Shown: piece by piece, positions 1-64,000 of the stretch
Numbering within the stretch: the stretch's first letter is position 1
How the letters are laid out: each line of letters starts with the position of its first letter
DNA from: Selaginella moellendorffii
Lineage: Eukaryota; Plantae; Lycopodiophyta
Direction: 5' to 3'
DNA: 64,000 nucleotides
Assembly (NCBI RefSeq): GCF_000143415.4
Contig: NW_003314277.1
Span: 2,199,193-2,263,192 of the forward strand
The notes under the pieces: model-generated
Database searches by the model: none
Seen by the model: only the letters and a program-made list of their open reading frames with translations
Told to the model about the DNA's origin: nothing
Program-made: the position numbers and the translations under genes

Positions 1-1029
1 CCCAGGGGCCAAAGGGTTGGGGGTGTGGCGCAACTTAAAAAAGTCCTAAGGCTTCCAACTTCCCAATGCCAGACCCAACTGGCAAAAGGGAGCCAAAGGG
101 GGTTTGCCCCTTTTTCGGCATAGGGATGGCTTAACATAAGGATAGGGGTCCCCCCCCAACTAAATTGTTTGGGAACTGGGGTTTAGCCCCAACCCAATTG
201 TGGACCAGGGACAACCCCGCACGCAAGAACTTTTTTTGGCCTAATTTAGCCCCCGGGTGGGTGGGCCATACTTGACCTCCCCACTTTCCCTTTTTTCAAA
301 TTGGAACCCCTTAGAGTTCCCCCCCCCCCCCCCCCCCCCTCCCTTGAGGAACACACACTTTAGGCTTTCACCCTTAGCCACCCTTAGTACCAGAAGTTAG
401 TCTCTAGGACAAGCTCAAAACTTATTAAATATGGAATGTCCCTAGATTGTGAATTTGGACACAAGACAAATACCATTGTGTTAAGGACAATCTTTACATT
501 CCATAAATATGGCAAATGAACAAATTTAGACACTTTCCATAAATAGCATTTGGGACCAGAATGACACTAACACAAAGGGTATGATAGCGAGGGTGTTTAG
601 CATACACGATAAGCTATCATCTAACAAATATTAAGGGACCAACCTCAATATTATGGGGGTTCTTAATACTAGTAAGTGCAAGCCAATGACAAGAGTTTCT
701 CAAACCAAACCAAGTATGCTCAGCAAAAAACACATAGGGTTCCTACCTTATGTTTATCCGATTTAAGTGCATAGTCATTGACTAGTTTCTCAACTAGCTC
801 AAGTGGGAACTGATAACGAGTCTAGCAATACTGACCTCCTTAGGGTTCCTACCTTATGTTTATCCAATTTAAGTATATAGTCATTGACTAGTTTCTCAAC
901 TAGCTCAAGTGGGAATTGATAACGGGTCCAGCAATACTGACCTCTTGCCGTCGTGGCAGTAAGGAAAGAATATCTGAGAGGACTAGCTGACAGGTAACTT
1001 TTGATATACCCAAATTCATATTTGCAACA
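1..1029 (-). mobile_element. LTR-like repeat, family B (terminus TGTTGCAAATATG on - strand at 1029), with a 106-bp tandem duplication at 735-945
   Basis: ~330-735 matches ~4510-4930 in the same orientation; 930-1029 matches the reverse complement of 5410-5510, which starts TGTCGTGAATATG; the TG terminus abuts pol-like sequence. Confidence 0.55.
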
Positions 1030-1184
1030 GGTTAACGATATTTAGCACGATAGCAACATTTTGGGATGATATGCAAACAGCGTATGAGAATGATAGTCTA
1101 GCACAAGAAGTGTTACTAAGGAACCAAGAGGCGTGGGATGCTCACCAAAGAGGTGAGTTATCGACAGAAGAGAAAACAAGTTAT
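1030..1184 (+). mobile_element. Gypsy pol fragment (RNaseH-integrase linker) bounded by LTR insertions
   Basis: Reads LTIFSTIATFWDDMQTAYENDSLAQEVLL..., resembling the gypsy RH-INT linker; ends where the 1185 LTR starts. Confidence 0.4.
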
Positions 1185-1612
1185 TATAAGGAACCAACTC
1201 CCCGAGGTGTCAAAGGCTAAAAAATCCCCGAAAGCACGACTAAAATGATAAAGAGTTCATTGGATAAGACCGAGTCCGAGATTGAATCCGAGACCGACTC
1301 TGAAACTAAGTTTGAGATTCAGTCCAAGATCAAGTCTAAGACTGACTCCAAGACCAAGTTCAAGACCGAGTCCAAGACCGAGATCGAGACCGAGTTCATG
1401 ATCCGAGATTGGGTCCGAGACCAAGTCCGAATACTAATACAAGTCTTGGGGTGAAAGCCTAAAGCATATGTCTCTCGGGGGGGGCGCTGTAGGGGGTTCC
1501 AAAAGTATAGTAGGGATAGTAAGGTCCAGGAACCAATCTTGAAGAAACTCTTCAATAGTGCTTCTAAACTAACTTGAGGTTGAGACTAAGGCTTAGGGGC
1601 CTTGGGTGGGAG
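1185..1612 (+). mobile_element. LTR, family A (runs into the assembly gap)
   Basis: Starts TATAAGGAACCAACTCC and is collinear with the LTR at 3292; contains a 12-bp tandem array. Confidence 0.7.
1268..1430 (+). repeat. 12-bp degenerate tandem array (CCGAGTCCGAGA-like) within the LTR
   Basis: Visible periodicity; longer homologous array at 3373-3610. Confidence 0.85.
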
Positions 1613-1712
1613 NNNNNNNNNNNNNNNNNNNNNNNNNNNNNNNNNNNNNNNNNNNNNNNNNNNNNNNNNNNNNNNNNNNNNNNNNNNNNNNNNNNNNNNN
1701 NNNNNNNNNNNN
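1613..1712. other. Assembly gap (100 N)
   Basis: Run of n. Confidence 1.
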
Positions 1713-2960
1713 GTGGACAATTTTCAAGATGGCACATTTCATACCCACAACAATGGAAATGGATGCAGAAAATGTAGCAAAGCTGTTCTTCAAACAAGTA
1801 GTTTGAGTGCCACCACAATAGAAGTGGATGCGGAAAGTGTAGCAAAGCTGTTTTTCAAATAAGTGGTTCGAGTGCGAGGAAGGCTAAAAGAGATTATCTC
1901 AGATCGAGATAAGATCTTCACTAGTAGGTTCTTGAGAACTCTCTTAGAACAATATGGCACCAAGTTGAAATTTAGCACAGCCTATCACACACAAACATGT
2001 ATTAGGTATTAAGTCAAGTTTGATAACAATAACATTTCTTGACAGATGGACAAACGGAAAGGGTGAATAAGCAACTAGAGGATTATTTGCAATGTTATGT
2101 TTGTGGAGACTAGACTGATTGGGTAAGTCATTTAGGCCTTATGGAAATATGCTATAACAACTCACCACATTCGAGTATCAAGGTGAGTCCATGGGAAGTC
2201 ATCAATGGGCGAGTTATTGAAAGTCTTGTGGAACTCGGTGTGGCAAAGTATCATGGAGAGTTACCCGCAGTGGAGGCATTCACAACGGAAAGACTTAACA
2301 TTTGGAATTTAGTGAGGGATTCCTTAAAACGGGCTCAACAAAGGCAATCTAAATATATGAATTAGAAGTGTCAGGATGTAAAGTTCTAAACTAGGGATAA
2401 AATATGGCTGAACACCAAAAAACTAAGGTTATTAAGTGGGATTAGCCAAAAGTTGACCCAAAAGGTAAAATGCATATATTCTTAGAAATGAACTGATCTT
2501 GAGTTCCTTAAGTAGGTTTGCAAGGCCTTATGAGATTGAGGCTCAAATTGGTAAAATGGCTTACCACTTCTGATTTCCTCGGGAGATGGGGAAGATGCAC
2601 CCTATGTTCCATGTGAACTTACTCAAGCCGTACTTTGAGGATCCACTTTGTAAGGACCAAGTAAGACCTTTACGTAAGATTATCAAAAGGGAAGAAAAAT
2701 ACGAAGTCGAGACCATCTTTAATGTACGTAAAAGCAAGTAACAAGGATGCAAGGTGAGGGAGTTCCATGTGAAGTGGAAAGGATTTCCACACTGTGAAGC
2801 AACATGGGAACTGGAGGAGAACCTAACAAACGCGCAAGATCTAGTGGAGGAATTTTTGCAAAGTAAAACTTTATGTATTTATGTAAAATTCAATTAAATT
2901 ATCTATTTGAGAAGTTTAATATGTTAGGACCCAAAGGCACGCCGAAGGTAAGCTAATTAG
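1713..2960 (+). mobile_element. Ty3/gypsy chromovirus pol 3' end: integrase core, GPY/F region, chromodomain (decayed)
   Basis: VDNFQ/KMAHFIP, EIISDRDKIFTSRF, STAYHTQT..GQTERVN, MHPMFHVNLLKPY, and chromodomain YEVETIFNVR..FHVKWKGFPHCEATWELEENL; stops and frameshifts present. Confidence 0.92.
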
Positions 2961-3279
2961 CATGGGTTAGCTAGGTCGACCAGATGTAGGGAATTACACC
3001 TAACTCTCTGCAAAGATGTCGAATCCGTAGACATATTCTATGGAGGTTAGGTTTGAGGCCCAACCCTCTAGTAAAGCAAGGTTGGGTTCAAGTCCTAACC
3101 CTATACTAGGGCGTGGTGAGGTAAGGGGTGTAGGGACACTTATATTCTGTTGTCATGGGCTCTTGGTCAGAGAAGCTAACTTATGCACACCGCTAAGTGG
3201 GGGGATGCCCCCAGAGACATGGTCAACAAGTCATAGGACTACAAAGAGATATTTAATATAGGCATTGAACTTCTTCTAT

Positions 3280-4020
3280 GGGTGGTGGAGTTCTAAGGAA
3301 CCAACTCCCTGAGGTGTCACAAGCTAAAGGATCCCCGAAAGCACGATCCAAATGATAAAGAGTTCATTGAATGAGACTAAGTCTGAGATCAAGTCCGAGA
3401 CCGACTCTAAGACCGAGTTCAAGACCAAGTCTGAGATCGAGTCTGAGACTGACTCTGAGACCGAGTTCAAGACCAAGTCTGAGACCAAGTTCGAGACTAA
3501 GTCCGAGATCCATGATTGGGTTTGAGATCGAGTTTGAGATCGAGTCCGAGATAAAGTCCAAGGTTGGGTTCGAGATCGAATCTGAGATTGAGTTTGAGAT
3601 CGAGTCCAAATACTAATATAGGTCTTGGGGTGAAAGGTTTCAAAAGTATAGTAAGGATAGTGAGATCCAAGAACCAATCTTGAAGGAACTCTTCAGTAGT
3701 AAGGCTTAAGGGCCTTAGGTGGGAGTGAGCATGGACTCAAGTGGTGCTGGAGGGATCACCTAAAGAGGTGCTTAATAGCAGCTCCCACTTCTAAAAGGGA
3801 AACTGACTACGGTGGTCCTGACTCATGTGGAATGGTGCCCCACTTGAGAACTTTGGGGCTCATTAATCCTCACCCTTTCTAGGAGCTTGGGCCTTCCCTT
3901 CAGGATGGAAATGAGGGAGTAGGGGTACTTATACCGGGCCATTAGGCCACAATGTTTCCCCCCAATGTCCTGAAGCAAGTGTTGCACTAAAGGGTTGGGA
4001 TTTAAAAGGTCCTATGATCA
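3280..4020 (+). mobile_element. Polypurine tract (3280-3290) and 3' LTR of the chromovirus, family A (right end uncertain)
   Basis: GGGTGGTGGAG is followed by TCTAAGGAACCAACTCC matching the 1185 LTR; 12-bp array at 3373-3610. Confidence 0.7.
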
Positions 4021-4199
4021 AGTCTTGTTGTACCAAGGGATGTAGAAACTTGGAGGCTTGGTGTGCTTGGTTGCTTATGCCTGCGAGAAGTGTAGCTGAA
4101 CCTCAAATCCAATCTAACTCGGGAAGGGGGATTAGAAGAGAATTTGGGAATCTGTGAATGGATGGCTAATGCTCCATTTCTAGTGTAGTGAGTTGTTGA

Positions 4200-4930
4200 A
4201 ACTAAGTAGGACCAAGTAGGAGCAGGTACAATATGCAAGAACCTTGGCAAGGGAACTTAATTAAGGCCAAAGCAATGGTGGTCGGATAGACAAAGTAAGC
4301 TGGCAAATTGGAAAAAAAAAATTTGTAGCTTAAAACCGATAGTTTAACGTAAGGATATAGGTACTCCATTAGCTAACATGGTGTGGAACTTGGGTTTAGA
4401 CCCATGTCAAATGCACAACAAGAATAAGCATGCAATCAAGAGTTAGACTATGGCTTAAGTTGGTTGGCCATGCTTAACCTACCCACTATTCCTACTATAT
4501 ATTTAAAATGCTACCCCCCCCCCCTGACCTTGAGGAATGGATGCTTTAAGCTTTCACCTTTAGTCACCCTTAGTCACCCTTAGTACCAAAAGTTAGTCCT
4601 TAGGACAAGCTTTAAACTTACAACTTACTAAATATGGAATAGTGCTAAATAGTGAATTTGAACACGCCATCATGTTTAGAACAATCTATATATTTTGTAG
4701 ATATGCCAATTACCAAATCTAGACACTTTCAATAAATAGCCATTGGAACTGGAACAAAACTAATACAAAGGGCATGATAGCGGGGGTGTTTGGCAGACAC
4801 GATAAGCTATCATCTAGCGAATATTAAAGGACTAATCTCAATATCACAAGGGTTCTTGTCAAGCTAGTGCATGACAGAACAAAAGAGGACTAACAAGCCA
4901 GGCCAAGTATGTTTAGCTAAATAGACACTT
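4200..4930 (-). mobile_element. LTR-like repeat, family B, second copy
   Basis: Collinear with 1-735. Confidence 0.55.
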
Positions 4931-5409
4931 ATAGAAAGAATGCACTCAATCCTGGTTGATGAGATTTAGATTCAAAAAATGCCTGCTAAAGGATGATGAC
5001 GTTGACGTTGAACAATCCTAGAGTATCTTAACTATGCTTATAGGATTTGAACTCAAGACCTGTTAGATATATGGATGCATATCTGGGATTAATTTGGACT
5101 TATACCTATATTAAAATCTTAGACTAGCTGACCATTGTACTAGATTAGTTTTTAGAGCCCAATTGCAGAAGCATTTCATTCCTCTAATTGCATAATGAAA
5201 ATAATATCCTAATCTAACAAAACTAACATTAGCAACAATTAATATATCAGAATGAATGGCACAAGAGCCAATAACCACTCTAACTATTACATTAACCAAT
5301 TTGGATAAATCCAAAGTAGCAATACTAGGCTTCACAAAGAATGCATAATAAAGAATATGTGATAATACAAAAAGCCAAAAGCTATTAAAAAACAATTAAT
5401 CATCATTAA

Positions 5410-5600
5410 TGTCGTGAATATGATTGTGGGTATCGAAAGTTATTTGTCGGTTAGTACTTTTGGATATTCTTTCCTTACTACCACGATGGCAGGAGGTTGG
5501 TATTGCTAGACTTTTTTTCAGTCCCTCTTATTTAAGAGTTAGTAAACTTGACTTAACATTTGTACTTGGCCAGAAGAGCATAAGGAAGGAATTCCGGTAA
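5410..5600 (+). mobile_element. LTR-like family B terminus (inverted copy)
   Basis: Reverse complement of ~850-1029; starts TGTCG. Confidence 0.55.
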
Positions 5601-6089
5601 GGAAATTTATTCTATTTGTTCCTAAATTCTTTCTCTAGGGGAAGATGATGATGCCATCTTGTCCTAGCATTTAAGGCACTATTTGTTAAAAGAATAAAAT
5701 GAACTAAAATTCTAACCTATATCTCTAATACCATGTGAAGAGAAGCCAAGCCTCACAACTTAGTGCTCTATGAAGAAACAAGAACACTAAGCCTCTAGGA
5801 TAGTTCTCAAAAAAAATGGCAAAAGAACCCTAAACTAAAGGACCATGGCTCTAACAGAATGTGGTGGAGAATAGGAAATTGTAGCCTTATGTTTTGAGTA
5901 AATTTATATAGAATTTATAAGCTGAAGCGAAGTAGGTAACAAGGCCATATATTGTTATATACTGTTCTACTGTTAGCTCCAAAACCACAAGTCACAGGTC
6001 ACAATACAATCAGATGAACAACAGCTTTACATAGTTTGACTTATGAAGTCAAAGGAACTTCTAGGAGAATCTAGGGCTCTGCAGCAACA
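5600..6089 (-). mobile_element. 5' end of an LTR element, family C: 356-bp LTR (5734-6089), tRNA-Met(i) PBS (5723-5733), possible gag start
   Basis: On the - strand TGTTG...TCACA is immediately followed by TGGTATTAGAG, then ATG GCA TCA TCA TCT. Confidence 0.65.
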
Positions 6090-6448
6090 TTTTCTTGATT
6101 CAATTTTGAAGAAAGTGAAAATATAAGAGACCATGTGGCAGTCAATTGACTTTAATTTGAGTACTCAAAATATAACAACAAAACATAAATAACAAAATTA
6201 AGCATTGCTCTTCCTAGAAGAGCCAGTTGTCTTGGCATTGATAGATTTTCTACACCAGGATTGTGTATATAAAAAGAAAAAGATATTAAAATATAAAATA
6301 ATATAAATGACTATTCCTAAATATAAATTTATTATTTTATATTTAAAATAAGTCTTCTGTAAAAGTGTCAAATAAAGTGAATGAAAGAAACTGTTTTTAA
6401 ACTAGTTTTATAAATATAGAGTTCAAATACATTCATTTAGATTTTTCA

Positions 6449-7374
6449 ATGAAATACATAAATTTTATTATAGCTATTTATTCATGTTGTTATATAGCTT
6501 ATGCTCAAGAAGAATATCATCATGAAATTTATGGAATTAATGGAGCAATTCCTAAACAAATAAATATGGATGTAATAGTTTACTTTTTTATTAGTTTCAT
6601 AGAAACATCACTGCCCTTAAATGGAAATACACCAGAAAGCTCTACATTTCACACATCTTATATTGACATGCTTTCAGATCATACAAGCTTAATTATAGAT
6701 TTATTCCTTATTGTTATATCTGCTGGTAATCATTGCCCAACAAATAATAATGGATCCGTCAAATTGATAATAATGATGCTACAGGTTTGATATTAAGAAC
6801 TGCCAGGCAAGTTTATCTTTCTTTTCAAAATGAAAGAGCATCATATTTTATAAGTATTATTGTTTGACATGATATTGGTATTTTTGCAATAGCGTATATG
6901 ATACGTGGATATGAGCTTAGAATAACTCCTCTTTATAGTATGATTTATTCATTTCCCAATCCATATAAAATTTGTAACTTTTTTAAAAGTACATTACTTA
7001 GTGGATATAAAGGTTTATTTATATCCACACTTTATGCTGGTGAATTTTTAACACATCTTTATAAAACATATGTATTTTTAGTACAGAAAGATTGTAATGC
7101 TGTTTATTATTACAAAAATATAGCTATATGGAATACTGAAACATATGGAATGAGTTTTGATTGTAAATTCAGATTACAAGAAGATGGAAATTTTGTTTTA
7201 TATTCAGCATTTGATTTGAAACCCTTATATGCAACTGAAACTTATTGTAAGAAATTTAATTGTGTAAAACCATCAATGTTAATATTACAGTTAGATTGTA
7301 ATTTAGTTTTATATGAAGATGGAAAACCTTCTATAAGCATGTGGTCAACTAAAACAATATGTTATAGTTATTAA
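6449..7374 (+). CDS. Putative secreted bulb-type (GNA-like) mannose-binding lectin; upstream exon structure uncertain
   Basis: ORF 6898-7374 has three QxDxNxVxY motifs (QKDCNAVYY, QEDGNFVLY, QLDCNLVLY); ORF 6449 begins with a signal-peptide-like MKYINFIIAIYSCCYIAYA. Confidence 0.75.
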
Positions 7375-7844
7375 GTTAATTTAATATATTTATTATAAGA
7401 TATTTTAGCTTATAAATTTATATCTATATTTATATATCTGCGACTGCTTGTAATAAATATACATATTTTTAAAATATAAATTTTTATTTATATCTAGTTT
7501 TGATATTAAAATATTTTCTTTTGCAATTTCAAAACATCCTTATAGAATACAGAGAAGACTTCCTTATCCAGATATCTGCATGCAATTTTAATTTTAATTT
7601 CTGTAAGTCAAAGAGATTGAATATTCTCTTAATGTAAAATTTACCTAGAACTTGAAATTAAATTTGAAAAATCCAGCTAGGCCACGACAACTCTAGTGAA
7701 ACAGCACATCAATTGCACTATTAGGCAGTAAAAAAGGGTGGCATGGCAAGTACTTAGGCCTTAACTTGGTCACACACATAAATACAATACAACACTACTC
7801 TTTCTAATAGGAGTTTCAAGAAGTGGCTTGTTCAAGTTGTTACA

Positions 7845-8065
7845 GCAGCATATAAGGAGGTTATTAGCTTTGTTGCCTGCTTGGCTTCAGGTTATAGATT
7901 TTATATAAATTTACTCAAAACAAACAAGGCTGCAATTTGGGTATTCCACCTGTTCTCCACCACATTGAGCCACAGTCCTTTTGTTTAGGGTTCTTTAATT
8001 TTCTTTGTCATTTTTCTTCAGAGCCATCCAAGAGGCTTAGTGTTCTTGTTTCTTCATAGAGCATG
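7845..8065 (+). mobile_element. Partial family C LTR, inverted relative to 5734-6089
   Basis: Reverse-complement match to ~5765-5960. Confidence 0.75.
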
Positions 8066-8714
8066 CATAAAAGTATGTTGTAGGGATATGAGAGAGAGAG
8101 CTTAGAACTTGCATCCTACTACTTGACTTACTTTTGCCAATGCTGCTTGATCTGCTCTTATTGATGCTTGATCTATGCTTGCTACTAAGGCTAGTAGGGA
8201 AGTCTACTAGGCACTTGCAAATGTTAGACTCTATTGAAGCATCCACAATTTTTCTTTAAAGAGGGAATATGATTCTAATAATGTAGAAACCTCCTTGGCC
8301 CTATATATATCACTTCAACTTTAGCACTACCAAGCTAAAGAAATGCATGAAAAATTTATGACTAAGGTTCTAGTTTTGTGCAATGTGATTGTGTGGCTGA
8401 CAGCTTGGAGGATTGTAGTACACATGGTTTTCACCTTTCTTTTTATGGTGATTTATCATAGGATAACTATAGAGTGGAACCTAAGTTTTAGGGCATTGGG
8501 CCACTGAAGAAAAAGATAGAGCCAAATGCTCAAAAATATAACTAACAAACGAAGAAACTAAAACACAGAATGACTTATGAGTGTACAACCCAAGGAGTGA
8601 GGGATAAAAGCATAGAGCAATAGTAGAACATACATTTTGAAACCCCTACAAGCCCCACACCCCCTTATATAAAAGTAAGAACACTATTCAATTGAGAAGG
8701 AAGTATTTAACAAC

Positions 8715-11700
8715 AATTGTAGACGCACTAGCAACCATTAGTTATAAATGATCATTAAAATTTATCTCCACAAAATAAGGAAGGTCGTCCTCAAGACAAT
8801 CTTAAGAATATAAATATTAAAATGGCAAGTCATCAGCAATTAAAGCAAAATTCTCAAACCCCTCCCAAAGCATTTGGATCCATAGCTCAAACTTTTGAGC
8901 CTCAAGAACTTTATTAGGGTTTAGGGCATAAACCCTAAAGCCTCAGGAACCTCAAAAAAAGAAAGTAAGTTTTGCTCTATATCTTGTGAACAATGAACAT
9001 TAAGTATAATAACTGTTGATAGCACAAAATCTTTATCCAAAAAATCCATAGATGCTAGAATAATATGCTCATTAGGAACAAGAGAAGAGAGTGAAGAAGG
9101 AAGAAGAGCTTAAGAAATGGCATTAACATTAGTTATAGAACTTTCTAAACGATAAACAACCTCGAAATCATATATCTGAAACTTTCAAGGCCCACCAAGA
9201 AAATTATTCCACTTAAATAACAAAGTAACCATAGCATGATCACCTTTTAGTAATGTTCAAGAACTATGCAAATATGCATGAAACTTCTCAAAACCCCACA
9301 CTGTTGTTAAACACTCCTTGTCTATTGTGGAGTAGTTCATCTTTGTTAGTTATAATGTACAGTTGATATATGCAATGGATGGCACTAACTAAACACACTC
9401 AAGCTCTTTTACATCAACATATCTCCAAGATTGGTATCAGAAGCATCCATGCGCAAAATGAAAAATTAAGTGTAGTGAGAATACACCAAAATTGGAAGAG
9501 TTATCAATAACTCTTTGAGATTTGCAAATGCCCACAAAGCAAAATGGAAGTCCTAATTCCAGACTCAATCAGACAGCTCAAACACTCCACATTCCAAAGA
9601 TTCAACAGCCATAATTACAGACCTAATTGAAAAGCTCAAACACTTGACCTTACAGAGATTTAATGGCCATGATTATGGTTGTGCCACATGCAAGCTCACT
9701 CATAATCCACAAACTAGATGAAAGATGACATTGATGACTTCAGCAACACTTGCAATGCAGTACAATCAAAAAAATGATCAATGAAACAACCAAGATATTA
9801 TACCTTGCCTAAAAAGTGTTATATATTATTTACACACTTCGGAGTTGGGAACTTTAAAATAGCTATAAGTGTTTGTCAAGATTAATTTGCAAATCTTCAT
9901 AAAAAATATAATACCTGAAATAAATTGTGTCTTTGGACCCAAACACACACTTCGATTGATTCAACTTTAAACCAATTTCCCACAGCCAATCCAACACTTT
10001 ACGAACATCACAAATGTGCTCTTCCCATATACCTCCGAGTGGATCAAGACATCATCAATGAAGTCAATAGTTAGTTTTGGCATATCATAAAAAACTTTGT
10101 CCATCATTCGCTAAAGAGTCATTGAAGCATTGTTTAAATTGAATGCCATCACCAAGAACTTATACAAACTAAATAGTGTATGAAAAACAGTCTTGGGAAT
10201 ATCTTTCTCGGCCATTGGCACTTACCAATTCCCATAAGTAAAATCTAACTTAGTGAACTAATGACTTTTCCCTAGATGATCCAGAAGATTAATAGTGTGA
10301 AGAAAAGGGTACATATTCGAAATAATCACCTAGTTTAATAGACGATAGTTAATGTAAAAGTGAATACTCCCATTAGACTTTGTCACAAAATGAAGTTCAC
10401 ACACCTAAGGACTTTGAGACTTTTGGATAACACCTCTAACATCTCCTTGACGTTCACATCTAAAATCTTGATCTCCTTTGATGATTGACACCAAATAAGA
10501 ACCTTGATTGGATGGGCATCCTTAATTGGATTAGAATGATGTCTTACAATCTTAGCCCTAAATGACAGGTCAAAGTTGAAGATATTAACATACTCCTTTC
10601 TAAGTTGAATTATTGCAACACAAAGAGTGTTGGAGTTGGAGGGATTAGAGAGAGAATAGAGGAGCAAGATGGAAATAAAGTAGGAAGTAATGGAGAAATA
10701 AAAATGATGGAGGCAAAGGTAAAAGTAAAAGGACAAAATGAAAAAAAAAGTGAAAGGAATGAAAGAAATATAAAGAAATATGAGAAAAGGGGGAGAAACT
10801 TTAAAGTAATATTTGGCATGATTATACTGTAGCCAATCTATACTAAAGATGAGGTTAAAAGCTTAACTCACACCACCTATAATGATTGAAATTCAAACTT
10901 GAAATCTCTTATATACACCGCTAGATCTGCCTCATCCCATACATGTGTATATGTATAGCCATTACTATAAAGAATAAAAACTGGCTTCGTTGCATGATGT
11001 AACTATAGATGGCAATGTATGGCAATAGGCTGAGCAATAGAAGATAAATTCAAGTTTATATCAACTAACATAGAGAGAATAATAGATCATCTCTTGCTAT
11101 AAAAACAAATTTGGAAAATAAATACTAGATGAACTAGTGCCGAGTGAACCCCTTGATGATACTCTTAAAAGAAGGATGAAAGGGTCATTTCTTTATTTGC
11201 ACAAAAACCATCCACTACTAACATGACTCCTAGCTTTCTGGAAGAATCTTTGTATCAAGATTTTCCATTACAACAACACTAATAGGATGTTGTTGATGCC
11301 AAAGTCTCCATTTAGAAAATGGAAAATGCTAATCCAGAAAATGCAGATAACATTGATACATGTGGCTAACCCCAGTAGCAGATATCACGGCCATGACCAT
11401 GTCTTTGCCTTTATCCTTGAACACGAGCAACAGTAACATTAACCTCCATTGGAATAAGACCATCTCCCATAAGAAGTGAAACGGAAGGATGTGCAATGAG
11501 AAGTGGAAAAGGTGATGTATTATAACATTGTGTTAGTCAAAGAGCATCATCAAGGATGGTTGGAGCAAGTGCATGCACAAATTTCACAAGATCTTGACGA
11601 AATGCTAGCTACAACATTCCCAACTTGATCCACTTTAATATATTTGGCTTTGTACAAAGTAAAAGGCTCTAGAAGCGATCGCCAAATTGCATCACTAACT

Positions 11701-12680
11701 TAGATGGCCTTTGCCGAAGACAATGCAATTGTTGGAAGGCATCATCGTAATTGTCAACATGTCCAAATACATGTTTGAAAATTCTAATTGTCCTTCCGTA
11801 GCACGAGGGGGAGTATTATGAACTTGGCACCAAACACAATTACAAACATACCAGATAACATCATATCACATCTTTGATTAATAAAAAGACCTACACAGCT
11901 TCTTGGTCACACAATAATGTCTTATATACCTGCTTAGAATAAGAGAATCATGGTAGGCATAGAGAAACTGTGGAATAAAGATTGAAGGTACTATTGGCCG
12001 TAAATGATCATCAAGAATTCTCCAATCCACATGAGTGGTTGCACTCAAACTATTGTACCACTACAATGCCATCCCTTGGAGATATTTGGGAAACTCACGC
12101 AAACACTAAGTATCATCCCAAAAATAATAAGTAGCAATCACTATAAAGTGATTGAACTAATAGTACACATCATCTCTAAGATTCCCATGGAAGAACTCCA
12201 AATGGACATGAGGTTGGCAATAAGAGCTAGAGGAGTTATACCACATGTTATGAATGTTGCTAGTTTAACTACAATTGCATGGCATTGAGCAATTGCACTA
12301 ACTGCTACTCTAGTGTCAAAGAGGAGGAGGTTGCTGCTCTGCTATGAAGATAAATGAAAAGAAAAAAAAGTAAAAAAGAATAAATTGAAAAAGTTACAAA
12401 GAAAGTGAGACTTAAACAATACAAAAGTTATATCTAAACCAAAATCTCAATTCCAAGCACTCATCAAAGATAATTAAAGTTGCCCCTCACTTCCACCAAT
12501 ATGAGTGCATAGAATATGGAAGATTGGTTTCAATCTATACCACTTGCTCCTATATATAAACCAAGTTTTTGGATTAATTAATATGCATATTTTTGTATTC
12601 CAGATGATTATCAAAATCCTACTACATTATTATTGTTAGCATCATATCTATATTTTCTATTCTCAATTTCTTTACATAAA
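8715..12680 (-). mobile_element. Decayed, rearranged gypsy element of the same family as 31521-36502: 5' LTR ~12500-12680, PBS, gag, PR, RT, RH, truncated INT
   Basis: Collinear with 32900-36500; RT motif FIDDVLIH, RH motifs; PBS TGGTGGAAGTGAGGGGCA at 12481-12498. Confidence 0.88.
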
Positions 12681-12767
12681 ATTTTCTATTTATATATCTT
12701 TATAAAATTTAATAATTTAAATAGCATCTCAACTTCTAGTAATTTGATTGAAACATGAAAGATTTTG

Positions 12768-15700
12768 TTAAAAATTTTCTTTGTGAAACTCAAATTTTGA
12801 GTTGGATATTTGGTTAAATTCACTTGATAATGCATCAAGCTCCCTAGCTAAAACCATAGGTCCACAATAGAAGACACCTTCATAAGCAAATGCAATAAGA
12901 AAGAAAATAAAAAAGAAAAATAGAAAATCTCACTCACCTATTCTTGAATTTGTATGAATGTTGGCAAGCCTGGAAAATACTTTATACCATTTGGGTCGAG
13001 CAAAGTGAGTTCTAACCTGAGTATTGGTAAGAGATTTATTATAAGCAATCAAAATGAAATCAGATCAAAGATCTTACTCTTGTTCCTGAGACAATGTCAA
13101 CACCATTCTTGGCATGATGAAAAGCTTGCATCATTGTGATGAGAGCTGAGCGAGCATCCCCTTCTTCATAAACGCTGGTGAGATAGTTATGCATCTCGAT
13201 CACTGCCTGCAAGAATATATTTTAGTGTGATATTGTCATGATCAGGCATCACCTTGTTGTCAATCTCGGCAACTTCGTTTAACACTCCTCTAAACCACTC
13301 GAACGAGCCTTGCTCTCGAGTGACCCAGTAGAAATATGCATTCGTGGGACATTGCAGCTTTCTTTCATTTCGTTTCCTGGGGCTTCGAATCTGCTTCATC
13401 GACAAGAACTGGCAAAACAATAATAATAATAGGTATGAAGATATAATACCTGTTGTTGATCTGCCAGTTTTATTTGGTTTAGCATGTCTTTGAGAACGCT
13501 GATGAAAGGCGTTGCTCCAATTCCAATTCCAACGAGCAGTAAAACATCATATTTCTGATAATCCTGGGCTGGAGCTCCATAAGGTCCATCGATTTGAAGC
13601 TTTGGGAATCTGAGAGAAAGCTTGCAATTTAAAAGTTATAAGTAACCTTTGAATAGTGTACCTGTGTCTTATGATGCTAATGTCGCTGCTCTCACTCTCC
13701 AGAACATTTTCTTTCTCTGCAAGACCTCCAAGTGCCTGAAAAACAAAAGAGATCTTTTGAACAAACCTAAGCAAAATAACAATACTATCCTAAGTGTTTT
13801 CTACTTACCTTGGAGAAGATTCTTCTAAGCTCCTCCGTCCAGTCCCCCACAGTTCGTATATGCACACTTAAATGCCTGTCACTAGGAGCGGAGGTAATAG
13901 AAAATGGATGCCTGAAAACAATGTAAATAGCTTCCAAAATAATGTTTTCTTTAACTTACCATTCAAAAGGAGAGATGGATATACATTTGATAAATAGATA
14001 CATGCCACTCTTATACTTGAACGTAGGTGGCTTTGTCATCTTCAAGGCAAGAACATTTCCAGGATGAATAGCAGCCTTCATATACACAAAAGAGTTTAAC
14101 AGCAACTTCCACAATCCAATGAAACTTCTCACCTTGACAACTTGTACTGTGAAATGTCTAGCTCGAAATGCTGAGAGGATCCTCTCCACTGAGTAAAGAA
14201 GCACTGGCACAGAGAGATACATCCATGTCTACCAGATCAAAACTCATACTTTTGTTAGGACAACATGCTAGGAAAACAAACTGTAACCAGCTTACTGATT
14301 TCGCCACCCAGTCGTTTGTGAAAAATAAGAAGATGGAGTGAAGCAGCAAAAGCACGTAAACCACCATGAAAAGGTGGTGGGAGTACCAAAATGCGTTAAA
14401 CCCCGTCAACCTGTGCAAGGGCCAAGGGAGCCTCACGAGATTCCTACGAAACCATCTCGTTGCCAGCACGAACGCGATGCTCATCATAATCACCATGCTA
14501 ATCCCTGTAACACCCTCTATAGAAACCAAGATCCCCACGTAAGTTGGCTGCTTGTAGTGGAACCCTCGCCCGAGATAGATCATAAACTCTTCCTCGCTCG
14601 CCCGAATGATCCTGGGAAAATCACACGCGAGATGAACCGTCGCGTGGATTCCAACCCCCGCAACGATGGCTCCTGCAATTATCTGCAAACGTATCAGTCA
14701 CCAGGAACTTAGAACCCACAGCACGAACTTTCTACTTCACTATTTGGTTCTCAGAAACTTTAGTTCTAAACGCTTGCCTTGTGGAAGTTTAGACTGTCAT
14801 CGAATGGAACAACACTTCCCACGATCGTGGAGCGAAGCCAAGTGATGGTGTTCCTGCAAACCGGGAGGAGAACCAAAGCCATGTTGAGCTTGAGTGTCTC
14901 GGCGGCTCCTTTGGCCGAGCAAAGGCAGTAGCCGAGAAGCTTGAAAGCCGAGGTTTGCTTGTATGCGAAGAACTTCCAGAGAAAAAGCCCACACATTGCA
15001 AAGATCCACAAGCCCACCACCCAGACACGCTGCCAGTTCTCGATGACGAAGTATTTGATCTTCCTGGCACAGAGTATGATCTTCCCGGATTGTTCAAATG
15101 CCAGAGTCTGGCTCCAAGTTTGGCTGTAATTGAGATAACCATCTTGTGCTAGTGATGCGAATTGTCCCAGCATCAAACTCTCGAGCTGCCAGAGCTAGCA
15201 AATCAAAGAAGAGATTGAAAAGGTGGTGAAGGTTTTATAAACTTGAAACTTACTTCAATGTAGCCGATTCCGCTAGGATCCAGCTCTTCCATGATGAGGG
15301 CCGCATATTCCTCGGCTTGCTCGTTGAGCTTTGATAGCTTGTTGGCCGAAGCGCTGAGAATAATAATCTGGGACGAAAACCAAAGACAGAGTAGTGTATT
15401 TAAGATAGAAGTGGAACCTATCAGCTAAATTCCACGCACCTCTTTCACTTCTTCCTCGGTGATACGTCCATCTGCGTCCTTGTCACACCTAAATTATAGG
15501 AGAACAAGATAGAAAACGATAAGAAGGTGGCGGGCAATGAGATTATTTAAAACGTGAGACGAGTGGGAGTGATGCGCTTACATATCGAAAAAGATTTGGA
15601 TCCTGGAGTCGAAGCTTTGGTCAGATAGCTGCAACCAAAACTCGTAGAGCTCCTCTTTGTTAATGCACTGGAGGTTTTGGTGCTTCCTCCGTGCAAGCGC

Positions 15701-15972
15701 GTCGAAAAGCTCGCCAGTGAATTCCCTCGAGTCTGGCATCCCTGGAAGAAAAAACCATTGCAAGCTTGAGAGATTTCAGCCGAGAAATCAGATAAAAGAA
15801 AAAGAAAAGTTTTATGTGAGCTTGGGAGGAGAAGAACGCAAAATGGGGAAGAACAATGTCAAAAGTCTGGAAACGTGTCAAGAAATTCTTGCTATGGACC
15901 ACGAGAAACATGTAGAACCTGTAGAGGCAATCCAATCATGCAAGAACTTTGATCCATCATGGAAATTTGTGA

Positions 15973-16011
<39 letters not shown>

Positions 16012-16612
16012 ATTGGAATTGCTCACCAATGCACAGGCCAAAATCGCCACGATCGAGCATCCCATCCGGCTTGGCGAGCTGTTGAAACCTCATCTCCACC
16101 GCCTCCCACACCGCCTTTTGGTCCGCGCTCTCGATCGCGCGGCTGATGTATCGGAGCCCCTGCAACGCAGTCTCGGCCCCGGATCTCGATCGCGCCAGGA
16201 ACAGATCCCCACTCTGCTGCTTGCGGATTCGCGGCTGCTGCTGCGATGCCGACGATCGCGACGACACCGCGCTATTGCTCCTGCTCAGCGCCAGGATCTT
16301 CACCAGGCGGTCGCGATCCGGCGAGCTGGGCCGCGACCGCGACCTCGATCGCGGGGTGCTCGCCGCCCAGTTGCGAATCAGCTCCAGCTCCTGGGAGATT
16401 TGCTTGGAGATGAATCGCCCCGACTGGGTCGTGTGGCGCAGCAAGCTCGCCAGCGTGATCCTGCCGCTGGGCTGTGGATCGTCGCAGCGATCGTCCAGCG
16501 CGCTCACGCTCCTCACCCTTACATTGTCGTCGCGCACATCGATTGTCAATTCCAGCATCCTGGATTCGTCCACATTGTCCTCGTCCCCTGGCGATTTAGG
16601 ACATACTTCCAT
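12768..16612 (-). CDS. RBOH: Respiratory burst oxidase homolog (NADPH oxidase), multi-exon
   Basis: [18 protein letters not shown]-hand region ([15 protein letters not shown]), [68 protein letters not shown], terminal FEFHKENF*. Confidence 0.96.
15970..16009. repeat. (GT)n(GA)n microsatellite in RBOH intron 1
   Basis: Seen directly. Confidence 0.95.
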
Positions 16613-17057
16613 TGCCTCGCAAGAACACGAGCGAAATCTTCCCCCTTCTCTGGATAGCTCGATCAAAGCCGCGATTTGAGGCACGATCGCCAATTGGGAT
16701 CCAGGATCTGTCCTTGAGTGACGGAATTTAGCGAAATCCTGGATCAAATCATCGCTCTAGCCTGCTCTGCCGCGAAATTGTCAGCTCCCTGGAACAATGT
16801 AGGCTCCCAGGATCGACTAAGATCGCTGTTCACGCCATAGATTTGCCCTTTTTCTCTTGTCTTCAAATTCCTCCAGCTGGTGAGAAAAGCATCGGTCGCG
16901 ACGATTGATTGATTGGGATGGATCCCATGATCCCTCTCTTGCCTGCCAACAGTAAGCCCACAGCGAAGGAAATTTTCTATTCTTCTTCCCACAAGTCCAC
17001 CATAGCTAACGAAGCTTCTCCTTCTTCTACTTCCACTTCCATTCTTTCTCTATTCTT

Positions 17058-17061
<4 letters not shown>

Positions 17062-17090
<29 letters not shown>
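17062..17090. repeat. (CT)n microsatellite upstream of RBOH
   Basis: Seen directly. Confidence 0.95.
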
Positions 17091-17093
<3 letters not shown>

Positions 17094-17613
17094 CTTATAG
17101 TCAAGACACTGCCGCTTTGTATTTTTATTTTTGCCCTAGCTTCGCCATCGCTGGTTTCCAGCTGCTCGCACGAAGTGTGACGACTTCCTATTCGCAGGAC
17201 CGAATATTCGCCAAAAGGGCCGCTTAAACCTAAACCACTACAGTTAATGAGGAACCAAACCCAGCCAATACCGACGCGACACGTGGCCCACTCGTCGGTC
17301 AGTTTAAAAGCCTCGAGTTCCGCTGACCGGCCCAATCTAGTGCCCGAAAAAAGAATTAGCCACCAATTAAGTAAAGCAAAATTCAATGCACGTCTTGCAT
17401 GAATCATGATAGAGAAGGACGTATATGCCACCGCGTTTGAGTGGAGAACTTTGATTCCTTTTTTTTCTTCTTTTCAAAGCCAAGGACCTGGCAATGGGGG
17501 AGAAAATTGGCCGATCAGAGTGCTAGAAAACTCACTCTTACCTCGATCAAGTCTCTCAGTGTCCTCCCGGTTGCTAGTGATGTGCCTGGAAGTGATAACA
17601 ACGTGTAAGAACT

Positions 17614-19489
17614 TTAGAACCAAGAAACACAATTTTGAGAAACTTGGACCTGCGAGGAGCTGAGAATCTCCACGGCAGTAGTGATGTCCCCGTTTGAAGC
17701 ACTCAAAGCTTCGCTTGCTCGGCTCTGTCCAGTAGAAAGTTAAAGGAGGATGTTAGCAGCTCAAACGAGATAGCGGAAGAAAGGACCAAACCTGTTCAAA
17801 TCCCATTGCCACCAAGCTCCGGAGGCTGGCAGCTTTGTCTACTTGTTGCCCCTGAGAGAAAAGATAATATTTTTTTTCGGGTAAGCGCACGACTGACATG
17901 GAAGTCTCAAACAAGGAAAACCTGGACGGCTGACTGTGGAGGCGCATTGCTACCGCCTCTGGCTGGAGTGGAAGGCCTGTGAAACACAGATTCTAGCTGA
18001 GGAGGATGTAAACTTAATCCATACCTTATTCCTGGCGGTGATGGCCTTCCATGGCCACCCGTAGAAACGGGAGGAGCTTCCACTAATTCGAGGTCGTCGT
18101 CTTCCAGTAATCTGGCTTCTAGATCCGTCGCATTTGCGGTTGCTGGCGGCGTGGTTTGTTGCTGCAGCCTTGAAACACCTCCCAGTGTTCTACCAGTGCC
18201 GGGGAACCTCTGCCAAAAGGAACAAAGTCAGGCGCACCGCATGAAGCTTTGTGCGTAAAATACCTCATCGATAGGAACGTCTCTTTGTGGCGTCAACGAA
18301 GACCGCAAGCGGCTCCACGTGTCACCAAAGTTGAGGGTGTTACTGCTGCCGAAAGGCGAAAGGCAATATTTTAGATGACAGAAAGCCAAGGCCAAACAAC
18401 ATACCTCGAAGTAGAAAACGTAGGAAGAGTTGCATTGGCAGAGCCACCCCCAACAATAAATCCCGGCCTTCTCATGCACGATGCCTGTTTCAATCAAAGA
18501 AGTTAAAGCCTTAAAAATCGTGCTTTTTACAAGTAAAGAAGAGCTTTCGATCTTGGTGTATGTCGCCTGGGACAGCATTAAGACGTTGAACAATCCATAA
18601 GAATCTACAAAAACCACGTGAATCAGAAAACGCATCAAAGCCAAAAACCTTCTTACGGACATGCAAATCCAGACAAAATCCCGCTAAGATGCCCGAGCAA
18701 CGAAACTCTTGGCATGATCATCTGGAAAATGATCAATAAAACCCATGGATACCTGTAAATCAAACTTTAGAGAGGCTACAAGAGCAGAAAATGTCCTTAC
18801 CATTTTGCAGGCACGTTGAACAAACCAAAGATGCTACAGCAAGAAGTTAGCCGACTGAAGCGAAGAAAATCCAACAATACCTTCGATTTTGGCCGGTGTA
18901 GAGGCTGCCTTCTATGACGATCATGGCAAAGAGAATGCCGGAGAAACCAATCTGACACTCCATCAACACACTCTTGTGCACATAAATCGGGTTGTACGCG
19001 ACAATGTAGGCAATGAGGATGTGAATCACCGCGTTGCTCACGGCCAGAAGCAAGATGACGTGAAGATATCTCACGGACCCCATAATACGCTCCAACGAGC
19101 TTCCAATGGGAACCAAAGCAAGCATGTTGAAAAGAACGTGTAGAAGCGATGCATGGAACAAGACAGCGGTGATAGCCCTGTACACTGAAAAGGAAGAAAC
19201 ACACTTCTTCATTTGCCAGAAAAAAAAATTCCTTGCTTGAAACTTACCTTGAAAATTACCGATCACACTGTCTGTGGAGAAGCACACTTGCTGGAAATTG
19301 TCGTAGCCAATGAGAAGATCCACGATGTAGATGGCAACGCAGAGGATGAGAGTTCCTCCAGTGATCGCCGGAATGCTCGCCCACCATTGCGAAGCGCGAG
19401 TGCTCAAGCTAGCCTGCAAGAATAGAGGAAGTTAGGAGCGCCGGAGCCCTCTCTTTTCTCTTTACCTCCGAAACCACGTTAGGCGGCAT
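17614..19489 (-). CDS. RBL15: Rhomboid-like protein with C-terminal UBA domain (RBL15-like), multi-exon; 3' end approximate
   Basis: MPPNVVSE|ASLSTRASQWWASIP, HASLLHVLFNM, catalytic IGFSG, LLGHLSGI, UBA (LVAMGFE..ALSASNGDITTAVEIL). Confidence 0.9.
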
Positions 19490-19605
19490 GGGCCTGGACT
19501 GGAACTCCCCTCTCGCCAGGGTTTCCAGAGGATTCCGCCACGGAAAGGCGAGGCAAAGTTCCGTAACGGAAAGCCTCTCGCGATCAACGGTGACGATACG
19601 CGGGG

Positions 19606-21435
19606 ATGAAGATCTTGCAGTCCGTCACGAGGGCTTCCCTCCGCCACGACCAGCTCCTCGAGGAGCTGCGATGCGCGGCGATCAAGCCCAATCTCTCGCA
19701 GACCAAGCGGCTCCACGACCAGATCCTCCCCAATGCTCGCATCCGCCAGAAGCCCTTCCTCCTCAACCGGCTGATCTACCTGTATGGCAAATGCGGCGCG
19801 CTCGATCAGGCCTGGGAGGTATTCGTGAACAAGTACCAGAGAGATTCCTTCTCCTGGAACTTGATCATCGCGGCCTACGCAGAGAATGGAAGATTAGAGA
19901 GAGCGAGGGAAGTTTTCGACAAGATGGACGAGCCAGATGTGGTTACCTGGACGACGATGCTCCGCGCCTACGCCCAAGCCGGGCAGATCGCCGAGGCGCG
20001 GCGGCTCTTCGATCGCATCTCCTCGCCCGACACCGTCGCCTACAACACGATCATCGCGGCCTACGTCCACGCCAGGGAGCTGGATCAGGCCCGGCAGCTC
20101 TTCGATCGGATGGAGAAGAAGAGCATCTGTACCTGGAATTCGATGATCGCGGCCTATTCCCAGCTCGGGGATCTTGAAATATCAAGATCCATGTTCGATG
20201 CGATGCCGCGGCGCAGCGTAATCACCTGGAACTCGCTCGTCACGGCCTACGCTCGATCCGGCGAGCTGGATGCCGCGGACAGCCTCTTCGATCGGATGCC
20301 GCAGCGCGACGTCGTCTCCTGGACCGCGATGCTCGCCGCAAATACCCTAGCCGGGAACCTCGATCGCCTCCGCGCGCTCTTCGATGCGATGCCCGAGCGC
20401 AATGCCGTGTCGTGGAACTCGATGATCTCGGCGCACACGCACCGCGCGCGGCCGGACGACGCGCAGGATTTCTTCGATCGAATGCCAATGCACACAACCC
20501 TAGCCTGGAACACGCTCCTCTCCGCGCACGCCCAGGCCGGCAACGTAGAGGGCGTGGAGTGGATATTCCACCGCATCCCAGAGAAGAACTCCCTCTCCTA
20601 CACCGCCATGGTCCGGGCATATTCCCAGAACAATTTGCTAGCGCAGGCGCGTCGCGTGTTCGATTCCATGCCCCAATTCGACACCGTCTCAGCAAATGCC
20701 CTTCTTACCGCAAATGCCATAATGGGGGATCTAGAGTCAGCAAAGCGTATCTTCGCCCGGATTCCCTTCCCAAGCCCCGCGGCGTGCACGACCATGATCA
20801 CTGCATATTCCCAGCAAGGGAATATCCGGCAGGCAAAGATCCTCTTTGACTCCCTGCCCGAGCCGGACGTGGTATCTTGGACCGCGATGGCCGCGGCATA
20901 TGCCGACAACGGGAACATCCTCGAGGCGAAGCGGATATTCGACGCCCAGCCAGTCCGGGATCGCATCTCGTGGACGGCGATGGCTGCCGCGTTCGCGAGC
21001 AATGGCTTCGCGCGAGAGGCGATCCATCTCGTGTGGATCATCAGCCTGGAGGGGCTCAGGGCGGACGAGGCGGCATTCTCGAGCGTGCTGAGCGCCGCGA
21101 GCCGGGTGGGGCGATTGGAGGACGCGATCGAGTTCTTCGTCTCCATGATCGGCGATCACGGGCTCGCCCCAATTCGCGAGCACTACTGCTGCGTCGTGGA
21201 TGCGCTCGCGCGCGCTGGGCGATTGGCCGATGCCGAGGAGCTCGTCGAGAGCATGCCATTCCTCCCCGGAGACACCGCTTGGGGATCGCTGCTCACGGCG
21301 TCTAGGACCCAGCGCGATCTGGATCGCGGCGAGAGATCCAGTGGAGAGATGGGCGATCTAGATCCCAGCAATGCCGCACCCCTCAAGGCCATGTTTAATA
21401 TATACAAGGAGAAAGATCATCACCATCTCTCATAA
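19606..21435 (+). CDS. PLS-class pentatricopeptide repeat protein with E domain, no DYW (609 aa, intronless)
   Basis: Tandem ~31-aa repeats (VVSWTAMLAA..G.L..AR.LFD.MP); HYCCVVDALARAGRL..A and MPFLPGDTAWGSLL E motif. Confidence 0.95.
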   Translation: MKILQSVTRASLRHDQLLEELRCAAIKPNLSQTKRLHDQILPNARIRQKPFLLNRLIYLYGKCGALDQAWEVFVNKYQRDSFSWNLIIAAYAENGRLERAREVFDKMDEPDVVTWTTMLRAYAQAGQIAEARRLFDRISSPDTVAYNTIIAAYVHARELDQARQLFDRMEKKSICTWNSMIAAYSQLGDLEISRSMFDAMPRRSVITWNSLVTAYARSGELDAADSLFDRMPQRDVVSWTAMLAANTLAGNLDRLRALFDAMPERNAVSWNSMISAHTHRARPDDAQDFFDRMPMHTTLAWNTLLSAHAQAGNVEGVEWIFHRIPEKNSLSYTAMVRAYSQNNLLAQARRVFDSMPQFDTVSANALLTANAIMGDLESAKRIFARIPFPSPAACTTMITAYSQQGNIRQAKILFDSLPEPDVVSWTAMAAAYADNGNILEAKRIFDAQPVRDRISWTAMAAAFASNGFAREAIHLVWIISLEGLRADEAAFSSVLSAASRVGRLEDAIEFFVSMIGDHGLAPIREHYCCVVDALARAGRLADAEELVESMPFLPGDTAWGSLLTASRTQRDLDRGERSSGEMGDLDPSNAAPLKAMFNIYKEKDHHHLS

Positions 21436-21477
21436 TCAATGCTTCTTCTTTGACACAAAGGAGTGATACCTTTTCTA

Positions 21478-23499
21478 TCACTCCCTGTAGTTGTAAAGCC
21501 TGTGGGATTTCACGTATTCGATCACGCCATCGTGAACTAGATACTTCACCGACAGTGCCCTCTCGAAGCTTTGCCTGCGAAGAAAGAAAACGAGAGATTT
21601 TAGAGACAAAAGAGTGATTTTTCTTCACCTGACGATTGTGGAGCTTACGCCGATCTGTGCCATGTCTTCCATAGCCAGGATGTTTCTCTGCAAAATCTCC
21701 GGAGAACACAAAACCATGACAAGAGAATGAGAAGACTGCTGGGAGCTTACTCGGTGTCTGTGCAAAGTCTCGTTTTGGAAGACGACTTTGTCGATGCTTT
21801 GTCCGTCCCTGCTGAGACAGACGATCCCGTAGTCTCGACAGATTCGCTCTACGTGATCCGGGATCCAAATGCTTGCGTCTTCCAAAGTTGCGAGGAGATC
21901 AACTCCGCAAAGCAGCATTATCCTTACGGTTCCTGCGTAGCGTGACAGACGTTTACTTCAGTTCCTTGAAACGCAAAAAGAATCTATCAGTCGCTGACCT
22001 TCAGTGATCATTCCCCCATTGATACAGTGATCTACTCTAGCTAGAACATCGACAGTTCGTTGACGTGTTGGTTGCCTCGCCTAAAGGAAACTTAAGCGTC
22101 AAGATGAGAAGACCAAAGAAAAAAAAAACCATTTTTTTACCTCCCAGCTATCAACCATGATGAATGGCGAGTCTGCTGTAGAGATTTGACACATTTGTAT
22201 TCTATGCTCAGCTAGAGCCAGCCCCTGGAAGACGAAAAGCGAGTTAAGTAACATCGATGTTTGGAGAAGAACCTACAGGCTTTGCATATCCGTCGTGAAC
22301 AGGAGACATATAACCGCCGAGTACACTATATCCCTCCGACATCAAACGGTTCCTGGCGAGCTCTATAGAAAACGAAAAACCGAATGTAAGTTCCTGGCGA
22401 GCTCTCTAGAAAATGAAACAAAAAAAGTGAATGTAAACTACGAATGCCTGGAAAGACATACCAAACATTCGAAGATGCATGATCGTCGGAGGATTGAAGC
22501 TTCCGGTGGCAACGAGAATGACACCCGGTCTCCTGGCAAAACCAACAAAACCCAGCTGCTAAGAGCGATCAAAAAGAGACTGAAACTCTCACCGCAAAGA
22601 GCCATCCAAGTTTCGTATCAGCTGGCTCCCGAGCTTGTCCAAGCAGATTGGAACATCGACATGACCTGCAAATCTTATAAGCAGAATGAACCGAATGAAA
22701 ACGAACGAAAAAAACGAAAGAAAAGCGAAAAAAAAGAAAGAAATGGAAGAACTCGCAACGTACTTAGAGCCATCTCAAACCGAGACAAGGAACTGCTGCT
22801 AGAGTTCCCAGCAACCGTGGAGTTCCCAGCCATGGTGGAGTTGCCATTCCCGGGAGCTCCATTTGGATCCAAGCACCGCGCCCTCCTTCCATTCCTATCC
22901 CCGAGAAACTCCGCCATGCTCTCAAACAACTGGACTCTAAACGTCGCCGGGAGCTCCTTGGCCTTGGTCTTCTCCTTCTTAAGAACATCGTCCAGCTCCC
23001 AGTAGCTGGGATGCCCGATCTTCTTGTTCCACTCCACGATTTGCTTGTAGGCCGTCAAGAGATTCGACCACTTTCGCTCGATCTCCTTGGGCTGCCGATC
23101 CACGCCCATCGGCAGCAGCAAATTCCTCACCTCGGTCCACTTCTCGTTGGCGGATTTGAAGACGTGCTTGCCATTCTTCCCGGCCAGGAGGAGCTTCATG
23201 TGGACTTGCTTGTAAGCGCTTACCAGGGCGTCCATCTCCGAGTCCTGCCACATCTCCGCCCGCTTCTTCTTGCTGCCTACGCTCTCCGTCTTGTCGATCT
23301 CGTCGCCGCCGAGCCCCTCCTCCATCGCTGCCGGATGATGCTGGTGATGCTGCTGCTGGTGATTGCCCGCCGCCCCCAAATCCCTGGAGAAGCTGCCCAG
23401 GCTCACGGATGGATCCTCCAGATCGGCGGGATCGAATGCGGCGACGCTGGCCTCCTCCGAGGGCGCGAACTTCAGCGGGCTGGGAAGCATACCCGCCAT
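21478..23499 (-). CDS. NMNAT: Trihelix (SH4/ASR3-like Myb/SANT) DNA-binding domain fused to nicotinamide/nicotinate mononucleotide adenylyltransferase; 9 exons, 489 aa
   Basis: Exons 23499-22764, 22665-22593, 22532-22462, 22362-22277, 22224-22141, 22080-21999, 21932-21751, 21687-21629, 21574-21478 sum to 1470 nt, all GT-AG and in frame; trihelix W..KW..R..KWSNL..YK..EW..SYW..LP motif plus NMNAT GSFNPPTIMHLRMFE, GGYMSPV, VDSWE, VSSTIVR, SVKYL. Confidence 0.88.
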
Positions 23500-23738
23500 A
23501 GCTCGGAGCTTCGGGGAAAAAACCCTAAAAGAAGAAATATTTTGCTTTGTGGGGTTTAACGGGAATCGAGCCCAGAACAAAGCAATCCTGACGTGGTCAT
23601 CGACGTGGCAGGAATTCTGACCTGGCATTATGCACGTCCCAGATTCTGCCACGTGTCTGAGTAACTAGAGATCTCTAGAGCCTTCTTTTCTTCCCATTTA
23701 AATGCCGGAGAGAGCTACTGGGTGAGTATCCAAGAACA
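23500..23738. promoter_or_regulatory. Divergent promoter with telo-box, G-box/ABRE-like elements and an imperfect heat-shock element
   Basis: AAACCCTAA at 23521; TGACGTGG, CGACGTGG, GCCACGTGTC; GAGatCTCtaGAGccTTC at ~23668-23685. Confidence 0.55.
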
Positions 23739-24561
23739 ATGGCTTTGGTGTTTAATCCTCTAGCTCTATGCGCTCCTCCAGCGATTACTAGGGTTTGTTC
23801 TCGGCCAGGCAATCGCAGCTCCAGCGCCAGGCCCTGCGCTCGCGATAGGCGATTGCGCGTTAGAGCGTCGGCAGCGCCGGATCAAAACAGCATCAAGATC
23901 CAGCAGCAGCAATCCTCGCCCCAGCAGCTCCAGAGAACGAATGGATCCTCTTCCCCTCCCCAGCAGCAACAGCAGCAGCAAAGGCCGTCGATGGCATCGA
24001 GAAGACAATCCTCGCCCCTCTCGCCGCTGGGTAAGAATCTCCGATCGAAATCTCTCTCCCGGAGTGATTCTTAGAAATCGCGAATGTCTCTCTCTCTTCA
24101 CAGATTTGTGGGATCCATTCATGCCGGCGTCCAGGAGCTTCGGCCAGATGCTCGACGCGATGAATCAAGTGCTGGAGACTGGAGCGATGCCGACGCCGGC
24201 GCCATCGATGCTGCCCACGATCCAGCGCCGGAGCTCCGGGCGATTGCCGTGGGACGTGATGGAGGACGAGGAGGCCTTTAGGATGCGCGTGGACATGCCC
24301 GGGCTCGCCAGGGACGAGGTGAAGGTATCGATCGTGGACGATGGCTTCTTGCTCATCAAGGGCGAGACGAGCAAGGAGAGGAAGGAAGGGGGCGACAAAT
24401 GGGCGGCGCGAAGCGTGGGGTCTTACGAGTCGAGGGTGATGATCCCGGACAATGTGGAGGTGGACAAGATCACGGCGGAGCTGAAAGACGGCGTGCTCTA
24501 CGTGACGGTGCCCAAGAAGAAGATTGAGGCCAAGAAACCCGTCGAGATTCAGGTGTCCTAG
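23739..24561 (+). CDS. HSP21: Plastid small heat shock protein (HSP21-like), 2 exons (intron ~24031-24102)
   Basis: Transit-peptide-like N-terminus; DPFMPASRSFGQMLDAMNQV Met-rich region; RLPWDV, RVDMPGL, AELKDGVLYVTVPK alpha-crystallin domain. Confidence 0.9.
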
Positions 24562-25772
24562 GGTTTAGGGTTTTATTCAGGGCATGCTTTAGCATGGGTT
24601 TAGGGTTTACGCAAATACAATAAACCCTAAATTTGCTCGCCAACGAGATCTGTCAACTTCTCCACAGTGCTTCTTTTTCTCAGTAAGTAAAGTCAGGCTT
24701 TGAATTATCATTGTGGTTTGGTTTTCGATAGAATTTGAACTGTTCATATCAGAAAGTAAAATACTGGAGTTTGGTTAAAGTCTGGTTCATATTTTTCACA
24801 AGAACGAAAGGGTTTTAGTTGTGGGTGGTTTTTGTTTATGTCGTTGTATCATCACCCTGTATCATCGCCTTGTGGTTCGGTGATAAAACGATGCGAGAGC
24901 GACAAAATACCCCCTCTGTTTTTGACTGTAAGGACTTGGTTGTGGATCACTGATCTCAGAACTGCAGGGGAATCTTGAGGACACTGATATGGTAATATAT
25001 CATATCAGCCGTGTTTGACTTGTACATCGATCCCTGCTGCTCTTGGGAACGCGAAATTGCTGCCTTGGCATGTGTTTTAGCACAGTCTTTTACAGTTGAT
25101 TGGATAGTATTTGTGTGCAGGGTCTAGAGCAGGCGTACATGTCAATGGTGGGCAGATTCAGGGACCACAGCAAGCACTTCATTGCAGTCATCTTCGACAA
25201 AGCTGCTCATCGCATGCAAAGGGTGGAAGGAGTAACTGTGTTCCCAGGCTACTTTGAGCCGGCCCTTTAGCATCTTGTTGTCTGAAATACATCCTCTACT
25301 GCTTGTCGTATTGCTTTGCAGAGAACGGAGAACGTCAATCCCCAGAACCGTCAGCTGAGTATTCTGTGTGTTTGGATATACAATAGCCTCTTGACGAGGG
25401 TGAGATCATGTGTTCTTCATCTCTTTCCATGGAGAAGAACGGTACTTTAGACCACCTTGTTCTTTAAGAAGGTCCAATAAGGAGGGAGTGAATTCCTTGA
25501 GAAGAACAAGTTGTCTAGGAGAAAAGAGGATTGAACTAAGAACTTTGGAGTGGATGGCGACCTTGAGCTTATTCTTGGTAGTAAGAAGTTGCTCGACTAA
25601 GGCCTTGCACTACTAATTGAGGGCGAGGATCTCTGTGTCACAAGCATGGAGTTTGTCCTCGTCGAAAAGCTAAAAAGCTGTGAAAGTGGGAGTAGTCTGG
25701 TCCTTAACTAAAGAGGCCGGACTGACTACAAAGGGGAGGTGTAATTCATGCCGCATGAACTTCATACAAATA

Positions 25773-26669
<897 letters not shown>

Positions 26670-26823
26670 GGTAGCCAAGAACGAATTTTTAGGGTAACCT
26701 AGCCTATGCGGGAAAATTTTGGAAAGATCTCTTATCTATCTATTCGAGGGGGTTTTGGGGGTTTTATAATATATCGTATATGGAGGCGTTTGATTGATTC
26801 CAAGAGGCTGTGAGAGACGAGCA

Positions 26824-28512
26824 ATGCTGTTAGGGTCTTCGTCGCTGGCAATCGCGTCGTCTAGGTCCAGGATCTTCTCAGCGGCAGCGGCGGCGGCATC
26901 GCGGCGGCACAGCCTCGCCCCGGCTTCTTGCTCCTCCTCATCCCAGGCGCTGCAATGCCGCGATTCTAGAATGGTGGGATCGCCAGTGTTGCCCGCGCGG
27001 CGATCGTTCTGCTCCCGCCGGAGCAGCGCCAGCGCCGATTTTGCGGAGAATGGGCGAGAATCTCCCGACGGCGGCATACATTTGATTCTAGGGCCGATGT
27101 TTGCTGGGAAGACCACGGTGCTGCTCCAGAGGATTCAAGCGGAGGCCGATGCTGGGAGGTATGTGTTCTTCCAAAGAATTCCCTGGTTAGAAGTTTCTCT
27201 AGTTTCTTTGCTTTCTTTGTTTGGAGCATTGGAACGATCTGTTTGCATTTCTTTCTTGTTTATATTTGTTCTTTCGCTCGTTCGTGTTTGTGAGGAGTGT
27301 AGATCATTAGAACTCCCTGGTTGCATTTTCATTTTCGGTTTGTTTGTTCTTGCGCTCGTTCGTGTTCGTGAAAGGAATCGTAGAAATCCCTGGTTAGAAG
27401 TTTCTTTGCGTTCTTTCTCTGAAGCATTGGAGCGATCTCTTTGCATTTTCTTTCTCGTTTATGTGGGTCGTTAGCTCGTTCTTGTTCGTGAAAGGAATCG
27501 TGTAATCCCTGCTTAGAAGTTTCTTTGTTTTCTTTGTTTGAGCATTGGAACGATCTCTTTCTCGTTTATGTTTGTTCTTTTGCTCGTTCGTCTTCGTAAA
27601 AGGAATCGTGTAGATCGAGCATTAGCTCGTGTCCACCGTCCTAAGCACGATCTTATGGCTAAATCTTTTTTGTCCATTTGAGGCAATCAGTCTATAACGC
27701 TTCCTTCGCCATCCTTGTCGTGACGGGGCTCGAACAGCTCCACAAAAGAAGAAGTCGAGATTTTTGCTTCTGTTTTCTAGCGCATCTACAACTGGTGGAA
27801 CATCGTTCTCACATTTGTTTCGTTGCTTTTCTTGTTTATTCCAGGAGAGTCGCCTTGGTGAAATCGGACAAGGACACAAGATATGGCCTCGGCTGCATCG
27901 TCTCGCACAGCGGCAAAAAGATGCACTGTGCCGCCGTTGCATCGCTCTCCGACTTTAAGTCAAACAAGCCCGAGCTCTACGCACAGGTACTCAAAACTTC
28001 CAAAACGAAAAATCAAAAAATCTTTCACTTGGATTCCAACCAGGCCGAGATCATCGGCATTGACGAGGCGCAGTTCTTCGACGATCTCTTGAGCTTCTGC
28101 CAGTCGGCGGCCGACTGGGACGGCAAAACTCTCATCGTTGCTGGGCTGGACGGCGATTTCTTGAGGTACCAAGAACCAAAAAAACTCTCTTTTTTTTTAT
28201 CTCTGTTCCTCGATCCGTCGCAGGCAGCGCTTCGGCTCGGCGCTGGATCTCGTCCCCCTGGCCGACTCCGTGACCAAGCTCTCGTCGAGGTGTGAGATTT
28301 GCGGCCGGGCCGCGGCATTCACGTTTCGAAAGACGGACGATCGACGCAAGGAGGTGATCGGCGGGGCGGACATCTACATGCCCGTGTGTAGGAAGCACTA
28401 CGTGAACGGACAGTTCGCCATGGAAGCCGCGCGAAGTGTGGTTCTGGAATCCCACTCGCCGCAACGCGACCCTTGTTCGTCCTCGCCAGAGAGAAAGCTC
28501 GCGATTGGCTAA
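26824..28512 (+). CDS. TK1: Thymidine kinase (TK1 type) with organellar transit peptide, 4 exons
   Basis: [55 protein letters not shown]. Confidence 0.95.
27176..27620 (+). repeat. Degenerate tandem repeat (3-4 units of ~75-135 bp) in TK intron 1
   Basis: Recurrent CCCTGGTTAGAAGTTTCT..GCATTGGAACGATCT..GCTCGTTCGTGTTCGTGAAAGGAATCGT. Confidence 0.8.
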
Positions 28513-29255
28513 CTTCCCATTAACTTAGCTTAACTTAATCTCGCTGGTATATGCCTCTTAGATTTAGGATATTCTGTCAATTTCCTTGAATATTCTAAGG
28601 TATATTCTATCTCTGTTAGGTCTTGCCTTAAGGATGTTGATTAGAGTAAGCTGGGGATTAGCTTAATGATAGCTTTAGGGCAGAATAAAAAGGAGGCCAG
28701 GGCTGCCAGCGTGCCCTTTTTTGCTCCCATTCCCAGACGCTTGCGCCTAGCGGCTAAGCTCTCCTCTAGCACGGCCTAGCAGCAAATCCTTGGAATCGCG
28801 GGAGCTGGCGGACTGATTGCGCCCACGAGCCTCGCATCGTCGCCCCAGCGCCGCGCCGCACCGCGCCGCGCATCGCCATCGCATCGGCATCGCGCATCGA
28901 GCGAGAGAGGAGAAAATTTCCAGGGTTTTTGGTTTTTGTGGTAGCATTCCCGGGAGCCCCGATGGATGAGGGCGCGGGATTTGGCAGCAGGTGTAGGGAA
29001 TTGCGGTCCTGGGCAGGGATCGCCGGATTGCGGTGAAATGTGGCGGCGTGGGAGATTTTGAGCCTCGTCGTCCCCTCTCCCTTTTCTTCCCTTTTCATCC
29101 CTTTTGGAGAATCGCTGCATAGGAGCTGAGAATTATCGCAGTGGAGGGCAGTGGGGGCTGTATGTAATGGTGCAGTGGTGGCAGCTGATAGAGCCCACCT
29201 CCTCTGGGTGCTGGTGTCGCCACTCCTCTACTAAACGCTCACTTAGGGTTCCTCG

Positions 29256-30548
29256 ATGTCTCGGTGTCATCCATACCCGCCACCGGGATACGAAAAGAAA
29301 GCCACCACCGAGCTCATTGCGGACATAGTTCCTGCTGCTCAGGTTGGTGCCTCTTCGTTTTTTTTTTCCCTTGCTAGATAAAAGAGAACTCTTTTTCTTT
29401 TGCTCGAAGTGTGTACTAATGCTGCCGTTTTTTTTTTTCTTGTTTCTTTTCTCTTCGATTCTCAAGGTTGCTACTTCCAAGGAGAAGCACAAGCACAGAG
29501 ACAAAGAGAAGAAGAAGAAACGAAAGAGGGACGACAAGAATGAGAATAATTCACGTAAGTAACTTTCCTTTGTGTGCGTGTGCATGGCTTAGCCTGTTGG
29601 GACCTTGGGATCCACTTGCCTGTGTTTACAGACAAGGATAAGCGATCTAGCAAGAACCAAAAGACGCACGCCAGTAGCAACGATGTTTCTGGGGGAGAGA
29701 ATGGGAGGTTGCAAGCTGCTGCTGATAGCAAGAGTGCCACTGGCTCGACAAAGGCTGGAAAAGGTTTGCAAGATGCGAAGCTATCGGACAGGGTCACGGG
29801 GACTGGGACTGGGTGGCAAGAAGCAAAAGCTCCCGAGACTGGGAAGGCCGTTCTCCAGGAAGCGAAAGCGACCGAGACAGGCAAGGTTTTGGAAGCGAGG
29901 AGCTCTAGTTCTACTCAAGTCCTGGATGGAAGCTCCAATTCCAAGTCCAACTCCAACTCCAAGGCCGGGGTGGCGGCAGCAGTGGCGAGCACTTCCAAGT
30001 ACGTAGTTACAGACACCGAGATAAATGGCAAGGTTCCTTTAGTTATGGTAAAGCCGCTCGACACCGGGCAAGTAGTAGCACAGCAGCAGGGACAGCAACA
30101 CCAACACCACCAAGATCAAAAGATAGAAGACGATCGAGGCAAGAGGGAGGATCAAGAGAGAGAGAACGATCGAGCGAAGAGGGAGGATCAAATGAAGGAA
30201 GACGATCGAGCGAGGAGGGAGGATCAAAAGAAGGAAGACGGTCGAGTAAGACGGGAGGATCAAGAGCAAAAGCAGGATACAAAGAAGAAATCGCCACCAA
30301 GTGTGGAGAAGGAGAAGGAGAAGGAGAAGCGGCATAGATTTCCAGAGATCAAGCTTGCGGAGATCAAGGAGGAGAGGCTTGAGGAGGACGACGCGCACCT
30401 CGAGTGGCTGTATCATAAGAGGAGAAGGGACGAGGGGAAGAAACCAGGGGAGGAAAAGGAGAGGGAGGAGGAAGACCAGGTTTGGGCCGAGGCGCGATTT
30501 CTTCCAGCCGTGGGCGTGTATGCGTTGCCGTACGTGGTTCCATACTGA
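29256..30548 (+). CDS. Conserved plant Lys/Glu-rich protein of unknown function (MSRC.P.PPPGY ... ALPYVVPY family), 3 exons
   Basis: N-terminus MSRCHPYPPPGYEKK, poly-K/E tract, C-terminus EWLY...QVWAEARFLPAVGVYALPYVVPY*; internal 30-bp repeats at 30129-30265. Confidence 0.8.
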
Positions 30549-31520
30549 GAGGAGGACGCCTGGTACTTAAGTTTCTCCACGTTTTTTACTTTTTTCTTTC
30601 TTTTTTTTTTTTGGGCTCCTAGTTTGAAATGTGGTATTGGTAACATTTTTTCAATGAGATTTAGGGGCTTAAACCTGCGGACTGTGAATAGATGTGTCAG
30701 CAGACCCGTGGAAAAAAATATTTCTTCTTTAGCTGTTTCAAACGTTTTTTTCTTTTTCTTACACTTTTTAAAAATAGCTCAATTAAAAATTATAATTACA
30801 GTTAGTTTGAATATTTCTCTCTTTTTTCGTTTTAATTTTAAAATAATTAGAACAATTACAGTAACTAAGTTATTTACTGAACATATTATGATATAAAGGA
30901 AATATAATAGATCATAATATAATAGAAAAGAATAATTTAAGTTAAAAATATTTTCACCTTTTCTAATTTATAGTTAGAAAATAATATATTTAATTATATA
31001 AATAATGAGAAAAATTAATCCACCTTCATTCATAATTCATAACTACGTATGACATTTGAAGTAACAAAAATCTTGAAATGTTATAACAATAGTTATTATT
31101 AATGTAGTTAAACTACAGAATTTGAAGTTATTATATTAGACTTTTTAAAATAAAAACAAATATATTTATTTTAATGGTTTTTATATATTTATAGCTTAAT
31201 GAATAAAATATATTCTAACAAACCAATGTATTTCATTTATATGAAAAATAAAAATCACAAATTAATGTGAATTCAAAATATCAAATTTGAGGACTATTCT
31301 TTTTGCTACCAACTTCAAAAGGTAAGTTATTAATAAATTATTAAGTTCATGTAAGTTAAAAATGATGATATTTGATGATACTATTATTCCTATTTCACAT
31401 ATTTTATAAATTCTTCATTTTGGTAGACTTATTTTTAAAATGTATATTATTGTTATAGAATTTATCATTAGATTTTAAAGAAAAGTTGCAAAATCATCGT
31501 TTTTGCTTCAGGCTTCACTT

Positions 31521-34500
31521 TGTGAGTGCATGGAATATGGAAAGGGAATACAGAAATGTGCATATCAATTAGCCCAAAAACCCTAGCTTATATATAAGAG
31601 TAAATGGTCTAGATTGAAACTAATCTGACAGCTACCAAAATCCCACTACGCTAATCTTAGTATACGGCATCGTAGCTGTACACTTGGCCCTCACATCATC
31701 CCCTCCTCTTGAAATAATGGAAAACCATCAAGGTTCTCTTATAGACGGGCCGGGATTTGAAGGAACGTCAGGAGGAGGCATTAGTAAATTTGTAGGTGGT
31801 ATTAACTGCTCCTGATCCCTTTGTATGAAGTGTTTCAACCACTACACATGCACAATCTCTAGAGGATTAGTCTGCTGGACATCATGCCAAACCTTATAAA
31901 CTTGTGGTCCAACTTGCCGTAACACCTGATATGGTCCTTTCCACTGTGTAAGGAGCCCCTTAGATAAACCATGTACCGTAAGATGGGGAAAATGGACTAA
32001 CACCAAATCATCCACTTTGTACTCTGCAGGTGGATAATGATGTGAGTTGTATTGCTAGTGTTGTCCCACTTGTACGTAGCCTAAGTGTTCGGCAGACTCC
32101 ACTCGGACAAGTGGAAGAATGTTCATCAAATACTAATCCCATGACCTAGCATCCGCAACTCATGGCAATTGCGAAGGTAAACCCAAGTCCGTTGGTAATA
32201 TTAGATCATGACTATATAGGAGTTTATATGGTGAAGCACCAATAGAACTTTGCACCCCTGTGACATATGTATACCGAAGAGACGGCAAATGACCATCCCA
32301 ATCCGAATGTTGAAAGTTCACATGCTTTGCAATTATCCCCTTGAATCTCTGAACGAGCCATTCCACCAGACCGTTTGATTGTGAATGATAAGCACTCGTG
32401 AAAGTGTGGTGTATCTCCAACCGAGACGTCAAAACATGAAATGCCTCAACCATAAATGCAGGACCATTATTCGAAAGAATCTACTCTGGACAAGAATGCT
32501 AGAACACCACTCGATTAAGGAGGAAGTATCCAACAGTAGTTCTAGAGGTGCTAGCAAGAGCACCAACTTCCACCCAACGATTCAAGCAATTAGAAACAAT
32601 AATAACATACTCATTACCAGTAGTTGACTATAGAAAAGGTCCCATAAGATCAAACATCACCAACTCAAGCGGATGGGAAACTGTAATTGACTCCAATTGT
32701 CCTTCCGCAGCTTGAGGGGGAGTATTACGAACTTGGCACCAAACGCAGTTACGCACATACTGGATAATATCATATTGCATCTCCGGCCAATAGAAAGACC
32801 TGCGCAGCTTCTCAGTTACACGACAATGTCCCATATGCCCACCTAAAATAGGAGAATCATGGTAGGCATGGAGAAACCGTGAAATAAAGATAGAAGGCAC
32901 CACCAACTGTAAATGATCATCAGGATCCGTCCCCACAAAATAAAGAAGGCTGTCTTCAAGGTGATATTGAGAATGTAAATGCTAGAAAGGCAAGTCATCA
33001 ACAAGTGATGTAGGATTCTCAAACCCATCTCGAAGCTTTCGAATCTACGCCTCAATATTTTGAGCCTCGTAAACCTCATCAAAAGAAGGTAAATATTATT
33101 TTGCACTTTGTGGACACTGAACATCAAATACAGCAACTGCCGACGGCACAAAATCCTCATCTAGAAAATCCACAGAAGCTGGAACAACAAGCTCATCAAA
33201 AACATGAGAAGAGAATGGAGAAGGAAGAGGAGCTCGAGAAAGGGCATCAGCATCAACCATAAAACTCCCTAGGCGATGAACAATATCAAAATCATATATC
33301 TGAAGCTTCAAAGCTCATCAAGAAGTACGACCAACCAGGTTCTTCCGCTTCAATAATGAAGTAACAGTAGCATGATCACCTTCAAGTAACGTTCAAGAAC
33401 TATGTAGATATGCATGAAGTTTCTCGAAACCCCCCAAACTGCTGCTAAACACTCCTTCTCTGTCGTGGAGTAGTTCATTTCCGCTAGTTATAATGTACAG
33501 ATTATATACACAATGGGATGACACTGACCAAGCACACTCGAGCTTTCTTGCATTAACACACCTCCAAAACTAATGTCACAAGCATCCACACACAAAATAA
33601 AAGGTCGAGTGTAGTCAGGATATGCCAAAACCGGAGGAGTCGTCAACAGCTCTTTGAGATCCCCGAACGCCCACTCACAATCCGGAGACCAAATGAAAGA
33701 TGATGTTGATGACTTCAGTAATGCTCGCAACGGTGCAGTGCGATTAGAAAGATGATCCACAAAACGATCGAGATATTGCACCTTGCCCAAGAAGCATTGC
33801 ACATCATTTGCACACTTCGGAGTAAGGAACTTTAGAACAGCTACAAGTTTGTCAGGATCAACTTGCAAACCCTCATGAGAAATACAGTACCCAAGATAAA
33901 TTGTATCCTTGGACCTAAACATGCATTTCGACCGCTTCAGTTTTAAACCAACATCGCATAGCCGATCCAACACTTTACAAACATCATGAACGTGCTCCTC
34001 CCACGTCCCCTCCGAGTGGATCAAGACATCATTAATGAAGTTAGTAGTCACCTTCGACATATCATAAAGAACTTCATCCATCATTCGCTGGAAAGTTATT
34101 AGAGCATTGTTCAAACCAAACGGCATCACCAAGAACTCATAAAAACCAAATGGTGTACGAAAAATAGTCTTAGGAATATCTTCTTTGGCCATCGGTACTT
34201 GCTAGTATTCAGAAGCAAAATCTAGCTTGGTGAACCAACGACTTCGCCCCAGACGATCCAAGAGATCAGCAGTGTGAGGAAGAGGGTACACATCTGGGAT
34301 CGTCACTTCGTTTAACAGACAATAGTCGATGCAGAAATGAATACTCTCATTAGGCTTCGTCACAAGATGAGGTTCACATGCCCAAGGACTCCGCAACTTT
34401 CGAATAACACCCTTCTCCAACATCTCCTTGACATTTGCACGTAAAATCCAGATCTCCTTGGGTGACCGACGACGAACGGGAACCTTGATTGGACGAGCAT

Positions 34501-36502
34501 CCCCAGTTGGAATTGGATGACGTATGGCAATTTTGGCCTCAGATGATAAGTCAAATTCAAAGAGATTAGAATACTCCTTCATGAGCTGGTCCACCACTGT
34601 AACACAAAGATCGTCTGAGGGATCGGAAAAGGGAAGAGCAGAACAAGATGAAAACACATAAGGAAATAATGGGGGAACAAAAGTAATGGAAGCAGAGGTA
34701 AAAGTAGAGGGACGAAGAGGTATGGAAGTGAGAGGAATGGATGAAACATAAGGAAGTATAAGATAAGGGGGAGAAGCCTCAAACTCACATTTGGCATGAT
34801 TGCACTGCAACCAATCTATACCAGGATGAGGTCAAAAGCTTAACTCGACACCACCCGCAATGACTGCAACTCAAGCTCCAGATCACCCACATGCACAACT
34901 AAGTCCACCTCATCCCGTGCACATGCATGTGTACGGCCATTGCCATAAAGAATGAAAATTGGTTCCGGCGCACGACACAAGTGTAGATGGCAACGTGTAG
35001 CAACAGGTCGAGCAATAGAAGATAAACTCGAACTTGTATCAACCAACACAGAGAGAATAATAGGAGATCTCTTGTTATAAAAACGAGTTTGGAAAGTAAA
35101 CACTGGATGAACAGGTGCCGAGTGAACACCTTGATGATACTCTCAAAAGAAAGATGAAAGGGTCACTGACTTATTCGCGCAAGGTCCCTCCATTACTCGC
35201 GTGACTCCTCGTTTCTCAGATGTATCTTAGTGTCCAAACCATCCACTGCAACAACACCAACAAGATGTTGCTAACGCCAAGGTCTCCACCCAAGAAATGG
35301 AAGTCGCCAATCTGGAAACCACTGACAATGCCGATAAGTATGACCAACTTCATCACATGCCTAACAACAAACATCATGGCCACGACCACGTCCTCAAACT
35401 TGTCCTTGGACTCAAGCAGCAGCAGCATCAACCTCCATTGGAATAGGACCATCACCCAAAGGAAGTGGAGCAGAAGGACGTGCAACAAGAAGTGGAAGAG
35501 GCGATGTCTCATAACATTGTGCCAAGCGAAGAGCATCATCAAAGGTGGCAGGAGCAAGTGCATGCACAAATCCGACAAAATCTTGACGAAGTGCTGGCCA
35601 CAACATTCCTAACTTGATCCGCTCCGACATATTTAGCTCTGCACAAAGCAAAAGATTTCGGAAACGAATGCCAAATTGCATCATCGACTCAGATGGCCCT
35701 TGGCGAAGACAATGCAATTGTTGGAAGGCATTATCACAGTCGTCAGCATGTTCGAAGGCGCGTTTGAAGACGTCTGGAAGAACACTCTAATCCTCACAAG
35801 TGGTTGTGCTCAGACCATTGTACCATTGCAACGCTGTCCCTTGGAGACACGTGGGAAACTCACGCAAACGTCGAGCATCATCCCAAGAATGATATGTGGC
35901 AATCACTGTGAAGTGATCAAACCAATGATACATATCATCCCCAGGATTCCCACAAAAGAACTCCGGCCGAACGCGAGGATTAGCACCAAGAGCATGAGGA
36001 GTTGTACCACATGCCGTGAATGCTGCCATCAACTGAGTTTGGTTGTTCAATTGCAAACATATAGCATCAAGCAATTGTACCAACTGGTGCTCCAAAGTCA
36101 AAGGAGGAAATTGTTGATTTGCCATGAAGACGGATGAAGAAAGAGCAAAAGAAGAGAAACAACAAAAAGCATGGAAGATCTAGACAATGCAAAAAAAAGT
36201 TAGATTTAAACCAAAATCCTGAAATGGAAAAACAAAAGAAAGGGAATGGAAAAAACTAAATTTAAACCAAAATCCTAAATTCAAGCATTCCTCAAGGACA
36301 ATTAAAAGTGCCCCTCACTTTTAACAATGTGAGTGCATGGAATATGAAAAGGGAATACAAAAATGTGTATATCAATTAACCTAAAAACTCTAGTTTATAT
36401 ACAAGAGCAAGTGGTCTAGATTGAAACTAATTTCACGGCTACCAAAATCCCACTACATTAATATTAATATATGGCATCATAACCATACACTTAGCCCTCA
36501 CA
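31521..36502 (-). mobile_element. Full-length decayed Ty3/gypsy element without chromodomain: 175-bp LTRs (31521-31695, 36328-36502), gag-PR-RT-RH-INT, PPT ~31697-31712
   Basis: TG..CA LTRs; gag PEFFCGNPGDD..W, PR LVDTSS, RT YEFLVMPFGL/FINDVLIH, RH DACDISFGGVL, INT HHCC and SAYHSQSNGLVE; many stops. Confidence 0.95.
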
Positions 36503-36970
36503 AGTTGTTATTATAAGTTCTTTAAAAAATGGAGTGAGAACTTAGAAGTTGGCCACAACTACTAACTCCCAAACTTAAACTAGGTCCCAATCAGGCACAC
36601 ATAAACTGTAAACACCATTTTATATCCTTACATCACATTGTGGCAGCCACTCGTCCAGTTAGTGTAGAACTGATAAATCTACCCATATCAAGGTCGTGAA
36701 TCCTCAATCATAAGCATCCCTAGTGTCAAAAGGCACACAACACTAAAAAAGATAAATAGTGTTTAAAACCGTAAAAAAGGTTTAGTACCACCTTCTCCAA
36801 TCAATATAAACTCCGTCGTCTGGTGCGAATTCTCCACCGCCTTGGACACCCGGATCGCCGCCAGCCACAGTTCTTGAGCCTCGCCGAGCAGCTTCCACAC
36901 TGATCCCGAGGGTGCTCGTCACCATCGTCACGCACAACAACATACTTCATTGGATTTACAATCATCGCAG

Positions 36971-37987
36971 CTATACCATTACTTGATTTCCAGGAGCAAC
37001 AGTTACAGGGATTCCCGAGTATGTCCCTCGCTCTTTCATTTCTCGGTACTCTTGGCACACTGCGCAGGGATGGCAGCACAAGTGCGTGAGAAAGTCGCCG
37101 CACGGAGCATCCTGGAAAACACACAAAAAAAAAAGAAGAAAAGAAATCGTTGGTCAGATACACAAGGAAAGCAGATCGCTTCAACTTGAAAAGAACTTGG
37201 AAACTGTGAGATGGAGTTACCTCGAGATTATACTTGTCTCTCAGTGTTTTCCTGTAGCCACAAGCGTAGCATGACACGCATGACGCAGCGACGCCGAGAG
37301 CAGTTCCTTCCGTCAGTGCGCAGCAAAGTCCAGTGACAGCGCCCCAAAGAAGAAGATGCATCACGCACGGCCCGACCCACGGCCGATCTTCCAGAGTCTC
37401 CACATTCCGGCCAAAGAGTATACAGGGGCAAAACAAACCAAGGCAGCCTACACACAAGAAAAACCAAGGAAATGGATTAGAACTCTTATGAAACAAGCAT
37501 AACTAGAGAACAGTGAATGAAACTCAGAACAAACAACACTCTACTATGCATCAAAGAGTTGGAAAGCTTTGTCAAACAAACAAGAAAACCAAGAGGAAAT
37601 GGATATGAAACACCCGTCCCAGAGAACCAACGTGAAAACGAAAACGAAGAACAAAACTTAGAACTCTAAGCATCAAAGAGTCCCTCCCATACTGGAAAAC
37701 TTTAGAAATAAAACAAGGAAGCTCAAATCAATCGAAAAACTAAAGAGTCGAGAGCAGCCAAAATCGAGACTGGAAACTCACCGGAAAGCCCAAAATAGGG
37801 AAAGAAAAAAAATGCGAAGCACAGGAGGAAAGATCGATCACTCACAGCTCGGAATATCGTCGGAGCAAGCGCAAATCCCAGAGGTCCAGCGCAGGGGGCG
37901 CTCATGCTGATGGAAGGGCACGGTGCCATCCTCTGCTGCTAGCGGCTGGTAGCTCGCCCTCGAGGAAGAGAGCTCCGGCGCATCCAT
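36971..37987 (-). CDS. PLAC8 / cell number regulator (CNR/PCR) family protein, 3 exons
   Basis: [60 protein letters not shown]. Confidence 0.92.
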
Positions 37988-38244
37988 CACCACGATCGCT
38001 GGCGCAAGCCCTAAACCTTGGAGAACGAAGGCGTACGGAACAAGGTAAAGGTGAAACTCATGGCACGGTATTTTAATTTCGTGGGCTATGTTTTTAGGGT
38101 TTCGCTGGTCCTCCCCGCGCTGTAGATAGATTCGCGCGCGTTTTCCTTTGCTCAGCGCCGGGAGCTGGATCGCGCGATCTAGCCTAGCAGCGGTGTGGAA
38201 ATATGGGAAATGCGATCGCAGCGATGGCGATCTAGGGGCGGTCC

Positions 38245-39846
38245 ATGAGCAGCAGCTCCGCCGCCTCGACTAGCTCCAGGAATCTCGTCCTCGGCAGCGT
38301 CGCGGTTGCGGATTGCGATTGGTGTGGCTGCTGCTCGCCGCTGTGCGCCAGGATTATGAGTTCCGCGGCGCGGCTGAGGCGGCGCGTCCATCACAGCGAT
38401 GTGGGAGGGAAGAAATTCGAGCGCGTTCTCTCCAGTGGATCCGATGGATTGAGCGAGCCCCTTCTTGGAGTGTGTTCTTCCTTCCTTTGCTTGCTCTTAT
38501 CGATTTAACTTTTTTTTTACAGGGTGGAGACGATGAGTATTTTGAAGATTGGAAGGAGAAGAAGAGAAGGGAGGAGCATGAATGGTCGCAGATTTTCACT
38601 CGGCTCCTTGCTCAATGGAGCCAATGGCTGTGTAAGCTTTGCTCGTGCTCTTGACACTATCACTCTCTTTTTCTTTCTTTCTTTATTTCTTTCTTTCTTT
38701 CTCTGCAGCAATCGTGCTTTTAGGCTCGGGATCCTTGCTTGGTGACATGATCAATCGTGTTTTGTATCGTCGAGACGAAGGTATCGTGCATATCGATCTA
38801 ACACCTGTACAGGTAATCTTTCTTTCTTTCGCCATCACTAGCCAAACGATTCTTTCGTGATGTGCAGGAAGAACGGCTTCACAAGCTCCAGAAACGCTTG
38901 CAAGTTGCTTTTGATGGAAGCAATTCCAAACACGCGGTAAGACAAAGTCTTCTCGGAGATGGCTTTTTCTCAAACTGGGAGAATGGCTGTCTTTCAGGAA
39001 GCACTGGTAGCGCTGTGGCACGAGGCTTTCCCTGGCCGTCTCTTCGATGGTTTGATCACGGAGAAGTGGAAAGAAATGGGATGGCAAGGCACGGATCCTT
39101 CGACGGATTTCAGGTCCTTTTCTCAATCCATTCATGCTCGCCAATTTCTCCAATTCCATGCAGAGGTGGTGGATTCATTTCCCTGGAAAATCTGCTCTTT
39201 CTAGCGCAGCGCTATCCGGTATGTTACTTATCATTCCTTCCAGCAAGATTCCCTCACATTTTCTACGTTTCTAGAGATCGTTTTCGAAGCTGCTGCACAA
39301 AGAGGAGGGCCAGCGATCCGAGTGGGAGTATCCGTTTGCGGTGGCAGGCATTAACGTGTCTTTCATGCTTATCCAGATGCTCGACCTTCGATCAGGTAAC
39401 AACCGAGCTGCGCGATTCCATTATTGACTTACTCGTGCGCTCTGTGCTCTTGTTTGTTTGTATAGAAAAGCCGAGCTCTCTATCCGGACTGAAATTCGCG
39501 AAGATCTTGGCCGGTACGTTCTCCATTTCATTACAGCGACGTTGTCCTTGAAGGAATCTGGCTATATTGGTATTGCAGAAGACGAGCAAGCTTTTGACGT
39601 GCTGTACTGCGTAGCGTTTGAGATGATGGATGCACAGTGGCTGGCAATGCGTGCTTCCTACATGGAGTTTAACGTACGTTTCCTCGCTTTCTTCGTCTTT
39701 GCGATTAACGAAAGATTGTTTAAGATTGTTCTTTGTCTAATCAGGCTGTCCTAAGCGCAACCCGTTCTCAGCTCGAGCGTGAGTTGTCTCTAGATGATGT
39801 CTACCGAGTTCAGGACCTCCCCGCATACACACTCTTGTGCAGATGA
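38245..39846 (+). CDS. ELMO/CED-12 domain protein (ELMOD), multi-exon; start may be 38356
   Basis: LRRRVHHSDVGG, WKEMGWQGTDPSTDFRGGGFISLENL, WEYPFAVAGINV, QWLAMRASYMEFN, DLPAYTLL. Confidence 0.93.
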
Positions 39847-40250
39847 TTTTTAATCTCGGAAAATGGACAAACTATGACTCTAAAACTTAATATTTGAATC
39901 GGTCCATCTTGTGTATTATTATTATTATTGGTTAAGATTATTTGACTCAAAATAAATTCAATTAAATTTATTATGACGCTTGGATTTATCAGCCCTTCTG
40001 GACGCAATGTTGCGAAGCAATTATACTCGTTCAAATCCCCCCAGGGTAGTCCAAGTTCTTCTAGTACGTAAGTACGGCACTTTGAAAATCATACACGAGG
40101 GACCGCATTTCCCTCTGCCTTCCGTGCAGCAGACGGTTGTGAAGAAAATTCTCCACACAGCACAGCATAAAAGCCCAGACTTGACGAAAACTAATGCCAA
40201 AGAATCAAGGTCTAGATCACAGCAGAGAGCGATCAGGAGTTTTTAAATCC

Positions 40251-41414
40251 ATGGCGTTCAACATCTTCTTTGTTATAGCTCTCACGCTTCTCTCATCAGC
40301 CGACATACAATCTCTTGTGGAAGCTGCCGATCCCGATCCAGTGCAGGACTTTTGCATTCCCAGCAACACCTTGATCGAAGGCTCTCCCTGCAAGCCATAC
40401 TCGCAAGTCACCTCCAAAGATTTCTACTCAAGCCTCCTCCGCACCAACACCGATACTACAAACACCCTCAATCCTCTCTTCAACTTCACGCAAGCCATCA
40501 AGCCAAATGCTGACGTGGACCAATCAGGGACGAGATAGGATGGGTAAAACTTCAGATGCCGGTCCCCGAAAAGTTTAAGGATTTGTCCATATTTAGCCCA
40601 TGTCGGAGTCGGATGAAGAGTCCGAGGTCCGAGACTGGGCATGCTGCCGTGGGCCAGTGGGTTGTCGGGAGAGGCATCTGTAAAACCTCGGTGTCGTATC
40701 TCTTTCCATACGCTTGTCGTCAACCCTCAAAACCGGGAGTGAGAGAAGTCTCCTGTGTGGCATGATTAATACTGGGCCTTGCTCTTCCGGGCGGGTCACT
40801 TGGTTGTGGTTTTTGGGATGAGGCTACATGTTGCGCTGGCAGTTGGTGGCTAGCGTGCTTGCTGTACTCTCTCCCACAGCTGCACCAAGTTGGCTTCCGG
40901 GGCTGAGCGTAGGTCGCTGATCCGAATCCGTGTTGGAGACTTGCTCTCATCCCGGTGTGCAGTGGTCTGTTGTCATTGTTTGTTGTGGTATATTTCAAAT
41001 TCCACTTTCCCGGCTCTCAACACCATGGGACTATCCATGGCGCAGATCTATCTCGGGCCCAAGGGTGTTGCCAGGACTCACACTCATCCCCGGGCGAGCG
41101 AGCTTGTTTACGTCGAGAAGGGTGTTGTGGAGGCTGGCTTCGTGGACACGAACAAGCTCTTCTCCCACAAGATGTGTGCCAGCGATCTGTTCGTGATCCC
41201 GCGAGGCGTGCTTCACTACGTGGTGAATGTTGGACGAGAGCAGGCGATTCTTTTGGGGGTGCTCAAGCTCAACAGCCAGAATCCTTCCTTCCAGATACCA
41301 TCGTCTGCATTGTTCGGACCAAAGTTGCCGTATGAAGTCCTCGAAGCATCTTTCAGTCTCAACAGAACCACCATCGATGCGCTGCACAAGATCTACAAGA
41401 ATGTAATCCCTTGA
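40251..41414 (+). pseudogene. Germin-like protein interrupted by a ~500-bp insertion (~40498-40990)
   Basis: Signal peptide and DPDPVQDFC box, then after the insertion FPALNTMGLS, HTHPRASE and PRGVLHY cupin motifs; no GT donor at the break. Confidence 0.8.
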
Positions 41415-41659
41415 GATCTCTAGAGAGCTCTTAATTGATGGCAGAATATTTAAATTATTCATTTGAATAAAACAGAAGATGAGCAATGTCCCACGCATGT
41501 TCCACACCCATGGTTTCCCACACCTGCATAAATTTGATCACCACCCCAGGATTGAATCACCTACATGATCTACGTACCAGTGCTCGCGTATGGTGCAGTT
41601 CCTCAGTTCCTCAAGTATAGACTGGCCCCGCACCAAAGGTGTGGAGCGGTATTTTCTTT

Positions 41660-41745
41660 CCTTCGTTTAATCAGGCTGTACTAAGCACAACCCGCTCTCA
41701 ACTCGAGTTCAGGACCTTCCACATACATACTATTGTGCAGATAAT
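41660..41745 (+). pseudogene. Duplicated ELMOD last exon with an internal ~30-bp deletion
   Basis: Matches 39735-39850. Confidence 0.85.
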
Positions 41746-42179
41746 TTATCTTTGAAAAATTACTGGATCTCCGAGACCAGCTTGTTCTGGAAAAAAACAA
41801 AGAAACCATTACTCTCTTTGCTTGTGTCCAGAAGCTTGTCTCCCAATTCCTCCCTTCATCAAGGAACCAACATCAAGCTTAGCATGCATGCCATATGCAT
41901 CCAGCTCCCAGCGCTTCAGATTCTTCAGCTGTGAATTATTGGCTTCGACTATGTGTTGTTTAGGAAGGCTACTCGTGGTGTACCTGTGCGGAGTGATCAG
42001 GCAGAGGTGGTGCGCCTTATGAGAAGTTAAAGGCCATTAACTGCTCTTCCGAGTGCTTGTGCTTTTCTATGTTAACAGTGTACTGCACCCCGATCAAGTG
42101 CTCATATCTCTGTAGATGATCATGGCCGTAATCAGCATGTACATATATCCTGCACCTGTTGGCAGATCGTGCAGCGGAA

Positions 42180-42460
42180 TGTCAGCCGGCAAGCTTCTGC
42201 ACTGCATATCCCATGCTGGGATTGATGGTCTTCTCCCAGGTGCCAGGATCTGCGACTTCGCCTTCTACTCCATGAACAGCGTCGAGGGCGGTGCTTACGT
42301 CACTCCGGAGGATGGTTATGGTTTTAGCTACGCAAGCTTTGAGACCATGGCATATGGACCGAGGGACATTGATCTCCAGGTCCTGATGGACAGAGTCTTG
42401 CGGTGCTTCAAACCGGGTTTCTTCTCGCTGGCACTTTATGCGACTGGGACTAGCAACAGC
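42180..42460 (+). pseudogene. SAMDC: S-adenosylmethionine decarboxylase C-terminal fragment
   Basis: GIDGLLPGARICDFAF-YSMNSVEG..VTPEDG..FSYASFE..RVLRCFKPGFFS; the conserved xPCG and TIH segments are missing. Confidence 0.85.
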
Positions 42461-42553
42461 TCCGGGCCTTTCGAAACTCCTCTACATAGATCTGCTCCAC
42501 GAAAGGCGAGCAGAACTCGCATTCTGACAGTGCGTATCTGGGATCCTGACTGA

Positions 42554-43725
42554 TCATTTCCGATCGCAGGTGGAGTCCAGCCTTGCGACGATTTTTTTGA
42601 CCGTATTGCGGATGGAAGACATGGTACGTCCGTTAATGAACTGCAGGAGCACCCTGTGCCAATCCTCCTCGTCTACCAAAAGTATACAGACTTCTTTTGG
42701 CTCCAGTTCAGCTGGTGGTGCGAGTTTGAAGTTGTTCCCGTCAACCCACTCAATACTTGGTTCGCATCTGCCTAACTGCTTAATCCGAGCTATTTCCATG
42801 CAAGCCGCGTCCAGCTCATCCAGAAACTGGGGATGGAAACCAGCGTAAAAATCCATGTCCTTGGTCCGCTGCATATGACCAGTTACAATGGCTCCCAGCA
42901 CAGAGTGAAGAAGAAAAACTTCTCTTTACGAAAGACGAGGTGGGATTTAGTTGACGACCACGAGATATAGAAACACAAACCTTGTTAAAACCCCTGACAC
43001 GATAGACTACTACTTGCTCCGAGTCACTCAAGTTGGCAGTCACTTGGTGTGCTGTAGGAGACACGCCCCACACGACTTTGTAAGGCTCAACAATGGCTTT
43101 GAGCGTCAGGAAGGTGTTTTCCAGCTCTCTATCGCCCGCTCTCTCGATGCCACTGTGATGACGAGTGTCCAGAGCCTGCGCACCATCAGCAATAAAAGTG
43201 AAATCGTCCCCAGCGGCTGCCCTCTCCTTGAGAAACTTCCATCCATTTCTCTATGTTCCCAGGCACATTGAAGTCCCCGTCCTCCTCCATTTCTTCTTCC
43301 ATTTTGTGAACCGCGTCACGAACCGGCTTGTGCTCGTCTGCACCCGAGTATGCAAAGCGGAGCCCATCAAGCAGCCATTTCAGTAGCTGCAACGGTGTTC
43401 TGGCCTTCTCCATGTTCCACACGCAAACGATCACACTCTTCTGTGGGCCACCCGCATAGAACATGCTCGCAATTGCCCTCAACCGGCAGCTTTTCCCAAT
43501 GCCCTTGGGCCCGACAGTGACTAACTCTTCCTCACATTCAAGAGACAGGACATGCCATAGCAGTTTCTGTAAGTCCGGTGACCCCACAAAAAAAAAAGAC
43601 TTTCTTAACCTTTTACCAAGATTACAAGTGCCTGTGTAAGGAACGATGATCACCTTGGTTAAGATTGAGAAGATCCTTGCAATTGAGCGCCTTGATCTGC
43701 TGTCAAGATGCCTCCACTGTATCAT
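42554..43725 (-). pseudogene. Frameshifted P-loop NTPase of uncharacterised family
   Basis: Walker A GPKGIGKS; Walker B-like FTFIADG in the next frame; YAGFHP downstream. Confidence 0.55.
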
Positions 43726-43789
43726 CTCCGGCTACACGCTGCCGCTTCTTCGCAGCCTCTGCTCTCTCCATGAATGCCACCCTAACAAA

Positions 43790-44318
43790 ATAAAGTCTTC
43801 TCGATGGTTTTTTCTGAACTGGGAGAATGGCCGTCTTCCAGGAAGCACTGGTAGTGCTGTGGCAAGACGCCCTGGCCGTCTCTTTGACGGAGAACTGGAA
43901 GGAAATGGGATGGCAAGGCACGGATTTCTCAATCGATTCATGCCCAGCAATTTCTCCGATTCTGGTGGTGGATTCATTTCCCTGGAAAATCTGGTCTTTC
44001 TAGCGCAGCGCTATCTGGTATGCTACTTATCATTCCTTCCATCAAGATTTTCTTACATTTTCTACGTTTCTAGAGATCGTTTTGAAGTTGCTGCACAAAG
44101 AATCCATTTGCCGTGGACGGGATTAACGTGTCTTTCATGCTTATCCAGATGCTCGACCTTCGATCAGGTAACAACCGAGCTGCGCGATTCCATTCTTGAC
44201 TTACTCGTGCACTCTGTGCTCTTGTTTGTTTGTATAGAAAATCAGAGCTCTCCATCCAGACTGAAATTCGTGAAGACCTTGGCTTGTTGTCCTTACAAGA
44301 ATTTAGCTATATATTGAT
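43790..44318 (+). pseudogene. Duplicated ELMOD central exons and introns with small deletions
   Basis: Collinear with ~38940-39575. Confidence 0.9.
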
Positions 44319-44319
44319 A

Positions 44320-47300
44320 GTAGCACTTGCTTAGCATATGCTGTCCTGTTAACAAATACTGTTTGAATGTTATAATTATAATACAAGTTTTTCAAGTCTT
44401 TTTTATTTGTTCATTAGACTTATATCAAGAATTTCTTTCAGTGCTACAAACAATGCATGGAGCATTTAATATAAAACCTCTTTATAGACTGTGTTAATAG
44501 TGAAAGTAGGACTCAAAGGGAATAACTGTCCTTGGAGTGATATATTTTGTATTTTAATGCTTAATCCTACTGATGATGTGCATCTTGATAAAGCCACATA
44601 AAGTTAGTTATGGGTGAAAACTGGATGTGGTAGGTGTATTCTGACTCAGTCAAATGTTTGGCCTTGACATTTAGAGATTGTAAGGCAATGCCCCAAACGT
44701 ATTGGAAATTGTTTTTTGGACATTTTAAATGGAATTTCTGTGTCTGAAGGTGTGAGTGGGATGAAAACTCATGTACTTTTAAATTTGCCTAATATAAAGA
44801 ACTATTGGTAAAGTATGTTTAAGGATGAGGCATGTACCATTACATAGTCTACTTGATGGACATATGTTCCTTAATAGAATAAGGAATAACACCTTCTTTA
44901 AGTAAGAGTTTATGTGGTGGAAGTTTAGAAGGAGTAATGGAATTTAAGAATTTAATTGGAAAGTCTTTTGAGTGTTTAATGTAAGTATGACTCTATTAGA
45001 TGCAATGTAGGGGTTTGAAATATTCTGTAGAGATGGGAAAACAAAATTAACAATAGAGGACATTATTACCTATGTGTAAGGCAATATAATAGATTTTGAA
45101 GCTAAATTTGGTAAATTCACATAATTATTATCATTTCCAATTTGAAGAAGCCAATCAGCATATAAAGAGTTATTTTCAATTAGTCTTATATTTGTTTTAG
45201 TGGAAGTGTTCTAAAAAATTTCTATAACCTATTCATTTTTATTGAACTTAAAACAATTTGTGCTCGATGACCATGTGGAATAGCTGGTAATATTTGTCTA
45301 AAGTCACCACTTGTAATAATAACAATTCCTCCAAAAGGTAATTCATTTTTTTTATATCTTATAATGCTAAATTAATAACAGAAAATTCATGTGTGTGAAC
45401 CATGCTAATTTCATCCCATATTAACATATGTGCATTCTTAATTTTTAGACTTGCTTCACTATTTTAAAAGTTTATAAGTTATATGTAATGTCTAACTATT
45501 ATGTAGTAAAGTGCTTGCAATACTTATCCAGACTTACTAATTACATTTTTATTTAAAAGTTAATGTATAGAAGTTAATGTATGTATAAAAGTGTTAAGGA
45601 GAAAAGTTTTACCAGTACCACTAGAACTATCGATAAAAATATATTGATTTTGCTCAGTTAGGTTGTTAATTGTGTTGAGGATATTATAATATATAATCTT
45701 TTGTTCATCATTAAATCGAAATAAATTTTTTCTACAGAATGAATGAGCTGTATTAAATTAATATGATTATTTGTATCAAAATTTGTATAAAATAAAGGAA
45801 ATTCATAGTCTTGATTGGATTTTCCATATAGATTGAATTTGCTATTTATATCATATAAAGCACATTCATAACAAAGTAATAGATCTATTAGTACAAAATC
45901 TTCAGAGAAAGAGTTTTTGAATTTTCTCATAAGGAATAAGGATTTTTTCGACTACAAAAGACATATAAAAAACAAATAGTTATCTTAATTGTGGTGACAT
46001 TTTAAAAAAGAAACCATCTTCTAAACAATTTACTGCATAGCAAATGCAGTACTTTGAAATGTTTCAAAATAAGTATTATGAATTCTTTTTAGATCATTAA
46101 AGGAAGTAGCCCCTTTTTTGTAAAGCAGTATAAAGCATAAATAATAAAGTTCAGTATTAAATGGGGAAATAGAATACATTTGTGAGATAATATTTTGTCA
46201 ATATTTAATTTGCCAATGATGAGTGTGTTTATTAAATGTATAATGTAGAGGAATTTCAGGATATATATACTGCCTTGCATTTGGATCATGTCTATTTAAT
46301 TTAAACCATTTTGTTAACATAGTATCATTTTGAGTAGCTTTTTGAAGTTCAATTAGCTCATTATCCTCAATGAAATAAATATTTTGGAAATTTTCTAGAT
46401 TCATAGAAAAATAGATTATAGGTGTTGAAAGCCATGCATTTTAAATAGAAAATGTCTTCATATAACTTCTAGAGCAGAAACATAATAAGTATTTAAAAAG
46501 AATAAAATTTCATCTCAGTTTAAGCTATTATTATGTTATTGAGTGGTTAGATGGATTTTAATAGTGGCACAGTCATAGCCTTTGTAAATATATTGAAATA
46601 AATATTTAATAATTTTTATAATTGCATATATTTAAATATTTATATGAGCTTTATATGTTTTACAAAGGTATTTGTTATAAAGTATAACCCAATGGTTATC
46701 CATATGACAACCATTTTTAAAAATTGTACGCCCGCTGTCTAATCTATAATAATCTGGATATCCATTATCAAAAAATGTTGTTTCATTATTAAATTTTTTT
46801 GGAAAACCTTTTGAGTAAGAATTATTTTCCATGCAAGGACTATTAGGATAAAAAATTCCACATGGTTTATGCAATATATACGATGTAACTATTTTAAAGA
46901 GTTCATACTCGTTACAAAAATCTGGTAATCTAGCCATGATATATTGATTAATTGTATCATGGTCTTTAACTTTATTTTCATGGGTTAGAATTCCTAGAAA
47001 ATGACAATGTGGGAGACCTTTTTTTTGGAACTCAATTATATATATATAGGCTATACATTTTCCAAATACATGTTTTTCTGTTATGTCTTTTAAATTTTTT
47101 TTAAGTTAATATGGAAAACTCTAGAAACAAATGGTCTTCAAGACCTTCATTTGGATGTAAGTTTTCTATAATTTCTGGCTATTTAGGGTTACAAGTGAAA
47201 GTAATGAAAATATCTAGTTTCAAGTAATGAGCAACAATTGCCATTGGATTTTGATAATTTTGTTATATTGCTCTAGAGCCACCACCAAAACTTGAGGGTA

Positions 47301-48300
47301 ATATAAAAAATTTCATATTTTCATTTGAAGCATAATCCATAAGATTAGTATACATTTCTACTTGTAATTGTTTTTGGTGGGTACAATAGTAATATAGATT
47401 ATTACACTCAACTTTGACATAAACATCAACAATGTATTATTGAGTAAGCTTACCAGCATGTAAGATTTGGTCAAAATTTAATTGTAGTGGTTCTTTTTTA
47501 AATAAGCAATATGCATAATATAGAAGTGATGTAGTTCAATATCATCGTATATTCAAAATATTAGTATGCCATCCTTTATCACTAAAAGGAAATATCAAGG
47601 GATAAACTATAGAATCACAATTAACATCGTGTTGCAATCTTTCTAGAAAGATTTGCTATAGGATATATGCAAATTTCACGTCCACATGAAGGTTCTCCAT
47701 TCTTACTAACAAAAATAACAGCAACTTCATTTAGTTGTGGTATATTATAGCATCAATGATCAGTTCCTTCATTCCTTAGTAACATATAAATGCCATGTAA
47801 AGGCTGGCCTATAACTACTACTACATGAAGTTCTTTTTGTTCCATTTTATACATCATTCTATAAGCTTGTTCATATGGATTAATATGATAAAGGAGTGTA
47901 TTAAGATGTAATAATAAATCTCGCTCACAACTTGTATTAAATAGGTTTTAATGCCTTATATCTGTGGCTTCTTAAAGCAATAAGGACCATTACTCTTAAA
48001 GTGTCAATATTCAACAACCCCTTTTATTTAGAGTGGCCCATTTTCTTATTTGGACTTGCATACCACTTCATTGTGCATGCCACCTCATGACTATAAATTT
48101 CAAAGATTGTTTAGTATATTATTTTTCAATTATTTTTAAGTATATAAAATTACACAATAAAATATACTATTTATTGTACTATAACAGTATTATCCTGATT
48201 GTATAAATTAATATGACTACATATAATATTAAATGCAGTTTCCTTCCTTTCAATATATATTTTTCGCCAAATATGTTTTTGAATGTAAGAGCTGTATAAT
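44320..48300 (-). mobile_element. Decayed autonomous Helitron (Rep + Pif1 helicase); 5' end not determined
   Basis: Rep motifs IFITFTCNP and YIIEFQKKGLPHCH; helicase motifs GTGKTF, IWDEISM, GDFRQIL, QGQT, LYVALSR; decayed 3' hairpin at 44323-44341. Confidence 0.9.
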
Positions 48301-49449
48301 CTTTTTGTTGTACCATAGTGAGGAAAGGATCATTTCACTACATTCCATATCGATTCAATATGATTTGTATAAACTCCAATCACGGGATTAACAAAATTTT
48401 GGGAGTGGTTGACCGTATAATGAGTGAAGACTCTAAATCATAACAGCCCAATAATCACTATATATAATTACTCCTAAACTATTAATTATAATTATTAGTT
48501 AATAATAATAATAGAAATAGAATTTAACTGATTCAGCATTTATATATAAGATATCAGTTAAAGTTTGTGCAGTATGATCGACCAATAGAACCATAAACAT
48601 TCAATCTGAATCCTCCAAAGATGCATTAATGTATTACTCTTCTACCACAACTATATTTCTACTTACCAAACTTACTTTCATCAATTTCGAAAAAAAAAAT
48701 TTGAACCACCAATCTTTTGACTACCTCATTGTAATGTGATAACACAAATATCATGACAAAAGTTGTACCAATTTGTTGTCATGTGCTCACTTTTAATACT
48801 ACTAAATACAAGCTTGATCTTGTGGCATTTTAACCAACAATACATCACTCTAAACATTTGAGCAAATGTGAGAGTGCTATTTGCAAATTAAATATTAATT
48901 CAAAGAGATAGTGTGATATTACAATTTTTACAATTCCACTTCAAATCATCTGTACAAACTTAATTATTATCAGATCGATATCTCATTGGTCGATGGCATT
49001 TTTCACATTCTCTCTCTTCTAGAAGAAGACTCAATAAAATCAGAAAAATAAAGAATACTGATCTATATATTCCAATCTAACCATAATACTAAATAGAATG
49101 AATAAAATTAGAAAGAAAATATAAGGAGGAGCACAAACATAAAACATAATGAGGAAAAACCTAAACCAAAAGTAGGTTATATACTTTTAAATTATAGCCA
49201 TTCATTCACTGGCTAATTATGAAATTATAGTCGTTAATATACCCATTAACAACACCTACTAATTAAAGTTTAACATTACTACTTTAGAGTTAGTCATTAA
49301 GCATTTTAGGGTGTGGCACTGGGCATGACTAAGTGTGCCATAGAGGGAGCGAGGAGTGAGTGTGGCAAAGGGGTAGCCACATAAGAGAGGGGGGTGTTGG
49401 ATTATGCATTCTTCCCAAATCACAAGATAAAAAAAACTCAAAACAAAAA

Positions 49450-50300
49450 GAAGTTTGCAATATACTTTATCAAGCAGCATACCCATCTCCACAAATCTTG
49501 CAATGACTAAATGGTCATATATAGACCAGCCTTCAGCTTTTAGAAGATAGAAAACAATTGATTGACTAAAACATAACAATGCATTTAACCTTTACACAAG
49601 ACTTTACCTCATAATTTCAATTTGCTAATAATGCATTAGAAATAGTTAAAATGTCCTTCATTCAAACCAACCATTTTTGGAGCATTGTTATGTGTAACCA
49701 AAAAAAATTCTATTATAACATAGATGCTTCATTGCTTGTCCTTCAACAAGAAAATGAAAACCTTTTTTAACCTTCTCCATTTTTAGGAATTAAGTATGTG
49801 ACAATGAAACAAAACAAAAAAGACCTCTAATATATCAGCTTGCTCATCAAATTTTTCTTCAATTTCTTGCTCAAAGTCCAACTTTCAACTAACTTCTTTT
49901 GTATTCGCTGGGCTTCTACTTCCTCAACACAAGATCTTCTATGAATCTACAAGTAGGTGACTACTTATTTCATAGTCAATTCAATTACATCCTTTCTATT
50001 CCAACTGATTTTCTCATTTTCCTCCCCTGACTCCTCATTGTCTTCATATGTAGAATGTTGGTTCTTTGCCTCAAGAACTTCCCTTACCTCTCAATTACAG
50101 TCATATAAAGATATCAGTGAGAAGAAATAAGGAAAAGCCTTTGCAACAAGCAATATGCTCTGCAGCCATCAATATCCTCTTTTGGAAGATCTTCATCACT
50201 TTCCTTTTGCATAGAGATAAAAATTCCATGAACTTTGCTTTCATTTTCCTCTAGTTTCAAGATTGGATTCCTTCTGAGTTTACCCATAGTGGATATTCCT
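49450..50300 (-). pseudogene. SAS10/Utp3-like gene fragment, AT-decayed copy
   Basis: QSIVFYLLKAEGWSIYDHLVIARFVEM; collinear with 54800-55610. Confidence 0.7.
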
Positions 50301-50869
50301 AGCATATGCTAGCATATTTAACTTAGAGCTTGTGTGGATAGAGCATACTCATTTGAGCCAAAAATAGGTCAATAGAGTAAGAAATACAAAGAAAAAACCA
50401 AGTTTAAACCAAGTTTCCTTAGCAATGAACAAAAAAAACCAAAAAAAAAGTCTTATCTATTGCTATCATGGTTAGCTTCTTACCAAGTTCATGAAACTAT
50501 ATAAACAAGAATATAAAGAGCCAAAGAGAAGAATTTACAAGTTTATTGAGCATTATGATGGTGGTAAGGAGGCCAAGCTTAATACCAATCACTAGATTGT
50601 CATCATCCTCTGACAATATTTTAGACTCATGCAAATTCAAACTACTTCTAACTATGTAGCATATGTGATTTTCACCCTTTACCCTATAGCGATTTATCAT
50701 ATGATAACCACAAAACAGACCTACCCTTGAACATGTATGCTAAGAGCAATGGAGTAGGACTTAAGTTTCAAGACTTTAGGCCACTGAATAAGGAACAAAA
50801 CTAAACTTCTAAACATATAACCAAAGAGTGAAGGAACTAAAGTATGTAATAACCAAAGAGTAAAGAAAT

Positions 50870-53300
50870 TAAAGTATGTAATAACTCTTGTGTAGCTAAA
50901 GTGCAAAGAAGTAAAAGTATGAAATTGTAAGCTTCTAAATTTGGAGTTCTTGAGAGGTCACCTAATTCAATACTACTAAAACCCAAGGACACTTAACCCC
51001 AAGTCAATTGGAAAAGAGCAAAGAAACTAAAGTATGTAATAACTCTTGAGTGTAGCTTAAGTGCAAAGGAGTAAGAGTATGAAATTGTAAGCTCCTAAAT
51101 TTGGACTTCCTAAAAAGTCACCTAACTCAATACTATTAAACCTAAAGATACTTAACCCCAAAACAATTGGAAAAGAGGGTGCACTCTTATTCATAAACCC
51201 TTTTCTTTTATATTTGAATCCCATAGATCATTTTTTAAGTTGTTCTCTTTAGTTATTTCTTTGCAAGTTCACACCCTTATGAATGGAAACTAAAATCTGC
51301 AACTCTCTCGAGAGCCTTGCTCTCTTTGACACCTTACTCTTTGGGTTGAGCCTAGCTAGAGCAAATTGGACATGCCAGATGTCAACAATATGTGGTGCAA
51401 TTCCTCTAGTCAACTAACAAAGTCGGACCCAAAACCCCTTTGATACCAAATGTAAGTTCATGAATTTAGACTTCTTAGGAGGTCACACAGCCTAATACTA
51501 CTCAAACCCAAAGACACTTAACCCCAAGTATCCCAAGACCCTTAACCGATTAAAAAAATGGGTGCACTCTTATTTATCGACCCTTTCCTTTTATATTTGA
51601 ACCCCATAAATTGTCTCTTAAGTCATTCTTTTTGGTTACTTCTAGAGATGACACTAGAATAATCTTAAAGCATCTAGCATCCTAACACCAAGACTAGCAG
51701 AAAAAAAAGCAATTTGGTGTTATTTTAGCATATAAATGGCCTGATGTGAGGATATAGATATTCCACCATCGTATAGAGCTTAGGCTTAAACCTAAGACAG
51801 ATACAGAACAAGGACAAACATGATTAATGGGGAGTTAAACAATGTCTCAGGTTGGTTGGCCATATCCAACTTATCCTGTAAACAACGAAAAACAATGACT
51901 TGAGAGATAATATAAAAGGGTTCAAATATAAAGTGAAAGGGCCTATGAACAAAAGTGCACCCTTGTAAACAACTAAAGGGAACGACTTGAGAGATGATCC
52001 ATAGAGTTCAAATATAAAGGAAAAAAGGCCCATGAATAAAAGTGCACCCTCTTTTCCAATTAGTTAAGGGTCTTGGGATACTTAAGGTTAAGTGTTTTTA
52101 GGTTTAAATAGTACTGAGTTGAGTGACCTCCTGAGAAGTTCAAATTTAATAGCTTATATTTGGTATCAAAGGGGGTCTTAGGTTTGATTCTGCTAGTTAA
52201 TTAGGAGAATCACACCACATGTTGATTGCAATATCTAGCAAGTCCAATTTGCTCTGGCTGGGCTCAACCTGAGGGGTAGGGTGTCAAGAGAGCGAGGCTC
52301 TCGAGAGAGCTGCAACTTTTAACTTTCGTTTATAAGGGCATAAACTTGCAAAGAAGTGTGATGGATTATAAACAACCAAAGAGAATAATTTAAGAAACTA
52401 TCCATGGGTAAATAGAAAATGCCCATAAATAAAAGTGCATTCACTTTTCTAATCGGTTAAAGGTCTTAGGATACTTGGGGTTAATCATCTTTAGGTTTTA
52501 ATAATCCTAGGTTGGGTGACCTCCTAGGAAGTCCAACTCTAGAACTTACATTTAGTCTCAAGTTCAATTGGTAGGCTAGTGTAGTGCATCTTATTTCTCT
52601 CCCCTTAAGCTAATTAGAAAAGGGGCAATTATTTAATGAGAGAGCCTTTAATGGCTATTTTATCCCCATTTATCCCCCAAGGTTCCAAGGATTCATGGTG
52701 ATAGTATATCCAAATCTCATCCCATGATCACATGCGCTACAACTAGGGGAATCATACCAAACATTGAGATTAACATTAAAGAATGACTCAAAAAAATAAT
52801 CCATAAGAGTTCAAGTATAAATAGAAAGAGCTCATTAAAACAAGAGTGCACTCGGATTCAAATATATATGGAAAAAACAAGTGCACCCTTTTCTTTTTAA
52901 AATGATCCATAAGGGTTCAAATATAGATGGAAAGGGTTTATAAACAAGAGTGTTCCTAATTTATGATCGTGGGATATTTTAGATACTTAACTTTCACCCC
53001 AATCCATAAATAACTAATATAAATGGAAAGGGCTTATGAATAAAAATATGTCTTTTTTCCATAGTTAGCTTTCACCCTAGTCCATAAATAATTATTAAGA
53101 TTGAATGACTAAAAAGACAATCTATAAAAGTTCAAATATAAAAAGAAAGAACTCATAAACAAACATACACCCCCTTTTTTAATCTGAGATATTTGAGATA
53201 TTTAAGGTTAAACATCCTTACTATTTAGAACCCTTATCTATATGAAAGCACACTCTAGGCTTTCATCCCCAAGGAAATGAAACCAAAGAATTCTAGAGTC
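50870..53300. mobile_element. Cluster of TRIM-like non-autonomous LTR elements: - copy ~51086-51640, + copy ~51964-52550, plus LTR fragments
   Basis: ~190-bp direct repeats ending ..TTACA/TTATA, followed by PBS TGGTATCAAAG (52161 on +, ~51440-51448 on -); ~200-bp non-coding internal region. Confidence 0.75.
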
Positions 53301-54799
53301 AGATATGTCCAAGAGGGGTGAAAACCCAAAACAATCATTTCCCAAACCTTCCTAGAATTGGTAAGTTTTTATAAAATAGCAAGGGGAGTATTCTAGTAAG
53401 GGGATCTATTTTTTAGATGGAATATTTGATGTCTGGCAAAAAAAAACCATTAAAAAAGGGACCCTCCAGAAGCTTACACAAATGATCATCTGAAGTTAAC
53501 ATAGAACCTGAAGGCCATCATGTTGGTGGTGTGATGAATCTACTAGAAGGCACAAGTATCACAAAGAAAAAACACTATGAAATCACCAACTCGTTTTGCA
53601 ACGCAGGTGCTTCATCACAATGGCACTATTGAAAATAAATCAGAAATCTACACCAAAGCTTACCCCACCTTGTGTTCTTGGTCATATACTTGCTGTATGG
53701 CAGTTTTTCTCAAAGAATCCCTTGACCAATATGACTTGCAAATCTACATCGAGAAAGTCATAGTTCCAGAAATTAAGAGTTTGATTTAAGAAAACCCAAA
53801 TGCTCTCCATGCCTGGTTCTTAGGTTAATCCGTTGTCATTGTGCACTCTAGTAGAGCCATGCCGACTAAGACTGTAAGGATTGTCCTCTTTGGGCAGCCA
53901 GTCATTCATGCTCAAGAAATCTACCATGGTTATTCCCATGGCCCGCCACCTGCTCGTCAGATCACCGTGAAGCTCCACAATGTGCTGGTTATAGCTGATG
54001 CGGTCCAAAGGATATTGCCTGTCTTGCCGTTTTCATATGAAGGGCACAAACACTCTGGCCTGTGCGAGGGGGTGGTCCCTTGCTCTGGTGAGCACCTCCT
54101 CTGTCCTACTCTAGGCGGTAGAGGAAGAGGACTTGAGGTTAGTCCACCTCATGTTGATACAGCAAAGGCACGAGTTTGTTCAAGGCCTCTCTCCACTGCA
54201 ATGAGTTTGTGAGCTACATACACTGTGATACTCTCATGAAAGAACTTACCCCGACCCTGCCTCCCCAAAGCCCTAACGCTCTGAATTGTCAAGCGTGGCC
54301 GTTGAAAGGTCAAACCATGACCCGGAGCTGAGGGATAGCTGACCACTCTCGGCTGGGACTGTCCTGCCCTCGTCTCCTGTTCAAAAAGTTTTTGCTGATG
54401 GTGAAAGGGCTCCAGTGATTCACGCCACTTGCTGACAAAACGGCTCTTTGGAATTTACATGCATCGGCAATGATCCTCTGGTACACCAAGTTTCCGGATT
54501 TTGGGAACACCTGCAAAAAAAATAAGTCCAGAAATCTTGCTTGTAATCACGAGCTCTTCGCAGCTCCTATTTGCAACAGCTTTGTGTAAGGATAAGGGCC
54601 AAAGACACCATCTGAGGGCACAAGGGCGGACAACCGGGTTCCTGAGGTGCACGATTAGAATCCAGGAAATCTAACCCCGGAAACTTCGGCTAGTTTTCTT
54701 GGCAAGTATAGAACTCATCTTGAAACCGCTTATGGTCTTCCTTTTTGCCAATCTTCAGGAGGTTCCCCTCGATTCAGGACAATTAGTTTCTTGTTTAAA

Positions 54800-55610
54800 G
54801 CAGGTCGCCAAGATATAAAAAGCTCTGAACGAAAAAAAGTCCTTATCAAGCAGCGTACGTAGCCTTGCAATTTCTGGATGGTCACATACAGACCGACCTT
54901 CAGCCTTTAGAAGAAGATAGAAAACGATTGATTGACAGGAGCTTAACAGAACCATGTGCTTAACCTCCGCGTAAGACTTCTCAACTTTCCCGATTTCAAT
55001 CATTAGAAACAAATAAACTGTTGCTTTTATAATGGAGCGTTGCTGCAACATGTACCAAAATAAACTTTTCCATTACAACTATAGATACTTACCTCATCAC
55101 TGCTTGTCCTTAGACAAGGAATTAAGGTCTTTTTTAACCTTCTCCAGTCAGAGGCTGTAGGAAAATAAGCATGAGAGAAACGAAAAGAAATGTACCTTCA
55201 CCTCTAAAGTGTCAGCTTCCCCACGTTTTCTTCCATTCCCTGGTGAAAATCCTCCGGGCAAAGACTTTCAGCCAGCTTCTTCTGCATTTACCGGGCTTCC
55301 GCGTCCTCCAATGCAGAACCTTATGCATGCTAGATTGAATCTACAAGTAGGCGATTTTCTAAAACATGGAGAACCAAAGATGTTTACTTCGTCCCTTTAC
55401 CTTTCCTCCACTCGATTTTATCGTTCTCCTCTGACTCTTCATCGTCTTCATCGTTTAGAATGCCCGTTCTTTGCCTCGAGAACTTCGCTTGAGAAGGAAA
55501 AAGCAAAAACCTCAAGCTACTTTGCCTCCTCTTCATACTTCGTCCCCATCTTCTTGGCTTTTCTTCTAGATTCAAGACCGGATGCTCCAACTCTTCCTTG
55601 CCCCTAAACA
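54800..55610 (-). pseudogene. SAS10/Utp3 (THALLO-like) gene fragment
   Basis: YAEVKHMVLLSSCQSIVFYLLLKAEGRSVCDHPEIARL, characteristic of the Sas10/Utp3/C1D domain; acidic N-terminal exons; no C-terminal domain seen. Confidence 0.72.
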
Positions 55611-55657
55611 CCGCACATTTCTCACTTGGATTTATAAACATTAGTGGCTATAATTTC

Positions 55658-56606
55658 TCAATACCATTGTTTGGACTCATGAGAAGCACAGTTGAGGAGC
55701 GAGTGATAGTGCGGGAGGGTCGAGTTTGGGGGCCTCTCCAGCACCAGCAAGCGCAGGAGGCGGCTGTAGAACACCCCGCGACGCAAGTGCCTCGCCTCCT
55801 TGATGCGGAACGGCTTGAAGACAACGTAGGCTGACGTCGCTAGATCAGTTTCATGCGGGAGACACGTTTCGCCTACGGCGTGCCTGTTGCCCCTGAGCTC
55901 TGAGTACGCTTCTGCCACCCTCTTTTGCACCTCTGGGACACCCGCGCTGGCCCTCCGGAGGTTCCAGCCCAGCCTGTCCACGGGCAAGCACGAGAAGTAG
56001 TCGCTCTTCATCAACTTGTAGACAAGATCAAAGATGTTGAGGGCGGGTTCCCTTCCTGAAATATACAGAGCACGGTTAGAGACTCGGGAAGAATGGAAGC
56101 ATACCACTACTGTAAAAAGGTTGCTCGAAAGATGCGGGTGTCCGATAGCTGACAGGCTGGGACTGTCCAGAAAGACTGCCCTCGTCTCCTGTTGCAAAAG
56201 GATTTGGTCAGAAAAGCAAGAAATCGATGCGTATACCAAAGATGAAGCTGGATGGTGGAGGGCGGAGGGGCGGGAGAGGACGGGGTTCAAAGTCAGTGGG
56301 CCAACGATTTACGAAACGACGGGGACACACTCCAACGCTCTTGCTGGCACAAAACCGCTCCCAGAACTGCTCCAGCGCCTCCCACACTTCGTCTTCTTCG
56401 TGTGAATCGTCGAAGTCGTGCCGCAGCAGCTCCCGGGCGAAATCCGCAAGAAGGCGCAGCTCGAAGCGGGCATTTGGCACATCGTTGCAGTGGTAAAGAT
56501 GGTCGTGCTCGCCGGGGCTCAGGTGCCCCAGGTAAAGGATGCCCACGTAAGTCACCAGGGAAAGCTCGGCAACTGGAATCCAATATAGTTGTCCATAGTT
56601 TCGCAC
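55658..56606 (-). CDS. Hypothetical protein (coding-like, probably spliced, family not recognised)
   Basis: Two long GC-rich ORFs (132 and 210 aa) with globular composition. Confidence 0.35.
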
Positions 56607-56840
56607 ATAGCGTTCAAGAGCGCGCGCCTCAAATGCGTCTGCTCTTGCTTCTCCGCCTACGTCACCAAAGGTGGCATCTCTTCAACCTTAAACCATTAGG
56701 GTATTCGTTTTCAGGTTAGAAAAAATAGATGATGATTAAAGGAGTAGAAAGTTGGCACACTTTCTGTACATGCACGTCAGAAAAGATGGCGAACCTACGC
56801 TCATTGTGTTGTAACTTTCCACTCTAGACCGGCACGGTCG

Positions 56841-58507
56841 CTAGTGATCCGCGTCGTACCTCGAAACACAACGTCGTGCCTCCTCCTCGGTCGAAGGTAG
56901 CACTCTCCGTACGACCATGTCCCCGGATTTGGAGCTCGACGTGTCTAACGTGAAAGTAAAATGGAATGTGTTTGACACCTGCGAAAACACAGTCCAGAAA
57001 CCTTGAGCACGCTTCTCTATACTTCTTGTGACTCACCTGTGACGATCGTGACTCGGGTTGCGTTACGATGGCCTTCACCTCGACGTGAATCTTCGGCCGC
57101 GCGGAGTTCTCTTCCTCGGTGTACAGCACGCAGGATCTAAAGCGCAGGAAATCACCCACATCAACCTGTTGTGAAAAAAGGAGAGCTTGGATCAAGCAAG
57201 TTCTTTGCAACGCGTATATATACGAACCGGACGAAGGAAGTCGACGTGATCCACCTCCAGGAACACTGGCCTGTGCCCCCCGAATACGTAGCACGTAGAA
57301 AACGCCAGCTCGAACGCTCTGCGCATGAGAAATCCTCCAAATATCCGGCCGTGTAGATTGCGCTGCTGGGGCTGGCAGATGATCGCATTCTCCAGCTTGG
57401 TGTGCTGGATGAGTATGCTGTTCTTGTCCGCCAGAGCCGGCATGTCGGTCAACACCCGAGCCTCTGCCAGCAACTGCTGCACTCTCTGGTCGTCGGCTTG
57501 GTCGGGCTGCTTCGACCGGGCTTGCTTTCGTTTCAGCTCGAGCTGCTCGGTCGCGGCAAACAGCGCCTTCTCTTCGTCGGTCTCCGGCGAGAGATGGTTC
57601 ACGGGTGCCGACTTTTGAGTCTTGGAGTCGCGGGCAACGAACGTGAAGTTTGCGACGAGCGCGAGCGACTCGTCGGTGACAATATCTGTAAAAGAGAGAG
57701 AGAAAAAAAAGTTGTGGAGTGAAGAAGCGAGAGGACTTGATCTTGAACAAGGAGCTATACCTGTTGCAGGCTGGATGACTTGCATTTGGATCTTCATGGA
57801 CGATCTCCCGACCCATGCAACCGCGCCAGCCAGCTTTAGATCGACATCGACACGCAAAGGCTTCTTCAAGCTCACTTTGTCCACCGATGCTGTGACTAGA
57901 AGCAGTGGCCTCGTCGTGCTATCATCATCGGCACAATGCTGGAGAAGGGAGAAAAAAACCATCAAAGAATGAGCAAGAAGAACAAAGAAAACGAGAGAGA
58001 AAAAATGCTAGCGAGATCTAGATCTCTTACCTTCATGGCAATCGTCCCGGCCAGAGCATCCAGATCCTCCATGAGCTTGCCCATCCGGATGTTGTTCCAG
58101 GGATTCCTATACTGCTCCCGAAGAGCAACGTCGGACACGAAGTTGTAGAGCACGCTAGTGCGGCTCTCGCCGGGAGCCCGCGTGAGAAGATTGACCTGCG
58201 AAGGCCCATCGTTTGACGAATTCACGGCCCTCTCCAGCAGCGTGGAGCGCGCATTCCACAGCGCGGCGGTCACTGGCGAGTGGTACATACCCGGCCACAG
58301 GCTGAGAGGCTTGTGATGCGGCCGCAATTCGTCGCCACCGCCGTTGGCCTGGCTGAGCGATCGCCGCGCCGCCGTGGAGTAGACAGGAATTGGCGGATGA
58401 TCCAGAGCTGCTGCCGCTGGATCCATCGCGGCCCTAAGGAGAGGGAGAGAAGTGGGGGAGATCCGGCGGCGGCGCCAAGCGCATTGGAACCTAACCCTGG
58501 CTGCCAT
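56841..58507 (-). CDS. Acyl-CoA thioesterase 9-like (double HotDog fold), multi-exon
   Basis: LWPGMYHSPVT, REQYRNPW..RMGKLMEDLDALAG, LLVTASVDK, QPQQRNLHGRIFGGFLMRRAFELA, VSNTFHFTF. Confidence 0.94.
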
Positions 58508-60026
58508 GGACGCGGAGCTTCACGCCAATGCCGTGAAGAAGTACTCCTGCCGCCATAGCCTTTTAGGTCACGGGCGGATATTCTCCACAATTCAAAACAG
58601 GCGGCGGTAAAGCAATGTTGACTTTAGGGCTCGCGTGGCAGGAGAATATTCGTTCGAGTCAAAATAGTCAACACTAGTCAAACAGGTTCAATGTACGAGT
58701 GTCGAGATTCCAAAACAAAGCCAGAAATCTTCCGTGCTTTCGGACGAAGAATTTCTCGGCTGTACTTTTTCAACGAACAAAAGAAAACAAGAACACCAAC
58801 TTGCCTGTCCAAGCAAGTCCAAATCGCCACAAGTTCACTGCTCCTCTGAAAGCCAAAGCTCACGAAACTAGAACACAAAGAGCCAAGGAGGAGAACTTAC
58901 AAGCTCACGAGCATTGCGGTGGTGGCGAGGAAGCAAACGACAGATGGAAAGCCGAGAATGCAAGCAGCACTCTCACAGCGACGAGGGACGGGTGCCTCTC
59001 TCCAGTCTCCACTGCTGTTGTCTCCGTGACCACGCCAGCCCCTTCGGTTGTTTCCATCGTCGTTGTTGTTGCTGCCCGTCCACCGATCGTTGCTATACTG
59101 CCGCTGCAAATCCCTCCCGACTGCTGGAAGCGCCTGAATCGCCCACCGCAAGTCACTGGAGTGAACTCCAGACCTCTCTCGGATCACGGCCAGAAGCTCC
59201 TGCGTTTGCTCTCGGGAGAAGTCCTGCGAAAGTGGACGACGAGCCCTGCTGTGCTTGGAGAGAACGAGCTCGATAGCACTCTGCCTTGCCGGATGCTCTG
59301 CTTTGAAAGTACCATGAAACCAGAACGGAAAACCAAAGAAGAAAAAACTACGGAAGAAAGGACCACTTACACAACTGATCCAGAGTCGAAGTTGACATGG
59401 AACTTGAAGGCCATCACGCTGGCGGTGTGACGAATCTACTCGAAATGCTCCATGACGCGCTCCACAATCTTCTGGTTCATGCCAGGCGGAAAGCATCGCA
59501 AACTTCGGCGCGGTACCATCAAAACACCGGTCCGTTTTGCAACGCTCGTCAGGACACCGGGAAGGTGCTTCATCAAAACGGCATTGCTGAAAAACGACAC
59601 TGTAGAATTAGAAATCTACACCAAAGTTTACCCCATCTCACTTTCCCAGTCATATACTTGGCCTAGTTTTCTCGAAGAGTTATTCCTTACAACTTCTTTC
59701 CGTGACTTGCTGCTTTTGATCGGGCCACGATAGAGTCAGCCGAAGAAAAGACCGAGAAATCTAAGAAGACGAAGAAAAAACCAGCGCTGACCTCTGGCCA
59801 AATTGTTTGCAACATCGGCCGCAACAACAAGACTTGCAATCGAAAACTCTCCTTCACCAAGTCGTGAGTTCGACAGAAGTGCAAAACTAGAGTGTGATTT
59901 AAAGGAAACCCAAATGCTTCTCTTCTCTTAAATCCGCTCGAAAGAGAGCTCTCTATCCTCTACTATCACTATAAAATGGATCCTTTATAGGGTTCTTGGT
60001 CAAATCGAATATGCTTCTTTCGCTGT

Positions 60027-60806
60027 CTAATTGTCGGCATTGGCACAGCTCGCGATTTCTGGACGATTTCCGAGGAAATCCACAGGAAAGCTCTTTGGAG
60101 GAGCGATCGACACCTCTCGCAGATTCTCGGTCTCCAGCGCCAGGCGATTGAATCGCGTGTCGGCGACGACGAGCGCCCGGATGGACCTGCTGCGCAGCGT
60201 CACGACTGGGATCTGCGTGGAGAAGCACTCGTCGATCGTCAGCTCCTCCAGCGCCGGGCAGCACGCCACGAATCTCTCCAGATCGTCGCCGTGGAAGATC
60301 ACATTGGCGAAGCGGCATGTCCTGAGCTCCGGGAAGCGGCAGCCCTGGGGGATTCCATCGAAGTATCCAAACTCGAGCGAGAGGGAGGAGAGCCTGGGGC
60401 ATCCCGAGAGAGAAGGGAGGAGATCCGAGAAGGCGCAGCCCTTGTTGCTGAGCTTGAGCTCGCGGACGCTGGCGCTAACGTGCTGGATCCATAGCTGCAC
60501 GGCATTCTCGCACAGACACACGAGCGATGGCTCCGTGGGGGAGAATCGCAGCGATAGCTCGCCGATGCCGCCGCCCTGGACCCTGGAGATGGCCGCCCAG
60601 ACGATCTTCTCGGCGTCGAGCGACCTCACCACGCAATCCTGCTTCCACGACTTGGGGAAATCGAAATGCAGCGCCGGGACGCGCGCCGTCCAGCGCCGCC
60701 AATCCCGCGACACGGCCGAGCAGCGCAGCAGCGCCTTGGCGTCCCTGATCTTGGACAGGATGCTGTCGACGATGAGATCGTCGGGGAGAGATTGGAAATC
60801 AGCCAT
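60027..60806 (-). CDS. F-box/LRR (RNI-like) protein
   Basis: FQSLPDDLIVDSILSKI..LLRCSAVSRDWR; LRR-like CPRLSSLSL, FPELRTC, CPALEELTI. Confidence 0.88.
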   Translation of the reverse strand: MADFQSLPDDLIVDSILSKIRDAKALLRCSAVSRDWRRWTARVPALHFDFPKSWKQDCVVRSLDAEKIVWAAISRVQGGGIGELSLRFSPTEPSLVCLCENAVQLWIQHVSASVRELKLSNKGCAFSDLLPSLSGCPRLSSLSLEFGYFDGIPQGCRFPELRTCRFANVIFHGDDLERFVACCPALEELTIDECFSTQIPVVTLRSRSIRALVVADTRFNRLALETENLREVSIAPPKSFPVDFLGNRPEIASCANADN

Positions 60807-61278
60807 CAAAGGCAGAAGAAAGAGCCTCGCAAGAACAAGAAGTAGAGATCCAAAGAGCCTTGCGAGAACAAGGAACACACACCCTGTCCTTGAGAGACTT
60901 ATAGTACCATTGGGCCCAATCGCGATGAGCCACTGGCCGCTGCCGTACTCGCGACAAAAACCTTGGTGGTATGGTTACACGATCTCGTCGCCCCATTGGC
61001 CACGTACATTATTTCCTGTGTTAGTGTAATAGATTAGGGAACGTAAGGCCTGTCTGAGACCACGTGACAGCTTCTAGAAGCTATTCCCCATGTGCCATTA
61101 CACCCCCCTGCTTGACCTAATCTTAGGGTTAGGGCAAGTCAACACCAAAGCCCTAAACCCGATAGATCCGGATTTAAAAAAGAGGCTGGCCAAGATATCT
61201 ATCGAAAAGCTCTAGCTTGTTTTGAGATAACAGGTCGATGATAATATTTACTAAATAGCATATTAAATAACCGCGTGA

Positions 61279-62405
61279 TCAGGAAGAACAGCAGCTTAGG
61301 CCGGAGTCTTGAGGTTTGGAGCTGTTTCCATTCTCGAGGCCGAGTTTCTTGGTGCCGCTGAGCGTCCCCGCCTTGGAGGAATCGGAGGAGAGGATTTTCT
61401 TGCTCACCATGCCGAAGATCTCCTTGATCACCGTCTCAAACGCGGCGGCCACGTTTGTGGAGTCGAGCGCTGAGGTCTCGATGAAGAAGAGGCCCTCTCT
61501 CTCGGCGAGATCGGTGGCCTCCTCGATGGAAACCTGGCGCAAGCTTTCGAGATCGGACTTGTTGCCGACGAGCATCGTGACCAGGCTAAAGTCAGAGTAC
61601 ACTGCAAGAAAACAAAATAGAATCAAAGACTTGTGGATGTTTGAAGCAATGGTAGAGAAAGTAAACTGAAACACTCAAAGTCAGACATTTTCCCCGTGAT
61701 CACGTCAGAAGCAAAGAAAGAATCTGACAAACTGCGAAATATAGAAAAGGACTCAAACACTCGCAAAAATAAAAATGGAAAAAACACCCTCGAAAAACTC
61801 GCCTCGAGAAGAGCAAACTAAGTTCAACGAAAAGAGAAAGAGAAAGAAAACAGTGGGATCTTCTGCAACTTCCAACGACCGCAAAGAGGACAAAGACACA
61901 AGAGCTAAAGAATATACTCGCTACCTAGAGAACAGTGGACGATCACACAACCAAAGAAATGACAAAGGAAAGAGGAATGGATGTGATGGTGGAGTGCTTG
62001 GAAAAGGATGCAAAGAAAGAGATCTAAAGGATTGATTGAATAGATCTATGAATCGATCCCGAGTAACTTACCTCGGAGTTCTTCCAGCCATCGCTCCACA
62101 TTCTCGAAAGTTTGCTTCTGGCTGATATCATAGACGATCATCGCTCCCACGGCGCCCCTGTAGTACGCCGAGGTCACAGCTCGAAACCTCTCCTGGCCGG
62201 CGGTGTCCCAAATCTGGGCCTTGACCTCCTTGCCTTCGATCACCATGCTCTGCGTCTGGAACTCCACGCCGATGGTGGCGCGCGAGTTGAGATGGAATTC
62301 ATTGCGCGAGTACCTGGAGAGGAGATTCGACTTGCCGACCGCGGAATCGCCGATGAGGACGATCTTGAAGAGGTAGTCGTCGCCATCGCTGCCGCCATGG
62401 CCCAT
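61279..62405 (-). CDS. RABA5: Rab11-family small GTPase, RABA5 subclass, 2 exons
   Basis: [53 protein letters not shown]-terminal CCSS prenylation motif. Confidence 0.95.
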
Positions 62406-64000
62406 GGCGCGGCGCGGAGCTTCGAGCTTGCTCGCTAGTCGCTGCCTAGAGAGAAGGGGAGGAGGGATTCGCCAAATGCGCCAATGCCATGGCAGGAGCT
62501 CCGTGAGGGCTTTGCAAAGGCAATGTATGTAAATTAGAGTGGCCTGGCATCATTGAATACACTAGGAGGGGAACATACTTCCTTGCTCTCTGTGTATTAA
62601 CAGTGTTGTGTCAGATGAGAATATACAAGAATCATCTTCGTTTTGAATTATGTATTATGATAACTATAATGATGTTAGCTTATATCTATAAAATAAATGA
62701 AATCAAAAAACAATTCACTAATATTTTAAACATTATTTCTTTTAGACTTGGATATTCATGGTATATCCCTTTTAACATATAGAGATCTGGATAAGACCCT
62801 TATATCGCGCCTTGAACTTTTGGGTGAGCAACAAGGCCGTCATCCTCCGAGTAAAAAGTGGATTAAAAAAATTAAGCAACTCTAGGCTGAACTTATGCAG
62901 GTGTTGTTCAGTGAGTAAGACTTTTCGTGATTCTGGCAGGATTTGATTTGTTCTGACGCCTGTTTGTGGATTTCTAGACGCTGTGTCGCTGGCAGACGGA
63001 TTGGCGCTTGTCAAGATGGGAAACATGGTAAGGATGTGTGTGACGTTTCGACTGATTGATTGGAACTTTGGGATTTTGTGAGTTCGACAATGCTGGCCGT
63101 AGTAAAGCTAGAGACGATGGAGCCTGCTGCTGATACATCCAATCAAGGTTGCTTGAGTGAGTCTTTCTTGAGTAAAACACTATTCTTCTACACTTTACTG
63201 TGAATTTTCGTGATTTTTCGAGCAGCTGTAGATTATGCTCGAGTCAGTAGAGCGCTTTGTAAGTCTCTCCAAGCCAATTTTTGCTCTCTAGTTTTTGCTG
63301 AGATTTCTAGGAAATCTAAAGATTATCCAGTGTAAGGCTATTCAAAGTTGGATCTATTTACTTAAATCTCGTGTTTTTTTTCCAGGAGACTCAACGTGAA
63401 AAACGGTAAAGTTGCTCTCACCTGGGATCGAGGTCATGCGTTACAATTGAAAGGAAAAACTTTTCTGGTGTGTTTTTGAGAGCTTCACAGCTAGCTAGCA
63501 GTGCGCCACACCGCCATCGCAGCACACCCCTGCCCACACCGCTAAGCACGCCATCGCCACCATGCCACCATGCCACCCCACGCAACGGCCGCTCAGCCTA
63601 GCCCGCCACCACCATCCCTCCACTGCCCAGCCAATGTTAGTTAAATGTATTGTTGTTTTGAAAGGTAATATTGTACTTTTATATAAATATGATAAAATCA
63701 ATGTTCCTAATAAATAATATAATTGACTTATTAATTTACTTTATACTTTCTTCACATCTGGGATCATTTGCCACTTGCTGTTTGAGAACACACTATAAAT
63801 CTTCTCTTTTCACAATTCCCATCATTTGGCAGATTAATTGGATTTGGCTAAAGTGATATCTTTGTTCTTGTTGTTATTCCTAACTTAGCTAACCTAGGTG
63901 CGAATTAGAAGCTACTCTTGAATATTTCAATCTTAATGCTACATACTAGCAAAAGTCCCAGCTACGCTGGGAGCATTGTGTTTATTTCTGATATTTTAAT

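What the first reader, a model, noticed from the sequence alone, without database searches (positions are those of the whole stretch)
21478..23499. Trihelix transcription-factor domain fused in frame to a complete NMNAT (NAD+ synthesis enzyme)
Seen: the 245-aa trihelix exon ends CTA A|GTACGT (22764) and splices via a canonical phase-1 intron into S-H-V-D-V-P-I-C-L-D-K-L, which matches the MDVPLP..KL start of plant NMNAT but has no in-frame Met. Seven more canonical introns keep frame, giving 489 aa with intact GSFNPPTxMH, W and SST motifs and a KKKR NLS-like stretch. Known: angiosperm NMNAT is a stand-alone ~240-aa enzyme; animal NMNAT1 is recruited to promoters to supply SIRT1/PARP1; other trihelix-enzyme fusions exist in plants (amino-acid-kinase family, RNase J). 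Inference: a DNA-targeted NAD+ source for chromatin sirtuin/PARP activity, or a metabolite-sensing TF. I do not know this architecture as described.
Basis: partly seen in the sequence, partly recalled or inferred. Interest (0 to 1): 0.9.

Follow-up and report, generated by a model that had tools for sequence, protein, structure and literature searches.

The report
Ancient plant trihelix–NMNAT fusion protein
In this spikemoss, and in mosses, liverworts and gymnosperms, one spliced gene joins a predicted NAD-making enzyme (NMNAT) to a very conserved transcription-factor-type domain that likely tethers NAD synthesis to DNA, an apparently undescribed arrangement that flowering plants likely lost.

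Summary
Confirmed. The minus-strand gene has nine exons and encodes 489 aa. RNA-like contigs splice the trihelix exon to NMNAT exon 2 in 3 of 4 runs laid; the fourth retains that intron. My model equals RefSeq XP_024531671.1 (Selaginella moellendorffii, 'uncharacterized') letter for letter. The same two-domain protein occurs in liverworts, mosses (four Physcomitrium loci) and gymnosperms, and partly in a gene model of the alga Spirogloea. The trihelix is more conserved (78% mean identity) than the enzyme (62%). Stand-alone angiosperm NMNATs are sister to gymnosperm fusions, so flowering plants likely lost the trihelix; a gymnosperm paralog lineage kept the trihelix and degraded or dropped the enzyme. 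Core catalytic motifs are intact. 'KKKR' is the start of the trihelix, not separate NLS evidence. Best reading: a DNA-tethered NMNAT supplying NAD(+)/NaAD at chromatin (0.45). Rivals: a NadR-like NAD-sensing regulator (0.25), or uncoupled functions (0.25). DNA binding, catalysis and localisation are untested. Ten literature searches found no description, and this scan had not noted it elsewhere.

The parts
22764..23499 (-). Exon 1 (aa 1-245): variable N-terminus, trihelix domain, disordered linker
   Evidence: 100% identical to P0020/P0195
22900..23271 (-). Extended trihelix (Myb/SANT-like, PF13837) domain, aa 77-200; W84, W121, W144 invariant; further helices at 171-177 and 185-199
   Evidence: Pfam; 53 invariant residues in 18 fusions, mean pairwise identity 77.9%; AF2 helices
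22764..22899 (-). Gly/Ser/Asn-rich linker, aa 201-245, predicted disordered
   Evidence: pLDDT under 50 at 203-244; 33% mean identity
22666..22763 (-). Intron 1 (98 nt, phase 1), the fusion junction; partly retained. Retention gives a 274-aa trihelix-only ORF ending at a stop inside the intron
   Evidence: spliced in 3 of 4 runs, retained in the X4 contig and one X1 contig; 274-aa product
22593..22665 (-). Exon 2: start of NMNAT (HVDVP..., no Met)
22462..22532 (-). Exon 3: GSFNPPT and T286-x-x-H289 ATP-binding/catalytic motif
22277..22362 (-). Exon 4 (NMNAT; includes K321)
22141..22224 (-). Exon 5 (NMNAT)
21999..22080 (-). Exon 6 (NMNAT; R356 where other plants have Y/F)
21751..21932 (-). Exon 7 (NMNAT; CGxDLL, W400)
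21629..21687 (-). Exon 8 (NMNAT; SST of the S453-x4-R458 motif)
21478..21574 (-). Exon 9 (NMNAT C-terminus and stop)

Best explanation
This is one spliced gene encoding a two-domain protein, conserved from liverworts to conifers, in which a trihelix domain predicted to bind DNA likely tethers a predicted-active NMN/NaMN adenylyltransferase to chromatin, where it would supply NAD(+) or its precursor NaAD to nearby NAD-consuming enzymes. Shown here: gene structure, splicing across the junction, the two domains, intact catalytic motifs, wide conservation, and stronger conservation of the trihelix than of the enzyme. Inferred from trees: the fusion is the ancestral land-plant NMNAT, probably older than land plants, and it split both ways later. 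Flowering plants kept only the enzyme, probably starting at a Met already present just after the junction in gymnosperms. One gymnosperm paralog kept the trihelix. Inferred and untested: nuclear location, sequence-specific DNA binding, catalysis, and that SRT1/PARP-type enzymes are the beneficiaries. The long variable linker suggests a tether rather than a tightly coupled sensor. Retention of intron 1 would switch output to a trihelix-only or unstable transcript.
For: Splicing across the junction in 3 of 4 runs; RefSeq model identical to mine. 16 of 19 longer homologues carry both PF13837 and PF01467, named from Marchantia, Calypogeia, Riccia, Physcomitrium, Sphagnum, Taxus, Cryptomeria and Ginkgo; four Physcomitrium loci are all fused. 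Trihelix 77.9% versus NMNAT 61.7% mean pairwise identity over 18 fusions; net basic domain; W84/W121/W144 invariant. H289 in 18/18, K321 17/18, W400 17/18, S453 16/18, R458 16/18; TIGR00482 144 bits, above the cut-off of 112; NMNAT domain model matches Arabidopsis NaMNAT 9rpm at TM 0.94 by target length. Disordered linker and whole-model pTM 0.57. Rooted tree: 7 angiosperm stand-alone enzymes sister to 3 gymnosperm fusions at 100/99; AU test rejects a fusions-only clade, p=0.012. Spirogloea model P0233 starts with the C-terminal half of this trihelix (24.3 bits, E 2e-7 among 140 proteins; next unrelated hit E 0.81), then NMNAT. Marchantia orthologue MpTrihelix8 is expressed in every tissue table that lists it (PMC6174852 supplement rows). 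Human NMNAT1 is nuclear and binding to it raises PARP1 activity (PMC12470169 passages).
Against: No experiment on any member. The Arabidopsis enzyme prefers NaMN, NAD synthetase is placed in the cytosol and NAD+ passes freely through nuclear pores (PMC12178909 passages); plants are described as using the four-step salvage route, not NAMPT (PMC2936527 passages). A local NAD+ loop is therefore not obviously closed. Angiosperms manage without the tether: none of 120 short NMNATs has a trihelix hit. The Ginkgo paralog Gb_30853 has a degraded enzyme (below the TIGR00482 cut-off, W400 missing) and its Cryptomeria sister is trihelix-only, so the trihelix has value without catalysis. The lycophyte Diphasiastrum is annotated with a 270-aa form lacking the trihelix. 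Selaginella's enzyme is fast-evolving: it differs at 19 of 102 conserved columns and has R356 for the usual aromatic residue. The structural match of the trihelix to GT-1 is weak (E 0.39; Z 5.6). Intron 1 is retained in some contigs, and no protein-level evidence was seen.
Confidence: 0.45

Rival explanations
1. NadR-like sensor. The NMNAT domain reads NAD/NaMN/ATP status, and ligand binding or oligomer change switches DNA binding by the trihelix, so the protein regulates NAD-synthesis or stress genes by feedback.
For: Bacterial NadR regulates nadA and nadB and has NMNAT activity (PMC2936527 passage). The trihelix is under stronger constraint than the enzyme. Fusions with altered motifs persist (Physcomitrium P0016; Ginkgo P0018), as expected if binding matters more than turnover. 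All four Physcomitrium copies are retained fused.
Against: The linker varies in length and sequence (33% identity) and is predicted disordered, and the single-chain model has low global confidence. A trihelix-only paralog persists in Cryptomeria. No target genes are known.
Confidence: 0.25
2. Two uncoupled jobs in one chain. An ancient read-through or exon capture joined a trihelix factor to the housekeeping NMNAT. Each domain does its own job, with the trihelix as a transcription factor, chromatin-complex adaptor or nuclear anchor, and the link is kept only because both halves are needed and share one promoter.
For: Fission happened in both directions. The junction is exactly intron 1. PF13837 is also found fused to unrelated enzymes: RNase J in plants, PAICS and NAD(P)HX dehydratase in chordate-dominated clusters. 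Intron-1 retention gives a separate trihelix-only ORF.
Against: The fusion has been kept in liverworts, mosses, a lycophyte and gymnosperms, and in all four moss duplicates, where splitting the two jobs between copies was possible.
Confidence: 0.25
3. Annotation or assembly artefact: two adjacent genes joined by occasional read-through splicing, with NMNAT normally made from its own start.
For: The older annotation split the locus into EFJ36716 (trihelix) and EFJ36717 (partial NMNAT). One of four runs shows only the intron-retained form. Contigs are not single molecules.
Against: No in-frame Met before M288, which lies inside the catalytic motif. Junction spliced in three studies. Same architecture and junction position in 16 of 19 longer homologues from distant lineages.
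Confidence: 0.03

Closest known systems
Arabidopsis NaMN/NMN adenylyltransferase (PDB 9rpk/9rpm) and angiosperm NMNATs
   Same: Orthologous enzyme domain: phmmer E 1e-70, TM 0.94, sister to gymnosperm fusions.
   Different: Stand-alone, about 240-250 aa, no trihelix (0 of 120 short hits); described as acting in the cytosolic pathway.
Trihelix GT factors, WWW type (GT-1 and SH4 clades; PDB 2jmw/2ebi)
   Same: PF13837 above cut-off; three invariant Trp; same KKRAExW start as GT-1; GT-1 is the best PDB hit by sequence (E 0.0013) and by Foldseek.
   Different: Longer helix 1 and a conserved extension after helix 3, which resembles SH4/ASR3-type proteins from recall only. The C-terminal part is an enzyme, not a coiled coil. 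No angiosperm protein of this subfamily was among the 37 hits.
Enterobacterial NadR
   Same: A transcription regulator carrying NMNAT activity in one chain (PMC2936527 passage).
   Different: NadR's HTH plus ribosylnicotinamide-kinase architecture is recalled. Here Pfam finds only a trihelix and a eukaryote-type NMNAT. Convergent at most.
Human nuclear NMNAT1 working with PARP1/SIRT1
   Same: Homologous enzyme (E 1e-41); nuclear NAD supply and PARP1 binding.
   Different: NMNAT1 has no DNA-binding domain and uses an internal NLS; its promoter recruitment by partner proteins is recalled, not checked. It is fed NMN by NAMPT, a route not described for plants.
Other trihelix/Myb-SANT-enzyme fusions (plant RNase J; a rice trihelix-kinase chimera; chordate PAICS and NAXD clusters)
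   Same: The same Pfam domain is attached to an enzyme (PMC4195496 passage).
   Different: Different enzymes; none is NMNAT.

Membership tests
Eukaryotic NMN/NaMN adenylyltransferase (NMNAT) | (H/T)xxH catalytic motif | tested here: met
   T286-x-x-H289; H289 in 18/18 fusions; definition from PMC12470169 section 3
Eukaryotic NMN/NaMN adenylyltransferase (NMNAT) | SxxxxR ATP-binding motif and the W169-equivalent Trp | tested here: met
   S453...R458 and W400 align to human NMNAT1
Eukaryotic NMN/NaMN adenylyltransferase (NMNAT) | Family profile and nucleotidyltransferase fold | tested here: met
   PF01467 48.3 over 21; TIGR00482 144 over 112; TM 0.94 to 9rpm
Animal-type NMNAT | WxxT NMN-binding motif (animal-specific per the review) | tested here: not met
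   R356 at that position; Y/F in 118 of 120 short plant enzymes and 14 of 18 fusions
Eukaryotic NMN/NaMN adenylyltransferase (NMNAT) | Adenylyl transfer to NMN/NaMN | not testable with these tools
   needs an enzyme assay
Trihelix (GT factor) | PF13837 domain above the curated cut-off | tested here: met
   39.9 bits versus 27
Trihelix (GT factor), WWW type | Conserved Trp at each of three helices | tested here: met
   W84, W121, W144 invariant in 18/18; definition from PMC6747514 passages
Trihelix (GT factor) | Structural match to the solved GT-1 domain | tested here: inconclusive
   Foldseek top hit 2ebi, probability 0.96 but E 0.39; VIA Z 5.6, rank 5
GT-1 clade versus SH4 clade | Fourth helix (F/Y)(F/Y)xx(L/I/M)xx(L/I/M) (GT-1) or extended helix 3 without it (SH4) | tested here: inconclusive
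   No exact motif read from the sequence; long helix 3 (137-159) plus two further helices; no tree with named clade members was built
Trihelix (GT factor) | Sequence-specific binding to GT elements | not testable with these tools
   needs DAP-seq or EMSA
NadR | HTH + NMNAT + ribosylnicotinamide kinase architecture (recalled) | tested here: not met
   Pfam finds only PF13837 and PF01467
NadR | NAD-dependent repression of NAD-synthesis genes | not testable with these tools
   no binding or target data
Harbinger-transposon-derived Myb/SANT proteins | Descent from a PIF/Harbinger DNA-binding ORF (recalled idea) | not tested
   no transposon comparison was run

The most novel reading that the evidence does not exclude
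Non-flowering plants have a eukaryotic counterpart of NadR: their main NMNAT is itself a sequence-specific transcription factor that makes and senses NAD at its target promoters. This circuit arose in the algal sister group of land plants, and flowering plants dismantled it by dropping the trihelix exon.
Probability: 0.25. Interest if true: 0.92.

Novelty: new variant of a known kind. Interest (0 to 1): 0.76.

Why it matters
NMNAT is the step every NAD route passes through, and plant knowledge of it rests on the stand-alone Arabidopsis enzyme. These data suggest that enzyme is the derived form, and that most land-plant lineages carry NMNAT fused to a DNA-binding-type domain more conserved than the enzyme itself. 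If the domain binds DNA, this would be a hard-wired link between NAD metabolism and chromatin in a eukaryote. It makes the open question of local nuclear NAD supply in plants directly testable in Marchantia (MpTRIHELIX8, Mapoly0011s0011), where the two domains can be split or mutated separately. It also adds a metabolic-regulatory change at the origin of flowering plants.

Tried and rejected
No whole genome is held, so a second canonical NMNAT in Selaginella could not be excluded directly; cluster look-ups show only this locus in two records each. My first exon-4 acceptor (22360) broke the frame; the contigs gave 22362. No listed holder run is on record as RNA; only 4 of 24 listed runs were laid. 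The Atlas search with full-length P0017 gave no usable hit. Complex prediction of the trihelix against the NMNAT domain was not available, so there is no verdict. Spirogloea P0370 has no trihelix (ADH-containing chimeric model); it was mislabelled as fused in the tree, and the tree was redone with P0233. A note that only gymnosperms have Met before D(V/I)P was corrected: 6 of 6 main-clade gymnosperm fusions, 1 of 12 others. No match to the heat-shock-element pattern was found in the shared promoter. KKKR as an independent NLS was rejected. Literature: trihelix+NMNAT 0 papers; trihelix+CTP_transf 0; trihelix+adenylyltransferase 19 listings, none on this by title or abstract; searches listed nothing on it; the gene identifiers were in no main text. 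The supplements of PMC11132968 and PMC4195496 could not be read and may list the gene or its domains. No fern or hornwort name appeared among the hits; that is not evidence of absence.

Full report
Observation. The minus strand carries a nine-exon gene from 23499 to 21478. All eight introns are GT-AG, and the product is 489 aa. Intron 1 (22763-22666) is phase 1 and links the 245-aa trihelix exon to HVDVPICLDKL. The three ATGs in intron 1 and exon 2 are out of frame, and the first in-frame Met after the junction is M288, inside the catalytic motif. I laid contigs of 4 of the 24 listed runs, from 4 studies; their RNA status is the tool's guess, but they lack GT-AG introns. Introns 2-8 are skipped in 4 of 4 runs and intron 1 in 3 of 4 (X2 and X6 with 72 letters on the short side; X1 with 28, under the tool's 31-letter rule). 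X2 and X6 each have one contig running from upstream of the ATG into NMNAT exons. X4's contig and a 156-nt X1 contig keep intron 1. Contigs are not single molecules, and no protein evidence was seen.

Identity. Exon 1 is 100% identical to SELMODRAFT_451611 of Selaginella moellendorffii. That older annotation split the locus into EFJ36716 and a Met-less partial NMNAT, EFJ36717. RefSeq XP_024531671.1/XP_024535719.1 ('uncharacterized', P0195) equals my model letter for letter, and the 274-aa intron-retained product is also in the collection. P0195 passes the cut-offs for PF13837 (83-169), PF01467 (278-459) and TIGR00482. The fusion is thus in databases but unnamed.

Distribution. Of 19 longer homologues of exon 1, 16 carry both Pfam domains. 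Named ones come from Marchantia, Calypogeia, Riccia, Physcomitrium, Sphagnum, Taxus, Cryptomeria and Ginkgo. Two more (Picea P0002, and P0012) run into the NMNAT start before diverging, and one ends at the linker. The 18 near-length hits are the Selaginella split model, a Cryptomeria trihelix-only protein and mostly ORFs that end around the linker. No named angiosperm is among these 37. Physcomitrium has four loci, all fused. The best 120 of 757 short NMNAT hits were listed: 100 carry a name, of which 99 are flowering plants and one is the lycophyte Diphasiastrum; none of the 120 hits my trihelix profile. Among 140 new representatives from the profile search, two hit the trihelix profile: an unnamed trihelix-only ORF (P0262) and Spirogloea muscicola SM000175S03278 (P0233). 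The latter begins inside the trihelix (profile 73-121, 24.3 bits, E 2e-7; next hit E 0.81) and continues into NMNAT. That model is truncated, so an origin before land plants is likely but not shown. The named chlorophyte NMNATs (Bryopsis, Micractinium, Asterochloris) have no trihelix hit, and the Chlamydomonas enzyme is described with Gly/Pro/Gln-rich extra sequence only (PMC2936527 passages). Ferns and hornworts are unresolved.

History. In an NMNAT-domain tree of 31 rows rooted on four unnamed distant representatives, 7 angiosperm enzymes (100/100) are sister to 3 main-clade gymnosperm fusions (100/99). The AU test rejects a fusions-only clade (p=0.012; 0.027 with Diphasiastrum included). 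A 37-row mixture-model tree shows the same split. Caveats: I had seen earlier trees before running the test, one search used LG+G4, and Selaginella is a long branch. The simplest reading is one gain and later losses, in angiosperms and perhaps in Diphasiastrum (whose short model may just be truncated). A Met sits just before D(V/I)P in 6 of 6 main-clade gymnosperm fusions, 1 of 12 other fusions and 92 of 120 short enzymes, which suggests a ready-made start for the stand-alone enzyme (inference). The opposite fission also occurred: Ginkgo Gb_30853 has a degraded NMNAT (altered GSFN motif, no W400, below the TIGR00482 cut-off) and groups 100/100 with a trihelix-only Cryptomeria gene.

Anatomy. 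Over 18 fusions the mean pairwise identity is 27.9% for the N-terminus, 77.9% for aa 77-200, 33.3% for the linker and 61.7% for NMNAT. Fifty-three trihelix residues are invariant, including W84, W121 and W144, the WWW pattern of the GT-1 and SH4 clades (PMC6747514 passages). GT-1 is the best PDB match by sequence (E 0.0013) and by Foldseek (probability 0.96, E 0.39), but VIA gives only Z 5.6, so structure alone is inconclusive. KKKR is the start of this domain. AlphaFold gives two folded domains joined by a disordered linker (pTM 0.57). The enzyme domain matches Arabidopsis NaMNAT at TM 0.94 and keeps T286xxH289, K321, W400 and S453xxxxR458 (motif definitions from PMC12470169 section 3). Against this, the Selaginella copy differs at 19 of 102 otherwise conserved columns and has R356 where 118 of 120 short enzymes have Y/F, so its activity or substrate choice needs testing.

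Mechanism. I commit to a tether: the trihelix binds DNA or chromatin and holds an active NMNAT there, supplying NAD(+) or NaAD to nearby consumers (0.45). The enzyme motifs, the extreme conservation and basic charge of the trihelix, the flexible linker and the broad expression of the Marchantia orthologue fit this (Mapoly0011s0011 = MpTrihelix8 in PMC6174852 supplement rows; P0193 has both domains). Human NMNAT1 binding raises PARP1 activity; its recruitment to promoters is recalled only. The main weakness is chemical. The Arabidopsis enzyme prefers NaMN, the final amidation is placed in the cytosol, and NAD+ crosses nuclear pores freely (PMC12178909 passages), so local NAD+ supply needs nuclear NMN or nuclear NAD synthetase. 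The NadR-like sensor reading (0.25) has a real precedent, a regulator of nadA/nadB with NMNAT activity (PMC2936527 passage), but the variable linker argues against tight coupling. Uncoupled functions (0.25) fit the two-way fissions and the recurrence of PF13837 on unrelated enzymes, but not the long retention of the fusion, including in all four moss duplicates. An artefact is very unlikely (0.03).

Novelty. Ten searches of the held library gave no paper describing the architecture, judged from listings and abstract starts. The trihelix family survey that includes Selaginella and Physcomitrella has no 'nicotin', 'NMN' or 'transferase' in its main text (PMC4195496), and PMC6174852 lists the gene only as a transcription factor. 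I read passages or named sections only, never whole papers; PMC1249556 and PMC13036487 gave one passage each and added little. Two supplements were unreadable, and most subscription journals are not held, including any paper on PDB 9rpk. Earlier findings of this scan show no look-alike. Both domains are known families and NadR is a functional precedent, so I rate it a new variant of a known kind, interest 0.76.

Noticed in passing
window 23500-23738 and 23739-24564 (+): A small heat-shock protein gene (PF00011) lies head-to-head with the fusion, with about 240 bp between the first ATGs. Three CCACGT (G-box/ABRE-like) cores fall within 23591-23654; no match to the HSE pattern there.
   Followed up: partly
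window 19606-21435 (+): An intronless PPR gene (609 aa) ends tail-to-tail 43 bp from the fusion's stop; contigs of both overlap around 21420-21450.
   Followed up: no
window 22666-22763: Intron 1 alone is retained in otherwise spliced contigs (X4, part of X1), giving a 274-aa trihelix-only ORF with a Phe-rich tail; possibly a regulated switch.
   Followed up: partly
P0018 (Ginkgo Gb_30853), P0031/P0212 (Cryptomeria LOC131038844), P0262/P0371 (unnamed): A second paralog lineage in which the NMNAT half is degraded or absent while the trihelix is kept.
   Followed up: partly
P0284 (unnamed Logan protein, 384 aa): An HTH_psq DNA-binding domain precedes an NMNAT domain; a single record, possibly an independent DNA-binding-domain/NMNAT fusion or a chimera.
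   Followed up: no
Atlas rows 4 and 6: PF13837 fused to PAICS (130 members) and to ATP-dependent NAD(P)HX dehydratase (64 members) in mostly chordate clusters.
   Followed up: no
P0232 (unnamed Logan protein, 397 aa): Plant-like NMNAT with a transit-peptide-like N-terminus and no trihelix; weakly placed outside the chlorophyte plus land-plant group. Several chlorophyte NMNATs have similar N-termini by eye.
   Followed up: partly
P0002 (Picea sitchensis cDNA protein): Trihelix plus the first NMNAT exons spliced into a hAT transposase dimerisation domain.
   Followed up: no
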